A stretch of DNA of 35,228 nucleotides from the NCBI GenBank assembly GCA_964421545.1, contig CAYQXC010000001.1, positions 1 through 35,228 on the forward strand, given 5' to 3'. The translations under genes and the position numbers were made by a program. The notes below the pieces were generated by a model. That model was not told the DNA's origin and did no database searches. It saw nothing but the letters and a program-made list of their open reading frames with translations. Positions 1-35,228 of this stretch are shown here, piece after piece (position 1 is the stretch's first letter; every line of letters begins with the position of its first letter). This stretch comes from an uncultured archaeon. Lineage in GTDB: Archaea; Aenigmatarchaeota; Aenigmatarchaeia; Aenigmatarchaeales; Aenigmatarchaeaceae.

Positions 1-2
1 CA

Positions 3-347
3 AAGGAGAATGAAACTCCTTTAGAATGTGCCAAGAGAGAAATTCTAGAGGAGGTTGGAGTCACAGCCACTGAGCTTGAGAAGAACGGTGTCATAACTTT
101 TTTCAAAGGCGACGAGTTGTTTACAACCTGTAATGTTTTCAAGATAAAGAATTTTAATGGAAAGCCTAGGGAAAGCAGAGAAGGTATTGTCAAGTGGTTT
201 GATTTTAATGAGATACCATTCAAACAAATGTGGCCTGACGATAAATTTTAGATGCCTTTGCTTTTTCAAGGAAAAAAATTTGAAGGCATCTTTCATTTTG
301 ACAATGAATTAAAGGAAATTTTAGATTATAAGGTAAACGTGGTTTAG
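3..347 (+). pseudogene. NUDIX hydrolase, MTH1/MutT-like. The 5' end lies outside the window and the frame is interrupted by an in-frame TAG at 249-251.
   Basis: Frame-3 translation is ..ETPLECAKREILEEVGV.. (Nudix box E-x7-REuxEExGu) ...IPFKQMWPDDKF*MPLLFQGKKFEGIFHFDNELKEILDYKVNVV*. The same frame continues after the TAG. The final TAG at 345-347 abuts the uL15 ATG. Confidence 0.75.
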
Positions 348-761
348 ATGGTTGTGAGAAGAAGAAAAAGGATTACAAAGTTGAGGGGAAGCAGGACCCA
401 GGGTTTTGGCAGTCATAAGAAGCACAGGGGGGCAGGCTCAAGAGGAGGAAGGGGCAAGGCAGGCTACAAGAAACACAAGAAGTCATGGATAACAATAAAC
501 GACCCCGATTACTTTGGCAAGAGAGGGTTCAAGGTTCCGGTTGGAGCGAAAAAGCAAACCATAGCAATCACGCTAAAGGACATTGACCTTCTTGCGAAAA
601 AGTTAAACAAGACTGAGATTGATGTTTCTGAGTTCGGATGCGACAAAGTCCTGTCAACAGGAAAAGTAACCCAGCCTTTGACGATAAAGGCAAAGAAGAT
701 TGTTGACAAGGCAAAGAAGAAGATAGAGGAAGCTGGCGGAAAGGTGATAGAGAATGCTTGA
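348..761 (+). CDS. rpl15: 50S ribosomal protein uL15
   Basis: N-terminus RRRKRITKLRGSRTQGFGSHKKHRGAGSRGGRGKAG is typical of uL15. It lies immediately upstream of secY as in the spc cluster. Confidence 0.9.
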   Translation: MVVRRRKRITKLRGSRTQGFGSHKKHRGAGSRGGRGKAGYKKHKKSWITINDPDYFGKRGFKVPVGAKKQTIAITLKDIDLLAKKLNKTEIDVSEFGCDKVLSTGKVTQPLTIKAKKIVDKAKKKIEEAGGKVIENA

Positions 762-2289
762 TTGGGTAGGGCTTGCAGAAAGAATACCAACTGTTGCCAG
801 CCCAGTCCAAAAGCTCAACTTCAAGGAAAAGGGCAAATGGACACTTGTAGTGTTAATCTTATTTTTCACACTGGGCTCAATAACAATCTGGGGTGTGAAT
901 CCTGACGCTGTCGCACAGTTCGAGTTCTTGGAAATTGTTTTCGGTTCCAAGTTCGGATCACTGATAACATTGGGTATCGGTCCTATTGTAACTTCCTCGA
1001 TTATACTGCAGCTGATAGTGGGGAGCGGCATAATCAGTTGGGACCAGACAACAGAGGACGGGAAAAGAAAATTCAGCGCCGCGCAGAAGCTCATGACAAT
1101 CGCTTTCTGTTTCATACAGGGAGTAGCATATGTGATAGCAGGAGCTGTCCCTCCGGCAAGCCCGGACGCTTTACTAATGGTTTTTGTTGTACTGGAGCTG
1201 GCTTTCGGCGGAATAATAATAATGTTCATGGACGAGGTTGTTTCCAAGTGGGGCTTCGGTTCAGGAGTATCGCTTTTCATAGCAGCAGGCGTTGCAAAGA
1301 CAATAGTACTTAGGACCTTCAACCCGCTGAGCCAGGCAGGGGCGCTTCCCGACCTTGATATGGGTGAGCTTCCAGCAGGAATAATACCAGGCTTCATAGC
1401 CTCGTTCATAGAGGGCACGCCGCTTTTCATTAACTTGCTCCCGCTCATAGCGACTGTGGTTGTCTTCATAGTGACAGTCTACATTCAGAATGTGAGGGTC
1501 GAGATACCAATGGCGTTCTCAATGCCCTTTGGAAAATTCTCCGCAAGAAGATGGCCGCTGAAATTCCTCTACACCTCCAACATTCCAGTTATTCTTACAT
1601 CGGCTGTTGTGGCTAATCTGCAAGTGGTAGGAAGGATACTATACCAGAGGGGAGTCACCTTCTTGGGGGTTTACGATTCTCAGGGAAGGCCCACTGAAGG
1701 CATCATGTATTTTCTTTCCGCTCCAACAGGAGAGGTTGGAATAATGATTGTCACTGTGCTTGCAAGCGTTTTGGCTCTGCTGTTCGCCTATATTGCAATC
1801 AGGACATGGAAAAAGAGCGCGTTGAGGATGAGCGTTGTTGGAGCGATAATCGGTTTAATCTTGGGATATTTCCTGATTTCATTTTATAACATTGCCACAA
1901 TAACAACAACAAGCGTTGTCAGGGCCCTGATATACATGTCAGTCTTCATAATCGCTTCGGTCATATTCTCAATTTTCTGGGTGAACACTGCTGGCATGGA
2001 CGCCAAGTCAGTGTCAGACCAGTTCAAGTCGTACTCAATACTGATTCCCGGCTTCAGGCATGACCCTAGGATAATCGAGAAGGTCCTTAACAGGTACATA
2101 CCTGCCCTGACTATTCTGGGCGGGGCATTTGTCGGATTCTTGGCGACCTTTGCAGATTTGACGTCAGCAATAGGAACTGGAACGGGAATTCTGTTGGCTG
2201 TTATGATTATTTATCAGTTCTACGAGCAAATAATGTCACAACACAGGGACGATATACCCCCTGTCATAAGGAGATTCCTAGGTGCTTAA
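754..2289 (+). CDS. secY: Preprotein translocase subunit SecY
   Basis: 511 aa and about 10 TM. Starts ..AERIPTVASPVQKLNFKEKGKWT.. like archaeal SecY. Overlaps the uL15 stop by 8 nt and keeps conserved synteny. Confidence 0.92.
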   Translation: MLDWVGLAERIPTVASPVQKLNFKEKGKWTLVVLILFFTLGSITIWGVNPDAVAQFEFLEIVFGSKFGSLITLGIGPIVTSSIILQLIVGSGIISWDQTTEDGKRKFSAAQKLMTIAFCFIQGVAYVIAGAVPPASPDALLMVFVVLELAFGGIIIMFMDEVVSKWGFGSGVSLFIAAGVAKTIVLRTFNPLSQAGALPDLDMGELPAGIIPGFIASFIEGTPLFINLLPLIATVVVFIVTVYIQNVRVEIPMAFSMPFGKFSARRWPLKFLYTSNIPVILTSAVVANLQVVGRILYQRGVTFLGVYDSQGRPTEGIMYFLSAPTGEVGIMIVTVLASVLALLFAYIAIRTWKKSALRMSVVGAIIGLILGYFLISFYNIATITTTSVVRALIYMSVFIIASVIFSIFWVNTAGMDAKSVSDQFKSYSILIPGFRHDPRIIEKVLNRYIPALTILGGAFVGFLATFADLTSAIGTGTGILLAVMIIYQFYEQIMSQHRDDIPPVIRRFLGA

Positions 2290-2290
2290 A

Positions 2291-2935
2291 ATGAAAATAG
2301 TCATGCTGGGTGTAAAGGGTTCTGGAAAGGGAACCTATGCTTCAAGGCTAAGTCCATTATTGGGAATACCTCACATATCCACAGGAGACATATTCCGGGA
2401 AAACATAGAAAGAGGAACAGAATTAGGCAAGAAAGTGGAAGAATTTGCTAATAATGGAAAGTTTGTTCCTGACAACATAACAATAGAGATTGTAAAACAA
2501 AGATTGCAAGAACAGGATTGCAAGAACGGCTTTATTCTTGACGGCTTCCCAAGAACACCCGCCCAAGCAGAAGGCTTGGACAAGATTGAGAACATTGATT
2601 TTGTTATATTTCTTGATGTTCTTGAGGACGTAATAGTAAGGAGAATATCGACCAGAATCACATGTAAGAAATGCAAAACAATTTATAACAGCGCGAACCT
2701 AAAACCTAAGAAAGAGGGCGTTTGCGACAAATGCGGGGGAGAGCTCTACCAGAGGGACGACGACAAGCCGGAAATAGCAAGGAAGAGAATCGAGGAAGAT
2801 GAGAAAAATTTAAAACCTTTGTTGGACTATTACAGAAGCAAGGGAATACTGAAAACAGTCAAGTGCGCTAATTTCGACGACCCCCCAGAGATTTATGTTA
2901 ACAAGATATTAGAGATATTAGGTGTGAAAAAATGA
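2291..2935 (+). CDS. adk: Adenylate kinase with a Zn-ribbon lid
   Basis: P-loop GVKGSGKGT. Lid motif CKKC...CDKCGGELYQRDDD. Follows secY. The ATG at 2291 is preferred over the GTG at 2282. Confidence 0.9.
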   Translation: MKIVMLGVKGSGKGTYASRLSPLLGIPHISTGDIFRENIERGTELGKKVEEFANNGKFVPDNITIEIVKQRLQEQDCKNGFILDGFPRTPAQAEGLDKIENIDFVIFLDVLEDVIVRRISTRITCKKCKTIYNSANLKPKKEGVCDKCGGELYQRDDDKPEIARKRIEEDEKNLKPLLDYYRSKGILKTVKCANFDDPPEIYVNKILEILGVKK

Positions 2936-3390
2936 CACTGATAGGCTTGCATCCTCTGATAGAAGAAGTTTTGCTAGCCTCTGGCATGGTCTTCATCACA
3001 ACGCTTTTCTACAGGTTTCTTATGGACCAGGAAAAGATGAGGGAATTGAAAAGACAGCAGAATGAGAAGCAGGAAAAGATGAAAGAGTTGCAAAAAACAA
3101 ACCCAGGAGAGGCGAACACTGTTATGAAAGAGATATTGGGCATCACCAACAAACGGAACAAGTTGATGATGAAGCCCATGCTCGTAACTTTGATTGTTGT
3201 TGGGTTGGCTCTGTCTTGGATGAGCGGGGTGTATTCTGATTTTATTCCGCTTTTGCCTTTTGCTTGGCCGAGCTTTCTGAGCTGGCTTATAGGTGTCGAG
3301 GGTTGGATAAAGCCTTGGCTGGCATGGTACATAGTGGTTTCATTTCCTCTGAATTCCATTTTCAGGAAGATATTGGGTGTTGAATTATGA
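2932..3390 (+). CDS. DUF106 / EMC3-Oxa1-superfamily membrane protein (archaeal YidC-like insertase)
   Basis: TM, then a coiled charged segment (MDQEKMRELKRQQNEKQEKMKELQ), then TMs. Occupies the conserved position after adk. Confidence 0.7.
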   Translation: MTLIGLHPLIEEVLLASGMVFITTLFYRFLMDQEKMRELKRQQNEKQEKMKELQKTNPGEANTVMKEILGITNKRNKLMMKPMLVTLIVVGLALSWMSGVYSDFIPLLPFAWPSFLSWLIGVEGWIKPWLAWYIVVSFPLNSIFRKILGVEL

Positions 3391-3632
3391 GAAACTCAAA
3401 GTCAATAAGAAAAGTAAAGGTAAAGGCCCCGGGAGGGCACACTGTCATTCATTTAAAGAGAAAGAAGCCCAGCTATGCCAAGTGCAAGGAATGTGGTGAG
3501 AAGCTGAACAGGGGAAAGCTAAGCGTCAAGAAATTGAAGAACCTGCCAAAGACCAAGAAAAGGCCAGAGAGGCCCTTCCCAGAGCTGTGCTCAAGATGCA
3601 TGAGGAAGCACTTTAAGGAGAAGGTGAGGTAG
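3387..3632 (+). CDS. rpl34e: 50S ribosomal protein eL34
   Basis: VKAPGGHTVIHLKRKKPSYAKCKECGEKL.. zinc-ribbon r-protein pattern, with matching synteny. Confidence 0.88.
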   Translation: MRNSKSIRKVKVKAPGGHTVIHLKRKKPSYAKCKECGEKLNRGKLSVKKLKNLPKTKKRPERPFPELCSRCMRKHFKEKVR

Positions 3633-3947
3633 ATGTACGAGGCAGGGAGAATCTGTTTAAAGATTGCTGGCAGGGAGGCCGGCAAGTACTGCGTTATTGT
3701 TGAGAGTGTTGACGACAACTTTGTCATGATAACAGGACCAAAGGCAGTAACTGGTGTTAAGAGGAGAAAGTGCAACATCGATCACATAGAGCCAACAGAG
3801 AACAAGATTGATATTGCTTCCAAGGCTGACGATGCTTCTATCGAGGGTTTGTGGAAGAGCTCTGGTCTGGTTGAGAAGCTCGAGATAAAGGTTCCTGTAA
3901 AAAGAGAATTCAAGAAGAAGACCGAAGAAGTGAAAAAGAAGAAGTGA
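3633..3947 (+). CDS. rpl14e: 50S ribosomal protein eL14 (KOW)
   Basis: YEAGRICLKIAGREAGKYCVIVE.. KOW motif with a Lys-rich C-tail. Sits upstream of cbf5. Confidence 0.85.
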   Translation: MYEAGRICLKIAGREAGKYCVIVESVDDNFVMITGPKAVTGVKRRKCNIDHIEPTENKIDIASKADDASIEGLWKSSGLVEKLEIKVPVKREFKKKTEEVKKKK

Positions 3948-3949
3948 TT

Positions 3950-4471
3950 TTATTTATTTTCTAGTTTTGCCTTCTTCAAAACACCTTTAATATAATCTGT
4001 TTTCATTTTTGTGTATTTTTTCCTTTTTTCGCCAGCTTTTTTGGCCCACATCTTCTTTAAAGAATAATATCTTTTTGCTTCATCTGGATGCTTTCTTAGA
4101 TAATCTCTGAACATGAGATGATTCTTATAATTATTTGAAGTCTTCCACATGAGATGCAGGAAAATGCGAACTTTCCTCTTCTTAAAGATGCGTTCCCTAC
4201 TAAAGAACATCCTATACTTGTCTCCACCTTTCTCGCTGTATGAATATCCTATAGATTCTAATTTTTTAAAAGTCTTATTAGTTATTCTTTTATTCGGAGC
4301 TAACAATTGGATATCAACAATATTTTTTCCTCCCAATCCAGGAACAGCTGAACTTCCAACATGTTGGATTTCAAATCCTCTGCCAAGATTTTTAACTAGA
4401 AAATCCCTTTCTTTTTTGTAATAATCTGGCAGTTTGGAATCGTAAGGTTTTATTACTATTGATTGTTTCAT
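3950..4471 (-). CDS. GrpB/UPF0157 family nucleotidyltransferase-fold protein
   Basis: IVIKPYDSKLPDYYKKERDFL...IQHVGSSAVPGLGGKNIVDIQL is the characteristic GrpB core. The gene is AT-rich and on the opposite strand to its r-protein neighbours. Confidence 0.7.
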   Translation of the reverse strand: MKQSIVIKPYDSKLPDYYKKERDFLVKNLGRGFEIQHVGSSAVPGLGGKNIVDIQLLAPNKRITNKTFKKLESIGYSYSEKGGDKYRMFFSRERIFKKRKVRIFLHLMWKTSNNYKNHLMFRDYLRKHPDEAKRYYSLKKMWAKKAGEKRKKYTKMKTDYIKGVLKKAKLENK

Positions 4472-4474
4472 AAT

Positions 4475-4714
4475 TTAGAATATGTTATTTTGATATAAAT
4501 CCTCTTCCCACGTTTCGGCTTTCACTTCGTTTATGCCCATTCTTCTCAGCTCTATATTTGCCTTTTCCTCTGGAACGTCCTTGAACAGGACAATGGTTCC
4601 CCTGTGGCCGAACTTCTCCCACCCAGAATTTTTTAATTTATCAATTATCTCTGACAGCCTTTTGGCCTTTTCAGGGGGCTTCCAGTCAAACTCGTTTATC
4701 AGAATTTCCATCAT
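4475..4714 (-). CDS. Hypothetical small protein (about 80 aa from the ATG-ATG start)
   Basis: ORF MMEILINEFDWKPPEKAKRLSEII.. with no recognisable motif. Co-oriented with the GrpB gene and 3 nt upstream of it. Confidence 0.4.
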   Translation of the reverse strand: MMEILINEFDWKPPEKAKRLSEIIDKLKNSGWEKFGHRGTIVLFKDVPEEKANIELRRMGINEVKAETWEEDLYQNNIF

Positions 4715-4812
4715 ATTTCTGAATAAAAAGCTGGTATGGATAAAAAACACTTACCACTACAAGTGGTGGCCAGACTTTATTTAAGTATCCTGAATACAAA
4801 TTAATCTTATCC

Positions 4813-5742
4813 ATGGGTTGGCTAATAAAAAAGCACGAGGCGTCCCTGACAGATTCTGGCTGTTATCCTGGGGCAAGGCCTTTAAAGGAATACATAAATA
4901 ACGGCATAATAATTCTTGACAAGCCTTCAGGTCCCACTTCCAACCAGATTGACAGCTGGGTCAAAAAGATTTTAAACATCAATAAATGCTCCCATGCAGG
5001 GACCTTGGATCCTAGGGCATCAGGAGTTCTGGTAATAGCAATAGAGAACGCGACCAAGCTGATGCCTATATTGCTGTCCTCTAAAAAGGAATATGTTGGC
5101 GTAATACACCTGCACGAGGACGTTGGCAAGGAAAAAATCCAGAAGGTCTTCAAAGACTTCAAGGGAAAGGTAAAGCAGCTTCCTCCTCTAAAGTCTGCTG
5201 TTGCTAGGAGAGTTAGGGAAAGGGAAATATACTATTTGGAGATATTGGAGATTGACGGCAGAAACATTCTTTTCAAGGTTGGCTGCGAGGCAGGTTTCTA
5301 TGTTAGGAACTTAGCTGTTGATGTTGGGAAAAAACTGGGAGTAAAATCACACCTGCAGGAGCTGAGGCGGACCAAAAGCGGAAGCTTTACAGAAGAGGAA
5401 ACAATAACTTTGCAAAAATTGAATGATGCGGTTGAGGAGGATAGAATTAAGGAAGTTGTTCATCCTATGGAAATAGCTGTTGAGACAATAGGGAAGGTGG
5501 TTGTTTCTGACACGACAATAAGCAACATAACCAATGGGTCTCCTCTCTATGTCGGGGGAATAAGCAGATTTGAGGACAACATCAAGAAGGGAAGTTGGGT
5601 CGGTATGTTTAGTTTAAAGGGGGAGTTGATCGCGATAGGAAAGGCTTCAATGTACTCCAAGGACATTCTCAAGAAAAACAAGGGCCTGGCAGTCAAGGTT
5701 GACAGGGTCCTTATGAAGAAGGGGACATATCCCTCAGCTTGA
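4813..5742 (+). CDS. cbf5: H/ACA RNP pseudouridine synthase Cbf5 (TruB family with PUA domain)
   Basis: HAGTLDPRASGVL catalytic-Asp motif. C-terminal PUA-like region. Conserved position after eL14. Confidence 0.9.
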   Translation: MGWLIKKHEASLTDSGCYPGARPLKEYINNGIIILDKPSGPTSNQIDSWVKKILNINKCSHAGTLDPRASGVLVIAIENATKLMPILLSSKKEYVGVIHLHEDVGKEKIQKVFKDFKGKVKQLPPLKSAVARRVREREIYYLEILEIDGRNILFKVGCEAGFYVRNLAVDVGKKLGVKSHLQELRRTKSGSFTEEETITLQKLNDAVEEDRIKEVVHPMEIAVETIGKVVVSDTTISNITNGSPLYVGGISRFEDNIKKGSWVGMFSLKGELIAIGKASMYSKDILKKNKGLAVKVDRVLMKKGTYPSA

Positions 5743-7722
5743 AAATAATCTGGCATGGTCTTTTGAATAATAGTAAATAACCTTTTTCTTGACAGTCTGT
5801 GCTCCAAGCCTGTTGATTATTATGAATACGGCTGCGGCAAATACGACTACAACGATTATTGGAATTATATAATTAAACTCCTCTTTTTTCTCTTGTGTTG
5901 TCAAGGTGTATTCCTCGGAGCTTGACCATTCACCATCAGTGTCGTTGACAAAGACTCCCCATCCTATGACAAGTCCTGTGGTAAGGTTCAAGTCCTTTAG
6001 AACCTCGACATAGTCCTCTGTTCCTGACAGCGGTGACCAAGAGTCGTTCGCCCATGTTCCGCTGTTGTTCGTGGAGAATATGAAGCCGGACAGGCCATTG
6101 TCATCCCTCACTTCTATTGTAAAAAGAACCTTCTCTCCTGCGACGCTGTTGTTTGCAATATGAGAGGAGTAGTAAGGAGGCGTGTTGGGAACAGGCTCCT
6201 CATAGCGAACAGTCAGCGCCATCTGGGATGTTGCTATTTTTGTTTTGCTGTCCGCCTTTCCAGTTGCCCTTATCTCTGTGTAATACTTTTTCACGTTAGC
6301 GTCTGAGGGGATTTCAAGATTTACTTTTACTATTACTGACCCTCCAGTAAGCAGGGCAGCGGGTATATTTTCCAATGTGTACCAGCTGGAATCAATGCCT
6401 GTCAAGCTGATTTGTATTTCAGTGATGGTCTCGTCCAGAGTGTTTGATAGATTGAAGGTTCCCTCTCCGCTTTCCCCGACATTTATTCTTGGGGATGAAA
6501 CCTGAGTTATCTTGAACTCCTTTTTGACAGTATCTTCAACATCAGTGCTTGATAGAACTATTATGGTTGCATTTAAGGACTGCTCCGAATAGTTCTGCGT
6601 CCCGTCAGTTTCGCAGATGTATTTGTAGGCTCCCACATCAAGGGTTGAGACGTCAGTCCTTGACAATGAGCTTGTATTTCCAATTAAAGTCTCATTCCTG
6701 TAGAGCTTGAAATCACCAATGTCAACCTGTCCCGTGTTGGAATAGCATGTTACCACTGTTGTTGTTCCGTTCTTGACCTCCTTATACGGAACGTAGAAAG
6801 TCAGTGCAAAGGCCTTGTAAATCCTGTAGTCCTTCTTAGTGGTGTTGCTGCCCATACCAGAGCCGTCCTTGGCAAACCACTTGTAATATATGTTCCTAGC
6901 TCTCAGGTCCGTAAGGTTTATCCAATATACATCACCATCATTATTAATCTTGGGAGTCGTGCTTGTCGTGTAGTTTTTCTTGGAGCCCGTAAAATTGGAC
7001 TCAAACTTGACCTCAGTCAGGTCCGCGTCAAGACAGTTTATTTGGAAGTTATATGTCCCGTTCTGGGAATATGTTGAGCTGTATATCGGGTCTGTGGTCT
7101 CGCCTGAGAATCTCGGAGCAAGGTTGTCAAAATAATGAGTTGTTGAGGAAGATGTGTAGTTCTCATCACCATCCCAGCTTCCTGTAAGAGTGAAAAAACC
7201 TTGGGAAGAGAGGTTCACTATTTTGTATATGACCGAGTTATGGTCCTCAATATCTAAACCAGGGTAATTGGAGTTCAGGCGAACAGTCTTTCCCGGCATG
7301 CCCAAATAGACAGTGAAGTTGGCCATCTTGTTATGCTTATAGCTTCTGTTGCCCTGTGTCCCGTTCAACATTAAGACTATGGGAACTGATGAGTTCTTTG
7401 AAACAGAGTAAGTTTCTGAAAAGGTTATGACATCGATTGTGTTGTTTACAAACCACTTGTAGGAGTAGGTTCCTGCTGCCAAGTCTGTTAGGTTGTAATA
7501 ATAAACATCAGAGATGTTGGTTGCAGTGTAGTTGTCTGCCTGGTTCCACTCGAAAACAACACCAGAGACATCTGTTATGTCATCCACTTTTATCTGAAAG
7601 CCATAATTTCTTCCTGGAGCGTATTCTGAGCCTGAAGGGACAGAAGTGCTGGTCTCAACAGCCTCTGCTATTATAACCAAGCTCAAAAGAAATACAAACA
7701 AACCCAACAAGAGCAATTTCAT
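5734..7722 (-). CDS. Large secreted, C-terminally membrane-anchored surface glycoprotein (S-layer-like)
   Basis: N-terminal signal peptide MKLLLLGLFVFLLSLVIIAEA. C-terminal TM IIPIIVVVVFAAAVFIII followed by basic residues. About two dozen N-x-S/T sequons and three internal repeats of a beta-sandwich-like module. Confidence 0.65.
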   Translation of the reverse strand: MKLLLLGLFVFLLSLVIIAEAVETSTSVPSGSEYAPGRNYGFQIKVDDITDVSGVVFEWNQADNYTATNISDVYYYNLTDLAAGTYSYKWFVNNTIDVITFSETYSVSKNSSVPIVLMLNGTQGNRSYKHNKMANFTVYLGMPGKTVRLNSNYPGLDIEDHNSVIYKIVNLSSQGFFTLTGSWDGDENYTSSSTTHYFDNLAPRFSGETTDPIYSSTYSQNGTYNFQINCLDADLTEVKFESNFTGSKKNYTTSTTPKINNDGDVYWINLTDLRARNIYYKWFAKDGSGMGSNTTKKDYRIYKAFALTFYVPYKEVKNGTTTVVTCYSNTGQVDIGDFKLYRNETLIGNTSSLSRTDVSTLDVGAYKYICETDGTQNYSEQSLNATIIVLSSTDVEDTVKKEFKITQVSSPRINVGESGEGTFNLSNTLDETITEIQISLTGIDSSWYTLENIPAALLTGGSVIVKVNLEIPSDANVKKYYTEIRATGKADSKTKIATSQMALTVRYEEPVPNTPPYYSSHIANNSVAGEKVLFTIEVRDDNGLSGFIFSTNNSGTWANDSWSPLSGTEDYVEVLKDLNLTTGLVIGWGVFVNDTDGEWSSSEEYTLTTQEKKEEFNYIIPIIVVVVFAAAVFIIINRLGAQTVKKKVIYYYSKDHARLFSS

Positions 7723-7766
7723 ATTAATATATAAGAGATATCATAAATTAAAAATAAGGTGAATAT

Positions 7767-7982
7767 ATGTTTTTGAGAAAAAAGAAAAAAACTGTAAAAA
7801 GAAAAGCGACAAAGAAGAAGGCCAAAAGAAAGACGTCAAAGAAGAAGCCAGCTTTCGGTGGCTACATGATAAAGCCGGACGCAAACTTTGCAAAGATAGT
7901 CGGGAGCAAGCCGTTGTCCCCATCACAGATGACAAAGAATATCTGGGCCTACATCAAGAGAAAGAAGCTTGGAAAAAGATAG
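7767..7982 (+). CDS. Small basic protein: Lys-rich tail plus the N-terminal half of a SWIB/MDM2-like domain
   Basis: KKKKTVKRKATKKKAKRKTSKKK followed by FGGYMIKPDANFAKIVGSKPLSPSQMTKNIWAYIKRKKL, which matches the first helices of the SWIB consensus (GG..K...LS..L...G...M.R.EV.K.LWAYIK...LQ). Confidence 0.55.
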   Translation: MFLRKKKKTVKRKATKKKAKRKTSKKKPAFGGYMIKPDANFAKIVGSKPLSPSQMTKNIWAYIKRKKLGKR

Positions 7983-8020
7983 AATTATATTTTTAATCGG
8001 AAAGTGCAATTTCTGTAAGA

Positions 8021-8028
8021 TTTAAAAA
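8021..8028 (+). promoter_or_regulatory. TATA box for tRNA-Ser
   Basis: TTTAAAAA is centred about 28 nt upstream of the tRNA 5' end at 8053. Confidence 0.5.
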
Positions 8029-8052
8029 TGTAGGAACATCTAAAATTCTTAG

Positions 8053-8207
8053 GCCGCTGTGGCAGAACCAGGCAAATGCGCCAGACTTGAGGACAAATGA
8101 TTAGATGGCTTGACTCTGATTAGCGGAGAATGAAGAGTGATAGGCGAAATGATGTCAAGTTATCTGGTGCCCGCAAGGGCTTGCAGGTTCAAATCCTGCC
8201 GGCGGCG
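8053..8207 (+). tRNA. tRNA-Ser(UGA) with a 70-nt intron at the canonical 37/38 position (8092-8161)
   Basis: Acceptor GCCGCUG/CGGCGGC. D stem GCA/UGC. Anticodon stem CCAGA/UCUGG with loop CUUGAG|..|A. Long variable arm GCCC-GCAA-GGGC. T arm GCAGG-UUCAAAU-CCUGC. Discriminator G. Oligo-T follows. Confidence 0.9.
8093..8155 (+). ncRNA. Candidate box C/D guide RNA embedded in the tRNA-Ser intron
   Basis: Terminal stem ACA/UGU (8093-95 / 8153-55). C box AUGAUUA at 8097-8103. 12-nt spacer. D' box CUGA at 8116-8119. C' box AUGAAGA at 8130-8136. 12-nt spacer. D box AUGA at 8149-8152. Confidence 0.5.
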
Positions 8208-8242
8208 CCTCTTTTTTTATTTAGAAAAACAAATAGAACTAT

Positions 8243-8590
8243 ATGGTATTTTTAGCTCAGGCCATTCCAACTTCAGTAGATTCAATTATCCCACTCATTA
8301 TTAACATTGGCTTCAACGCAGCGACAGTCTGGCTGAGCGCGCAGCTTGTCACAGGCAGCGCGTCATTGAAAGGCGCACTCATATTCTCTGTGCTGACATA
8401 CATTGTTCTCATTTTTTTGGCATTCATCCCCATCCCTACAATACCGATTGTCAGCCTTACAATCCTTGTCGAGGTTCTGATAAAGAGCCTCTTTGCCATG
8501 AAGTTCTTTGACACGGACTTCCGCAAGGGCATATCCATAGCGGGCGTGCAGACCCTGTTCGGCTTCATGCTTATTATACCCTACTTCTAG
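8243..8590 (+). CDS. Hypothetical integral membrane protein (3-4 TM)
   Basis: Hydrophobic 115-aa ORF with no recognisable motif. Confidence 0.45.
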   Translation: MVFLAQAIPTSVDSIIPLIINIGFNAATVWLSAQLVTGSASLKGALIFSVLTYIVLIFLAFIPIPTIPIVSLTILVEVLIKSLFAMKFFDTDFRKGISIAGVQTLFGFMLIIPYF

Positions 8591-8593
8591 TCC

Positions 8594-9835
8594 TTACTTG
8601 GTCTTTACGCTGGAAACCTTCTTGGTTTTCTCCATCTTGGTGTCAAACCTTTTCATCTTTCTTCCCACTATGGAGACGCCAAGTGTAGAAACAACAACGC
8701 TTGCGATTATCACAACAATTATTATGTCAGGGAATATTTCTGAGCCTGGAATGTTGGATGCCCTTACAACCTCTGCAAGAACTGCTGCCGCCAGGCCCCT
8801 TCCCATGATGGATGTCATGAGCATCTTGTTGCCTTCAAGTATCTTGTCCTTGAATGAGACGGCAGTCACAGCAACATACCTTGAGGCAAGGAGAATGAGG
8901 GTTATTACTATGCCGAAAAATATGGCCAGGTAATTGTTAACAGCAAATATCAGGCCGATGAACACAAAGAAGAAAGTCCTTATGAAGAAAGACACCTGTG
9001 ACTGGAACTTCTTCATGACCTTGCTGGCTTCCACACGCTCTTTTATTCCCAAGACCCTGAAAACCCTTATTCCATTACCTAGGACCAAGCCAAATGTAAG
9101 CGCGAATATGGCGCCGTTGCCTCCCAATGACTCTGTTATCGAGTAAAACAGAAGCACAACAGCCAGTGTCAGTATGTCATCGTATATTTCCTTCTTTATG
9201 AACCTCATTATTTTCAGCCAGAAGACCCCAAAGACCAGGCCTATAACAATGGCAATGGAGAATGCTCCCGCAATCTTGTTGCTCGCGTCGTAAAGGCCGC
9301 CGTTAACAGGGCTTATCAAGAACTGGAGAATGGTCAGGCCAAATACAACAACCAATGCGTCAGTAAATGCTGACTCGAGGCTCAGGATAGTGGATATCTT
9401 GTCATTGACCTTTACCCTCGTTATAAGAGGTATTACAACAGAAGAGCTTATGCCGCCCACTATTGCTCCCAGAAGCATGCCGTTCAGGAACTCCCACTGA
9501 AGAATGAAGTGTGTGTAGAATGTCACGAAGGACATTGAGAGGAAAAAGCCTAGCAGTGTAAGTGCTGTTGCTCTTGGGCTGTCCTGCAACACTTTTTTGA
9601 TGTTAAGGTTGAGGCCGCCATCAAAAAGTATTATAACTAGAGCCAGAGATGCAAAAATCTCTGAGAGAGGACTTAGCAGGGTAGGGTCTATTACCTTGAA
9701 TATCGGGCCCAACAGGAAGCCCACTGCCACAAGCAATATTATGTCAGGCACACTTGTTCTTTTAAATAGATAGTTTCCTATAAAACCTAAGATTAGGATT
9801 ATGCCGGCAAGTGCGAATGTCAGAATGACGGACAT
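8594..9835 (-). CDS. Cation:proton antiporter (NhaP/CPA1-like Na+/H+ exchanger)
   Basis: 413 aa and about 11-12 TM. ..LALVIILFDGGLNLN.. motif typical of Na+/H+ exchanger family proteins. Confidence 0.7.
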   Translation of the reverse strand: MSVILTFALAGIILILGFIGNYLFKRTSVPDIILLVAVGFLLGPIFKVIDPTLLSPLSEIFASLALVIILFDGGLNLNIKKVLQDSPRATALTLLGFFLSMSFVTFYTHFILQWEFLNGMLLGAIVGGISSSVVIPLITRVKVNDKISTILSLESAFTDALVVVFGLTILQFLISPVNGGLYDASNKIAGAFSIAIVIGLVFGVFWLKIMRFIKKEIYDDILTLAVVLLFYSITESLGGNGAIFALTFGLVLGNGIRVFRVLGIKERVEASKVMKKFQSQVSFFIRTFFFVFIGLIFAVNNYLAIFFGIVITLILLASRYVAVTAVSFKDKILEGNKMLMTSIMGRGLAAAVLAEVVRASNIPGSEIFPDIIIVVIIASVVVSTLGVSIVGRKMKRFDTKMEKTKKVSSVKTK

Positions 9836-9860
9836 AAATAAAATATCAGATAAGCCAAAT

Positions 9861-9887
9861 ATAAATCTTCCCAGAAATAAGATTTAT
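9861..9887. promoter_or_regulatory. 9-bp inverted repeat carrying divergent TATA-like elements (antiporter / uS13 promoters)
   Basis: ATAAATCTT (9861-9869), 9-nt spacer, AAGATTTAT (9879-9887). Each arm lies about 27-35 nt from the start codon it faces. Confidence 0.35.
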
Positions 9888-9921
9888 AAACATTGGTCTT
9901 TATAATGAAAAAAGTGGTTTA

Positions 9922-10584
9922 ATGGGAGTTACCAAAGTAAAGGACCCAAAAAAGAGCAAAGAGGGCAAGAAAAGCCCTGTGAAGAAAAAGGAAATTGTCA
10001 AAGAGAAGAAGGTCAGGAAGTCCATAGAGGGCGTTAGGGGAATTGTCAGGATTGCGGAAGTTGATTTGGACGGCAACAAGAAGCTGAAAAACTCACTGAT
10101 AAGGATCAAGGGCATTGGGAAGACCTTGGCGTCTGCTGTTGTTATTTCTTCTGGCCTGGATCCTGATGCATATCTGGGTAGCCTGAACGAGGAGCAGATC
10201 AAGAAACTGGAGGATGTCATGAGGAACCCCCTGAATTACGGCATACCAAGGTATATGATTAATAGGAGGCTGGATCCAGCAACAGGTAAGGACATGCACT
10301 TGGTCAGTTCTCAATTAAGATTCTCTGTCAAGTCTGATATTGATGCAATGAGGAAGATGCGCTGCTACAAGGGAATCAGGCACGAGTTAGGGTTGCCTGT
10401 AAGGGGCCAGAGGACAAGGACAAGCTTCAGGGGAGGCAGGGCTGTGGGCGTTGCAAAGAAGAAGGAATTGAGAAAGGCGGCCAGAAAAGAGGCGCCCAAG
10501 GCAACTGGGACAAAGGCAGCGCCTGCAAAATCAGCCCCGGCAAAAGCAGTTCCAGCAGCAAAAGGCGGTAAAGGTAAAAAGTGA
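9922..10584 (+). CDS. rps13: 30S ribosomal protein uS13 with Lys-rich N-terminal and Ala/Pro/Lys-rich C-terminal extensions
   Basis: Core IVRIAEVDLDGNKKLKNSLIRIKGIGKTLA...RCYKGIRHELGLPVRGQRTRT. About 37 aa of N-extension has no alternative start codon. The C-tail is ..KATGTKAAPAKSAPAKAVPAAKGGKGKK. Confidence 0.9.
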   Translation: MGVTKVKDPKKSKEGKKSPVKKKEIVKEKKVRKSIEGVRGIVRIAEVDLDGNKKLKNSLIRIKGIGKTLASAVVISSGLDPDAYLGSLNEEQIKKLEDVMRNPLNYGIPRYMINRRLDPATGKDMHLVSSQLRFSVKSDIDAMRKMRCYKGIRHELGLPVRGQRTRTSFRGGRAVGVAKKKELRKAARKEAPKATGTKAAPAKSAPAKAVPAAKGGKGKK

Positions 10585-10588
10585 TTGG

Positions 10589-11080
10589 ATGAAAAAGTCA
10601 AGGAAAAAGTTTGGGAAGCCGCTGAGGCCATGGGACAAGACAAGATTAGAGGAAGAGAGAAAGATAGAACAGGACTATGGCTTGAGAAGGAAAAAGGAAA
10701 TATGGAGAATAGAGTCAATCCTTAGAAACTACAGGAGAATAGCAAGGAACCTTGCAGCTACCACTGACAAGGAAAAGGAAAAGATACTTCTGGACAAGCT
10801 CTTCAAGATGGGTCTGGTCAGCAAGGGCGATGACTTGGATGATGTCTTGGCTTTGACAACTGAAAAGCTTCTTGAGAGGAGATTGCAGACTTTGGTGTTC
10901 AAGAGAGGCTTGGCATCAACCTCCAAGCAGGCAAGGCAGTTCATTGTCCACGGCCACATAGCTGTTGACGGCAGAAAGGTCAGGTGGCCAAGTATGATTG
11001 TTCCCCTAGCAGAGGAGAACAGCATAAGCTTTTATGAAAAAAGCAAGGTGAAAGGTGTTAAAATTGAGAAGAAGTCCTAG
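10589..11080 (+). CDS. rps4: 30S ribosomal protein uS4
   Basis: S4 domain ..[35 protein letters not shown].. with matching synteny. Confidence 0.9.
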
Positions 11081-11468
11081 CGAAAATCTTAAGTGGGGCA
11101 TAGCCCACATATTCAGCTCATCAAACAACACAATCATAACAATAACTGACATAACAGGAGCCGAGATAATAGCAAGGTTCTCGGCAGGAATGATGACTGA
11201 CAAGGACAGGGAGGGGGGATCTCCATACCCTGCACTGCGTGCAGCATTAAAAGCTGCTGACACTGCCTTGGAGAAGGGAGTCAATGCTGTTCATATCAGG
11301 GTCAGGGCTCCCGGTGGAATAAAATCAAAGAGTCCCGGAGCAGGGGCGCAGCCAGCAATAAGGGCTCTGGCAAGGGCCGGCATGAGAATAGGAAGAATAG
11401 AGGACGTGACGCCTTTGGGACATGGCTTTATGAAGTCAAAGGGCGGCAGAAGGGGAAGAAGGATTTAA
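11055..11468 (+). CDS. rps11: 30S ribosomal protein uS11
   Basis: [25 protein letters not shown]...[10 protein letters not shown]. The start is ambiguous (GTG 11055 or TTG 11064) and overlaps the uS4 end. Confidence 0.88.
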
Positions 11469-11516
11469 AAAGAGAAAATTAATAAGTAATGGTAACAATC
11501 TTTACTAAGTGATAGC

Positions 11517-12302
11517 TTGAAAGTGAAAATACTAGACAAAAACGACACAGAGATAAAATTCTTGTTAGAGGAGTCCAACCCGCAGTTTGCGAACGCCTTG
11601 AGAAGAATAATGATATCCGAAATCCCAATACTCACTGTCGAGTATGCGGATTTTATTGCAAACAATTCTGTTTTGTATAACGAGCTCATTGCGCACAGGC
11701 TGGGTCTGATACCCTTGGTTTTCGACAGCAAGAAGTTCCACTTCAGGGACAAGCACGACAAGGGCAAGACATGCTCCTTCTGCGAGGTGGTCTTTGCAAT
11801 AAACAAGAAGGGACCCTGCGTTGTCTACACAAAGGACATGAAGTCGAGCAACCCCGACGTGAAGCCCCTCTATGACAACATTCCGATTGTCGAGCTGTTC
11901 GAGGGCCAGAACCTGAAGCTTGAGGCATCCGCATCCCTGGGAACAGGGAGGGACCACGCAAGGTACCAGTCAGCCATAGCGTCCTACAGGTATTTCCCGA
12001 CAGTCAAGATAACTGGCAAGCTTGCCAATCCAGAGGAATGCGTCAAGGCGTGCCCAAAGAAAGCGCTTTCAATCAAAGGCAGCAAGGCGTCTGTTAATAA
12101 TAATTGCGACTTGTGCAAGGAATGCGTCAACATCGCTAATCCCAAGGGAAGCCTGGAAATCAAGGGCGACCCAACAAGCTTCATATTCGATGTTGAATCT
12201 GTTTCTGGATTGAAGGCTGATGAGATTGTCTACCAGGCTGTGGACATCCTCAAGAAGAAGGTCAAGGCCTTTGGCAAGGAAGTCAAGAAAATAAAGGCTT
12301 AA
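11517..12302 (+). CDS. rpoD: DNA-directed RNA polymerase subunit D (Rpo3) with a ferredoxin-like Cys cluster
   Basis: FANALRRIMISEIP.. alpha-like motif. CVKACPKK...CDLCKEC cysteine cluster. Synteny after uS11. Non-ATG start (TTG 11517 or GTG 11523). Confidence 0.88.
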   Translation: MKVKILDKNDTEIKFLLEESNPQFANALRRIMISEIPILTVEYADFIANNSVLYNELIAHRLGLIPLVFDSKKFHFRDKHDKGKTCSFCEVVFAINKKGPCVVYTKDMKSSNPDVKPLYDNIPIVELFEGQNLKLEASASLGTGRDHARYQSAIASYRYFPTVKITGKLANPEECVKACPKKALSIKGSKASVNNNCDLCKECVNIANPKGSLEIKGDPTSFIFDVESVSGLKADEIVYQAVDILKKKVKAFGKEVKKIKA

Positions 12303-12337
12303 ATAATTAATCTTTGCAGTATTTTATAGTGATAGTA

Positions 12338-12547
12338 ATGATGGATCCAAATTTAATTCCTACTGCTGTAATGTTTCTTGGTATTGGATATCCCTTTGCT
12401 GAGTATTTATCTTACACTGGCACAAAACATCTTCTTGAAACAGGGCAATGTAAATACGAAGAATTGCCGGGAATACGCAAGATATTTCCCGTTACTAGAC
12501 TTAAATTGTATTTAGAAAGAAGAAAACAAAATAAAGACCAGTCATAA
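12338..12547 (+). CDS. Hypothetical small protein (weak call)
   Basis: AT-rich ORF MMDPNLIPTAVMFLGIGYPF.. with no motif. It may not be expressed. Confidence 0.25.
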   Translation: MMDPNLIPTAVMFLGIGYPFAEYLSYTGTKHLLETGQCKYEELPGIRKIFPVTRLKLYLERRKQNKDQS

Positions 12548-12603
12548 TTTCAATTCAGCCAGAATAGCAAATTTATAAGCTTCTTCTCATATTTTTTAAT
12601 CAC

Positions 12604-12781
12604 GCGGAGGTAGCCAAGTCTGGTCAAAATGTCCGCAAAGCGAACATGATCACAGGCGCAGGACACTTGCTGTGCGATACTTAAGATCAGACGCTTAAGT
12701 TTTGAGGCAAGGCAACTTGCTAGAGATGAGATATCCTGTCTCTTAGTGGGTTCGTCGGTTCAAATCCGGCCCTCCGCACCA
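12604..12781 (+). tRNA. tRNA-Leu (type II, probable anticodon UAA) interrupted by a D-arm insert (about 12629-12654) and anticodon-region insert(s) (12664-12733). CCA is encoded.
   Basis: GCGGAGG-UA-GCC-AAGUCUGGUCAAA..[26 nt]..GGC-G-CAGGA..[70 nt]..UCCUG, then a long variable arm, GUCGG-UUCAAAU-CCGGC, CCUCCGC-A-CCA. Discriminator A. Conserved position between rpoD and rpl18e. Confidence 0.75.
12759..12779 (+). repeat. Direct repeat copy 1 (T-loop plus 3' acceptor strand of tRNA-Leu), attL-like
   Basis: TTCAAATCCGGCCCTCCGCAC is identical to 13629-13649. Confidence 0.9.
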
Positions 12782-12835
12782 TTTTTTTCACAAGGAGGGA
12801 CGGAGTATATATTTTGTAAATTCTAAATTGATTTT

Positions 12836-13582
12836 ATGAATAAAAAACCTGAAACTATAGAAGAACATTGGGATATTTTATACAGTAAATATCCAGAAGT
12901 TTATAATGAACTTGCTGCAAGTGAATATGCTGATGGAACAATAATCAAAACTGTTAGAAAAATAGTCAATCTAAAAAACAAGACTGTCGTAGATATTGGT
13001 TCTGGTACAGGATTGTCTACATTTGAGGTAGCCAAGCATGCTAAATTTGTCTATGGGATAGAACCAGAAAAAGCTATGAAAGTCAAAGCTGTTAAGAATG
13101 CTAAAAAAATGAATGTCAAGAATGTCAAGTTCTTGAAAGGACAAGCGGAGAAAATACCAATGAAAGATAATTCTGTAGACGTGGCAACTGCCTTTACAAG
13201 TATTCCTTCTAACTACTCTGATTTCTCTAACATACCAAAGATGGTTAAAGATGTTGTGAGAGAAGTTTCAAGAGTCGTTAAGAAAAATGGTTATTTTATT
13301 ATAGCTAATCTGCCTCCCAAATGGGGCGGAGGAGAATTAGCACCTATTCTACATGGAAAAACCAGAGAAAGAAAGGGAAGTTTTGCTTCAATATTAGATA
13401 AAAGTCTAAGAAAAGGGTTCAAATACAAGGATATATTTGTTTATTCTAGATTCGGTTCATTAAAAAAGGCTTTAGAGGTATATGGATTCATTTTTGGTAA
13501 AAAAGCAATTTATTATTTGAAAAAACACAACAAATCAACAATAAAATGGAAATTCAGAATATACTACAAAAAGTTTGATTAA
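12836..13582 (+). CDS. Class I SAM-dependent methyltransferase
   Basis: Motif I VVDIGSGTGLST. Acidic post-I residue (YGIEPE). ..VDVATAF.. motif. Visibly more AT-rich than flanking r-protein genes. Confidence 0.7.
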   Translation: MNKKPETIEEHWDILYSKYPEVYNELAASEYADGTIIKTVRKIVNLKNKTVVDIGSGTGLSTFEVAKHAKFVYGIEPEKAMKVKAVKNAKKMNVKNVKFLKGQAEKIPMKDNSVDVATAFTSIPSNYSDFSNIPKMVKDVVREVSRVVKKNGYFIIANLPPKWGGGELAPILHGKTRERKGSFASILDKSLRKGFKYKDIFVYSRFGSLKKALEVYGFIFGKKAIYYLKKHNKSTIKWKFRIYYKKFD

Positions 13583-13628
13583 AATGTCAAAAGGAAGAGG
13601 GTTAAGGGAGAAACGCAGTTTCTCCTTA

Positions 13629-13649
13629 TTCAAATCCGGCCCTCCGCAC
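13629..13649 (+). repeat. Direct repeat copy 2 (orphan tRNA-Leu 3' fragment), attR-like
   Basis: TTCAAATCCGGCCCTCCGCAC. The upstream sequence cannot form the T stem, so this is not a functional tRNA. A hairpin AAGGGAGAAAC-GCAG-TTTCTCCTT precedes it. Confidence 0.9.
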
Positions 13650-13712
13650 TCATTTTACTTGAGAACAAGCTTAACAAAAGCTTTAAAAATTTAAGAAATA
13701 AAACAGATTAAC

Positions 13713-14078
13713 ATGCCTAAAAGAACGGGACCTACAAATCCCATAATGAAGAAGCTAATAGAAGACATGCGCAATCAGGGCCATAAGGAAAAGATACCCT
13801 TCCTGATTGAGATAGCCAAGAAGCTGGAGAAGTCAAAGAGAATGAAGCCAGAGATCAATCTATCAAAGTTAAACAGGGTGTGCAAGGACAAGGAAACAGC
13901 CATTGTTCCTGGTAAAGTATTGTCATCCGGGATACTGAAGAAGTCCTTGACAGTGGCTGCTGCAAGCTTTTCCATGAAAGCGGTCGAGAAAATACAGAAT
14001 GCTGGCGGGAAAACCTTATCAATTAGAGAGCTGATAAATAGTAATCCGAAAGGAAAGGACGTCAGGATAGTGATATGA
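13713..14078 (+). CDS. rpl18e: 50S ribosomal protein eL18
   Basis: MPKRTGPTNPIMKKLIEDM... is typical of L18e, with matching synteny. Confidence 0.88.
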   Translation: MPKRTGPTNPIMKKLIEDMRNQGHKEKIPFLIEIAKKLEKSKRMKPEINLSKLNRVCKDKETAIVPGKVLSSGILKKSLTVAAASFSMKAVEKIQNAGGKTLSIRELINSNPKGKDVRIVI

Positions 14079-14482
14079 TGATTGTGAATGCGGAGAACGC
14101 GATTCTGGGAAGGCTGGCAGCCAAGGTTGCCAAGGAGCTCCTGAAGGGCCAGCAGATAGTTGTTATAAACTCTGAAAAAATAATCGTTTCAGGAAATCCC
14201 AATGCCGTGATAAGCAGGTTCAGGGAGAAGAGGGAGAAGGGAGACTCGCACAAGGGGCCGTTCTATCCGAGATATCCTGACAGGATATTCAGAAGGACTG
14301 TCAGGGGAATGCTTCCCTACAAAAAGGGGAGGGGCAGCAAATCATTAAAAAGGCTCAAGGTCTATATTGGAAATCCAGACAGCCTGAAAGGAGAGAAGAT
14401 GGGCAAGACAATGGACGACCTGACATGCAAGTTCATAACTTTGGAGAAAGTATGCAAGAGAATGGGTGCTAAACTTGGCTAA
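14075..14482 (+). CDS. rpl13: 50S ribosomal protein uL13
   Basis: IVNAENAILGRLAAKVAKELLKGQQIVVINSEKI... is a uL13 N-terminus. Has a 4-nt overlap with rpl18e. Confidence 0.9.
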   Translation: MMIVNAENAILGRLAAKVAKELLKGQQIVVINSEKIIVSGNPNAVISRFREKREKGDSHKGPFYPRYPDRIFRRTVRGMLPYKKGRGSKSLKRLKVYIGNPDSLKGEKMGKTMDDLTCKFITLEKVCKRMGAKLG

Positions 14483-14882
14483 GAAAAAACAGATCAGTGC
14501 AACGGGAAAGAGAAAAAGGGCGGTTGCTAGGGCTTTTGCCAAGAAGGGCACTGGGAACATTTTCATAAACAAGAAGTCCCTGGAAATCTACGAGCCAGAG
14601 GCGATAAGGCTCATGATAAGGGAGCCCCTCATAATAGGCGAGGACGCTGCCAAGAAACTGGACATAAGCATCAATGTCAGGGGCGGGGGAATATTCGGCC
14701 AGGCCTCTGCTGTAAGGCAGGCAATTGCAAAGATTCTTGTAAGCCATGACAAAAAACTAAAGGAAAAGTTTTTAAGTTACGACAAGTCATTATTGATAGC
14801 TGACGTGAGGAGAACCGAGCCTCACAAGCCTTCTAGAAGCAAGGCAGGACCAAGAAGGCACAAGCAAAGGTCAAAGAGATGA
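14466..14882 (+). CDS. rps9: 30S ribosomal protein uS9
   Basis: ..SATGKRKRAVARA...GGGIFGQASAVRQAIAKIL...DVRRTEPHKPSRSKAGPRRHKQRSKR. Non-ATG start (GTG 14466 or TTG 14475). Confidence 0.9.
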   Translation: MLNLAKKKQISATGKRKRAVARAFAKKGTGNIFINKKSLEIYEPEAIRLMIREPLIIGEDAAKKLDISINVRGGGIFGQASAVRQAIAKILVSHDKKLKEKFLSYDKSLLIADVRRTEPHKPSRSKAGPRRHKQRSKR

Positions 14883-14886
14883 AAGA

Positions 14887-15081
14887 ATGATTATACCTGT
14901 TCGCTGCATGAGCTGTGGAAAAGTTGTTGCCCAGTTGTGGGAAACTTTCCAGGAAAGGATCAAGCAGGGAGAAGACCCTAAGCTTGTTCTCGACGATTTG
15001 GGCTTGAAGAGATACTGCTGCAGGTCGCTGTTTCTGACGCACGTTGACACCTACAAGCAGATAGCCAAGTACAAAAGATAA
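14887..15081 (+). CDS. rpoN: RNA polymerase subunit N (Rpo10)
   Basis: MIIPVRCMSCGKV...LGLKRYCCRSLFLTHVD zinc-binding motif. Confidence 0.92.
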   Translation: MIIPVRCMSCGKVVAQLWETFQERIKQGEDPKLVLDDLGLKRYCCRSLFLTHVDTYKQIAKYKR

Positions 15082-15121
15082 TAAAATATATTTATTGGAA
15101 TCTATAATTTCTTTAGATACC

Positions 15122-15340
15122 ATGGAGATAAATGTTCTTGTCAAGCCCAACGCGAAATATTCCCAAGTAATAAGAATAACAAAGTACGACTACAAGGTGA
15201 GCGTTGACGCTCCTGCCAAAGATGGAAAGGCCAACAAGCGCCTTATAGAAATTCTGGCAGAGCATTTTGAGGTTCCCAGGTCTTACATTTCTATTGTAAG
15301 AGGCTTCAAGAGCAAGAGGAAGGTTATCAGGGTTGGATGA
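15122..15340 (+). CDS. DUF167 (YggU/UPF0235) family protein
   Basis: VKPNAKYSQV...VSVDAPAKDGKANKRLIEILAEHFEVPRSYISIVRGFKSKRKVIRV is the family signature. Confidence 0.75.
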   Translation: MEINVLVKPNAKYSQVIRITKYDYKVSVDAPAKDGKANKRLIEILAEHFEVPRSYISIVRGFKSKRKVIRVG

Positions 15341-15394
15341 ACTAAAATACAAACTAATAAAAGATTAATAAACATAAGGATAATGTTTTCTTAA

Positions 15395-15484
15395 GGGTCC
15401 GTCGTATAGCTTGGTCTAGTATATACGCTTGGGGAAGTGAAATCCAAATTGTGTATGACCCCGGTTCAAATCCGGGCGGGCCCA
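15395..15484 (+). tRNA. tRNA-Pro(GGG) with a 15-nt canonical intron (15435-15449)
   Basis: Acceptor GGGUCCG/CGGGCCC. Anticodon stem UACGC/GUGUA with loop UUGGGG|..|U. BHB helix UUGG(15429-32)/CCAA(15444-47) with 3-nt bulges GGA and AUU. T arm CCCGG-UUCAAAU-CCGGG. Discriminator A. Confidence 0.85.
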
Positions 15485-15521
15485 CTTTATTTTTAAAACA
15501 AAATAACATTAATTATTTTAT

Positions 15522-16403
15522 ATGTTATGGGTTTATTTTACAATATTATCAGCAATTGCATGGTCTATTACAAACATAATAGATAAGTATACTTTGGACA
15601 AATATGTTAGAAATCCCATGATAGGTACAATATTCATGGGTTGTATAGGGCTTATAGCTGCTTTTATAACATCACAAATAATAGAATTTCTGATTCCAAC
15701 AACGGATTTAATTATACTACTGCTCATGGGAGGAATAACTTATACGGCTGCCGTGGTCTTCTACTTCAAAGCAATTGTTATAGATGAAGTATCGAGAGTT
15801 ACTTCACTGTTTTCACTAACACCCATTTTTGTACTCATTCTCGCGACAATATTTCTTGGTGAGATTTTTACAGTCCAGAAATATGTCGGCATAATTTTGA
15901 TAGTTGTTGGTTCGTTCATAATATCCATCAAGAGAGGTGATAAATTGGAGCTAAGCAAATCACTCAGTCTGATGGTTTTATCTACAATCTTCTTTTCATT
16001 AAACAACATAGTTTCTAAGTATGCCCTAGGCTCATTGGATTATTGGAACGTTTTTATATGGATGAGAATTGGAGCATTCCTACCAATACCATTACTTCTT
16101 TATTTCTATAGGAAACAGACTTTAGAAGTCCTAACCCAAAAACCCAAAGGAGGGATATACTTAGGTATAGCAGAGATTATGAACATAATAGGTGTAATAT
16201 TATTCACTATTGCACTTTCCTATGGTTTTGTTTCACTTGTGGCTGCATTAGGGAAAATACAGAATTTTATTGTTCTAATTTTTGCAACTCTAATAAGTGT
16301 TTTCATACCCAGAATCATCAAGGAAGAGTTGAAAGGTTCAACTATCTCACAGAAGTTTATAGCGATTTCCCTGATGGTTGCGGGCTCAATTTTGATAATT
16401 TAA
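15522..16403 (+). CDS. EamA/DMT-superfamily transporter
   Basis: 293 aa and about 10 TM in two halves typical of EamA repeats. AT-rich. Confidence 0.65.
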   Translation: MLWVYFTILSAIAWSITNIIDKYTLDKYVRNPMIGTIFMGCIGLIAAFITSQIIEFLIPTTDLIILLLMGGITYTAAVVFYFKAIVIDEVSRVTSLFSLTPIFVLILATIFLGEIFTVQKYVGIILIVVGSFIISIKRGDKLELSKSLSLMVLSTIFFSLNNIVSKYALGSLDYWNVFIWMRIGAFLPIPLLLYFYRKQTLEVLTQKPKGGIYLGIAEIMNIIGVILFTIALSYGFVSLVAALGKIQNFIVLIFATLISVFIPRIIKEELKGSTISQKFIAISLMVAGSILII

Positions 16404-16404
16404 T

Positions 16405-17325
16405 TTATTTCTTTAACAGAACAACTCTGCTTTCCTTCTTTTCGTCAGCAATCTTGTAGTCAGTGTTGTCAGCAATCTTTTTTGAGAATTCTCTTATCTC
16501 CTCATGGGAAGGCATCGCAGAATAAGGCAGCCTTTTCCTAGAGAAGCCGACAGCCATGAAACTCTTCACCTCAACAAAGTTAGGCGAGGCAATCTTGATT
16601 AATTCCGCATACTTTTCAGGACTAATCATGTTCAGTCCTTTCACCATTGTCAATCTTATTGCCTTTCTTGTCTTGAGTGAAGGCAGTAGCTTTAATGTTC
16701 TTTGATACCTCTCCCAAGCGTTTTTCACCAAAGGAGCATTGACATTGTCCATCATTTTTTTATTAAAAAAGGACATTGAAACATAAAGCTGAGTGGGCAA
16801 TGTCTCCAAGGATTCAAGGGCTTCCGGAAAAGTTCCGTTGGTGACAACAAAGGTTTTCATTTTTCTCCTGTGGAATTCTTTGATTAAGTCAGAAAGTTGG
16901 CTGTAGCAGCAAGGGTCTCCGCTCAATGATATTGCGGCATTAGTTGGGTTCTGCGCTTCCTTAAGATACTTCTCATCATGTGGAACTCCGCCCAACCCAG
17001 TCAGGAGTTTTCTTTGAGCTTCTATGAAACCCTCCACAAGTTTCTCAGGTTCTTCCTCATTCTTTATTTTCTGACCAAGAGTAAGCTCAGTTGCCCTCCA
17101 GCAGAACTTGCATCTCAGAGAGCACCACATGACAGCAGGCGTGCACTGCAAGCAGCCGTGGCTTTTTATTCCAATGTCCTTGTAGAACTGCTCCTTGTAG
17201 CAGTGTTCCTTGCCTCCAGTCTTTATGGATCTCTTGGTCCACAGGCAAAGCTTGGCAGCAGAATGATTTCCCACAAGCTTGTATCTCTGCCTTTTCAACA
17301 CAGCTTTAACATTTTCCGGAATCAT
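16405..17325 (-). CDS. taw1: tRNA 4-demethylwyosine synthase Taw1/TYW1 (radical SAM)
   Basis: KRQRYKLVGNHSAAKLCLWTKRS...CYKEQFY.I.SH.CLQ..P...WCSLRCKFCWR (CxxxCxxC) is the Taw1 signature. Confidence 0.85.
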   Translation of the reverse strand: MIPENVKAVLKRQRYKLVGNHSAAKLCLWTKRSIKTGGKEHCYKEQFYKDIGIKSHGCLQCTPAVMWCSLRCKFCWRATELTLGQKIKNEEEPEKLVEGFIEAQRKLLTGLGGVPHDEKYLKEAQNPTNAAISLSGDPCCYSQLSDLIKEFHRRKMKTFVVTNGTFPEALESLETLPTQLYVSMSFFNKKMMDNVNAPLVKNAWERYQRTLKLLPSLKTRKAIRLTMVKGLNMISPEKYAELIKIASPNFVEVKSFMAVGFSRKRLPYSAMPSHEEIREFSKKIADNTDYKIADEKKESRVVLLKK

Positions 17326-17367
17326 CTAATCACAAACTTTAATAAACATCTCAACCAATAAATCCTT

Positions 17368-18837
17368 ATGCCTGAGAGAGAAAAGGATTCTAAGTACAAT
17401 TTATCCTCACCGCTCGTGTCTGTGGAAATCAAATGGAACGACAAGAATAAGGAGTTCTTGTACAATGTGATTGAGCCGCAGCTCACCAAGGATGAAAAAG
17501 ACACACAGAAGAAGATAGTCAACGGTCTCCTGGAGATACTTGACATTGAGCTTTCCTCGATCAAGAAGAGGGGAGAAGCTCTAAATTATCTTAAGGAGCA
17601 GATAAGCAAGATTCTTGACGAGTATGAAATCAAGCTGTCAGAGGCAAGCCTGAACAAGATAATCTATTATGTGCAGAGGGACTTTGTCGGCCTGAACGAG
17701 ATAGAGCCTTTCATGCAGGACCCTGAGATAGAGGACATTTCCTGCGACGGTATGGAAATCCCGATATTTATTGTCCACAGGAAGTACGGCTCGATAAAGT
17801 CCAACATCGTCTATAATGAAGAAAAAAGATTAAAGGACTTTGTAGTGAAGCTTGCAGAAAGATGCGGAAGGTTCATCTCCTATGCAGAGCCCCTTTTGGA
17901 TGGGACCCTGCCAGACGGCTCAAGAGTCCAGGCCACATTCGCGACTGATGTCACAACCAAAGGCCCGAGCTTCACAATAAGGAAGTTCGTTCCCGAACCA
18001 TACTCGCCCATTGACTTGATAAACAAGAAGACAATAAACCCGGAGATGCTTGCATACCTTTGGCTGGCAGTTGAGAACGGTTCATCGGTTTTAATATCAG
18101 GGGGGGCGGGCACTGGGAAGACAACATTATTAAATGTTCTTCTGATGTTCATACCAACACAGTTAAAGATAATATCAATAGAGGACACGAGGGAGCTGAA
18201 CATCCCTCATGAGAACTGGATACCCTCGGTCACAAGGGTCGGCTTTGCAAAGGGCTACGGGGAAGTCACAATGTTTGACTTGCTCAAGGAGTCGTTCAGG
18301 CAGACCCCCGACTATGTTGTTGTCGGCGAGGTCAGGGGCAAGGAAGCGTATGTCATGTTCCAGGGAATGGCATCCGGAATTCCAGCAATGGGAACAATGC
18401 ACGCCGGCAGGGTAGAGGATGTTATTTACAGGCTGGAAACTCCTCCAATCAATCTGTCGCCGTCGCTGGTTGACACACTGGATCTGATAATTGTCATGAT
18501 ACATGCAAGGGAAAAGAACGAGTCTGCAAGAAGGGTCAAGGAGATTGTCGAGATAGAGTCTGTTTCAGCTGAGACAGGCAAGGCAAGGACCAACAATGTC
18601 TACCACTGGTCTCCCAAGGAGGACAAGTTCAACTACAAGGGAGTGTCATGGTTATTGCAGCAGATAGCTGTCCAGAAGGGCGTTGAGACAAGCGACTTGC
18701 TAAAGGAGATACAGAGGAGAAAGGAGCTGCTTGAAATAATACACAAGAAGCAGCTGAGCAACTTCAAGGACGTTGTCAAAATTATTTCTGACTACAGGAA
18801 AGAGCCGGAGAAAACATTTGAGAAGCTAAAATCATAA
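17368..18837 (+). CDS. Type IV pilus/archaellum-type secretion ATPase (FlaI/PilB/GspE family)
   Basis: Walker A GGAGTGKTTLLN. Asp box ..ISIEDTRELN... Walker B DYVVVGEVRG. His box GTMHAG. Confidence 0.85.
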   Translation: MPEREKDSKYNLSSPLVSVEIKWNDKNKEFLYNVIEPQLTKDEKDTQKKIVNGLLEILDIELSSIKKRGEALNYLKEQISKILDEYEIKLSEASLNKIIYYVQRDFVGLNEIEPFMQDPEIEDISCDGMEIPIFIVHRKYGSIKSNIVYNEEKRLKDFVVKLAERCGRFISYAEPLLDGTLPDGSRVQATFATDVTTKGPSFTIRKFVPEPYSPIDLINKKTINPEMLAYLWLAVENGSSVLISGGAGTGKTTLLNVLLMFIPTQLKIISIEDTRELNIPHENWIPSVTRVGFAKGYGEVTMFDLLKESFRQTPDYVVVGEVRGKEAYVMFQGMASGIPAMGTMHAGRVEDVIYRLETPPINLSPSLVDTLDLIIVMIHAREKNESARRVKEIVEIESVSAETGKARTNNVYHWSPKEDKFNYKGVSWLLQQIAVQKGVETSDLLKEIQRRKELLEIIHKKQLSNFKDVVKIISDYRKEPEKTFEKLKS

Positions 18838-19584
18838 GCCGAAATATTCCATTGCCTCATTGATGTTATTAACTTCTATTACAGAGATGCCCACGCTTTC
18901 CCCTATGTTGACAGTTACCTGCTCGTAGGTTGTCTCGCAGAAAATGAAGCCGGCCCTTCTTGCGCAAGTCTCATTCGGGCTCAGGTAGGTCTGCTCCCCC
19001 TGTCCTAGAGGAACCAAAAAAACCTTGATGCCCACATCGCTTGCTGCCTGCGCTTTCTCAAGAACACCTCCCACCAGTCCTATTGAGCCGTCAGGCTCAA
19101 CTGTGCCTGTTATTATCATGTCATTCTTCAGGGTCTTGTTTTGCAGGGCAGCTATGGTTGCCAGTGTCAGCGCAGCGCCTGCAGAGGGACCGCCCACCAG
19201 AGTCGCATCAGTCTTTATGCTGTATATCAGGTCGTAGCTGCTCATGTCCATGTTGGTTATGTTCACTGCAACATTCCTCGCAGTCTGTATTGAGTATTGG
19301 GTGTCGACCCAGAACAGAAGCTTCTCTATGTCTGTCAGAACCTTGCCGTCGCCTGGAATCGCTTCAACAGTCATGGGAGTTGATACTCCGTTGCCTTCCT
19401 GGTCAACAGCGACAAGATTTATTTCTGCGTACATCTTTCCCAAGGGCTCCGGGGTTACGATTATCTCTTCTTCAGGAATTTCATAAAACAGTAACGATGT
19501 TGCTGCAAAACCTATTAGCAGACCTGCCAGCAGGACAACAACGTAAGAAGTGTAATTGGTTTTCTTATAACTGTAGCGTGCCAT
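18832..19584 (-). CDS. Membrane-anchored S16 (Lon-type) serine protease domain protein
   Basis: N-terminal TM, then GGPSAGAALTLATIAAL (catalytic Ser) and IGLVGGVLEKAQAA (Lys), the Lon proteolytic-domain dyad. Confidence 0.75.
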   Translation of the reverse strand: MARYSYKKTNYTSYVVVLLAGLLIGFAATSLLFYEIPEEEIIVTPEPLGKMYAEINLVAVDQEGNGVSTPMTVEAIPGDGKVLTDIEKLLFWVDTQYSIQTARNVAVNITNMDMSSYDLIYSIKTDATLVGGPSAGAALTLATIAALQNKTLKNDMIITGTVEPDGSIGLVGGVLEKAQAASDVGIKVFLVPLGQGEQTYLSPNETCARRAGFIFCETTYEQVTVNIGESVGISVIEVNNINEAMEYFGL

Positions 19585-19628
19585 AATTATATCTCTCCTC
19601 TTAAGGATAAAAAACTTCTCAAAAAGAT

Positions 19629-19901
19629 GCAGGGAAACGCCTTTGGTGGGTGAGAAGAATTTACGAGGTTGATCCTGTCAACCTTCTCCACTTCGCGACC
19701 CCATAAACGTCACTACCATAACTTAGTAGTGCTCGGTTCCCCGCCTCCTACGGTTCGCTATAACAGCAACTCTATAGGACGAAGCTTCTCAGTCAGCCGA
19801 TAGGGCCTCATAGACTCTTGACATCGCCCTCGGGCTTCGATCGCGCCATGAACCGGATCTGCGCTTATAGGGAACCGGTACCTCCCCAATCTATCCCCTG
19901 C
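19629..19901 (-). ncRNA. Probable signal recognition particle (7S) RNA
   Basis: No credible CDS. The ends pair (GCAGGG/CCCUGC). The minus-strand segment UUAUAGC-GAACC-GUAG-GAGG-CGG-GGAA-CCG-AGCA-CUAC-UAA-GUUAUGG reproduces SRP helix 8 (GGAA tetraloop, symmetric loop NAGG/AGCA, asymmetric loop). A TATA element lies about 28 nt upstream (19925-19933) and oligo-T follows the 3' end. Confidence 0.6.
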
Positions 19902-19924
19902 AGAAAATAGTTTGAACTTGAATG

Positions 19925-19933
19925 TATTTAAAA
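19925..19933 (-). promoter_or_regulatory. TATA box for the SRP-RNA candidate
   Basis: Minus-strand TTTTAAATA is centred about 28 nt upstream of the G at 19901. Confidence 0.4.
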
Positions 19934-19953
19934 CTTGAATAAAAAAGTGAGTT

Positions 19954-20694
19954 TTAGAATATGTAATCAAGTGCCCTATTCACTAATCCTTTCATCCCAT
20001 TTTTATTGGGTCTGTAAGTTTGAAAGGTTTTTTCTATGGAAGCTCTTAAACTCGGCCTTCTTATTATTCCTGCAGGCTGCTCGATTTTCTTTAATAAATG
20101 CTCAATATCAAACTCTTCCAAGTCATAAGTAGTAGTACATGTTCCTACTTGATTTACTGTCTTGGCGTCACTAAAACCTAGGCCCGGTATACCATTCTTC
20201 TTAGCCCATGATAAGTTCCTGTCGTGATGCGATTTAAGAAAATAATCTACTGCTCCTGTAACAAAATCACCAGCAACTATTTTGTTATTTCTATGCATGT
20301 CCAACACCATTTCTCTGGACAAAGAACCTGGATGGTTGGGGTGAGTGGCAACAGCCTTTCCTGCACGCTCCTTTATCATATCAGCTATTTCAAAACAACT
20401 ATACTTTCTAGGATTTTCAATCCTTTCAGTAATGCCAATACCTAGCATATCTCCATCATAACTGGGAACTTCTTGTGCAGGAACAGCAAGCATGCCTAAA
20501 GCTTTGCAAAGTTTTTCTATTCTGCAATATGCTTCTATCGGATTTTCCTTTTCTGACAAACTAAAAAATTTGATACCCTTTTCATGTGCGGTCTTCACCA
20601 TTTGGTTGGGATTAGAACAATATGGAAAAACATCATTCCCACCTATTGAACTGTGGTTATGTAAGTCAGCACTGTAAATTGTCAAATATGTCAC
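19954..20694 (-). CDS. PHP-domain metal-dependent phosphoesterase
   Basis: N-terminal ..YSADLHNHSS.. plus downstream His/Asp/Glu motifs (..THPNHP.., ..GFSDAKT..) typical of the PHP fold. AT-rich. Confidence 0.6.
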   Translation of the reverse strand: MTYLTIYSADLHNHSSIGGNDVFPYCSNPNQMVKTAHEKGIKFFSLSEKENPIEAYCRIEKLCKALGMLAVPAQEVPSYDGDMLGIGITERIENPRKYSCFEIADMIKERAGKAVATHPNHPGSLSREMVLDMHRNNKIVAGDFVTGAVDYFLKSHHDRNLSWAKKNGIPGLGFSDAKTVNQVGTCTTTYDLEEFDIEHLLKKIEQPAGIIRRPSLRASIEKTFQTYRPNKNGMKGLVNRALDYIF

Positions 20695-20709
20695 CGAGTT
20701 ATTGTTTTA

Positions 20710-20758
20710 TAGAATTTTGGAAAAATTCTAAATTAAACACCAATATTGGTACCAATAT
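20710..20758. promoter_or_regulatory. Dyad-symmetry elements in the divergent PHP / wHTH promoter region (candidate operators)
   Basis: TAGAATTTT-gga-AAAATTCTA (20710-20730). Palindrome CCAATATTGG (20740-20749). Direct repeat ACCAATAT at 20739 and 20751. Confidence 0.4.
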
Positions 20759-20808
20759 CTGTTCTTATATATGTACTAACATATTTAAATAATCCAGCTA
20801 AAGTAAAA

Positions 20809-21090
20809 ATGGTAGATAACATGAAGAACCTAACTGTAATTAAAAGTTTAGTCGAGAACAAGACCATAAAAAAGATTTTCAAGACGCTTTTCAAGGAAAA
20901 ACAGGAAGGAAAACTAGGTATATCTATAACAAAACTTTCAGAAAAATCTGGAATCGAAAGACATAGATTGGTCGGCATGCTTGAAGTATTGGTTGTGCTT
21001 GGCATTCTAGTTGCATTCGACATAGGCATGGCCAAGGCATTTGCGCCATCGCCCATGCTATTAAAGGTAAAGAATCTCATCAGAATATAG
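20809..21090 (+). CDS. Small winged-helix-like DNA-binding protein (putative regulator)
   Basis: ..GISITKLSEKSGIERHRLVGMLEVLVVLGIL.. resembles an HTH plus wing. The ATG at 20809 lies about 25 nt downstream of ATATTTAAAT, suggesting a leaderless transcript. Confidence 0.4.
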   Translation: MVDNMKNLTVIKSLVENKTIKKIFKTLFKEKQEGKLGISITKLSEKSGIERHRLVGMLEVLVVLGILVAFDIGMAKAFAPSPMLLKVKNLIRI

Positions 21091-21190
21091 AATTGTTACA
21101 TACCGACTATTACAGCGACGAGTCCCCTATTTTTTATTAGAAATCAAAATTACCGTCAAATTTAAATAGATAAATGCAAAACTCATATTC

Positions 21191-21397
21191 ATGGCAGACC
21201 CAAGGTCAATAGCTTTCTGGATTATAGGATCCATATGCATCTTCATAGGCGCTTTGATAGCTGGAAGCGTTGAGACCACTGTCCTGGGAGCAACAACAAC
21301 ATCTGTCGCAATGGCCTATATAATATCGTTTGTACTGATACTTCTGGGCGGCATGTTCTGGATATCAACAGCAATCATCCAGGTAGAAGAATCATAA
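21191..21397 (+). CDS. Small 2-TM membrane protein
   Basis: 68-aa ORF with two hydrophobic helices. Confidence 0.4.
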   Translation: MADPRSIAFWIIGSICIFIGALIAGSVETTVLGATTTSVAMAYIISFVLILLGGMFWISTAIIQVEES

Positions 21398-21775
21398 TTG
21401 CATTTCAGGGTAGCATGCTTTCTTGAAGAACCTTCTCACAATGAGCGTCTCATTCTCCTCTGATTCAAGAGAAATTGATATTGACCCGCCCTCCGCGTCG
21501 GTTAGGTTCTCGAAAAACAGGACTTCCTCATCATTACTGATCTCCATGCCATAGTATTCGATATTGTTCCTATGGGAGGATATTATGAACCTGAAGATCC
21601 TTGTCTTTCCGTATGCAGAGCCCTCGGGCTCAAACTCGTACTCTATGTCACTCATGATGTCGCCATAGGAATACTCCATATAGCATTCAAGGGATTCGGT
21701 GTTCTGGTAAATGAAGACAAAACTGGTTGCCAGGATTACCAGGAACAGTATTACGAACAAATACTCCCTTTTCAT
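21392..21775 (-). CDS. Hypothetical secreted or anchored protein
   Basis: N-terminal signal/anchor YLFVILFLVILATSFVFI. No other motif. Confidence 0.4.
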   Translation of the reverse strand: MKREYLFVILFLVILATSFVFIYQNTESLECYMEYSYGDIMSDIEYEFEPEGSAYGKTRIFRFIISSHRNNIEYYGMEISNDEEVLFFENLTDAEGGSISISLESEENETLIVRRFFKKACYPEMQL

Positions 21776-21895
21776 AAGAGAAATATATGGAACTAATAAA
21801 TTATAATATTCGTTTTTCTAAGCATTGAAAAATAAAACAAGGGAAATTCCCTTAAAACTTGGATATCTATATTGAACTGTTAATCAAGCACCCGT

Positions 21896-22189
21896 TCAGA
21901 ATCTTCTTGGCTTGTGCTTTCTGTAACAATCTCTACAATAGATTTTTCTACCTTCTATTGGTTTAAAAGGAACTTCGCACTCCTTTCCGCAGTCGTCGCA
22001 TTTTGTCTTGTGCATCTCTCTTTCAAAACCAGTTTTTGTCTCTTCTTTGGCTTCCTCAGCAGGTGCTTCCTTTGTCTCTTCTGTAGCCTGCTCTTCTTTG
22101 ACTTCCCCGGCAGGTGAATCTTCTGTCACTTCAGCAACTTCTTCGACTGGTTGTTTTTCCATCTGTTCTTCTGTTTTTGTTTCTTCCAT
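21896..22189 (-). CDS. Acidic-tail protein with a CxxC-x17-CxxC zinc ribbon
   Basis: About 55 aa of Glu/Thr/Ala-rich N-terminus, then KCDDCGKECEVPFKPIEGRKIYCRDCYRKH. Confidence 0.6.
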   Translation of the reverse strand: MEETKTEEQMEKQPVEEVAEVTEDSPAGEVKEEQATEETKEAPAEEAKEETKTGFEREMHKTKCDDCGKECEVPFKPIEGRKIYCRDCYRKHKPRRF

Positions 22190-22314
22190 ATTAATCTCTC
22201 CTTAACAATCTTTTAACATACCCTTCTATTCTTTAAATATCAATCAAGAAATGAGATTTCAGGTCTATAGAACCTTTTCTAAAAATAACTATATCTGCAG
22301 AATAAAAAAATCAT

Positions 22315-22863
22315 TTATAATACTTCTGTCTTTCTGAACTCGAAGAACCTCAGAGGATATACCTTGCTCACATCCTTCCTTATCTTTGACTGGAGCTTGC
22401 CGTCAATTATCTCCCTGATAAACTCCTCGGTTTTCATCTTCTCGATCGCCTCTATCACTGACTCCCTGACTATCCTTCTTACCTTGACCTCTACCGGGTG
22501 GCTAACCCTTCTGTTGGAAATGGCTATTGTCTTGACCCTAATCTTGTTGTCCTTCAGCTCTATTATGTCGTTCGTGTCTATCCTCGTCTTCCTTTTCCTG
22601 ACTATCCTTGCCAGATAATCCCTGGTGCAGTCATGGCCTACGAACTTGGTCAGCGCCTTGCTGTTGTCCACACTGTCTATCTTGAAATAGAACTTCAGGT
22701 AGTACTTGTTGGGGTCGCCTGTTATGTCTGTCAGGCTTGTCTCCACGACCCTTCCCTTCAGCTGGCTGGGATCGAAAGCAATGGTCTCGCCAATAACAAA
22801 GTCCCCGAAAAACTTCGGGGCAGTTATCTGATACCAGTCCTTACCCTTTAATTTCGAAGCCAT
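22315..22863 (-). CDS. rps3ae: 30S ribosomal protein eS1 (S3Ae)
   Basis: KGKDWYQITAPKFFGDFVIGETIA... is a typical S3Ae N-terminus. Confidence 0.9.
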   Translation of the reverse strand: MASKLKGKDWYQITAPKFFGDFVIGETIAFDPSQLKGRVVETSLTDITGDPNKYYLKFYFKIDSVDNSKALTKFVGHDCTRDYLARIVRKRKTRIDTNDIIELKDNKIRVKTIAISNRRVSHPVEVKVRRIVRESVIEAIEKMKTEEFIREIIDGKLQSKIRKDVSKVYPLRFFEFRKTEVL

Positions 22864-22911
22864 AGAAATTAAATACAGCTTGTAACTTTATAAATCTTAA
22901 CAAAGGGGCGT

Positions 22912-23301
22912 TTAGGGCACGCTGCTTATTGCGGTGGCTCCTTCAGAACTTGTAACCTTGACTATGTCCCCGGAAGCCATGGGAATTCCCAGGTCAATTG
23001 AATCAGAACTTCCTGGCATGATTGTGATGGAAGAGGCCGCCTCAAGGGCCCCGTTCACAAACACGTTGAAGTTGGACAGCTCGACCTTTCCCGTGTTCTT
23101 GACAGTGACAATGCCGGCGGTTGTTGCAGACTCAATTCTCATCTCAGCCATCAATGAGGAGGAAATGTGCTCTGCTGTTTCCGTGCCAGCCTCAGTGCTT
23201 GTTGTTATCATTTCTGAGAAGAAGATATACATTGATGAGACCAGAGAAATGCCTATCATTAAAATGAGTATGATGGACACAAGAGACGACACAGCTTTCA
23301 T
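22912..23301 (-). CDS. Archaeal type IV pilin-like protein (class III signal peptide)
   Basis: MKAVSSLVSIILILMIGISLV matches the archaeal pilin/archaellin N-terminal motif (K/R)(A/G)VS.(V/L)I..(I/V)L. Small beta-rich C-terminal part. Confidence 0.55.
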   Translation of the reverse strand: MKAVSSLVSIILILMIGISLVSSMYIFFSEMITTSTEAGTETAEHISSSLMAEMRIESATTAGIVTVKNTGKVELSNFNVFVNGALEAASSITIMPGSSDSIDLGIPMASGDIVKVTSSEGATAISSVP

Positions 23302-23311
23302 AATAATAATT

Positions 23312-24598
23312 CTACTTGACCTCTTTTAAAAGGTCCTCGCACTTTTCAATGAACTTTTCCTGTGTGCCCGAGGGTATTGTCGCTCCAGCCGCGAACTCGT
23401 GCCCCCCGCCTCTTCCTTCGCAGAAACTGGCAGCCTCAGTGATTACTCTTCTTATGTCAACATTTTTCGACCTTCCAGATATCTTTATGCCGTCCTCTGC
23501 GTTCGCAAGGCCGAGCAGGGTCTTTTCAGAGGGCTTGAACAGCATGGAGACAATTGTCCCGATAAGGCTGTCATTGATGTTGTCCCCGGCCATTATGTAG
23601 TTTGCATGTTCTGTCTGTTTGATGCTTTCCTTGTTGTTCTCGACCCACTTCATGTAGTTGCCTATGAGCCTTCTGTATCCCCTCACAACCCCCCTTGCGG
23701 CTTTCAGGGCCTTCTCGCTTCCTAAACAAAGGGCTATCCCAGTCGCCGACTCGTTCATGTTGGCGCATGCGTTCAGGGTCATTGCAAACTCCTTGGGGTC
23801 CCTCAGCTCCTCAGGGAAGTTCTTGATAGTAAGGTTGTTGTTGAATAATTTTTTTGACTTGAACTTGCCGCACTTCAGGCTCTCCTTGACAATGGCGTCT
23901 GCGAGCCTTTTCCTCTCCTCATCGTTCAGGTCGCTTGGTGTTACCCATTCACCATCCTTTTGAGGGTCAATGCCTATCTCCGACAGGAACTGGATTGACT
24001 TTGAGGAGTTGTCTATGCTTGGTATGTTGGAATAAGACAGTGACTTGTACAGAGGCCTGGAAAACCTTCCGAAGAGGTTCAAGCCCATCTCAGCTTCTAT
24101 TAATGGCGTTTCAAAGAGCTTTGAGTCGGGAGAGTAGTTCACATCTCCTATTGTCCCAACAATTGCCAAAGGTGCCAGATAGTTGTCATGCAGGGCCTCC
24201 CTTGCCAGAAGATATGTTATGCCAGCACCGGCCATACTAAGTTCAAAGTCTAGAGGATTTATGTGAATCATGTTGTCAGAGGGTGTTCCCTCAACCTCAT
24301 GGTGGTCCAGAATTATCATGTCAGCCTTTATTTTTTTCAGAATGTCCAGATAACCGGAGCCTATGTCAGTGAATATGACAAGCTCGGGCTTCCTGCTCTC
24401 AAGCATCTCCACAATTTCAGGCTTGACCATTTTCTCAATTGTTATCTGGAATTTTTTGTTTAATTTGATTAGGACAGCTGCTATTATTGCAGCAGCGCTC
24501 AGGCCGTCAGCATCCATGTGAGAGACAATTTGTATCATGCTGTCTGTTTCTTTTATTTTTTCAATGGCATTGTTAAGAAGAGTAGTAAGTTCCTTCAT
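23312..24598 (-). CDS. DHH-family RecJ-like nuclease (archaeal GAN/Cdc45-like)
   Basis: SHMDADGLSAAAI, ILDHHE and GGGHEFAAG motifs. Conserved archaeal neighbourhood between rps15 and rps3ae. Confidence 0.8.
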   Translation of the reverse strand: MKELTTLLNNAIEKIKETDSMIQIVSHMDADGLSAAAIIAAVLIKLNKKFQITIEKMVKPEIVEMLESRKPELVIFTDIGSGYLDILKKIKADMIILDHHEVEGTPSDNMIHINPLDFELSMAGAGITYLLAREALHDNYLAPLAIVGTIGDVNYSPDSKLFETPLIEAEMGLNLFGRFSRPLYKSLSYSNIPSIDNSSKSIQFLSEIGIDPQKDGEWVTPSDLNDEERKRLADAIVKESLKCGKFKSKKLFNNNLTIKNFPEELRDPKEFAMTLNACANMNESATGIALCLGSEKALKAARGVVRGYRRLIGNYMKWVENNKESIKQTEHANYIMAGDNINDSLIGTIVSMLFKPSEKTLLGLANAEDGIKISGRSKNVDIRRVITEAASFCEGRGGGHEFAAGATIPSGTQEKFIEKCEDLLKEVK

Positions 24599-24626
24599 CA
24601 GAGTTATATTGTCTGTAACTAATTTA

Positions 24627-25085
24627 TTATTTTGCTGTCTCTACTATCAGCTTTGCCCTTTCAGGCTCGTACTTGAAGCCGGCTGGCAGTTTCTTGTTCT
24701 TAACGTAGTACTTTATCAGCCTTCTTATCTTGCTCTCCTGGAGCTCCAGACCGTGCTTGGAAGTGTAGTCCTTCTTGTTCTTTGCCATGTGGTCCCTGAG
24801 GTTTACTGCATTCCTCAGCAGGCTTAGAAGGTCCTCGGGTATCTTTGACAGGAGGTTGTTCTCCTCGAGAATCTTGGTAATGGTCTTGTTGGTGATCTGC
24901 CTTACAGAAGGTATGCCGTACTGGTCTCTAAGGACTAAGCCTATCTTGGCCACTTCAAGACCGTCCTTTCTCATCTTCAGGACCAGCCTCTCCACTTCCT
25001 TGTCAGTGTAAGTGACCCACTTCACCTTGGCTGATGGCCTCTTGCTCCCGGCCTTGCCTTTTTTTCTTGAGTGCATTCTTGCCAT
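24627..25085 (-). CDS. rps15: 30S ribosomal protein uS15
   Basis: [17 protein letters not shown]... N-terminus and C-terminal S15 fold motifs (..[31 protein letters not shown]). Confidence 0.9.
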
Positions 25086-25086
25086 A

Positions 25087-25365
25087 TTAAACCTCTATGA
25101 ACTGCGATATTATATAAATCACTATGCCGACCATCACGAAAAACGCGCCCAGCACGCCCATGAGTATTGTTCCTTGGACAAAGCTGCCAATCCCGATGCC
25201 CAGTGCAACCAGCACGCCTGAGATGACTATTATGACGAAGCTTATGTTCTCCACATAATCCTTCCTGTTGCTGCCTTCCAGCCACTTCCTGAAGTCAAAC
25301 CTTCTCTTAACTACTGGCTTTTCAGCATGCGTTGCTTCTGTTGCTTGCTCAGTTTTTTCTTCCAT
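25087..25365 (-). CDS. Small membrane protein (2 TM)
   Basis: Charged N-terminus followed by two hydrophobic helices. Overlaps the bud32 3' end by 17 nt. Confidence 0.4.
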
Positions 25366-25996
25366 CTCTTTTCACATATCTTCCTCTTTTTTCTATGTTA
25401 TCTAAAGCTTCCAAAACTTTATTAAAATTATTGTTCGTCTGCTTATAACCTTTTATAAAACTGTCCCATAAAAGATTTAAATGTTTAAAATGGGTCGATT
25501 TGAAGGCCTCCTTCATGACTGACAGGTCAACTGCCAGGCTCTCTATTCTCTTGGTGAACTCGCCCAGCCCGAAGTCTATCAGGTATATTTCCCCATCCTT
25601 CAGAATCATGTTGCTTGTTGTCAGGTCGCCGTGTACTATGCCTTGCTTGTGCAATGTGCCAACAGCCTTTCCCACATCCTCTGCTGTTTTTTCCCTATTT
25701 TTATCATTTGTTTCATTGAGGAACTCCTTCAGCCTTTCCCCGTCAATATATTCCATGGTTATCTTGCTGTTCTTCTCGTCGACAGAAACTATTGTGGGGG
25801 TGTTGACGCCGCACCTTCTTGCGTCTGAGAGCAGCTTTGCCTCCCTTCTCGTCCTCCCTCTCCTCAATTCCGTGTCTATTTGCGGTAGACGGTAGCTTTT
25901 CTTGATTCTCTCCTTGACAAGACTTTCTTTCTCTAAGTAAAGAATGGCTTCTGCGCCCCGCTTTATTATCTCCATAAAATCAGTTGTAGAGTACAA
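25349..25996 (-). CDS. bud32: KEOPS kinase/ATPase Bud32 (stand-alone)
   Basis: RGAEAILY.., IVHGDLTTSNMIL and IDFGL motifs. Small (215 aa) RIO-like kinase. Confidence 0.8.
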   Translation of the reverse strand: MYSTTDFMEIIKRGAEAILYLEKESLVKERIKKSYRLPQIDTELRRGRTRREAKLLSDARRCGVNTPTIVSVDEKNSKITMEYIDGERLKEFLNETNDKNREKTAEDVGKAVGTLHKQGIVHGDLTTSNMILKDGEIYLIDFGLGEFTKRIESLAVDLSVMKEAFKSTHFKHLNLLWDSFIKGYKQTNNNFNKVLEALDNIEKRGRYVKRDGRKN

Positions 25997-26026
25997 CTTA
26001 AATAAATTTCTTAATAAAATTTAATA

Positions 26027-26338
26027 ATGGAACGATGGAAAGAGAATCGAAGGATTCTCAATAATGTGGGTCTGGTTAAAGACAATTCACTGAAAATATT
26101 TTGTCCTAGAACATCTTATACTCTTCTAACAAACTTTTCTATTGAAGAAAACTTTGATCCCCTTAATCACCCACCACCACACTTAAAAAATGAGTTTAGA
26201 GAATTTCCCTGTAAGACCTGTATAAATAGTAGGAGCGAAGGCGAATATGATGAAAATGAAGGGAGTTGGTATGAGTTTAAATGTGTTTTTTACGGGGGAA
26301 GAGTAATTGAGTTGGGAATTCCAGTTTCTAAAAAATAG
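26027..26338 (+). CDS. Hypothetical protein
   Basis: 103-aa AT-rich ORF with no motif. Confidence 0.3.
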   Translation: MERWKENRRILNNVGLVKDNSLKIFCPRTSYTLLTNFSIEENFDPLNHPPPHLKNEFREFPCKTCINSRSEGEYDENEGSWYEFKCVFYGGRVIELGIPVSKK

Positions 26339-26341
26339 ATG

Positions 26342-26415
26342 TGGGCGAGGAGAGATTCGAACTCACGATCTCCACGTTATCAGCGTGGCGCTTTACCAGG
26401 CTAAGCTACCCGCCC
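26342..26415 (-). tRNA. tRNA-Ile(GAU)
   Basis: Reverse complement is GGGCGGG-UA-GCUUAGCCUGGUAAAGC-G-CCACG-CUGAUAA-CGUGG-AGAUC-GUGAG-UUCGAAU-CUCUC?-CUCGCCC-A. Intronless cloverleaf with anticodon GAU. Confidence 0.88.
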
Positions 26416-26455
26416 TTGAAGATAAATATTATTACAATATTTTTAAATGTGCTTC

Positions 26456-26779
26456 CTAGCGCTTTTGCTTTACTCTGGACAAGAAGTAGGTCATTAAGAC
26501 AGCTATGATGGTTACTGCCACAGCAACAAAGAACTTGTAGACGAGGTCGCTGCCCTCAGGAAACATAGTCTTTATAGCTGACTTTATGGCGTCGTTCCAG
26601 CTCAGGGCGGACACAAGACCGAATGCAGAGACTATCAGAGTGATGAAGTTCTCCCTGAACCTTTTGGTCAGGTCAGAAAACTCGTTGTTTATTATCATCC
26701 TTCTTCTGTGGGTTTTCCAGCTAGCCTTTTTGGAGGTCTTCTTTATTGAATTGGAAATTTTTGCTATCAAAAAAATCAC
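26456..26779 (-). CDS. Small membrane protein (2 TM). Start uncertain: GTG 26779 or ATG 26698.
   Basis: ..FITLIVSAFGLVSALSWNDAIKSAIKTMFP...FFVAVAVTIIAVLMTYFL. Confidence 0.45.
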   Translation of the reverse strand: MIFLIAKISNSIKKTSKKASWKTHRRRMIINNEFSDLTKRFRENFITLIVSAFGLVSALSWNDAIKSAIKTMFPEGSDLVYKFFVAVAVTIIAVLMTYFLSRVKQKR

Positions 26780-26853
26780 CGGGTTATTTTATTAGTTAGA
26801 ATAATTCTTAAAGATTCTACTGCTTCAGAATAAAAAATAATTTAAATGTAAAT

Positions 26854-26925
26854 GGACCGACTGGGAATCGAACCCAGAATCTCTACCGTGCGAGGGTAGC
26901 GCCTTACCGTTCGGCTATCGGCCCG
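26854..26925 (-). tRNA. tRNA-Ala(CGC)
   Basis: Reverse complement is GGGCCGA-UA-GCC..GGC-G-CUACC-CUCGCAC-GGUAG-..-CUGGG-UUCGAUU-CCCAG-UCGGUCC-A. The G3:U70 identity pair is present. Confidence 0.88.
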
Positions 26926-26956
26926 CTATTTAAATTATAATGCTTAAACATATTTT

Positions 26957-27673
26957 ATGATTATCTCTGCCATATCAGATCTGGATGTTCTGGGCCTGGA
27001 CATGGAGCCGTTCTGGGACATTATGAAAAAGGCCAGGAAGCCTGACCTGCTGCTCTTTGCGGGCGACATGTACGAGTTTGAGAATCCAGAGGCTTATGGT
27101 CTGATACTTGATTTCATCAAGCTGATAAAGTGGGACTGTCCCATAGTTGCTGTTTTCGGGAACAGGGAGTTTGACGAGGAGATTGATGACATCAAGAAGG
27201 CGAGCAAAAACAAGATAAAGTTTCTCAATGAGGAAAGCACTGAATTGAAAATAAAGGGCAAGAGCATTGGTATAGTTGGCTCAAGAGGCTCCTTAGACAT
27301 TCCTACATGGTGGCAGTTCAATCACGTTTTAGGCATAGGCGACACTTACAAGGAGAGGACAGAAAAAATCAAAGAAATGCTAGCCGGTTTGAAGACTGAC
27401 ATAAAGATACTTCTCACTCACTATTCTCCTACATACAAAACATTGAAAGGCGAGAGTCCGAAATATTATGGTGGCATGGGTTCCAAGAAGCTTGAGAAGG
27501 TTCTCAAGGAGACAAGGCCCACGTTTGCTGTGCACGGCCATGCCCACTACGGCATACCCTTGGCCTTTGTCGAGGGAGTCCCTGTTTTCAATGTCTGCTT
27601 TGAATTGAACAAGAGAATTGTGGAAATAGACCCGGAGAAACTGCCTAAAACAGGGCTGAAAAAGTTTGTTTGA
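26957..27673 (+). CDS. Calcineurin-like metallophosphoesterase
   Basis: GDMYE, GNREFD, ..THYSP.. and HGHAH motifs. Confidence 0.75.
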   Translation: MIISAISDLDVLGLDMEPFWDIMKKARKPDLLLFAGDMYEFENPEAYGLILDFIKLIKWDCPIVAVFGNREFDEEIDDIKKASKNKIKFLNEESTELKIKGKSIGIVGSRGSLDIPTWWQFNHVLGIGDTYKERTEKIKEMLAGLKTDIKILLTHYSPTYKTLKGESPKYYGGMGSKKLEKVLKETRPTFAVHGHAHYGIPLAFVEGVPVFNVCFELNKRIVEIDPEKLPKTGLKKFV

Positions 27674-27721
27674 ATCTCAAAGCAAAAACATTTATGTATT
27701 TATAATCATAAAAGTCCTTCT

Positions 27722-30112
27722 ATGCAAAAGAGATATGACCCTAAGGAAGTTGAAGCTAGGATAAAGGATTTTTGGAAAGAGAGCAATATCTTCAAATTTG
27801 ACAAAGATAGCAAAAAACCCATATTTTCTATTGATACTCCACCGCCAACAATATCTGGTTTGATTCATGTCGGTCATGTTCTAGGATATGCTTCGTCGGA
27901 ATTTATTGCCAGATACAGGAGGATGAGAGGATTTAACATCTTTTATCCAATGGGATTTGATGACAATGGATTACCAAGCGAGAGATATGTAGAAAAGAAG
28001 TTGAAAATAAGGGCTGCAGACCTTCCAAGAGATGAATTTATTAAATTATGTTTAAAGGAAACCAAGATAGGAGGCGATGAATTTAGAAATGTGTGGGAAG
28101 AATTAGGAATTTCGGTTGATTGGAATTTGTTATACAGCACTATAAACCCCTTGTGTAGAAAAATATCCCAGGAATCCTTCATTGATTTGTATAGAAAAAA
28201 TAGGGTCTATAAAAAAGAGGGGCCTGTTACTTGGTGTACGTCTTGTTTAACAGCAATAGCACAGGCAGAGCTAGAGGATTTGAAAAGGAAAACATTTCTA
28301 TATACCTTGTATTTTGACATGAAAGATTCTAAGGAAAGAATAAAGATAGCAACAACAAGACCAGAGCTTTTGGCAGCCTGTGTGGCAGTCTTTGTTAATC
28401 CTAATGATAAGAGATACGAACATTTGGTTAAAAAATGGGCCATTATTCCTTTGTTCGGACAAGAAGTTCCTATAATGGAAGATGATGGAGTTGATATGGA
28501 ATTTGGAACTGGTATAGTTATGGTTTGTACCTTTGGTGACAGAACAGACTTTGACTGGTGGATAAAGCATAAACTTCCTTTGAAGATAGTCATTGACAAA
28601 CAAGGAAAGCTAATCGGAGATACAGGAAAATACAAAGGATTAAGATTGGTAGAGGCTAGGCAGAAAATTTTACAAGACTTGGAAGAAAAGGGCTATTTGA
28701 TTGAAAATGAAGAAATCGAGCAGACTGTTAATGTTCATGATAAATGCGGAACACCAATAGAGTTCTATATTTCCAAGCAGTGGTATGTAAGAATCCTAGA
28801 CCTAAAAGAAAATTTCATTGAAATGGGGGACAAAATCAAATGGCACCCAGAATACATGAGAATAAGATACAAACAATGGGTTGAAGGGCTAAACATAGAT
28901 TGGTGCATTTCTAGGCAGAGATATTATGGTATTCCTTTCCCCGTTTGGTATTGTAAAAAATGTGATTCTATAATGCTGGCAGATGAGGAAGACCTTCCAG
29001 TTGATCCATTGAGAGATAAACCAAAGAAAAAGTGTTCTTGTGGTTCAAATGAATTCGAGCCTGACAGGGATATTATGGATACATGGGCCACATCATCTTT
29101 AACGCCTTTGATAAATGCAAAATGGAAGGAAGGGAACAACTTAATGGATAAAATATATCCATTCAGCCTAAGACCCCAAGGATATGACATCATAAGAACA
29201 TGGGCATTTTATACTATTGTAAAGAGCCATTTCCATACAAAAAACATTCCTTGGGAGAATGTTATGATAAATGGAATGGGTCTTGATACTAAAGGGAAAG
29301 CAATGCACAAGTCAAGAGGAAATGTTATAGAGCCTTTGCCAATAAAGGAAAAATATTCTGCAGATGCATTGAGATTCTGGGTAGCTTCTGCAAAACTCGG
29401 TAATGACTTGCCATATCATGAAAAAGACGTTGTTACTGGGCAAAAACTCTTGACAAAGATGTGGAACGCATCAAGATTCGTAAGCCAGTTTATTTCCAAA
29501 AAAGAAAAACCAGAACTGAAAACAATGGACAAGTGGATATTGGGAAAACTAATGAAATTAGTAAAAGAATCTACAAACAGTTTTGATAATTACGAGTATG
29601 CTGATTCAAAAAGAGAAACAGAAATATTCTTCTGGCACACATTCGCTGACAATTATTTGGAGATTGTCAAATACAGAGCTTATGCTGATGATATTTCTGC
29701 AAAATGGACCTTGTACAAGACACTGTTAACAATCTTAAAATTATTTTCCCCAATAATACCCTTCATAACAGAAGAAATCTACCAGAAAATGTTCAAAGAG
29801 CATGAGAAGGACGTCTCAATCCATGTTTCCTTATGGCCGGAGGTTGAAAAGGAATTTGTAAACAAGGAAACAGAGGAGATAGGGGATATGACAGTTGCAA
29901 TAATTTCCTCTTTAAGGCAATACAAGAGCAGCAAAGGCTTGGCACTTAATTCTGAGGTCGAGACCCTCACAATAGAGTGTGATGAGGAATCTAGAAAGAA
30001 GCTTGAAAACACATTGGAAGATATAAAGGGGACAATGAAGGTAAAGGATATAGAGTTCGGAAAAGGGGAAATGGAAGTCGAGGGATACAAGATAAAGCTT
30101 GGTGTTATGTGA
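27722..30112 (+). CDS. valS: Valyl-tRNA synthetase
   Basis: IDTPPPTISGLIHVGH (HIGH motif). Editing-domain ATTRPELL. DWCISRQRYYGIPFPVW. GKAMHKSRGN (KMSKS motif). The 796-aa size fits archaeal ValRS. Confidence 0.85.
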   Translation: MQKRYDPKEVEARIKDFWKESNIFKFDKDSKKPIFSIDTPPPTISGLIHVGHVLGYASSEFIARYRRMRGFNIFYPMGFDDNGLPSERYVEKKLKIRAADLPRDEFIKLCLKETKIGGDEFRNVWEELGISVDWNLLYSTINPLCRKISQESFIDLYRKNRVYKKEGPVTWCTSCLTAIAQAELEDLKRKTFLYTLYFDMKDSKERIKIATTRPELLAACVAVFVNPNDKRYEHLVKKWAIIPLFGQEVPIMEDDGVDMEFGTGIVMVCTFGDRTDFDWWIKHKLPLKIVIDKQGKLIGDTGKYKGLRLVEARQKILQDLEEKGYLIENEEIEQTVNVHDKCGTPIEFYISKQWYVRILDLKENFIEMGDKIKWHPEYMRIRYKQWVEGLNIDWCISRQRYYGIPFPVWYCKKCDSIMLADEEDLPVDPLRDKPKKKCSCGSNEFEPDRDIMDTWATSSLTPLINAKWKEGNNLMDKIYPFSLRPQGYDIIRTWAFYTIVKSHFHTKNIPWENVMINGMGLDTKGKAMHKSRGNVIEPLPIKEKYSADALRFWVASAKLGNDLPYHEKDVVTGQKLLTKMWNASRFVSQFISKKEKPELKTMDKWILGKLMKLVKESTNSFDNYEYADSKRETEIFFWHTFADNYLEIVKYRAYADDISAKWTLYKTLLTILKLFSPIIPFITEEIYQKMFKEHEKDVSIHVSLWPEVEKEFVNKETEEIGDMTVAIISSLRQYKSSKGLALNSEVETLTIECDEESRKKLENTLEDIKGTMKVKDIEFGKGEMEVEGYKIKLGVM

Positions 30113-30117
30113 TTTTT

Positions 30118-31197
30118 ATGGTGGAGGAACACATTTACAAACTTAGGAAGCTCCTGAAGGAGTTGGATAATATCAAGGGAAGGCACACTGAGATGGTCAG
30201 TGTTTATGTTCCTGCTGGCTTCAACCTGCAGGAGATTGTCAACATGCTCAGGCAGGAATATACGTTAACAGAAAATGTCAAGAACAAGACTGTGAGGAAC
30301 AATGTGCTTGGGGCTATAGACAAGATACTCTCAGAATTAAAGCTGTTCAAGAAGACTCCAAAGAACGGCTTGGTTCTGTTTGCTGGTAACATTTCAGAAA
30401 GCGAGGGCCAAAGTGACATAGGTCTTTGGTCATTTGAGCCCCCGGAGCCTCTAGGGATTAAGAAATACTGGTGCGACAAGAAGTTCGAGCTAGACCCCTT
30501 GAAAGAGATGATTGAGGAAAAAGAGGTTTATGGCTTAATTGTTCTGGATAACAAGGAGGCCTCTATTGGATTGCTGAAAGGAAAGAAAATAGAGATGCTG
30601 AAAGAGATAAGCTCAATTGTTCCTGGCAAGTTCAGGAAGGGCGGGCAGTCCGCGCAGAGGTTCCAAAGAGTAAGAGAAGGTTTGATAAACGACTGGTACA
30701 AGAAGATTGCCCGTATTGCAAGGGAATATTTCTCTAGGACAAAGAACATCAAGGGATTAATCATAGGAGGTCCTGGTCCTGCCAAGAACGACTTCTTTGA
30801 TGGGGACTATCTATTGACTGATATTAAGAAAAAGGTTCTAGGCATTAAGAACACTGGCTACACAGACGAGCAGGGGCTTGAGGAGATGGTCCAGAGGTCG
30901 CAGGACATACTGGCCGAGGCGGCTGTTGCAAAGGAAAAGGCCTTACTCAAGAAGTTCTTCGAGGAGCTGAGAAAGAACAGCGGTCTGTCTGCTTACGGCA
31001 AGGAGAAGATTATGAAAATCCTGGAAATGGGGGCTGTTGAAATCATACTTATTTCTGACGGGCTGGAATTCGAGGAGATAACAGAGAAGGCAAAGGAGTT
31101 CGGGACAAGCGTTGAGATAATGTCAAAGGACACAAGAGAAGGGGAGCAGCTATTTGAGCTGGGCGGCATGGGTGCTATCCTGAGATGGAAGGTCTGA
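30118..31197 (+). CDS. prf1: Peptide chain release factor aRF1 (variant NIKS motif)
   Basis: GGQ motif (KFRKGGQSAQRF). YWCDKKF (YxCxxxF). GRHTEMVSVYVP. TENVKNKTVRNNV sits where ..SNIKSK.TR.NV.. is expected. C-terminus GGMGAILRW. Confidence 0.85.
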   Translation: MVEEHIYKLRKLLKELDNIKGRHTEMVSVYVPAGFNLQEIVNMLRQEYTLTENVKNKTVRNNVLGAIDKILSELKLFKKTPKNGLVLFAGNISESEGQSDIGLWSFEPPEPLGIKKYWCDKKFELDPLKEMIEEKEVYGLIVLDNKEASIGLLKGKKIEMLKEISSIVPGKFRKGGQSAQRFQRVREGLINDWYKKIARIAREYFSRTKNIKGLIIGGPGPAKNDFFDGDYLLTDIKKKVLGIKNTGYTDEQGLEEMVQRSQDILAEAAVAKEKALLKKFFEELRKNSGLSAYGKEKIMKILEMGAVEIILISDGLEFEEITEKAKEFGTSVEIMSKDTREGEQLFELGGMGAILRWKV

Positions 31198-31680
31198 TCA
31201 TTTCAATATTTCTACATGGTCAGAGGCGTGCCTCAGGGAGATAGCCAAGCCAGAGTCTGCTGCTATCAATACTGTCACCTTGCCTCTTTCCTTGGCCATC
31301 TGTACCAGAGGCAGGAAGTCAGCGTCCCTTGACGACAAGGCAATCACATCTATCTCAGGATTGTAAATAGCCTCCATTGCATGGACAGCTATTGAGACGT
31401 CAACATCAGTCTTCTGCTCGGGATCTCCAAGAGCTATAATAGTCTCGAATCCCTCATTGGCAACAGCCTCTATGAGCTTGTCAGAGGCGAACTGGTTAAG
31501 GAAAACCTTGCCAATGGCGATTCTCCCATACTTTTCGACCCTTCTTTTGATGTCCTTAAGGTTAAGGTTAAACTCCTTCCTTATCATATTGGGGCCGTCC
31601 AAGAAAAAGGCGACCTTGGGCCTGTCAACTATAGTCTTTCTTATCCTGTCCAAGCCAGTCTTAACACCTTCGAAAACCAT
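31198..31680 (-). CDS. NYN-domain (LabA/PIN-like) protein
   Basis: VAFFLDGPNM... D..V.....D.IAL.S.D.DF.PL pattern typical of NYN/DUF88 proteins. Confidence 0.65.
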   Translation of the reverse strand: MVFEGVKTGLDRIRKTIVDRPKVAFFLDGPNMIRKEFNLNLKDIKRRVEKYGRIAIGKVFLNQFASDKLIEAVANEGFETIIALGDPEQKTDVDVSIAVHAMEAIYNPEIDVIALSSRDADFLPLVQMAKERGKVTVLIAADSGLAISLRHASDHVEILK

Positions 31681-31729
31681 TTACACACCTACCCTTATAA
31701 TAAGTCTAATCTTTTTATACGATTAGCTT

Positions 31730-32044
31730 TCAACCCTCGTCAGGCAGTCTCGGGACTGGAGGGTTTTTAGGTGCAGACGGTGCTCTAGTAGGAGGTGCCA
31801 TTTGCTGCCTATTGCCAGCTCTTGCAGAAGGTGCTGCCTGTTCAATCGACTTTTTAATAACAGGCGAAAATCTTATGCTTTTCAGGAGGAACCTCACCTC
31901 TTCCAACTGGAGGGTCAGGTCCCTTCTCAATTTCCTCAAGTCTCTAAGCTCTATCATTGAAAAAATGATATAAAACAACATAGCAATGTTCAAAAACAGC
32001 AGAAACTCTGCTATAGGCATTTCAAAACCTAATACCAATACCAT
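31730..32044 (-). CDS. Small single-TM protein with a Pro-rich tail (paralog B)
   Basis: MVLVLGFEMPIAEFLLFLNIAMLFYIIFSMIELRDLRKLRRDL.. aligns with the neighbouring ORF. Internal ATG chosen to avoid overlap with paralog A. Confidence 0.5.
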   Translation of the reverse strand: MVLVLGFEMPIAEFLLFLNIAMLFYIIFSMIELRDLRKLRRDLTLQLEEVRFLLKSIRFSPVIKKSIEQAAPSARAGNRQQMAPPTRAPSAPKNPPVPRLPDEG

Positions 32045-32105
32045 CAAAACACCATATAAGATATTACAGGTCGGATTAATAAAATTAGCCCTTATACATA
32101 TAGAA

Positions 32106-32381
32106 CTAGTACATGCCCTCTCTTCTGGTTTCCTCAATTTTTGGCTGTTGAGATGTGCTTTCAGGGTATGTTGGCCTTCTGGTAATATATTCAATTTTTT
32201 CAGGGGTTTTAGACCTTTTTATCATCTCTTCTAGGTCCTTTCTCAGCTTGATAAGGCTCCTTATTTCTAGCATGCTTATTATGACATATATGAGCATGAT
32301 TATGTTCAGAATAAGCAGGAACTCTAGGATTGGCAGGTCTAGCCCGAAAACAATCACATTGCCAGTAATGATGCTTGCCAT
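32106..32381 (-). CDS. Small single-TM protein (paralog A)
   Basis: ..LDLPILEFLLILNIIMLIYVIISMLEIRSLIKLRKDL.. is collinear with paralog B. Confidence 0.5.
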   Translation of the reverse strand: MASIITGNVIVFGLDLPILEFLLILNIIMLIYVIISMLEIRSLIKLRKDLEEMIKRSKTPEKIEYITRRPTYPESTSQQPKIEETRREGMY

Positions 32382-32389
32382 TCAACTCA

Positions 32390-33352
32390 CTAGATCCTCC
32401 TGAACAACAGGAAAGAGCCTGTTATAATTATTGCAATTACAGTAATTAAAAACACAAAGCTGTAATTAACTCCCCCCTTCTCTCCGATTTTAAACACTAT
32501 TGAGTCCTCATCAAGCACAGCAAACCCTGTTATGGCTTTGGCTCTTATCATGTACTCCCCTGGGTTTGAAAAGGTCAGATTAACCTTGTAGTCTATCCTG
32601 CCGCTTAAAATATCAAGGTAAACCGTCTGTGTGCCGTCCTTTATCACCTGAAGTTCTGTTGTCGAGGCATTGTCAAAGCTTTTGACATTGACCTCATATA
32701 TCTTGTTGCCCGTTTGCCTCAGGTAAAGGAACAGCGGCTTGTATGTCAAATTAATTGTCTTGTTGCCTGTTGCATAGGGCGTCACAGCTACTAGGTTGTA
32801 TTCGCCACCAGTTTCCGGCGCGTAGACATTAAAGGAAAGGTTTTTTGTTTCCCCTGCTTCCAAGACGACATTCTGATATTCTCCGAGAAGTTCGACTGTT
32901 GTGTCTATTGGGGATATGGGACTTTCTATACTTACATTTGCATTGAAAAGATCGCCTGTCTCGACTTGGTCTGGAGCAAAAACGTTTATCTTGACAAAAG
33001 GCGATTCTTTAAGTTCTGGCTGTTCTGATGGATTTTCCACTTCCGGTTCTGTTGAAGTGCTTGTTTCGCCTGTTGTCACGCCGCTGTCTGGTGTTGCCCC
33101 ACCACCAGGTCCACCCGGCGGGGTTGTTGTGCAACTCCTGGACTCAGAGGGTTTGTCATACGTTGTGTCGCAGGCATTGGAGTCAGTGCATGTCCTTGTC
33201 TGGGTTCCACCTACACAATCAGACCAGCCCGTGCAGGACCAGCTTTCCGTGCATGTCTCGTTTCCATACTCTATGGTTATTTCCACAACATCAGCAAGAA
33301 CCATGGGTAAAAGCATAAGCGAAAAAATGAGCAAAGCCAGTATAGATTTCAT
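32390..33352 (-). CDS. Secreted, C-terminally anchored surface protein with an N-terminal six-Cys module
   Basis: Signal peptide. CTESWSCTGWSDCVGGTQTRTCTDSNACD...C. PPGGPGGG linker. Ig-like beta-rich region with N-x-S/T sites. C-terminal TM VFLITVIAIIITGSFLLF. Confidence 0.6.
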   Translation of the reverse strand: MKSILALLIFSLMLLPMVLADVVEITIEYGNETCTESWSCTGWSDCVGGTQTRTCTDSNACDTTYDKPSESRSCTTTPPGGPGGGATPDSGVTTGETSTSTEPEVENPSEQPELKESPFVKINVFAPDQVETGDLFNANVSIESPISPIDTTVELLGEYQNVVLEAGETKNLSFNVYAPETGGEYNLVAVTPYATGNKTINLTYKPLFLYLRQTGNKIYEVNVKSFDNASTTELQVIKDGTQTVYLDILSGRIDYKVNLTFSNPGEYMIRAKAITGFAVLDEDSIVFKIGEKGGVNYSFVFLITVIAIIITGSFLLFRRI

Positions 33353-33437
33353 AATTATTATTTTGATATTTCATATAAAAGTATAGTTATATTTATTCAT
33401 AGGTTAAAGAAATTTATTGCATTCTTCGCACAATTCC

Positions 33438-35228
33438 TTATAATTCAAATCTTACCGTTGCTATCTTGCTTGTCTCATTGTAACTCCAAGAAGGAACTGA
33501 AGAAAGAGTGTCATCATAGGCTATGGACGTCTCATTAATCTTTATACTTGATGGTCTATATCCAATATAAACTTGGGCTGTTTGACTCCCAGTCCCATTG
33601 AAAATAAATGAAATTTTGTTTTCAGACGAGTAGTCTGTTACATAGTTTATCATGTTCTCTATGCTAGAAGCAATATTAAGGGAAAGCAATCTTAGGAAGA
33701 AATTAGGAATAGACAAACCAAGAATGTTGTACTGAATATTGTATGTACCTGAGTTTATAGGTAGGTTATAGTTTCCTTCTGTGTCAGAATCATCTGAAAT
33801 CACAACATTGTCAGTGTCTTCATGATATATTACAATATTAGCATTAATTGGGTTGTTATTCTTATCAACAAGTCTGCCTATTATACTGTGGTCATAAGTT
33901 AAATTACTGTGAGCATCTACTCCGAACTTGATAAACTCTTCTGCTAGTGCTCCTCTGACATTGCCTGTTATGGCTGTTTCAGATGGGTCAAAACTATAAT
34001 GTTCCATGGAAAAGCCGTCAATTATAGTGTCTTGAAAAACCTCAAAAGCAACTTTCCAGAAAATCGCCTGCTCTTCTTGGTCCTGTATTGTTGTCATCGA
34101 ACCGAAGGGTCTCCAGAGGGAACCATCACCAACAACCGCTCCTAGATTAATCGCCAGAAGCGTGTCTGGTCCCTCCTGCCCCACCCAATTTTTAAAATCT
34201 TCATAAAAAACAGGTTTATCTACATGGGCACCTTCCCAATAGGCATGTCCCATGTGCCAACAAGCAGCCACATCCTCTTCTGTCGGGTCGTGGACAATAC
34301 CACCCTCACTTGCTGGCCTTGCGGGCGACAGGCGGTTCCAATTCAATATTATTAGAAAGTCTAGGTTCTGGAACCAGTCGTTGTTGTAGAGATGATTCAT
34401 AGATGCTGCATCATTTCCTGGTGTTGTTGCCGCATAGCCCACAAGCGGATTCCAACCGGGATTTACTGTTTGTGTGGAAATGTAACTCCTGACAGCGTCG
34501 AGAATTTCCTGCCAGTCATTGTTGTGAGTGCCGTCGTCGGGGCTCCACTGTTCCCACCCCAGACAAATGAGCTCTACGTCATGCTCGGCCGCTATTGCAA
34601 GCCTGTCTAAAATAAGCTGCTTTACAGTTCCAAAGTCGTCGCTCTCCGAAAAAGCTAATGTGAGCAAGACGCCAAACCCCTTCTCGTGGGCAACGTCTAT
34701 TCCACCTAAGATGTCATAACCTTCCCAGCCTGTTTTCCAGCGCAAGTCTATGTAGTTAAAATTAAGCCCGTTGTCTATCATTTTCTGTAATTGTTGGGCC
34801 ATGGCTTCTGAACCCCAATTTTTCGCAAATGGCCAAACCACCATTGACCTGATAGGCCAATACCTACCTGGGCTAATAGGAGCAGGCTGTATGGGAGGTC
34901 TTGTCTGCAGAACAATGTCTCCCAAGTCTATATTTCCATTTATATTGACATTGTAGAGCTTTGTTATTGAACCGACTGGGTATGTTGGATCTCCATAACC
35001 TGGTTTTATCAACTTTATTTCTGGTATAATTCCGTTTGGGGCTTCTGCCGAAAAGTGTCCTGTGCTGTTTGTATAGGTGTTCACATAATAAGTTCCAGTC
35101 TGCCAAGGCTCATTTGGAGGGGCTTCATCACCTATCCTCACACCAACATTTTGTAGGGCACTTCCTGAGCTGTTGACTACTCTTCCTTGGAGTATATAGG
35201 ATGACACGCCCCCGTAGATGTCTCCATA
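33438..35228 (-). CDS. Large extracellular protein: two carboxypeptidase-regulatory-like beta-sandwich domains flank a TIM-barrel glycoside-hydrolase-like core. The N-terminus probably lies outside the window.
   Basis: LQGRVVNSSGSALQNVGVRIGD.. and IIGRLVDKNNNPINANIVIY.. are CarboxypepD_reg-like. The central region has ..VELICLGWEQW.. and alternating beta/alpha motifs. The frame stays open to the window edge. Confidence 0.45.
   Translation of the reverse strand, partial: YGDIYGGVSSYILQGRVVNSSGSALQNVGVRIGDEAPPNEPWQTGTYYVNTYTNSTGHFSAEAPNGIIPEIKLIKPGYGDPTYPVGSITKLYNVNINGNIDLGDIVLQTRPPIQPAPISPGRYWPIRSMVVWPFAKNWGSEAMAQQLQKMIDNGLNFNYIDLRWKTGWEGYDILGGIDVAHEKGFGVLLTLAFSESDDFGTVKQLILDRLAIAAEHDVELICLGWEQWSPDDGTHNNDWQEILDAVRSYISTQTVNPGWNPLVGYAATTPGNDAASMNHLYNNDWFQNLDFLIILNWNRLSPARPASEGGIVHDPTEEDVAACWHMGHAYWEGAHVDKPVFYEDFKNWVGQEGPDTLLAINLGAVVGDGSLWRPFGSMTTIQDQEEQAIFWKVAFEVFQDTIIDGFSMEHYSFDPSETAITGNVRGALAEEFIKFGVDAHSNLTYDHSIIGRLVDKNNNPINANIVIYHEDTDNVVISDDSDTEGNYNLPINSGTYNIQYNILGLSIPNFFLRLLSLNIASSIENMINYVTDYSSENKISFIFNGTGSQTAQVYIGYRPSSIKINETSIAYDDTLSSVPSWSYNETSKIATVRFEL

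Follow-up and report, generated by a model that had tools for sequence, protein, structure and literature searches.

A 70-nt intron in a serine tRNA gene of a DPANN archaeon probably constitutes a genuine box C/D sRNA gene nested within the tRNA gene, and its D' guide would direct methylation of the 16S rRNA nucleotide equivalent to A1408. Working from comparative sequence analysis, we place the probability of this reading at roughly two in three. We favor it because several lines of evidence converge: the architecture of the intron, the rarity of such an arrangement by chance, its conservation and covariation among relatives, the match of one guide to a ribosomal target, and the lack of conserved complementarity between the guides and the tRNA exons. 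The gene, tRNA-Ser(UGA), occupies positions 8053–8207 (+ strand) of a 35,228-nt stretch of DNA (the window) that is the entire contig of a Candidatus Aenigmatarchaeota (DPANN) MAG. It spans 155 nt and is interrupted at position 37/38 (Table 1).

Table 1. Features of the intron-containing tRNA-Ser(UGA) gene, in window coordinates.
Feature	Position	Strand	Remarks
Putative promoter TTTAAAAA, archaeal box A/TATA-like	8021..8028	+	~25 nt 5' of tRNA start; read from sequence
tRNA-Ser(UGA) 5' exon, positions 1–37	8053..8091	+	Rfam RF00005; anticodon UGA 8088–8090, G37 = 8091
BHB central helix, 5' strand CUUG (tRNA positions 32–35)	8086..8089	+	Followed by 3-nt bulge AG/G 8090–8092
Intron, 70 nt, canonical 37/38 position; putative box C/D sRNA precursor	8092..8161	+	Homologous introns at 7 syntenic loci
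Terminal stem, 5' strand ACA	8093..8095	+	Pairs with UGU 8153–8155; 3 bp; BHB inner helix and k-turn canonical stem in one
Box C variant AUGAUUA	8097..8103	+	U8102 pairs with A8149
D' guide GAUGGCUUGACU, 12 nt	8104..8115	+	11/12 positions invariant in 8 homologues
Box D' CUGA	8116..8119	+	U8117 covaries with A8134 (U-A to C-G in L003)
D'-C' connecting loop UUAGCGGAGA, 10 nt	8120..8129	+	Sole fast-evolving part of the intron
Box C' AUGAAGA	8130..8136	+	
D guide GUGAUAGGCGAA, 12 nt, antisense to UUCGCCUAUCAC	8137..8148	+	N+5 = C
Box D variant AUGA	8149..8152	+	Terminal-stem strand UGU 8153–8155 directly 3'
BHB central helix, 3' strand CAAG	8156..8159	+	Followed by 3-nt bulge UU/A 8160–8162
tRNA-Ser 3' exon, positions 38–73	8162..8207	+	Long variable arm 8169–8180
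Run of 7 T, likely archaeal transcription terminator	8212..8218	+	3' of tRNA; read from sequence

Several observations identify the host as a tRNA gene with a spliceable intron. Model RF00005 of Rfam scores the full 155 nt at 41.1 bits (threshold 29) and aligns it as a tRNA whose anticodon loop is extended by a 73-nt insertion, the spliced product also scores as a tRNA, and the acceptor stem shows compensatory changes at three pairs among relatives. [quoted passage not shown] Across eight homologous sequences, three of the four central-helix pairs are invariant, and the second is U-A in five, U-G in one and unpaired in two; within this 4-bp helix, U faces U in homologues L003 and L016 and a G-U pair occurs in L004, and the 5' bulge is 2 nt long in L016 and L004. 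Upstream, TTTAAAAA presumably serves as the promoter of a joint tRNA and guide transcript, and the T-run downstream is seen in relatives too. The original prediction, made from this DNA before the present analysis, had every coordinate and string of the locus right, base for base, including a canonical BHB with its CUUG/CAAG helix, AG/G and UU/A bulges and ACA/UGU stem, and a complete C, D', C', D order with two 12-nt spacers and a 10-nt D'-C' loop.

The two 12-nt spacers correspond to the geometry required for fibrillarin placement in archaeal C/D RNPs. Both strands of the 35 kb window together contain a single instance of this box and spacer pattern, against an expectation of 0.00 from 100 dinucleotide shuffles, and a still looser version is expected 0.01 times per shuffled window. 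The ends of the intron provide what a k-turn needs, a terminal box C/D and a short stem, despite U6-A1 standing in for G6-C1. The ACA/UGU stem is invariant in 8/8 sequences, AAU 8096–98 makes up the 3-nt loop, and G8099 and A8100 take part in sheared pairs; tandem G-A/A-G and U-U pairs within the k-turn are possible. As originally predicted, the U at position 6 of box C and the A at position 1 of box D face each other in the k-turn. This replacement is found in seven of the eight homologues, and Pyrobaculum calidifontis sR118, an archaeal sRNA identified by RNA-seq, has this covarying variant too, AUGAUUA...AUGA (PMC4644070, Additional file 1).

Curated models recover this architecture poorly. 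Searching 91 nt with the Rfam C/D models, a check that the original prediction had proposed, gives best scores of 12.9 bits for sR18 (threshold 45, E 0.42) and 12.2 bits for sR2, both as full-length alignments to Pyrococcus C/D families. These scores fall far below the threshold, so a model match is lacking, but the miss says little because the families rely on sequence alone and are each specific to a genus. No further C/D sRNA turned up when the window and related loci were scanned with a relaxed C/D pattern, none of the 28 window ORFs scanned with Pfam proved to encode fibrillarin, Nop5 or L7Ae, and the literature yielded no statement on C/D proteins in Aenigmatarchaeota.

We compared the window with seven syntenic homologues from other Aenigmatarchaeota contigs, giving eight sequences in all. 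At these loci the neighboring 662-aa protein is 43–77% identical and Cbf5 is 72–91% identical. Loss of the boxes or of the 12-nt spacing in relatives had been named as grounds for abandoning the original prediction; the intron, its boxes and the spacing are instead kept in 7/7 homologues, the spacers being exact by scan in seven sequences and judged by inspection in L004. Conservation is strongest at the functional elements. Invariant columns make up 6/7 of box C' in addition to nearly all of the D' guide, as compared with 2/10 of the D'-C' loop, in which mean pairwise identity is 0.57. The core of the D guide, UGAUAGGCG, is invariant in seven of the eight homologues and has decayed to GUAAAAAGUAAA in L004. 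Relative to L009, the neighboring protein is just 71% identical, whereas the 155-nt pre-tRNA is 100% identical. Covariation accompanies this conservation: in L003, position 5 of C' and position 2 of D' change jointly from A-U to G-C, paired cells amount to 98.9% overall, and the observed covariation score was reached in 0 of 500 shuffles.

The D' guide has a specific counterpart in the small ribosomal subunit. Its positions 2–11 form 10 Watson-Crick base pairs with 16S helix 44 (5'-GUCAAGCCAU-3', E. coli 1405–1414), placing the N+5 nucleotide U8111 opposite A1408 (E. coli numbering). A duplex of ~10 bp fits within the structures of archaeal C/D RNPs, and the invariant block of the guide (positions 2–12) includes the whole of this duplex. 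The exact helix 44 match lies within CCCGUCAAGCCAUUCGAG in the archaeal SSU rRNA gene of contig L089, where the variable guide position 1 adds an A-U or G-U pair. The search that recovered this contig used the target string itself, and its assignment to Aenigmatarchaeota is through a protein with the same sequence as MBS3056974.1 (Candidatus Aenigmarchaeota archaeon); the match is accordingly to L089 and not to the rRNA of the same MAG, as the window is devoid of 16S, 23S and 5S genes and of most tRNAs. The suggestion that rRNA might be a target thereby gains support for the D' guide.

A known archaeal guide has the same predicted target. A 9-nt match exists at the same helix 44 site in N. equitans, whose sR13 reads ...GGUGGCUUGACU-CUGAUUAG... 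and has a D' guide that shares 10 nt with the one described here, in the same register before CUGA. The two RNAs are identical over 18 nt (...UGGCUUGACU then CUGAUUAG), a segment made up of D' guide, box D' and the next 4 nt. Carrying the alignment label N13, sR13 has been predicted to methylate 16S A1395, the equivalent of E. coli A1408 (Dennis et al., 2015, PMC4644070). The S. acidocaldarius sR129 has a co-varied guide that pairs at this 16S site in an unchanged register; methylation of A1408 is a prediction in both N. equitans and S. acidocaldarius (PMC4644070). Two initial candidates for the D' target, 5S rRNA (GAAGUUAAGCC) and the 16S 5' region (GACUAAGCCAUGC), were dropped after the match to helix 44 and the precedent of sR13 had come to light.

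The D guide gave a less clear result. We found no site in the window or in 16 related loci, no exact 7-8-mer in 16S/23S alignments of seven archaea and no site in the L089 16S gene, for which the best match lies 181 nt downstream, in a hairpin, at chance level. A viral-contig scan for GCTGTTCGCCTATYA returned 108 matches, 0 of them in a 23S context. In four archaeal 23S genes, none from Aenigmatarchaeota, the D guide has its best or nearly best site in the helix 92 3' strand (UUCGCC(C)AUUAA), with 9/10 core pairs and one mismatch, which is about chance level. C2558, on this 3' strand of the A-loop stem, is a weak candidate for the second target. As to the complementarity of at least 9 nt that the original prediction called for, the D' guide has a candidate target (10 bp in the L089 16S gene), and none was found for the D guide. 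L059 is the only DPANN-like locus with a linked 23S gene.

The role with experimental precedent is a different one. Methylation by an intronic C/D RNP of its own host pre-tRNA, at positions such as 34, 39 or their neighbors and before or after splicing, is the sole experimentally established function of intronic archaeal C/D RNA (PMC4090602; PMC7994747), and the intron offers a pairing that could be read in this way. Of the 12 positions of the D' guide, 11 are complementary to 8153–8164, across the 3' splice junction, and the minimum free energy fold of the pre-tRNA (-56.2 kcal/mol), which differs from the BHB fold (-49.2 kcal/mol, constrained), uses this pairing. The earlier claim that neither guide complements an exon of the window consequently needs amending, given that the paired segment joins the 3' end of the intron to exon nucleotides 38–40, although the pairing is not conserved in relatives. 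N+5 would select A8157, an intronic nucleotide that is discarded on splicing; in L003 and L016 complementarity drops to 8/12 with internal mismatches and a U-U opposition at N+5, while the guide itself is invariant. No exon segment offers the D guide more than 4-5 contiguous pairs, and its best matches include no exon site. Taking an N+5 nucleotide within an exon as the mark of a cis-acting guide, we rejected tRNA-Ser as its own target, since the sole self-match places that nucleotide in the intron and is unconserved. We consider methylation of the host tRNA very improbable. A chance resemblance or decaying relic, in which an ordinary long intron happens to hold UGA-rich, box-like strings and has no function, would account for the non-consensus C and D boxes, the Rfam C/D scores below threshold and the degenerate D guide of L004. 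It would have to be reconciled with a motif expected 0.00–0.01 times per window, an intron that remains 100% identical between contigs as the neighboring protein falls to 71%, a compensatory change in C'/D', and a perfect 10-nt antisense match to a functional site in 16S for which targeting by a guide had been predicted before. This reading is strongly disfavored, and we find it scarcely credible.

A structural role is harder to set aside, though we still judge it improbable. The intron might act as a chaperone that binds L7Ae, and perhaps rRNA, without methylation, assisting pre-tRNA folding, splice-site presentation or the folding of pre-16S helix 44. Chaperone roles have been proposed for archaeal C/D sRNAs (PMC4644070), and with the k-turn stem doubling as the BHB inner helix, L7Ae could stabilize the splice-competent fold, which is not the minimum free energy fold. 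However, a purely structural contribution to splicing leaves unexplained why an 11-nt single-stranded guide is invariant next to a drifting loop and why guide identity with sR13, in register with D', extends across phyla. The exact 12-nt spacers in all homologues likewise match the demands of fibrillarin placement.

Under the favored reading of a nested guide gene, the tRNA promoter would produce a joint transcript of tRNA and guide. The splicing endonuclease would cleave within both BHB bulges and the exons would be ligated to give tRNA-Ser, and the released intron, linear or circularized, would fold into a k-turn, formed by boxes C and D together with the ACA/UGU stem, and a k-loop at C'/D', both of which would bind L7Ae, Nop5 and fibrillarin. 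The D' guide could then place a 2'-O-methyl group on the A1408 equivalent in the decoding center by pairing with 16S helix 44, and the D guide may act on a second target, for which 23S C2558 is the weak candidate. Because the intron holds a conserved C/D guide whose D' element matches the decoding center, tRNA splicing probably frees a ribosome-modifying RNA in these archaea. A more far-reaching version, which we regard as tentative and on balance unlikely, holds that an rRNA guide was captured by, or born in, the tRNA-Ser intron of Aenigmatarchaeota, that splicing became its obligatory maturation step, and that marking of A1408 and maybe C2558 couples tRNA and ribosome biogenesis. If this were true, one excised intron would, in a reduced genome, mark the two places in the ribosome where the A-site tRNA is held.

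The closest established parallel is the C/D sRNA in the pre-tRNA-Trp intron of Euryarchaeota, including Pyrococcus sR50 and its Haloferax volcanii counterpart (Omer 2000, Clouet d'Orval 2001 and Singh 2004, as cited in PMC4090602 and PMC7994747). Both systems place a complete C/D-C'/D' guide in a BHB intron of ~65–70 nt at position 37/38, and expression from a tRNA promoter and release by the splicing endonuclease, known for tRNA-Trp, presumably apply here as well. In contrast to tRNA-Trp, the host here is tRNA-Ser(UGA) of a DPANN archaeon, the boxes are of the covarying U6/A1 variant, and the D' guide matches 16S helix 44, whereas the tRNA-Trp guides direct Cm34 and Um39 on their own host.

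N. equitans provides two further points of comparison. Its elongator tRNA-Met has a 66-nt intron with a stable C/D-like RNA (Randau 2012, PMC3491384), which likewise represents a C/D-type RNA in a non-Trp tRNA intron of a DPANN archaeon. The accessible part of that report describes an RNA in which box D is accompanied by a GC hairpin and a box C that is mutated, and mentions no target; as so described, it differs from the tRNA-Ser intron, where the full set of four boxes is present along with both 12-nt spacers and a specific match to rRNA. The original prediction knew of no C/D guide in a tRNA-Ser intron, and we found no report of one in the literature, but the tRNA-Met case is an earlier instance of a C/D RNA in the intron of a tRNA other than tRNA-Trp, and the tRNA-Ser intron is less unprecedented than that prediction implied. 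The second point concerns sR13, which has an sRNA gene entry of its own at genome position 318915 and is not intronic (PMC4644070), unlike its counterpart here. If the numbering of the two reports is equivalent, it corresponds to sRNA13, to which Randau 2012 (PMC3491384) assigns a promoter of its own. The D guides of the two RNAs are different (AGGAGGUGAUA in sR13, GUGAUAGGCGAA here), and the likeness of their D' regions fits common descent and convergence on the same target alike.

A broader similarity exists to the C/D snoRNAs encoded in eukaryotic introns and to the dicistronic tRNA-snoRNA genes of plants. In these systems, as proposed here, a guide for rRNA travels on a host transcript and has its ends set by processing of the host RNA. 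The host there is either an mRNA intron removed by the spliceosome or the 3' trailer of a tRNA, with exonuclease or RNase Z carrying out the maturation, whereas the present host is a protein-spliced BHB tRNA intron. Intronic archaeal C/D guides have been established in self-modifying tRNA-Trp and glimpsed once in N. equitans tRNA-Met, and the tRNA-Ser intron adds a well-conserved example in a different host tRNA and from a further DPANN phylum. The target with the best support would be the small-subunit decoding center and not the host tRNA, an arrangement that resembles the eukaryotic layout but is built on archaeal protein-only splicing. The locus offers a concrete case for the movement of C/D genes between free-standing and intronic sites and for the retention of long tRNA introns by reduced genomes.

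The tRNA-Ser gene is overlooked by tRNA finders. ARAGORN did not detect it at 8053–8207, and the Rfam score is low. The neighborhood of the gene also contains spurious ORF calls from MAG annotation pipelines.

Rfam recognizes a tRNA gene at window positions 8053-8207 (+) whose anticodon loop holds a 73-nt insertion (RF00005, 41.1 bits, threshold 29); ARAGORN makes no call at this gene. It reads as a tRNA-Ser(UGA) whose variable arm is long, and every element of the original prediction, from the BHB splice motif to the C/D boxes, was found where it had been placed. Beyond its canonical stem, the k-turn of the intron comprises a 3-nt loop (AAU), sheared G-A and A-G pairs and a U-U pair, and U8102-A8149 replaces the usual G-C. 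The elements flanking the gene suggest that the tRNA and its guide would resemble a self-contained transcription unit. The intron is a real, conserved feature and very probably a functional C/D guide RNA (probability about 0.85); the interpretation of a C/D guide carried within a tRNA-Ser BHB intron is supported.

Elements of the tRNA-Ser(UGA) gene and its intron, with conservation among homologous pre-tRNA-Ser sequences
Feature	Location	Strand	Remark	Invariant columns	Mean pairwise identity
TTTAAAAA element	~25 nt upstream of tRNA-Ser gene	+	sequence reading		
Anticodon stem CCAGA/UCUGG	tRNA-Ser(UGA), window	+	sequence reading		
BHB 4-bp helix CUUG / CAAG	8086-89 / 8156-59	+	sequence reading		
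BHB 3-nt bulges AG/G and UU/A (slash, cleavage site)	flank 4-bp helix	+	sequence reading		
Intron, 70 nt	8092-8161	+	canonical 37/38 position, sequence reading		
Inner stem ACA/UGU	tRNA-Ser intron	+	also canonical stem of k-turn		
C box AUGAUUA	8097-8103	+	sequence reading		
D' guide, 12-nt spacer GAUGGCUUGACU	between C and D' boxes	+	sequence reading	11/12	0.94
D' box CUGA	8116-19	+	sequence reading		
D'-C' loop, 10 nt	between D' and C' boxes	+	sequence reading	2/10	0.57
C' box AUGAAGA	8130-36	+	sequence reading	6/7	0.96
D guide, 12-nt spacer GUGAUAGGCGAA	between C' and D boxes	+	sequence reading	5/12	0.83
D box AUGA	8149-52	+	sequence reading	3/4	0.94
T7 run	after tRNA-Ser gene	+	sequence reading		

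A scan of both strands of the 35 kb window for TGATKA-N12-CTGA-N3-15-RTGAWGA-N12-MTGA returned 1 match, with 0 expected from 100 dinucleotide-preserving shuffles, and a far looser C/D regular expression gave 0.01 matches per shuffled window. The two best matches in a permissive Rfam scan of 91 nt were full-length alignments to the Pyrococcus C/D families sR18 (12.9 bits) and sR2 (12.2 bits). These fall far under thresholds (E ~0.4-0.6). The models are sequence-only and genus-specific, so the matches provide weak but consistent agreement with a C/D identity.

Related metagenome loci identified through Cbf5 and through an adjacent 662-aa hypothetical protein encode pre-tRNA-Ser homologues at the same syntenic position (L002, L003, L004, L009, L010-12, L013-15 and L016), and the intron is present in all homologous genes found. 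Both spacers are exactly 12 nt in the 7 sequences matched by a relaxed scan, while L004 retains the same layout but has C box AUGAUAU and D box GUGA. The 155-nt pre-tRNA of L009 is 100% identical to that of the window, although the adjacent protein is only 71% identical. We counted covariation using a structure that we specified on an alignment of these homologues; the additional first intron present in L016 and L004 had been deleted manually beforehand. Standard pairs occupy 98.9% of cells, 5 pairs changed on both sides and the covariation score was reached by 0 of 500 shuffles. One of the five two-sided changes, at the C'5/D'2 pair (A-U in seven sequences, G-C in L003), lends direct support to the predicted C'/D' k-loop. 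In C/D, the U6-A1 pair persists in 7 of 8 sequences, and the same covarying AUGAUUA...AUGA variant occurs in the RNA-seq-identified P. calidifontis sR118 (PMC4644070 Additional file 1).

The BHB motif is strict in the window and relaxed in relatives, where U-U (L003 and L016) or G-U (L004) occupies the second position of the 4-bp helix and the 5' bulge can be 2 nt (L016 and L004). The thermodynamic optimum of the window sequence (-56.2 kcal/mol) is not the BHB fold, which reaches -49.2 kcal/mol when constrained; in the alternative fold the D' guide is able to pair with the 3' splice junction. The minimum free energy fold of L003 is already tRNA/BHB-like, and the alternative pairing is thus specific to the window's lineage.

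Intronic C/D guides are already known as a kind. The tRNA-Trp intron of Euryarchaeota carries a guide that modifies C34 and U39 of its host (PMC4090602, PMC7994747), and a stable C/D-like RNA was described in the 66-nt tRNA-Met intron of N. equitans when only the tRNA-Trp case had been known (Randau 2012, PMC3491384). By analogy with tRNA-Trp, the guides would be expected to be antisense to host exons. A cis model, in which the guides act on their own tRNA-Ser, draws on a sole self-match, in which the D' guide forms 11 of 12 pairs with 8153-8164. The N+5 rule, which picks the nucleotide opposite the fifth guide position upstream of the box, nevertheless selects the intron nucleotide A8157, and in L003 and L016 the self-match falls to 8 of 12 pairs with a U-U at N+5 while the guide is unchanged. 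For the D guide, the host exons contain no meaningful match. We thus rejected the cis model.

A target in 16S helix 44 is well motivated for the D' guide. Its core recurs, in the supplementary tables of Dennis et al. 2015 (PMC4644070), in the N. equitans C/D RNA sR13 (GAUGAUGU-AGGUGGCUUGACU-CUGA-UUAG-UGAUGAG-AGGAGGUGAUA-CUGA). From its D' guide through the D' box to the four nucleotides beyond (UGGCUUGACUCUGAUUAG), sR13 matches window 8106-8123 exactly and keeps the register. In the 16S alignment of that study the N. equitans sequence at this site is CCCGUCAAGCCACCCGAG, labelled N13, and sR13 is predicted there to methylate 16S A1395, the equivalent of E. coli A1408. The D guide of S. acidocaldarius sR129, AGUGGAGCGACU-CUGA, matches GUCGCUCCAC of its own species in that register (PMC4644070), so guide and target co-vary between phyla. 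Positions 2-11 of the window's D' guide (AUGGCUUGAC) form ten Watson-Crick pairs with 5'-GUCAAGCCAU-3' (E. coli 1405-1414); counting five nucleotides upstream from D' gives U8111, which faces A1408.

Scanning a metagenome collection for GCACNCACCGCCCGTCAAGCCAT identified 120 loci, 41 of them archaeal-looking by the following sequence. One of the 41, L089, is a 39.9-kb contig with a flanking protein identical to MBS3056974.1 "[Candidatus Aenigmarchaeota archaeon]" and a full-length archaeal SSU rRNA gene (Rfam 1090 bits) that reads CACACCGCCCGUCAAGCCAUUCGAGUGAGG. Its U at position 1415 pairs with the A at guide position 1 of L010, L013 and L016 and wobbles with the window's G. A perfect 10-nt core match to this 16S gene, which was retrieved by the target string itself and belongs to a genome other than the window's, was obtained by only 297 of 200,000 shuffled guides. 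Other matches were assigned to Pacearchaeota, Nanoarchaeia, Micrarchaeota and Thermoplasmata, so the motif occurs widely among DPANN 16S genes. Methylation at A1408 has been published as a prediction, not as a measured modification (PMC4644070); directing Am at the A1408 equivalent is a well-motivated predicted role for the guide, and one that we consider reasonably likely.

For the D guide the expected target is UUCGCCUAUCAC, whose fifth nucleotide, a C, would be methylated. Seven of 8 sequences share an unchanged guide core (UGAUAGGCG), and in L004 the guide has decayed to GUAAAAAGUAAA, a loss that suggests weaker constraint on the D guide than on the D' guide. Searches of the window, the related loci, seven-species rRNA alignments and the L089 16S gene gave no convincing target. 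The strongest lead lies on the 3' strand of 23S helix 92, immediately following the A loop, where archaeal genes have UUCGCCCAUUAA (E. coli 2554-2565), giving 9 of 10 core pairs and one A-C mismatch. This site ranks top or near-top in four archaeal 23S genes, with a match not better than chance. A DPANN-like 23S gene (L059) has CCUAUUAA there, so that in a lineage with UUCGCCUAUUA pairing would be uninterrupted and C2558 would receive the methyl. On the archaeal and DPANN-like 23S genes compared, C2558 is a hypothetical candidate target.

The novelty lies in three features, tRNA-Ser(UGA) as host, Aenigmatarchaeota as phylum and the class of target; no tRNA-Ser intron encoding a C/D RNA turned up in the searchable literature. 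Unlike the tRNA-Trp intron, the tRNA-Ser intron lacks self-targeting and has one guide predicted for the 16S decoding centre. N. equitans sR13, in contrast, is a separately listed sRNA gene that shares the D' guide. Having one guide as an intronic copy in one DPANN phylum and as a non-intronic copy in another would neatly illustrate relocation of a C/D gene, barring convergence on the same target.

The window is a complete NCBI contig with housekeeping neighbours (SecY, adenylate kinase, Cbf5, ribosomal proteins, RNA polymerase subunit D, aRF1, a class I aminoacyl-tRNA synthetase and SRP RNA); no gene for fibrillarin, Nop5 or L7Ae lies within it. Cbf5 is encoded 2.3 kb upstream of tRNA-Ser and has close relatives only in MAGs labelled Candidatus Aenigmatarchaeota. 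The archaeal SRP RNA (19629-19901, -; Rfam RF01857, 111.5 bits) has no complementarity to either guide. The 662-aa protein (5734-7722, -) has no Pfam match, and its gene overlaps the 3' end of the Cbf5 gene and lies directly upstream of tRNA-Ser in most related contigs examined (43-77% identity), with one extra ORF call between them in L009. Homologues with a source name are mostly "hypothetical protein", and both organism-naming NCBI entries come from Aenigmatarchaeota MAGs. ORFs of 58-65 aa called in this short gap (L009 3760-3945, L010 4877-5071, L013 8388-8585, L016 9731-9907) are probably spurious; one has a weak SWIB match, and metagenome gene callers miss the tRNA-Ser itself. Within the ribosomal protein cluster, a class I SAM methyltransferase (12836-13582, +) has, among many generic matches, a sub-threshold match (20.5 bits, cut-off 60) to NpmA, the N1-methyltransferase of 16S A1408, also the predicted guide target. 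This match almost certainly reflects the shared Rossmann fold only.

Other insertions were observed in these loci. The L089 16S gene (6257-8589, -) spans 2333 nt against a 1478-nt model, and the many AT-rich insertions that interrupt its conserved segments are probably multiple rRNA introns. The window's tRNA-Pro(GGG) (15395-15485, +), which ARAGORN mis-calls as 'tRNA-??? (gggg)' and Rfam misses at the gathering score, has a 15-nt intron (AAGUGAAAUCCAAAU) after position 37; intron-free orthologues in L013 (1-75, -) and L016 (1275-1351, +) point to recent intron gain or loss. In the more distant relatives L016 (9471-9659, -) and L004 (15502-15692, +), tRNA-Ser(UGA) has a second intron besides the C/D intron. 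In these two genes, both of which Rfam misses at the gathering score, it is 35-36 nt, follows position 31 and reads AUCGUC(C/U)CAAGUUUUGAUUU(U)GAGAUGAUAGCGAUA, with a 3' part (GAUGAUAGCGA) resembling the D guide (GUGAUAGGCGA). One to three insertions interrupt tRNA-Leu(UAA) in L010 (4-179, -; 176 nt), L003 (18819-18947, +) and L004 (19198-19330, +). The 31/32 insertion of the L010 copy ends in GCGAUA, as does the extra tRNA-Ser intron, and the 37/38 intron of L003 and L004 contains a hairpin between UGAUG and GGUGAUAAG that could be a k-turn.

Follow-up and report, generated by a model that had tools for sequence, protein, structure and literature searches.

A three-intron tRNA-Leu(UAA) gene in an Aenigmatarchaeota archaeon, with a predicted order of splicing and a guide-like canonical intron

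Transfer RNA genes with several BHB introns are already known in archaea, and the tRNA-Leu(UAA) gene described here joins them. The multi-intron genes of the Thermoproteales (Pyrobaculum, Thermofilum and Caldivirga; Sugahara et al. 2007/2008, as cited in PMC4090602 and PMC3488258) are described in the citing accounts as having up to three BHB introns per gene, at sites in the D-loop, in the anticodon stem and at the canonical position, with exons that can be very short, introns that are common to isoacceptors, and an ordered removal wherever the BHB of one intron is hidden by another (Tocchini-Valentini 2009, as cited in PMC11408192). The present gene is like them in these respects, but its host is a DPANN archaeon of less than 1 Mb and not a thermophilic crenarchaeon, its splicing endonuclease EndA is a single gene of ~180 aa with a Nanoarchaeum-type loop whereas theirs is (alpha-beta)2 with a crenarchaeal loop, and its sister lineages reach four and five introns in the same gene. 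A similar picture is given for Asgard archaea (bioRxiv 10.64898/2026.10.13.758758), in which tRNAscan-SE and ARAGORN overlook many introns, frequently in the D arm, single genes contain up to five introns, and the presence of introns varies among close relatives. Our case comes from another phylum, and differs in that two introns are gained or lost always as a pair while the canonical one is kept.

For the canonical intron itself, the closest described system is the intron of the Haloferax and Pyrococcus pre-tRNA-Trp (sR50; d'Orval 2001, Singh 2004, via PMC7994747 and PMC11408192), which according to these accounts is antisense to its own anticodon loop, with the antisense lying beside a box D-type motif in the register for ribose methylation of nt 34, and with guide and BHB folds that exclude one another. 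As described there, sR50 has two full box sets and two guides (for C34 and U39) in an intron of ~100 nt, whereas the intron considered here has one box pair and one predicted guide of 7-8 nt within 47 nt, and its design appears to extend to Leu(UAA), Gln(UUG) and Met(CAU). The endonuclease is like the alpha4-type EndA with an 'L3' loop known from N. equitans and other DPANN archaea (PMC3488258, PMC5829648) in its Lys-rich insert at the catalytic His, but no beta gene was found in this assembly and the Lys of the catalytic triad is replaced by Ala or Ser throughout the order. L3-loop EndAs accompany more disrupted tRNA genes in DPANN, where some tRNAs are still unfound (PMC5829648). A literature search, itself incomplete, returned no description of tRNA introns or intron-borne half guides in Aenigmatarchaeota.

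The locus occupies positions 12604-12781 (+) of the window, that is, of the whole stretch of 35,228 nucleotides analysed, and belongs to an assembly of 664 kb in 110 contigs with 41.7% G+C; at 81% completeness, this assembly bounds any claim that tRNA-Leu(UAA) is single-copy. A sequence-only reading of the window had recognised the tRNA-Leu layout at both ends, and rightly so: the acceptor strands GCGGAGG/CCTCCGC, A73 and CCA, the T arm GTCGG-TTCAAAT-CCGGC and the variable arm (U-CUC-UUAGU-GGG-UUC) are all in place, and the exons are near-identical, base for base, to the genome's intron-less tRNA-Leu(CAA) and tRNA-Leu(GAG). The interruptions that it described are likewise found in the sequence, with a D arm (GCC-AAGTCTGGTCAAA...GGC) split by 26 nt, 70 nt between CAGGA (12659-12663) and TCCTG (12734-12738), CTTAAG at both 12680 and 12694, and UGAG at 12727-12730. 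Its proposal of three introns, with the first CTTAAG in a micro-exon and the anticodon UAA, is supported by the empty sites of orthologues and by the 89-nt tRNA that results from splicing. The gene can thus be set out as follows, where ^ marks a cut, H is the central helix of the BHB, h the outer helix and h' the inner one.

12572-12579, + strand: TATA-like element TTTATAAG, a putative promoter ~25-32 nt upstream of the tRNA 5' end
12604-12627, + strand: exon 1, with the acceptor 5' strand, U8-A9, the D-stem 5' strand and the D-loop as far as ..GGUCAA
12628-12653, + strand: intron 1 (I1), 26 nt, in the D-loop at ~21/22, cu GGUC AA^A AUGU-C-CGC-AAA-GCG-A-ACAU GAUC AC^A gg; H 4/4, h 2 bp, h' 4 bp
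12654-12662, + strand: exon 2, the 9-nt micro-exon AGGCGCAGG, with A22, the D-stem 3' strand, G26 and nt 27-30 of the anticodon stem
12663-12678, + strand: intron 2 (I2), 16 nt, in the anticodon stem at 30/31, agg CGCA GG^A ca CUUGC ug UGCG AU^A cuu; H 4/4, h 3 bp (AGG/CUU), h' 2 bp
12679-12685, + strand: exon 3, the 7-nt micro-exon ACUUAAG, nt 31-37 including the anticodon U34-A35-A36
12686-12732, + strand: intron 3 (I3), 47 nt, at the canonical 37/38 position, CUUA AG^A uc...ga UGAG AU^A UCCUG; H 4/4, h 1 bp, h' 2 bp
12733-12781, + strand: exon 4, with A38, the anticodon-stem 3' strand, the variable arm, the T arm, the acceptor 3' strand, A73 (12778) and CCA (12779-12781)
12782-12788, + strand: T-run TTTTTTT directly 3' of the gene, a likely transcription stop

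Splicing out 12628-12653, 12663-12678 and 12686-12732 in silico restores a canonical cloverleaf of 89 nt, which ARAGORN calls as tRNA-Leu(taa) and which is identical to the spliced gene of G001, a genome of the same genus that has the canonical intron only. The product has the long variable arm, the A73 discriminator and the Leu anticodon UAA of a class II tRNA-Leu. The analysis confirms, as far as sequence can, that 12604-12781 is a real, three-intron tRNA-Leu(UAA) gene of an Aenigmatarchaeota (DPANN) archaeon, for which it is probably essential. We consider it very probable that the locus is a working tRNA-Leu(UAA) gene, present in one copy, whose three BHB introns are spliced by proteins and removed in order, and that of these I3 is guide-like while I1 and I2 are old and have been lost jointly.

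The unspliced gene was called neither by ARAGORN (default and with -i0,200), nor by Rfam cmscan of 12500-12900 (gathering threshold and E<=10), nor by a whole-genome search with RF00005, and is thus recognisable by eye only. As standard finders miss it, genomes of the group seem to be without an essential tRNA, and this apparent absence is open to misreading as incompleteness, host dependence or codon reassignment. The silence of the finders could also mean that the locus is a decaying pseudogene, its inserts being junk that is not spliced at all, and an insertion of 870 bp, in which the tRNA 3' end is repeated, does lie just downstream, so that the locus has been disturbed. Such decay is nonetheless very improbable. 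Across at least 11 species-level genomes from independent studies the exons are constant and the introns variable; promoter-like and T-run flanks are retained, with a TTTATAA(G/A)CTT block kept upstream of the aligned orthologues and T-rich tails 3' of most of them; each insert is framed by a BHB in the only register from which a perfect tRNA results; and this is the sole tRNA-Leu(UAA) gene found in a genome that uses UUA codons (11% of its Leu codons). The sequence-only reading had named an intact second tRNA-Leu(UAA) as a sign of a pseudogene, and none was found in the 81%-complete assembly by ARAGORN, BLAST and RF00005 searches. The encoded CCA (12779-12781) is present in some relatives only.

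The intron boundaries were placed by the archaeal rule, which asks on both strands for a 4-nt helix strand and, 3' of it, a 3-nt bulge with the cut between its second and third bases. For each intron we tested all junction registers that restore the correct mature sequence, and for each of I1, I2 and I3 exactly one of them shows the BHB motif, with H 4/4. The canonical BHB at 37/38 had been predicted from the letters as CUUA pairing with UGAG with the bulge AU^A, and this is what is found. For the other two inserts the same reading had seen no convincing BHB, a view that has to be given up: its cuts for I1 and I2 lay one base too far to the right, so that the motifs were overlooked, and a 1-nt slide to the left gives each a central helix with all four pairs and a 3-nt bulge on either strand. 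The extra intron that it had placed at about 31/32 stands as an intron, but its position does not, the BHB register being 30/31 with the same mature sequence.

The motifs recur in relatives. Central helices are complete for I1 in six of seven genomes at the correct register, for I2 in all seven family members tested (the I2 motif being present also in G009, G037 and G029) and for I3 in nine of the 11 genomes first aligned, the remaining two having 3/4. The 3' strand of the I1 helix varies among relatives as GAUC, GACC or GACU, the I1 hairpin is altered on both strands in a covarying manner, and in G016 and G008, where the D-loop differs, the I1 register has moved to GUCU/AGAC and GUCU/GGAU, respectively. 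Loose BHB matches are frequent by chance, as a naive scan gives more than 100 of them in 240 nt, and so the BHB argument rests on junctions fixed by homology; an estimated ~1.7% of arbitrary intron placements in this gene give H 4/4 (208 placements). The outer helices are short, at 2 bp for I1 and 1 bp for the unspliced I3.

Could the exons be arranged in another way? The second CTTAAG (12694) might be the anticodon loop, and with the same 3' strand it can indeed make a match resembling a BHB (CUUA AG^U ... UGAG AU^A; H 4/4, h 1, h' 3), or one or two larger introns might take the place of three. We regard either arrangement as highly unlikely: if CAGGA is joined to the second CTTAAG the central helix has only two of four pairs, and in the relatives without the extra introns it is the first CTTAAG that adjoins CAGGA while the second remains intronic. 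A single-intron solution, which the sequence-only reading had named as one that would overturn it, was sought by hand, and no single deletion restores a foldable anticodon stem. A single 42-nt insertion in place of two introns was considered and rejected, its leftover GTGCGATA being unable to pair with TCCTG.

In the same genome, the tRNA-Leu(UAG) gene has two introns, one of which, 14 nt at 30/31 with a CGCA/UGCG helix as in I2, is to judge by its sequence homologous to I2 and lends support to the 30/31 site. ARAGORN miscalls this gene as tRNA-Lys(ctt). Tandem duplication was also tried as the origin of I2, and was dropped since a hand count gave only 7/16 identities, which is not significant.

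Orthologues were collected by BLAST of 41 related genomes followed by alignment, and the set was extended by searching the family's 21 species for the pattern and by reading further loci. The same interrupted gene occurs in at least ten other species-level genomes, and versions free of I1 and I2 in 14, a recurrence beyond chance. Both introns are present in G000, G002, G006, G008, G009, G016, G019 and G020 and, in family f3, in G029, G034 and G037 (n=11); G002, G020, G019, G016, G008 and G006 were read as having both extra inserts and the anticodon-loop intron. The empty-site alleles of G001, G003, G013, G017, G011, G005, G012, G004 and others read ...GGTCAAAGGCGCAGGACTTAAG and then intron 3, and are precise for both I1 and I2. 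Exon 1, which matches the genome's own tRNA-Leu(CAA), joins exon 2 directly in G001, G003, G013 and G017; exon 2 is invariant across all intron-bearing genes and abuts both of its neighbours in alleles lacking the introns, in which exon 3 is directly joined to CAGG. The comparison with tRNA-Leu genes of related genomes, which had been proposed along with the original reading, thus confirms the exon structure.

Among the 11 bearing and 14 lacking genomes compared, none has just one of I1 and I2. The sequences of both diverge with distance while their positions and helices are kept (in G009, for example, I1 is 43 nt with a different hairpin, position and helices being retained), which indicates that the introns are old, and the alignments place them in at least two families. 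In a gene tree built from the exons and I3 (133 alignment columns), bearing and lacking alleles are intermixed: G013, which lacks the pair, clusters with G016 and G008, which have it, and G001, G003 and G017, all lacking, cluster with G000, G002, G020 and G019, all bearing, with a clade support of 98/96. This mixture suggests at least two joint and precise losses of I1 and I2 with I3 retained, though recombination between alleles may be an alternative source of it. One may speculate that I3 is retained by selection for a guide, or that loss proceeds via copies of an intermediate that contains I3 only. Other relatives have more introns: G008 has a fourth one in the T-loop (H 4/4, h 5, h' 5), G037 has four in the same tRNA-Leu gene, and G029 has five, including one of 127 nt in the variable arm. 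The number of introns in this orthologous gene ranges from one to five within a single order, its empty sites are precise and losses come in pairs, which makes the tRNA-Leu(UAA) series a compact natural set for asking how archaeal tRNA introns come and go.

The gene would be transcribed as a precursor of ~178 nt, in which EndA would cut each intron at the two 3-nt bulges flanking the 4-bp helix and the RtcB ligase would join the exons. I1, in the D-loop, would fold by itself. The helices of I2 use C25-A28, part of the mature anticodon stem, and C32-U34, part of the I3 central helix; as they hold bases required by both the anticodon stem and the I3 BHB, we infer that I2 is excised first and I3 after it. 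Once I2 is removed, the anticodon stem would form and complete the I3 BHB, the outer helix of which is 1 bp with I2 present as against 6-7 bp in alleles without I2. The outer helices of I1 and I2 both draw on two bases of the gene, G52 and G53 (window 12655-12656), and despite this overlap the removal of I1 is likely to be largely independent of I2. In crenarchaea, precursors with several introns are known to be processed in such an ordered way (Tocchini-Valentini 2009, cited in PMC11408192).

The canonical intron also contains a sequence that is antisense to the anticodon loop of its own tRNA, next to elements resembling the boxes of a box C/D guide:

12694-12705, + strand: inside I3, antisense CUUAAGU (12694-12700), one spacer base and box D'-like UUGA (12702-12705)
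12706-12730, + strand: hairpin GGCAAG-GCAA-CUUGCU (12706-12721), 3-nt bulge AGA (12722-12724) and box C'-like GAUGAG (12725-12730)

Counting upstream from UUGA, it is the fifth base that pairs with U34, and the last four bases of GAUGAG (UGAG) are at the same time the 3' strand of the I3 BHB central helix. UUGA and GAUGAG are predicted to make a kink-turn-like G.A/A.G motif in a box D'/C' layout. Before excision, the intronic CUUAAGU would pair with nt 31-37, the UUGA, hairpin and GAUGAG would form a single kink-turn for L7Ae, Nop5 and fibrillarin, and the rule of the 'fifth base upstream of box D' would put a 2'-O-methylation on the wobble U34. It is plausible that I3 is a minimal single-kink-turn guide for Um34. 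As its 47 nt contain one box pair and not the two sets (C/D plus C'/D'), I3 is not classed as a box C/D guide RNA and is said only to work like one. Nop5 (C10:2783-3793) and fibrillarin (C10:4308-4967) were found by Pfam searches, the latter in all 41 genomes. The antisense of Leu(UAA) is 7-8 nt long and CUUAAG is palindromic, which are limits on reading it as a guide.

The intronic CUUAAGU is invariant in 11/11 of the genes first aligned, and the pattern ACTTAAG-N(2-14)-TTAAGT-N-YTGA occurs exactly once in 24 of the 42 genomes of the order, in five families, while a reversed control pattern has one match in total across all 42. After the antisense come (C/U)UGA, a covarying hairpin (GCAGG/CCUGC, GCGAG/CUCGU), a 3-nt bulge and (A/G)UGA(U/A/G)(A/G), the (A/G)UGA following the hairpin in the relatives read. 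The overlap of GAUGAG with the BHB helix (UGAG) makes the guide fold and the splicing fold mutually exclusive, and it also means that part of the conservation of GAUGAG is explicable by splicing alone. The CUUAAGU is single-stranded in the BHB fold, and splicing alone therefore does not account for its invariance.

In all of the genome's 15 intron-bearing tRNA genes we then looked without bias for any YUGA with an upstream stretch of 7 nt or more that is antisense to the same gene. The matches include four introns, those of Leu(UAA), Gln(UUG), Met(CAU) and Trp(CCA), with antisense lengths of 7-10 nt; each has exactly nt 34 as the partner of the fifth base upstream of UUGA, which is the register of a box C/D guide. 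Other matches of the scan resemble pairings in ordinary tRNA helices or between adjacent intron segments. Box C/D sRNAs of Pyrococcus are directed at nt 34 in tRNA-Leu(UAA), Leu(CAA), Met and Trp, the guide for Trp being the tRNA's own intron (PMC7994747), and Um34 has been reported in Sulfolobus tRNA-Gln(UUG) (PMC7668247). [quoted passage not shown]

A competing reading accepts the three introns, and takes CUUAAGU, UUGA and GAUGAG to be an aid to the BHB through folding or L7Ae binding, or else the remnant of a duplicated anticodon loop. In its favour, there is a single box pair with a short antisense, GAUGAG overlaps helices that splicing requires, and the minimum-energy fold includes a hairpin (7 bp, 8-nt loop), read as ACUUAAG:CUUAAGU, which may be just structural. 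We think it a possibility to be taken seriously, if a somewhat doubtful one, since the antisense tracks the anticodon in four different tRNAs with a constant one-base spacing to UUGA and with nt 34 always the fifth base paired, and since these four tRNAs overlap the set with guide-directed nt 34 methylation in Pyrococcus (PMC7994747). Half guides, if true, would explain why the canonical intron is permanent while its two neighbours are lost together, and why the precursor switches between a guide fold and a BHB fold; they would give a function to canonical tRNA introns in a reduced genome, and would be the smallest natural guide of the box C/D type.

Both enzymes of splicing are encoded in the genome. 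RtcB is found at C7:1-1230, and EndA, a single gene, at C5:17392-17937 (182 aa, with PF01974 and PF02778), its best matches by sequence being the M. jannaschii EndA and the N. equitans alpha subunit. The sequence-only reading had pointed to the type of endonuclease as a check, broad-specificity forms being expected alongside unusual introns, and the enzyme does have, around its catalytic His, a Lys-rich insert (GVSPIKKGPKSAREH) that can be aligned to the N. equitans-specific loop, whose part in the broad specificity of DPANN enzymes has been discussed (PMC3488258, PMC5829648). All three BHB cores are strict, so that even an EndA of narrow specificity could in principle cut them. In the 81%-complete assembly no gene for a beta subunit was found, tblastn with the beta subunits of sister families matching only the single EndA, and in its architecture the enzyme is like the alpha4 type, a single two-domain subunit of ~180 aa with no beta paralogue found. 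Most members of the family have one EndA gene, and other families of the order have two in tandem. Of the Tyr-His-Lys triad, the Tyr and His are present while the equivalent of Lys156 is Ala (RLAHNIRANML). A lineage that clearly depends on splicing and yet has an EndA lacking the textbook catalytic lysine poses a question of its own: the triad Lys is kept in every solved EndA homologue in the alignment, and the same position is Ala or Ser in all nine relatives read.

Orthologues of the tRNA-Leu(UAA) gene in related genomes have more introns than the copy in the window, and the additions fall in the D-arm, the variable arm and the T-loop:

L006 1515-1737, genome G008: four introns, the added one being a 47-nt T-loop intron at 59/60
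L064 131-371, genome G037: four introns, the added one in the variable arm
L066 ~1290-1640, minus strand, genome G029: five introns, with an insert 5' in the D-arm and a 127-nt variable-arm intron added
L063, minus strand, genome G022: a 164-nt T-loop intron

Within the window's own genome, the tRNA-Leu(UAG) gene (contig position C77:295-426, minus strand), which ARAGORN wrongly labels as “tRNA-Lys(ctt) with intron”, has two introns. The first, of 14 nt at 30/31, shares its CGCA/UGCG helix with intron 2 of tRNA-Leu(UAA), and the second is a canonical intron of 29 nt in which no obvious guide element (antisense to the gene's own anticodon loop plus UUGA, proposed to act as a box C/D-like methylation guide) was seen. 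Introns with antisense to the anticodon loop are found in three other tRNA genes of this genome:

C68:1168-1277, minus strand: tRNA-Trp(CCA)
C44:1245-1355, minus strand: tRNA-Met(CAU)
C8:8844-8955, minus strand: tRNA-Gln(UUG)

All three share one layout, in which a single spacer base separates the antisense to their own anticodon loop from UUGA and a short loop then leads to (G)UGA; nucleotide 34 always lies opposite the fifth base. Here too the ARAGORN labels are wrong for two genes, as tRNA-Met(CAU) is called Pro(cgg) and tRNA-Gln(UUG) “Stop(tta)”. The window itself holds two more intron-bearing genes:

8053-8209: tRNA-Ser(UGA), with a 73-nt canonical intron
15395-15485: tRNA-Pro(GGG), with a short intron, given as “tRNA-??? 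(gggg)” in the default ARAGORN call

The tRNA-Ser(UGA) intron contains several words that resemble box C (AAUGAUUA, AAUGAUGU and GUGAUAG) or box D (CUGA), and may therefore be a complete box C/D RNA.

We compared the splicing endonuclease, EndA, across the order, using these genes:

C5:17392-17937 (L021 1474-2022), minus strand: EndA of the window's genome
L028-L032 and L073-L075: EndA genes of relatives

The catalytic Tyr and His are retained, and the position of M. jannaschii Lys156 is occupied by Ala or Ser in the motif RLAHNIR[A/S]NML (10/10 sequences read, drawn from across the order). A Lys-to-Ala substitution at the corresponding position of ARMAN-2 EndA abolished cleavage (PMC3488258). 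Among the relatives G001-G040, a single EndA gene is the rule in the window's family, being found in most of its genomes, whereas the remaining families of the order carry an alpha-like and a beta-like gene in tandem (L073-L075), a difference that points to recent loss of the beta subunit in the window's family; its gene was not found in the 81% complete assembly of the window's own genome.

A 28-nt direct repeat of the tRNA-Leu(UAA) 3' end (21 nt exact) brackets a lone methyltransferase gene, which sits between the tRNA and rpl18e:

12759-12786 and 13629-13656: the two repeat copies
12836-13582: class-I methyltransferase ORF (Pfam Methyltransf_31/11)
13713-14078: rpl18e

The bracketed segment looks like an att-type scar left by insertion into the tRNA gene. 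Separately, 27 nt inside the ORF (13025-13051) match 12607-12633, that is, tRNA exon 1 and the start of intron 1, at 78% identity with 12 nt exact (GAGGTAGCCAAG), which could be either chance or the relic of a tRNA fragment borne by the insert.
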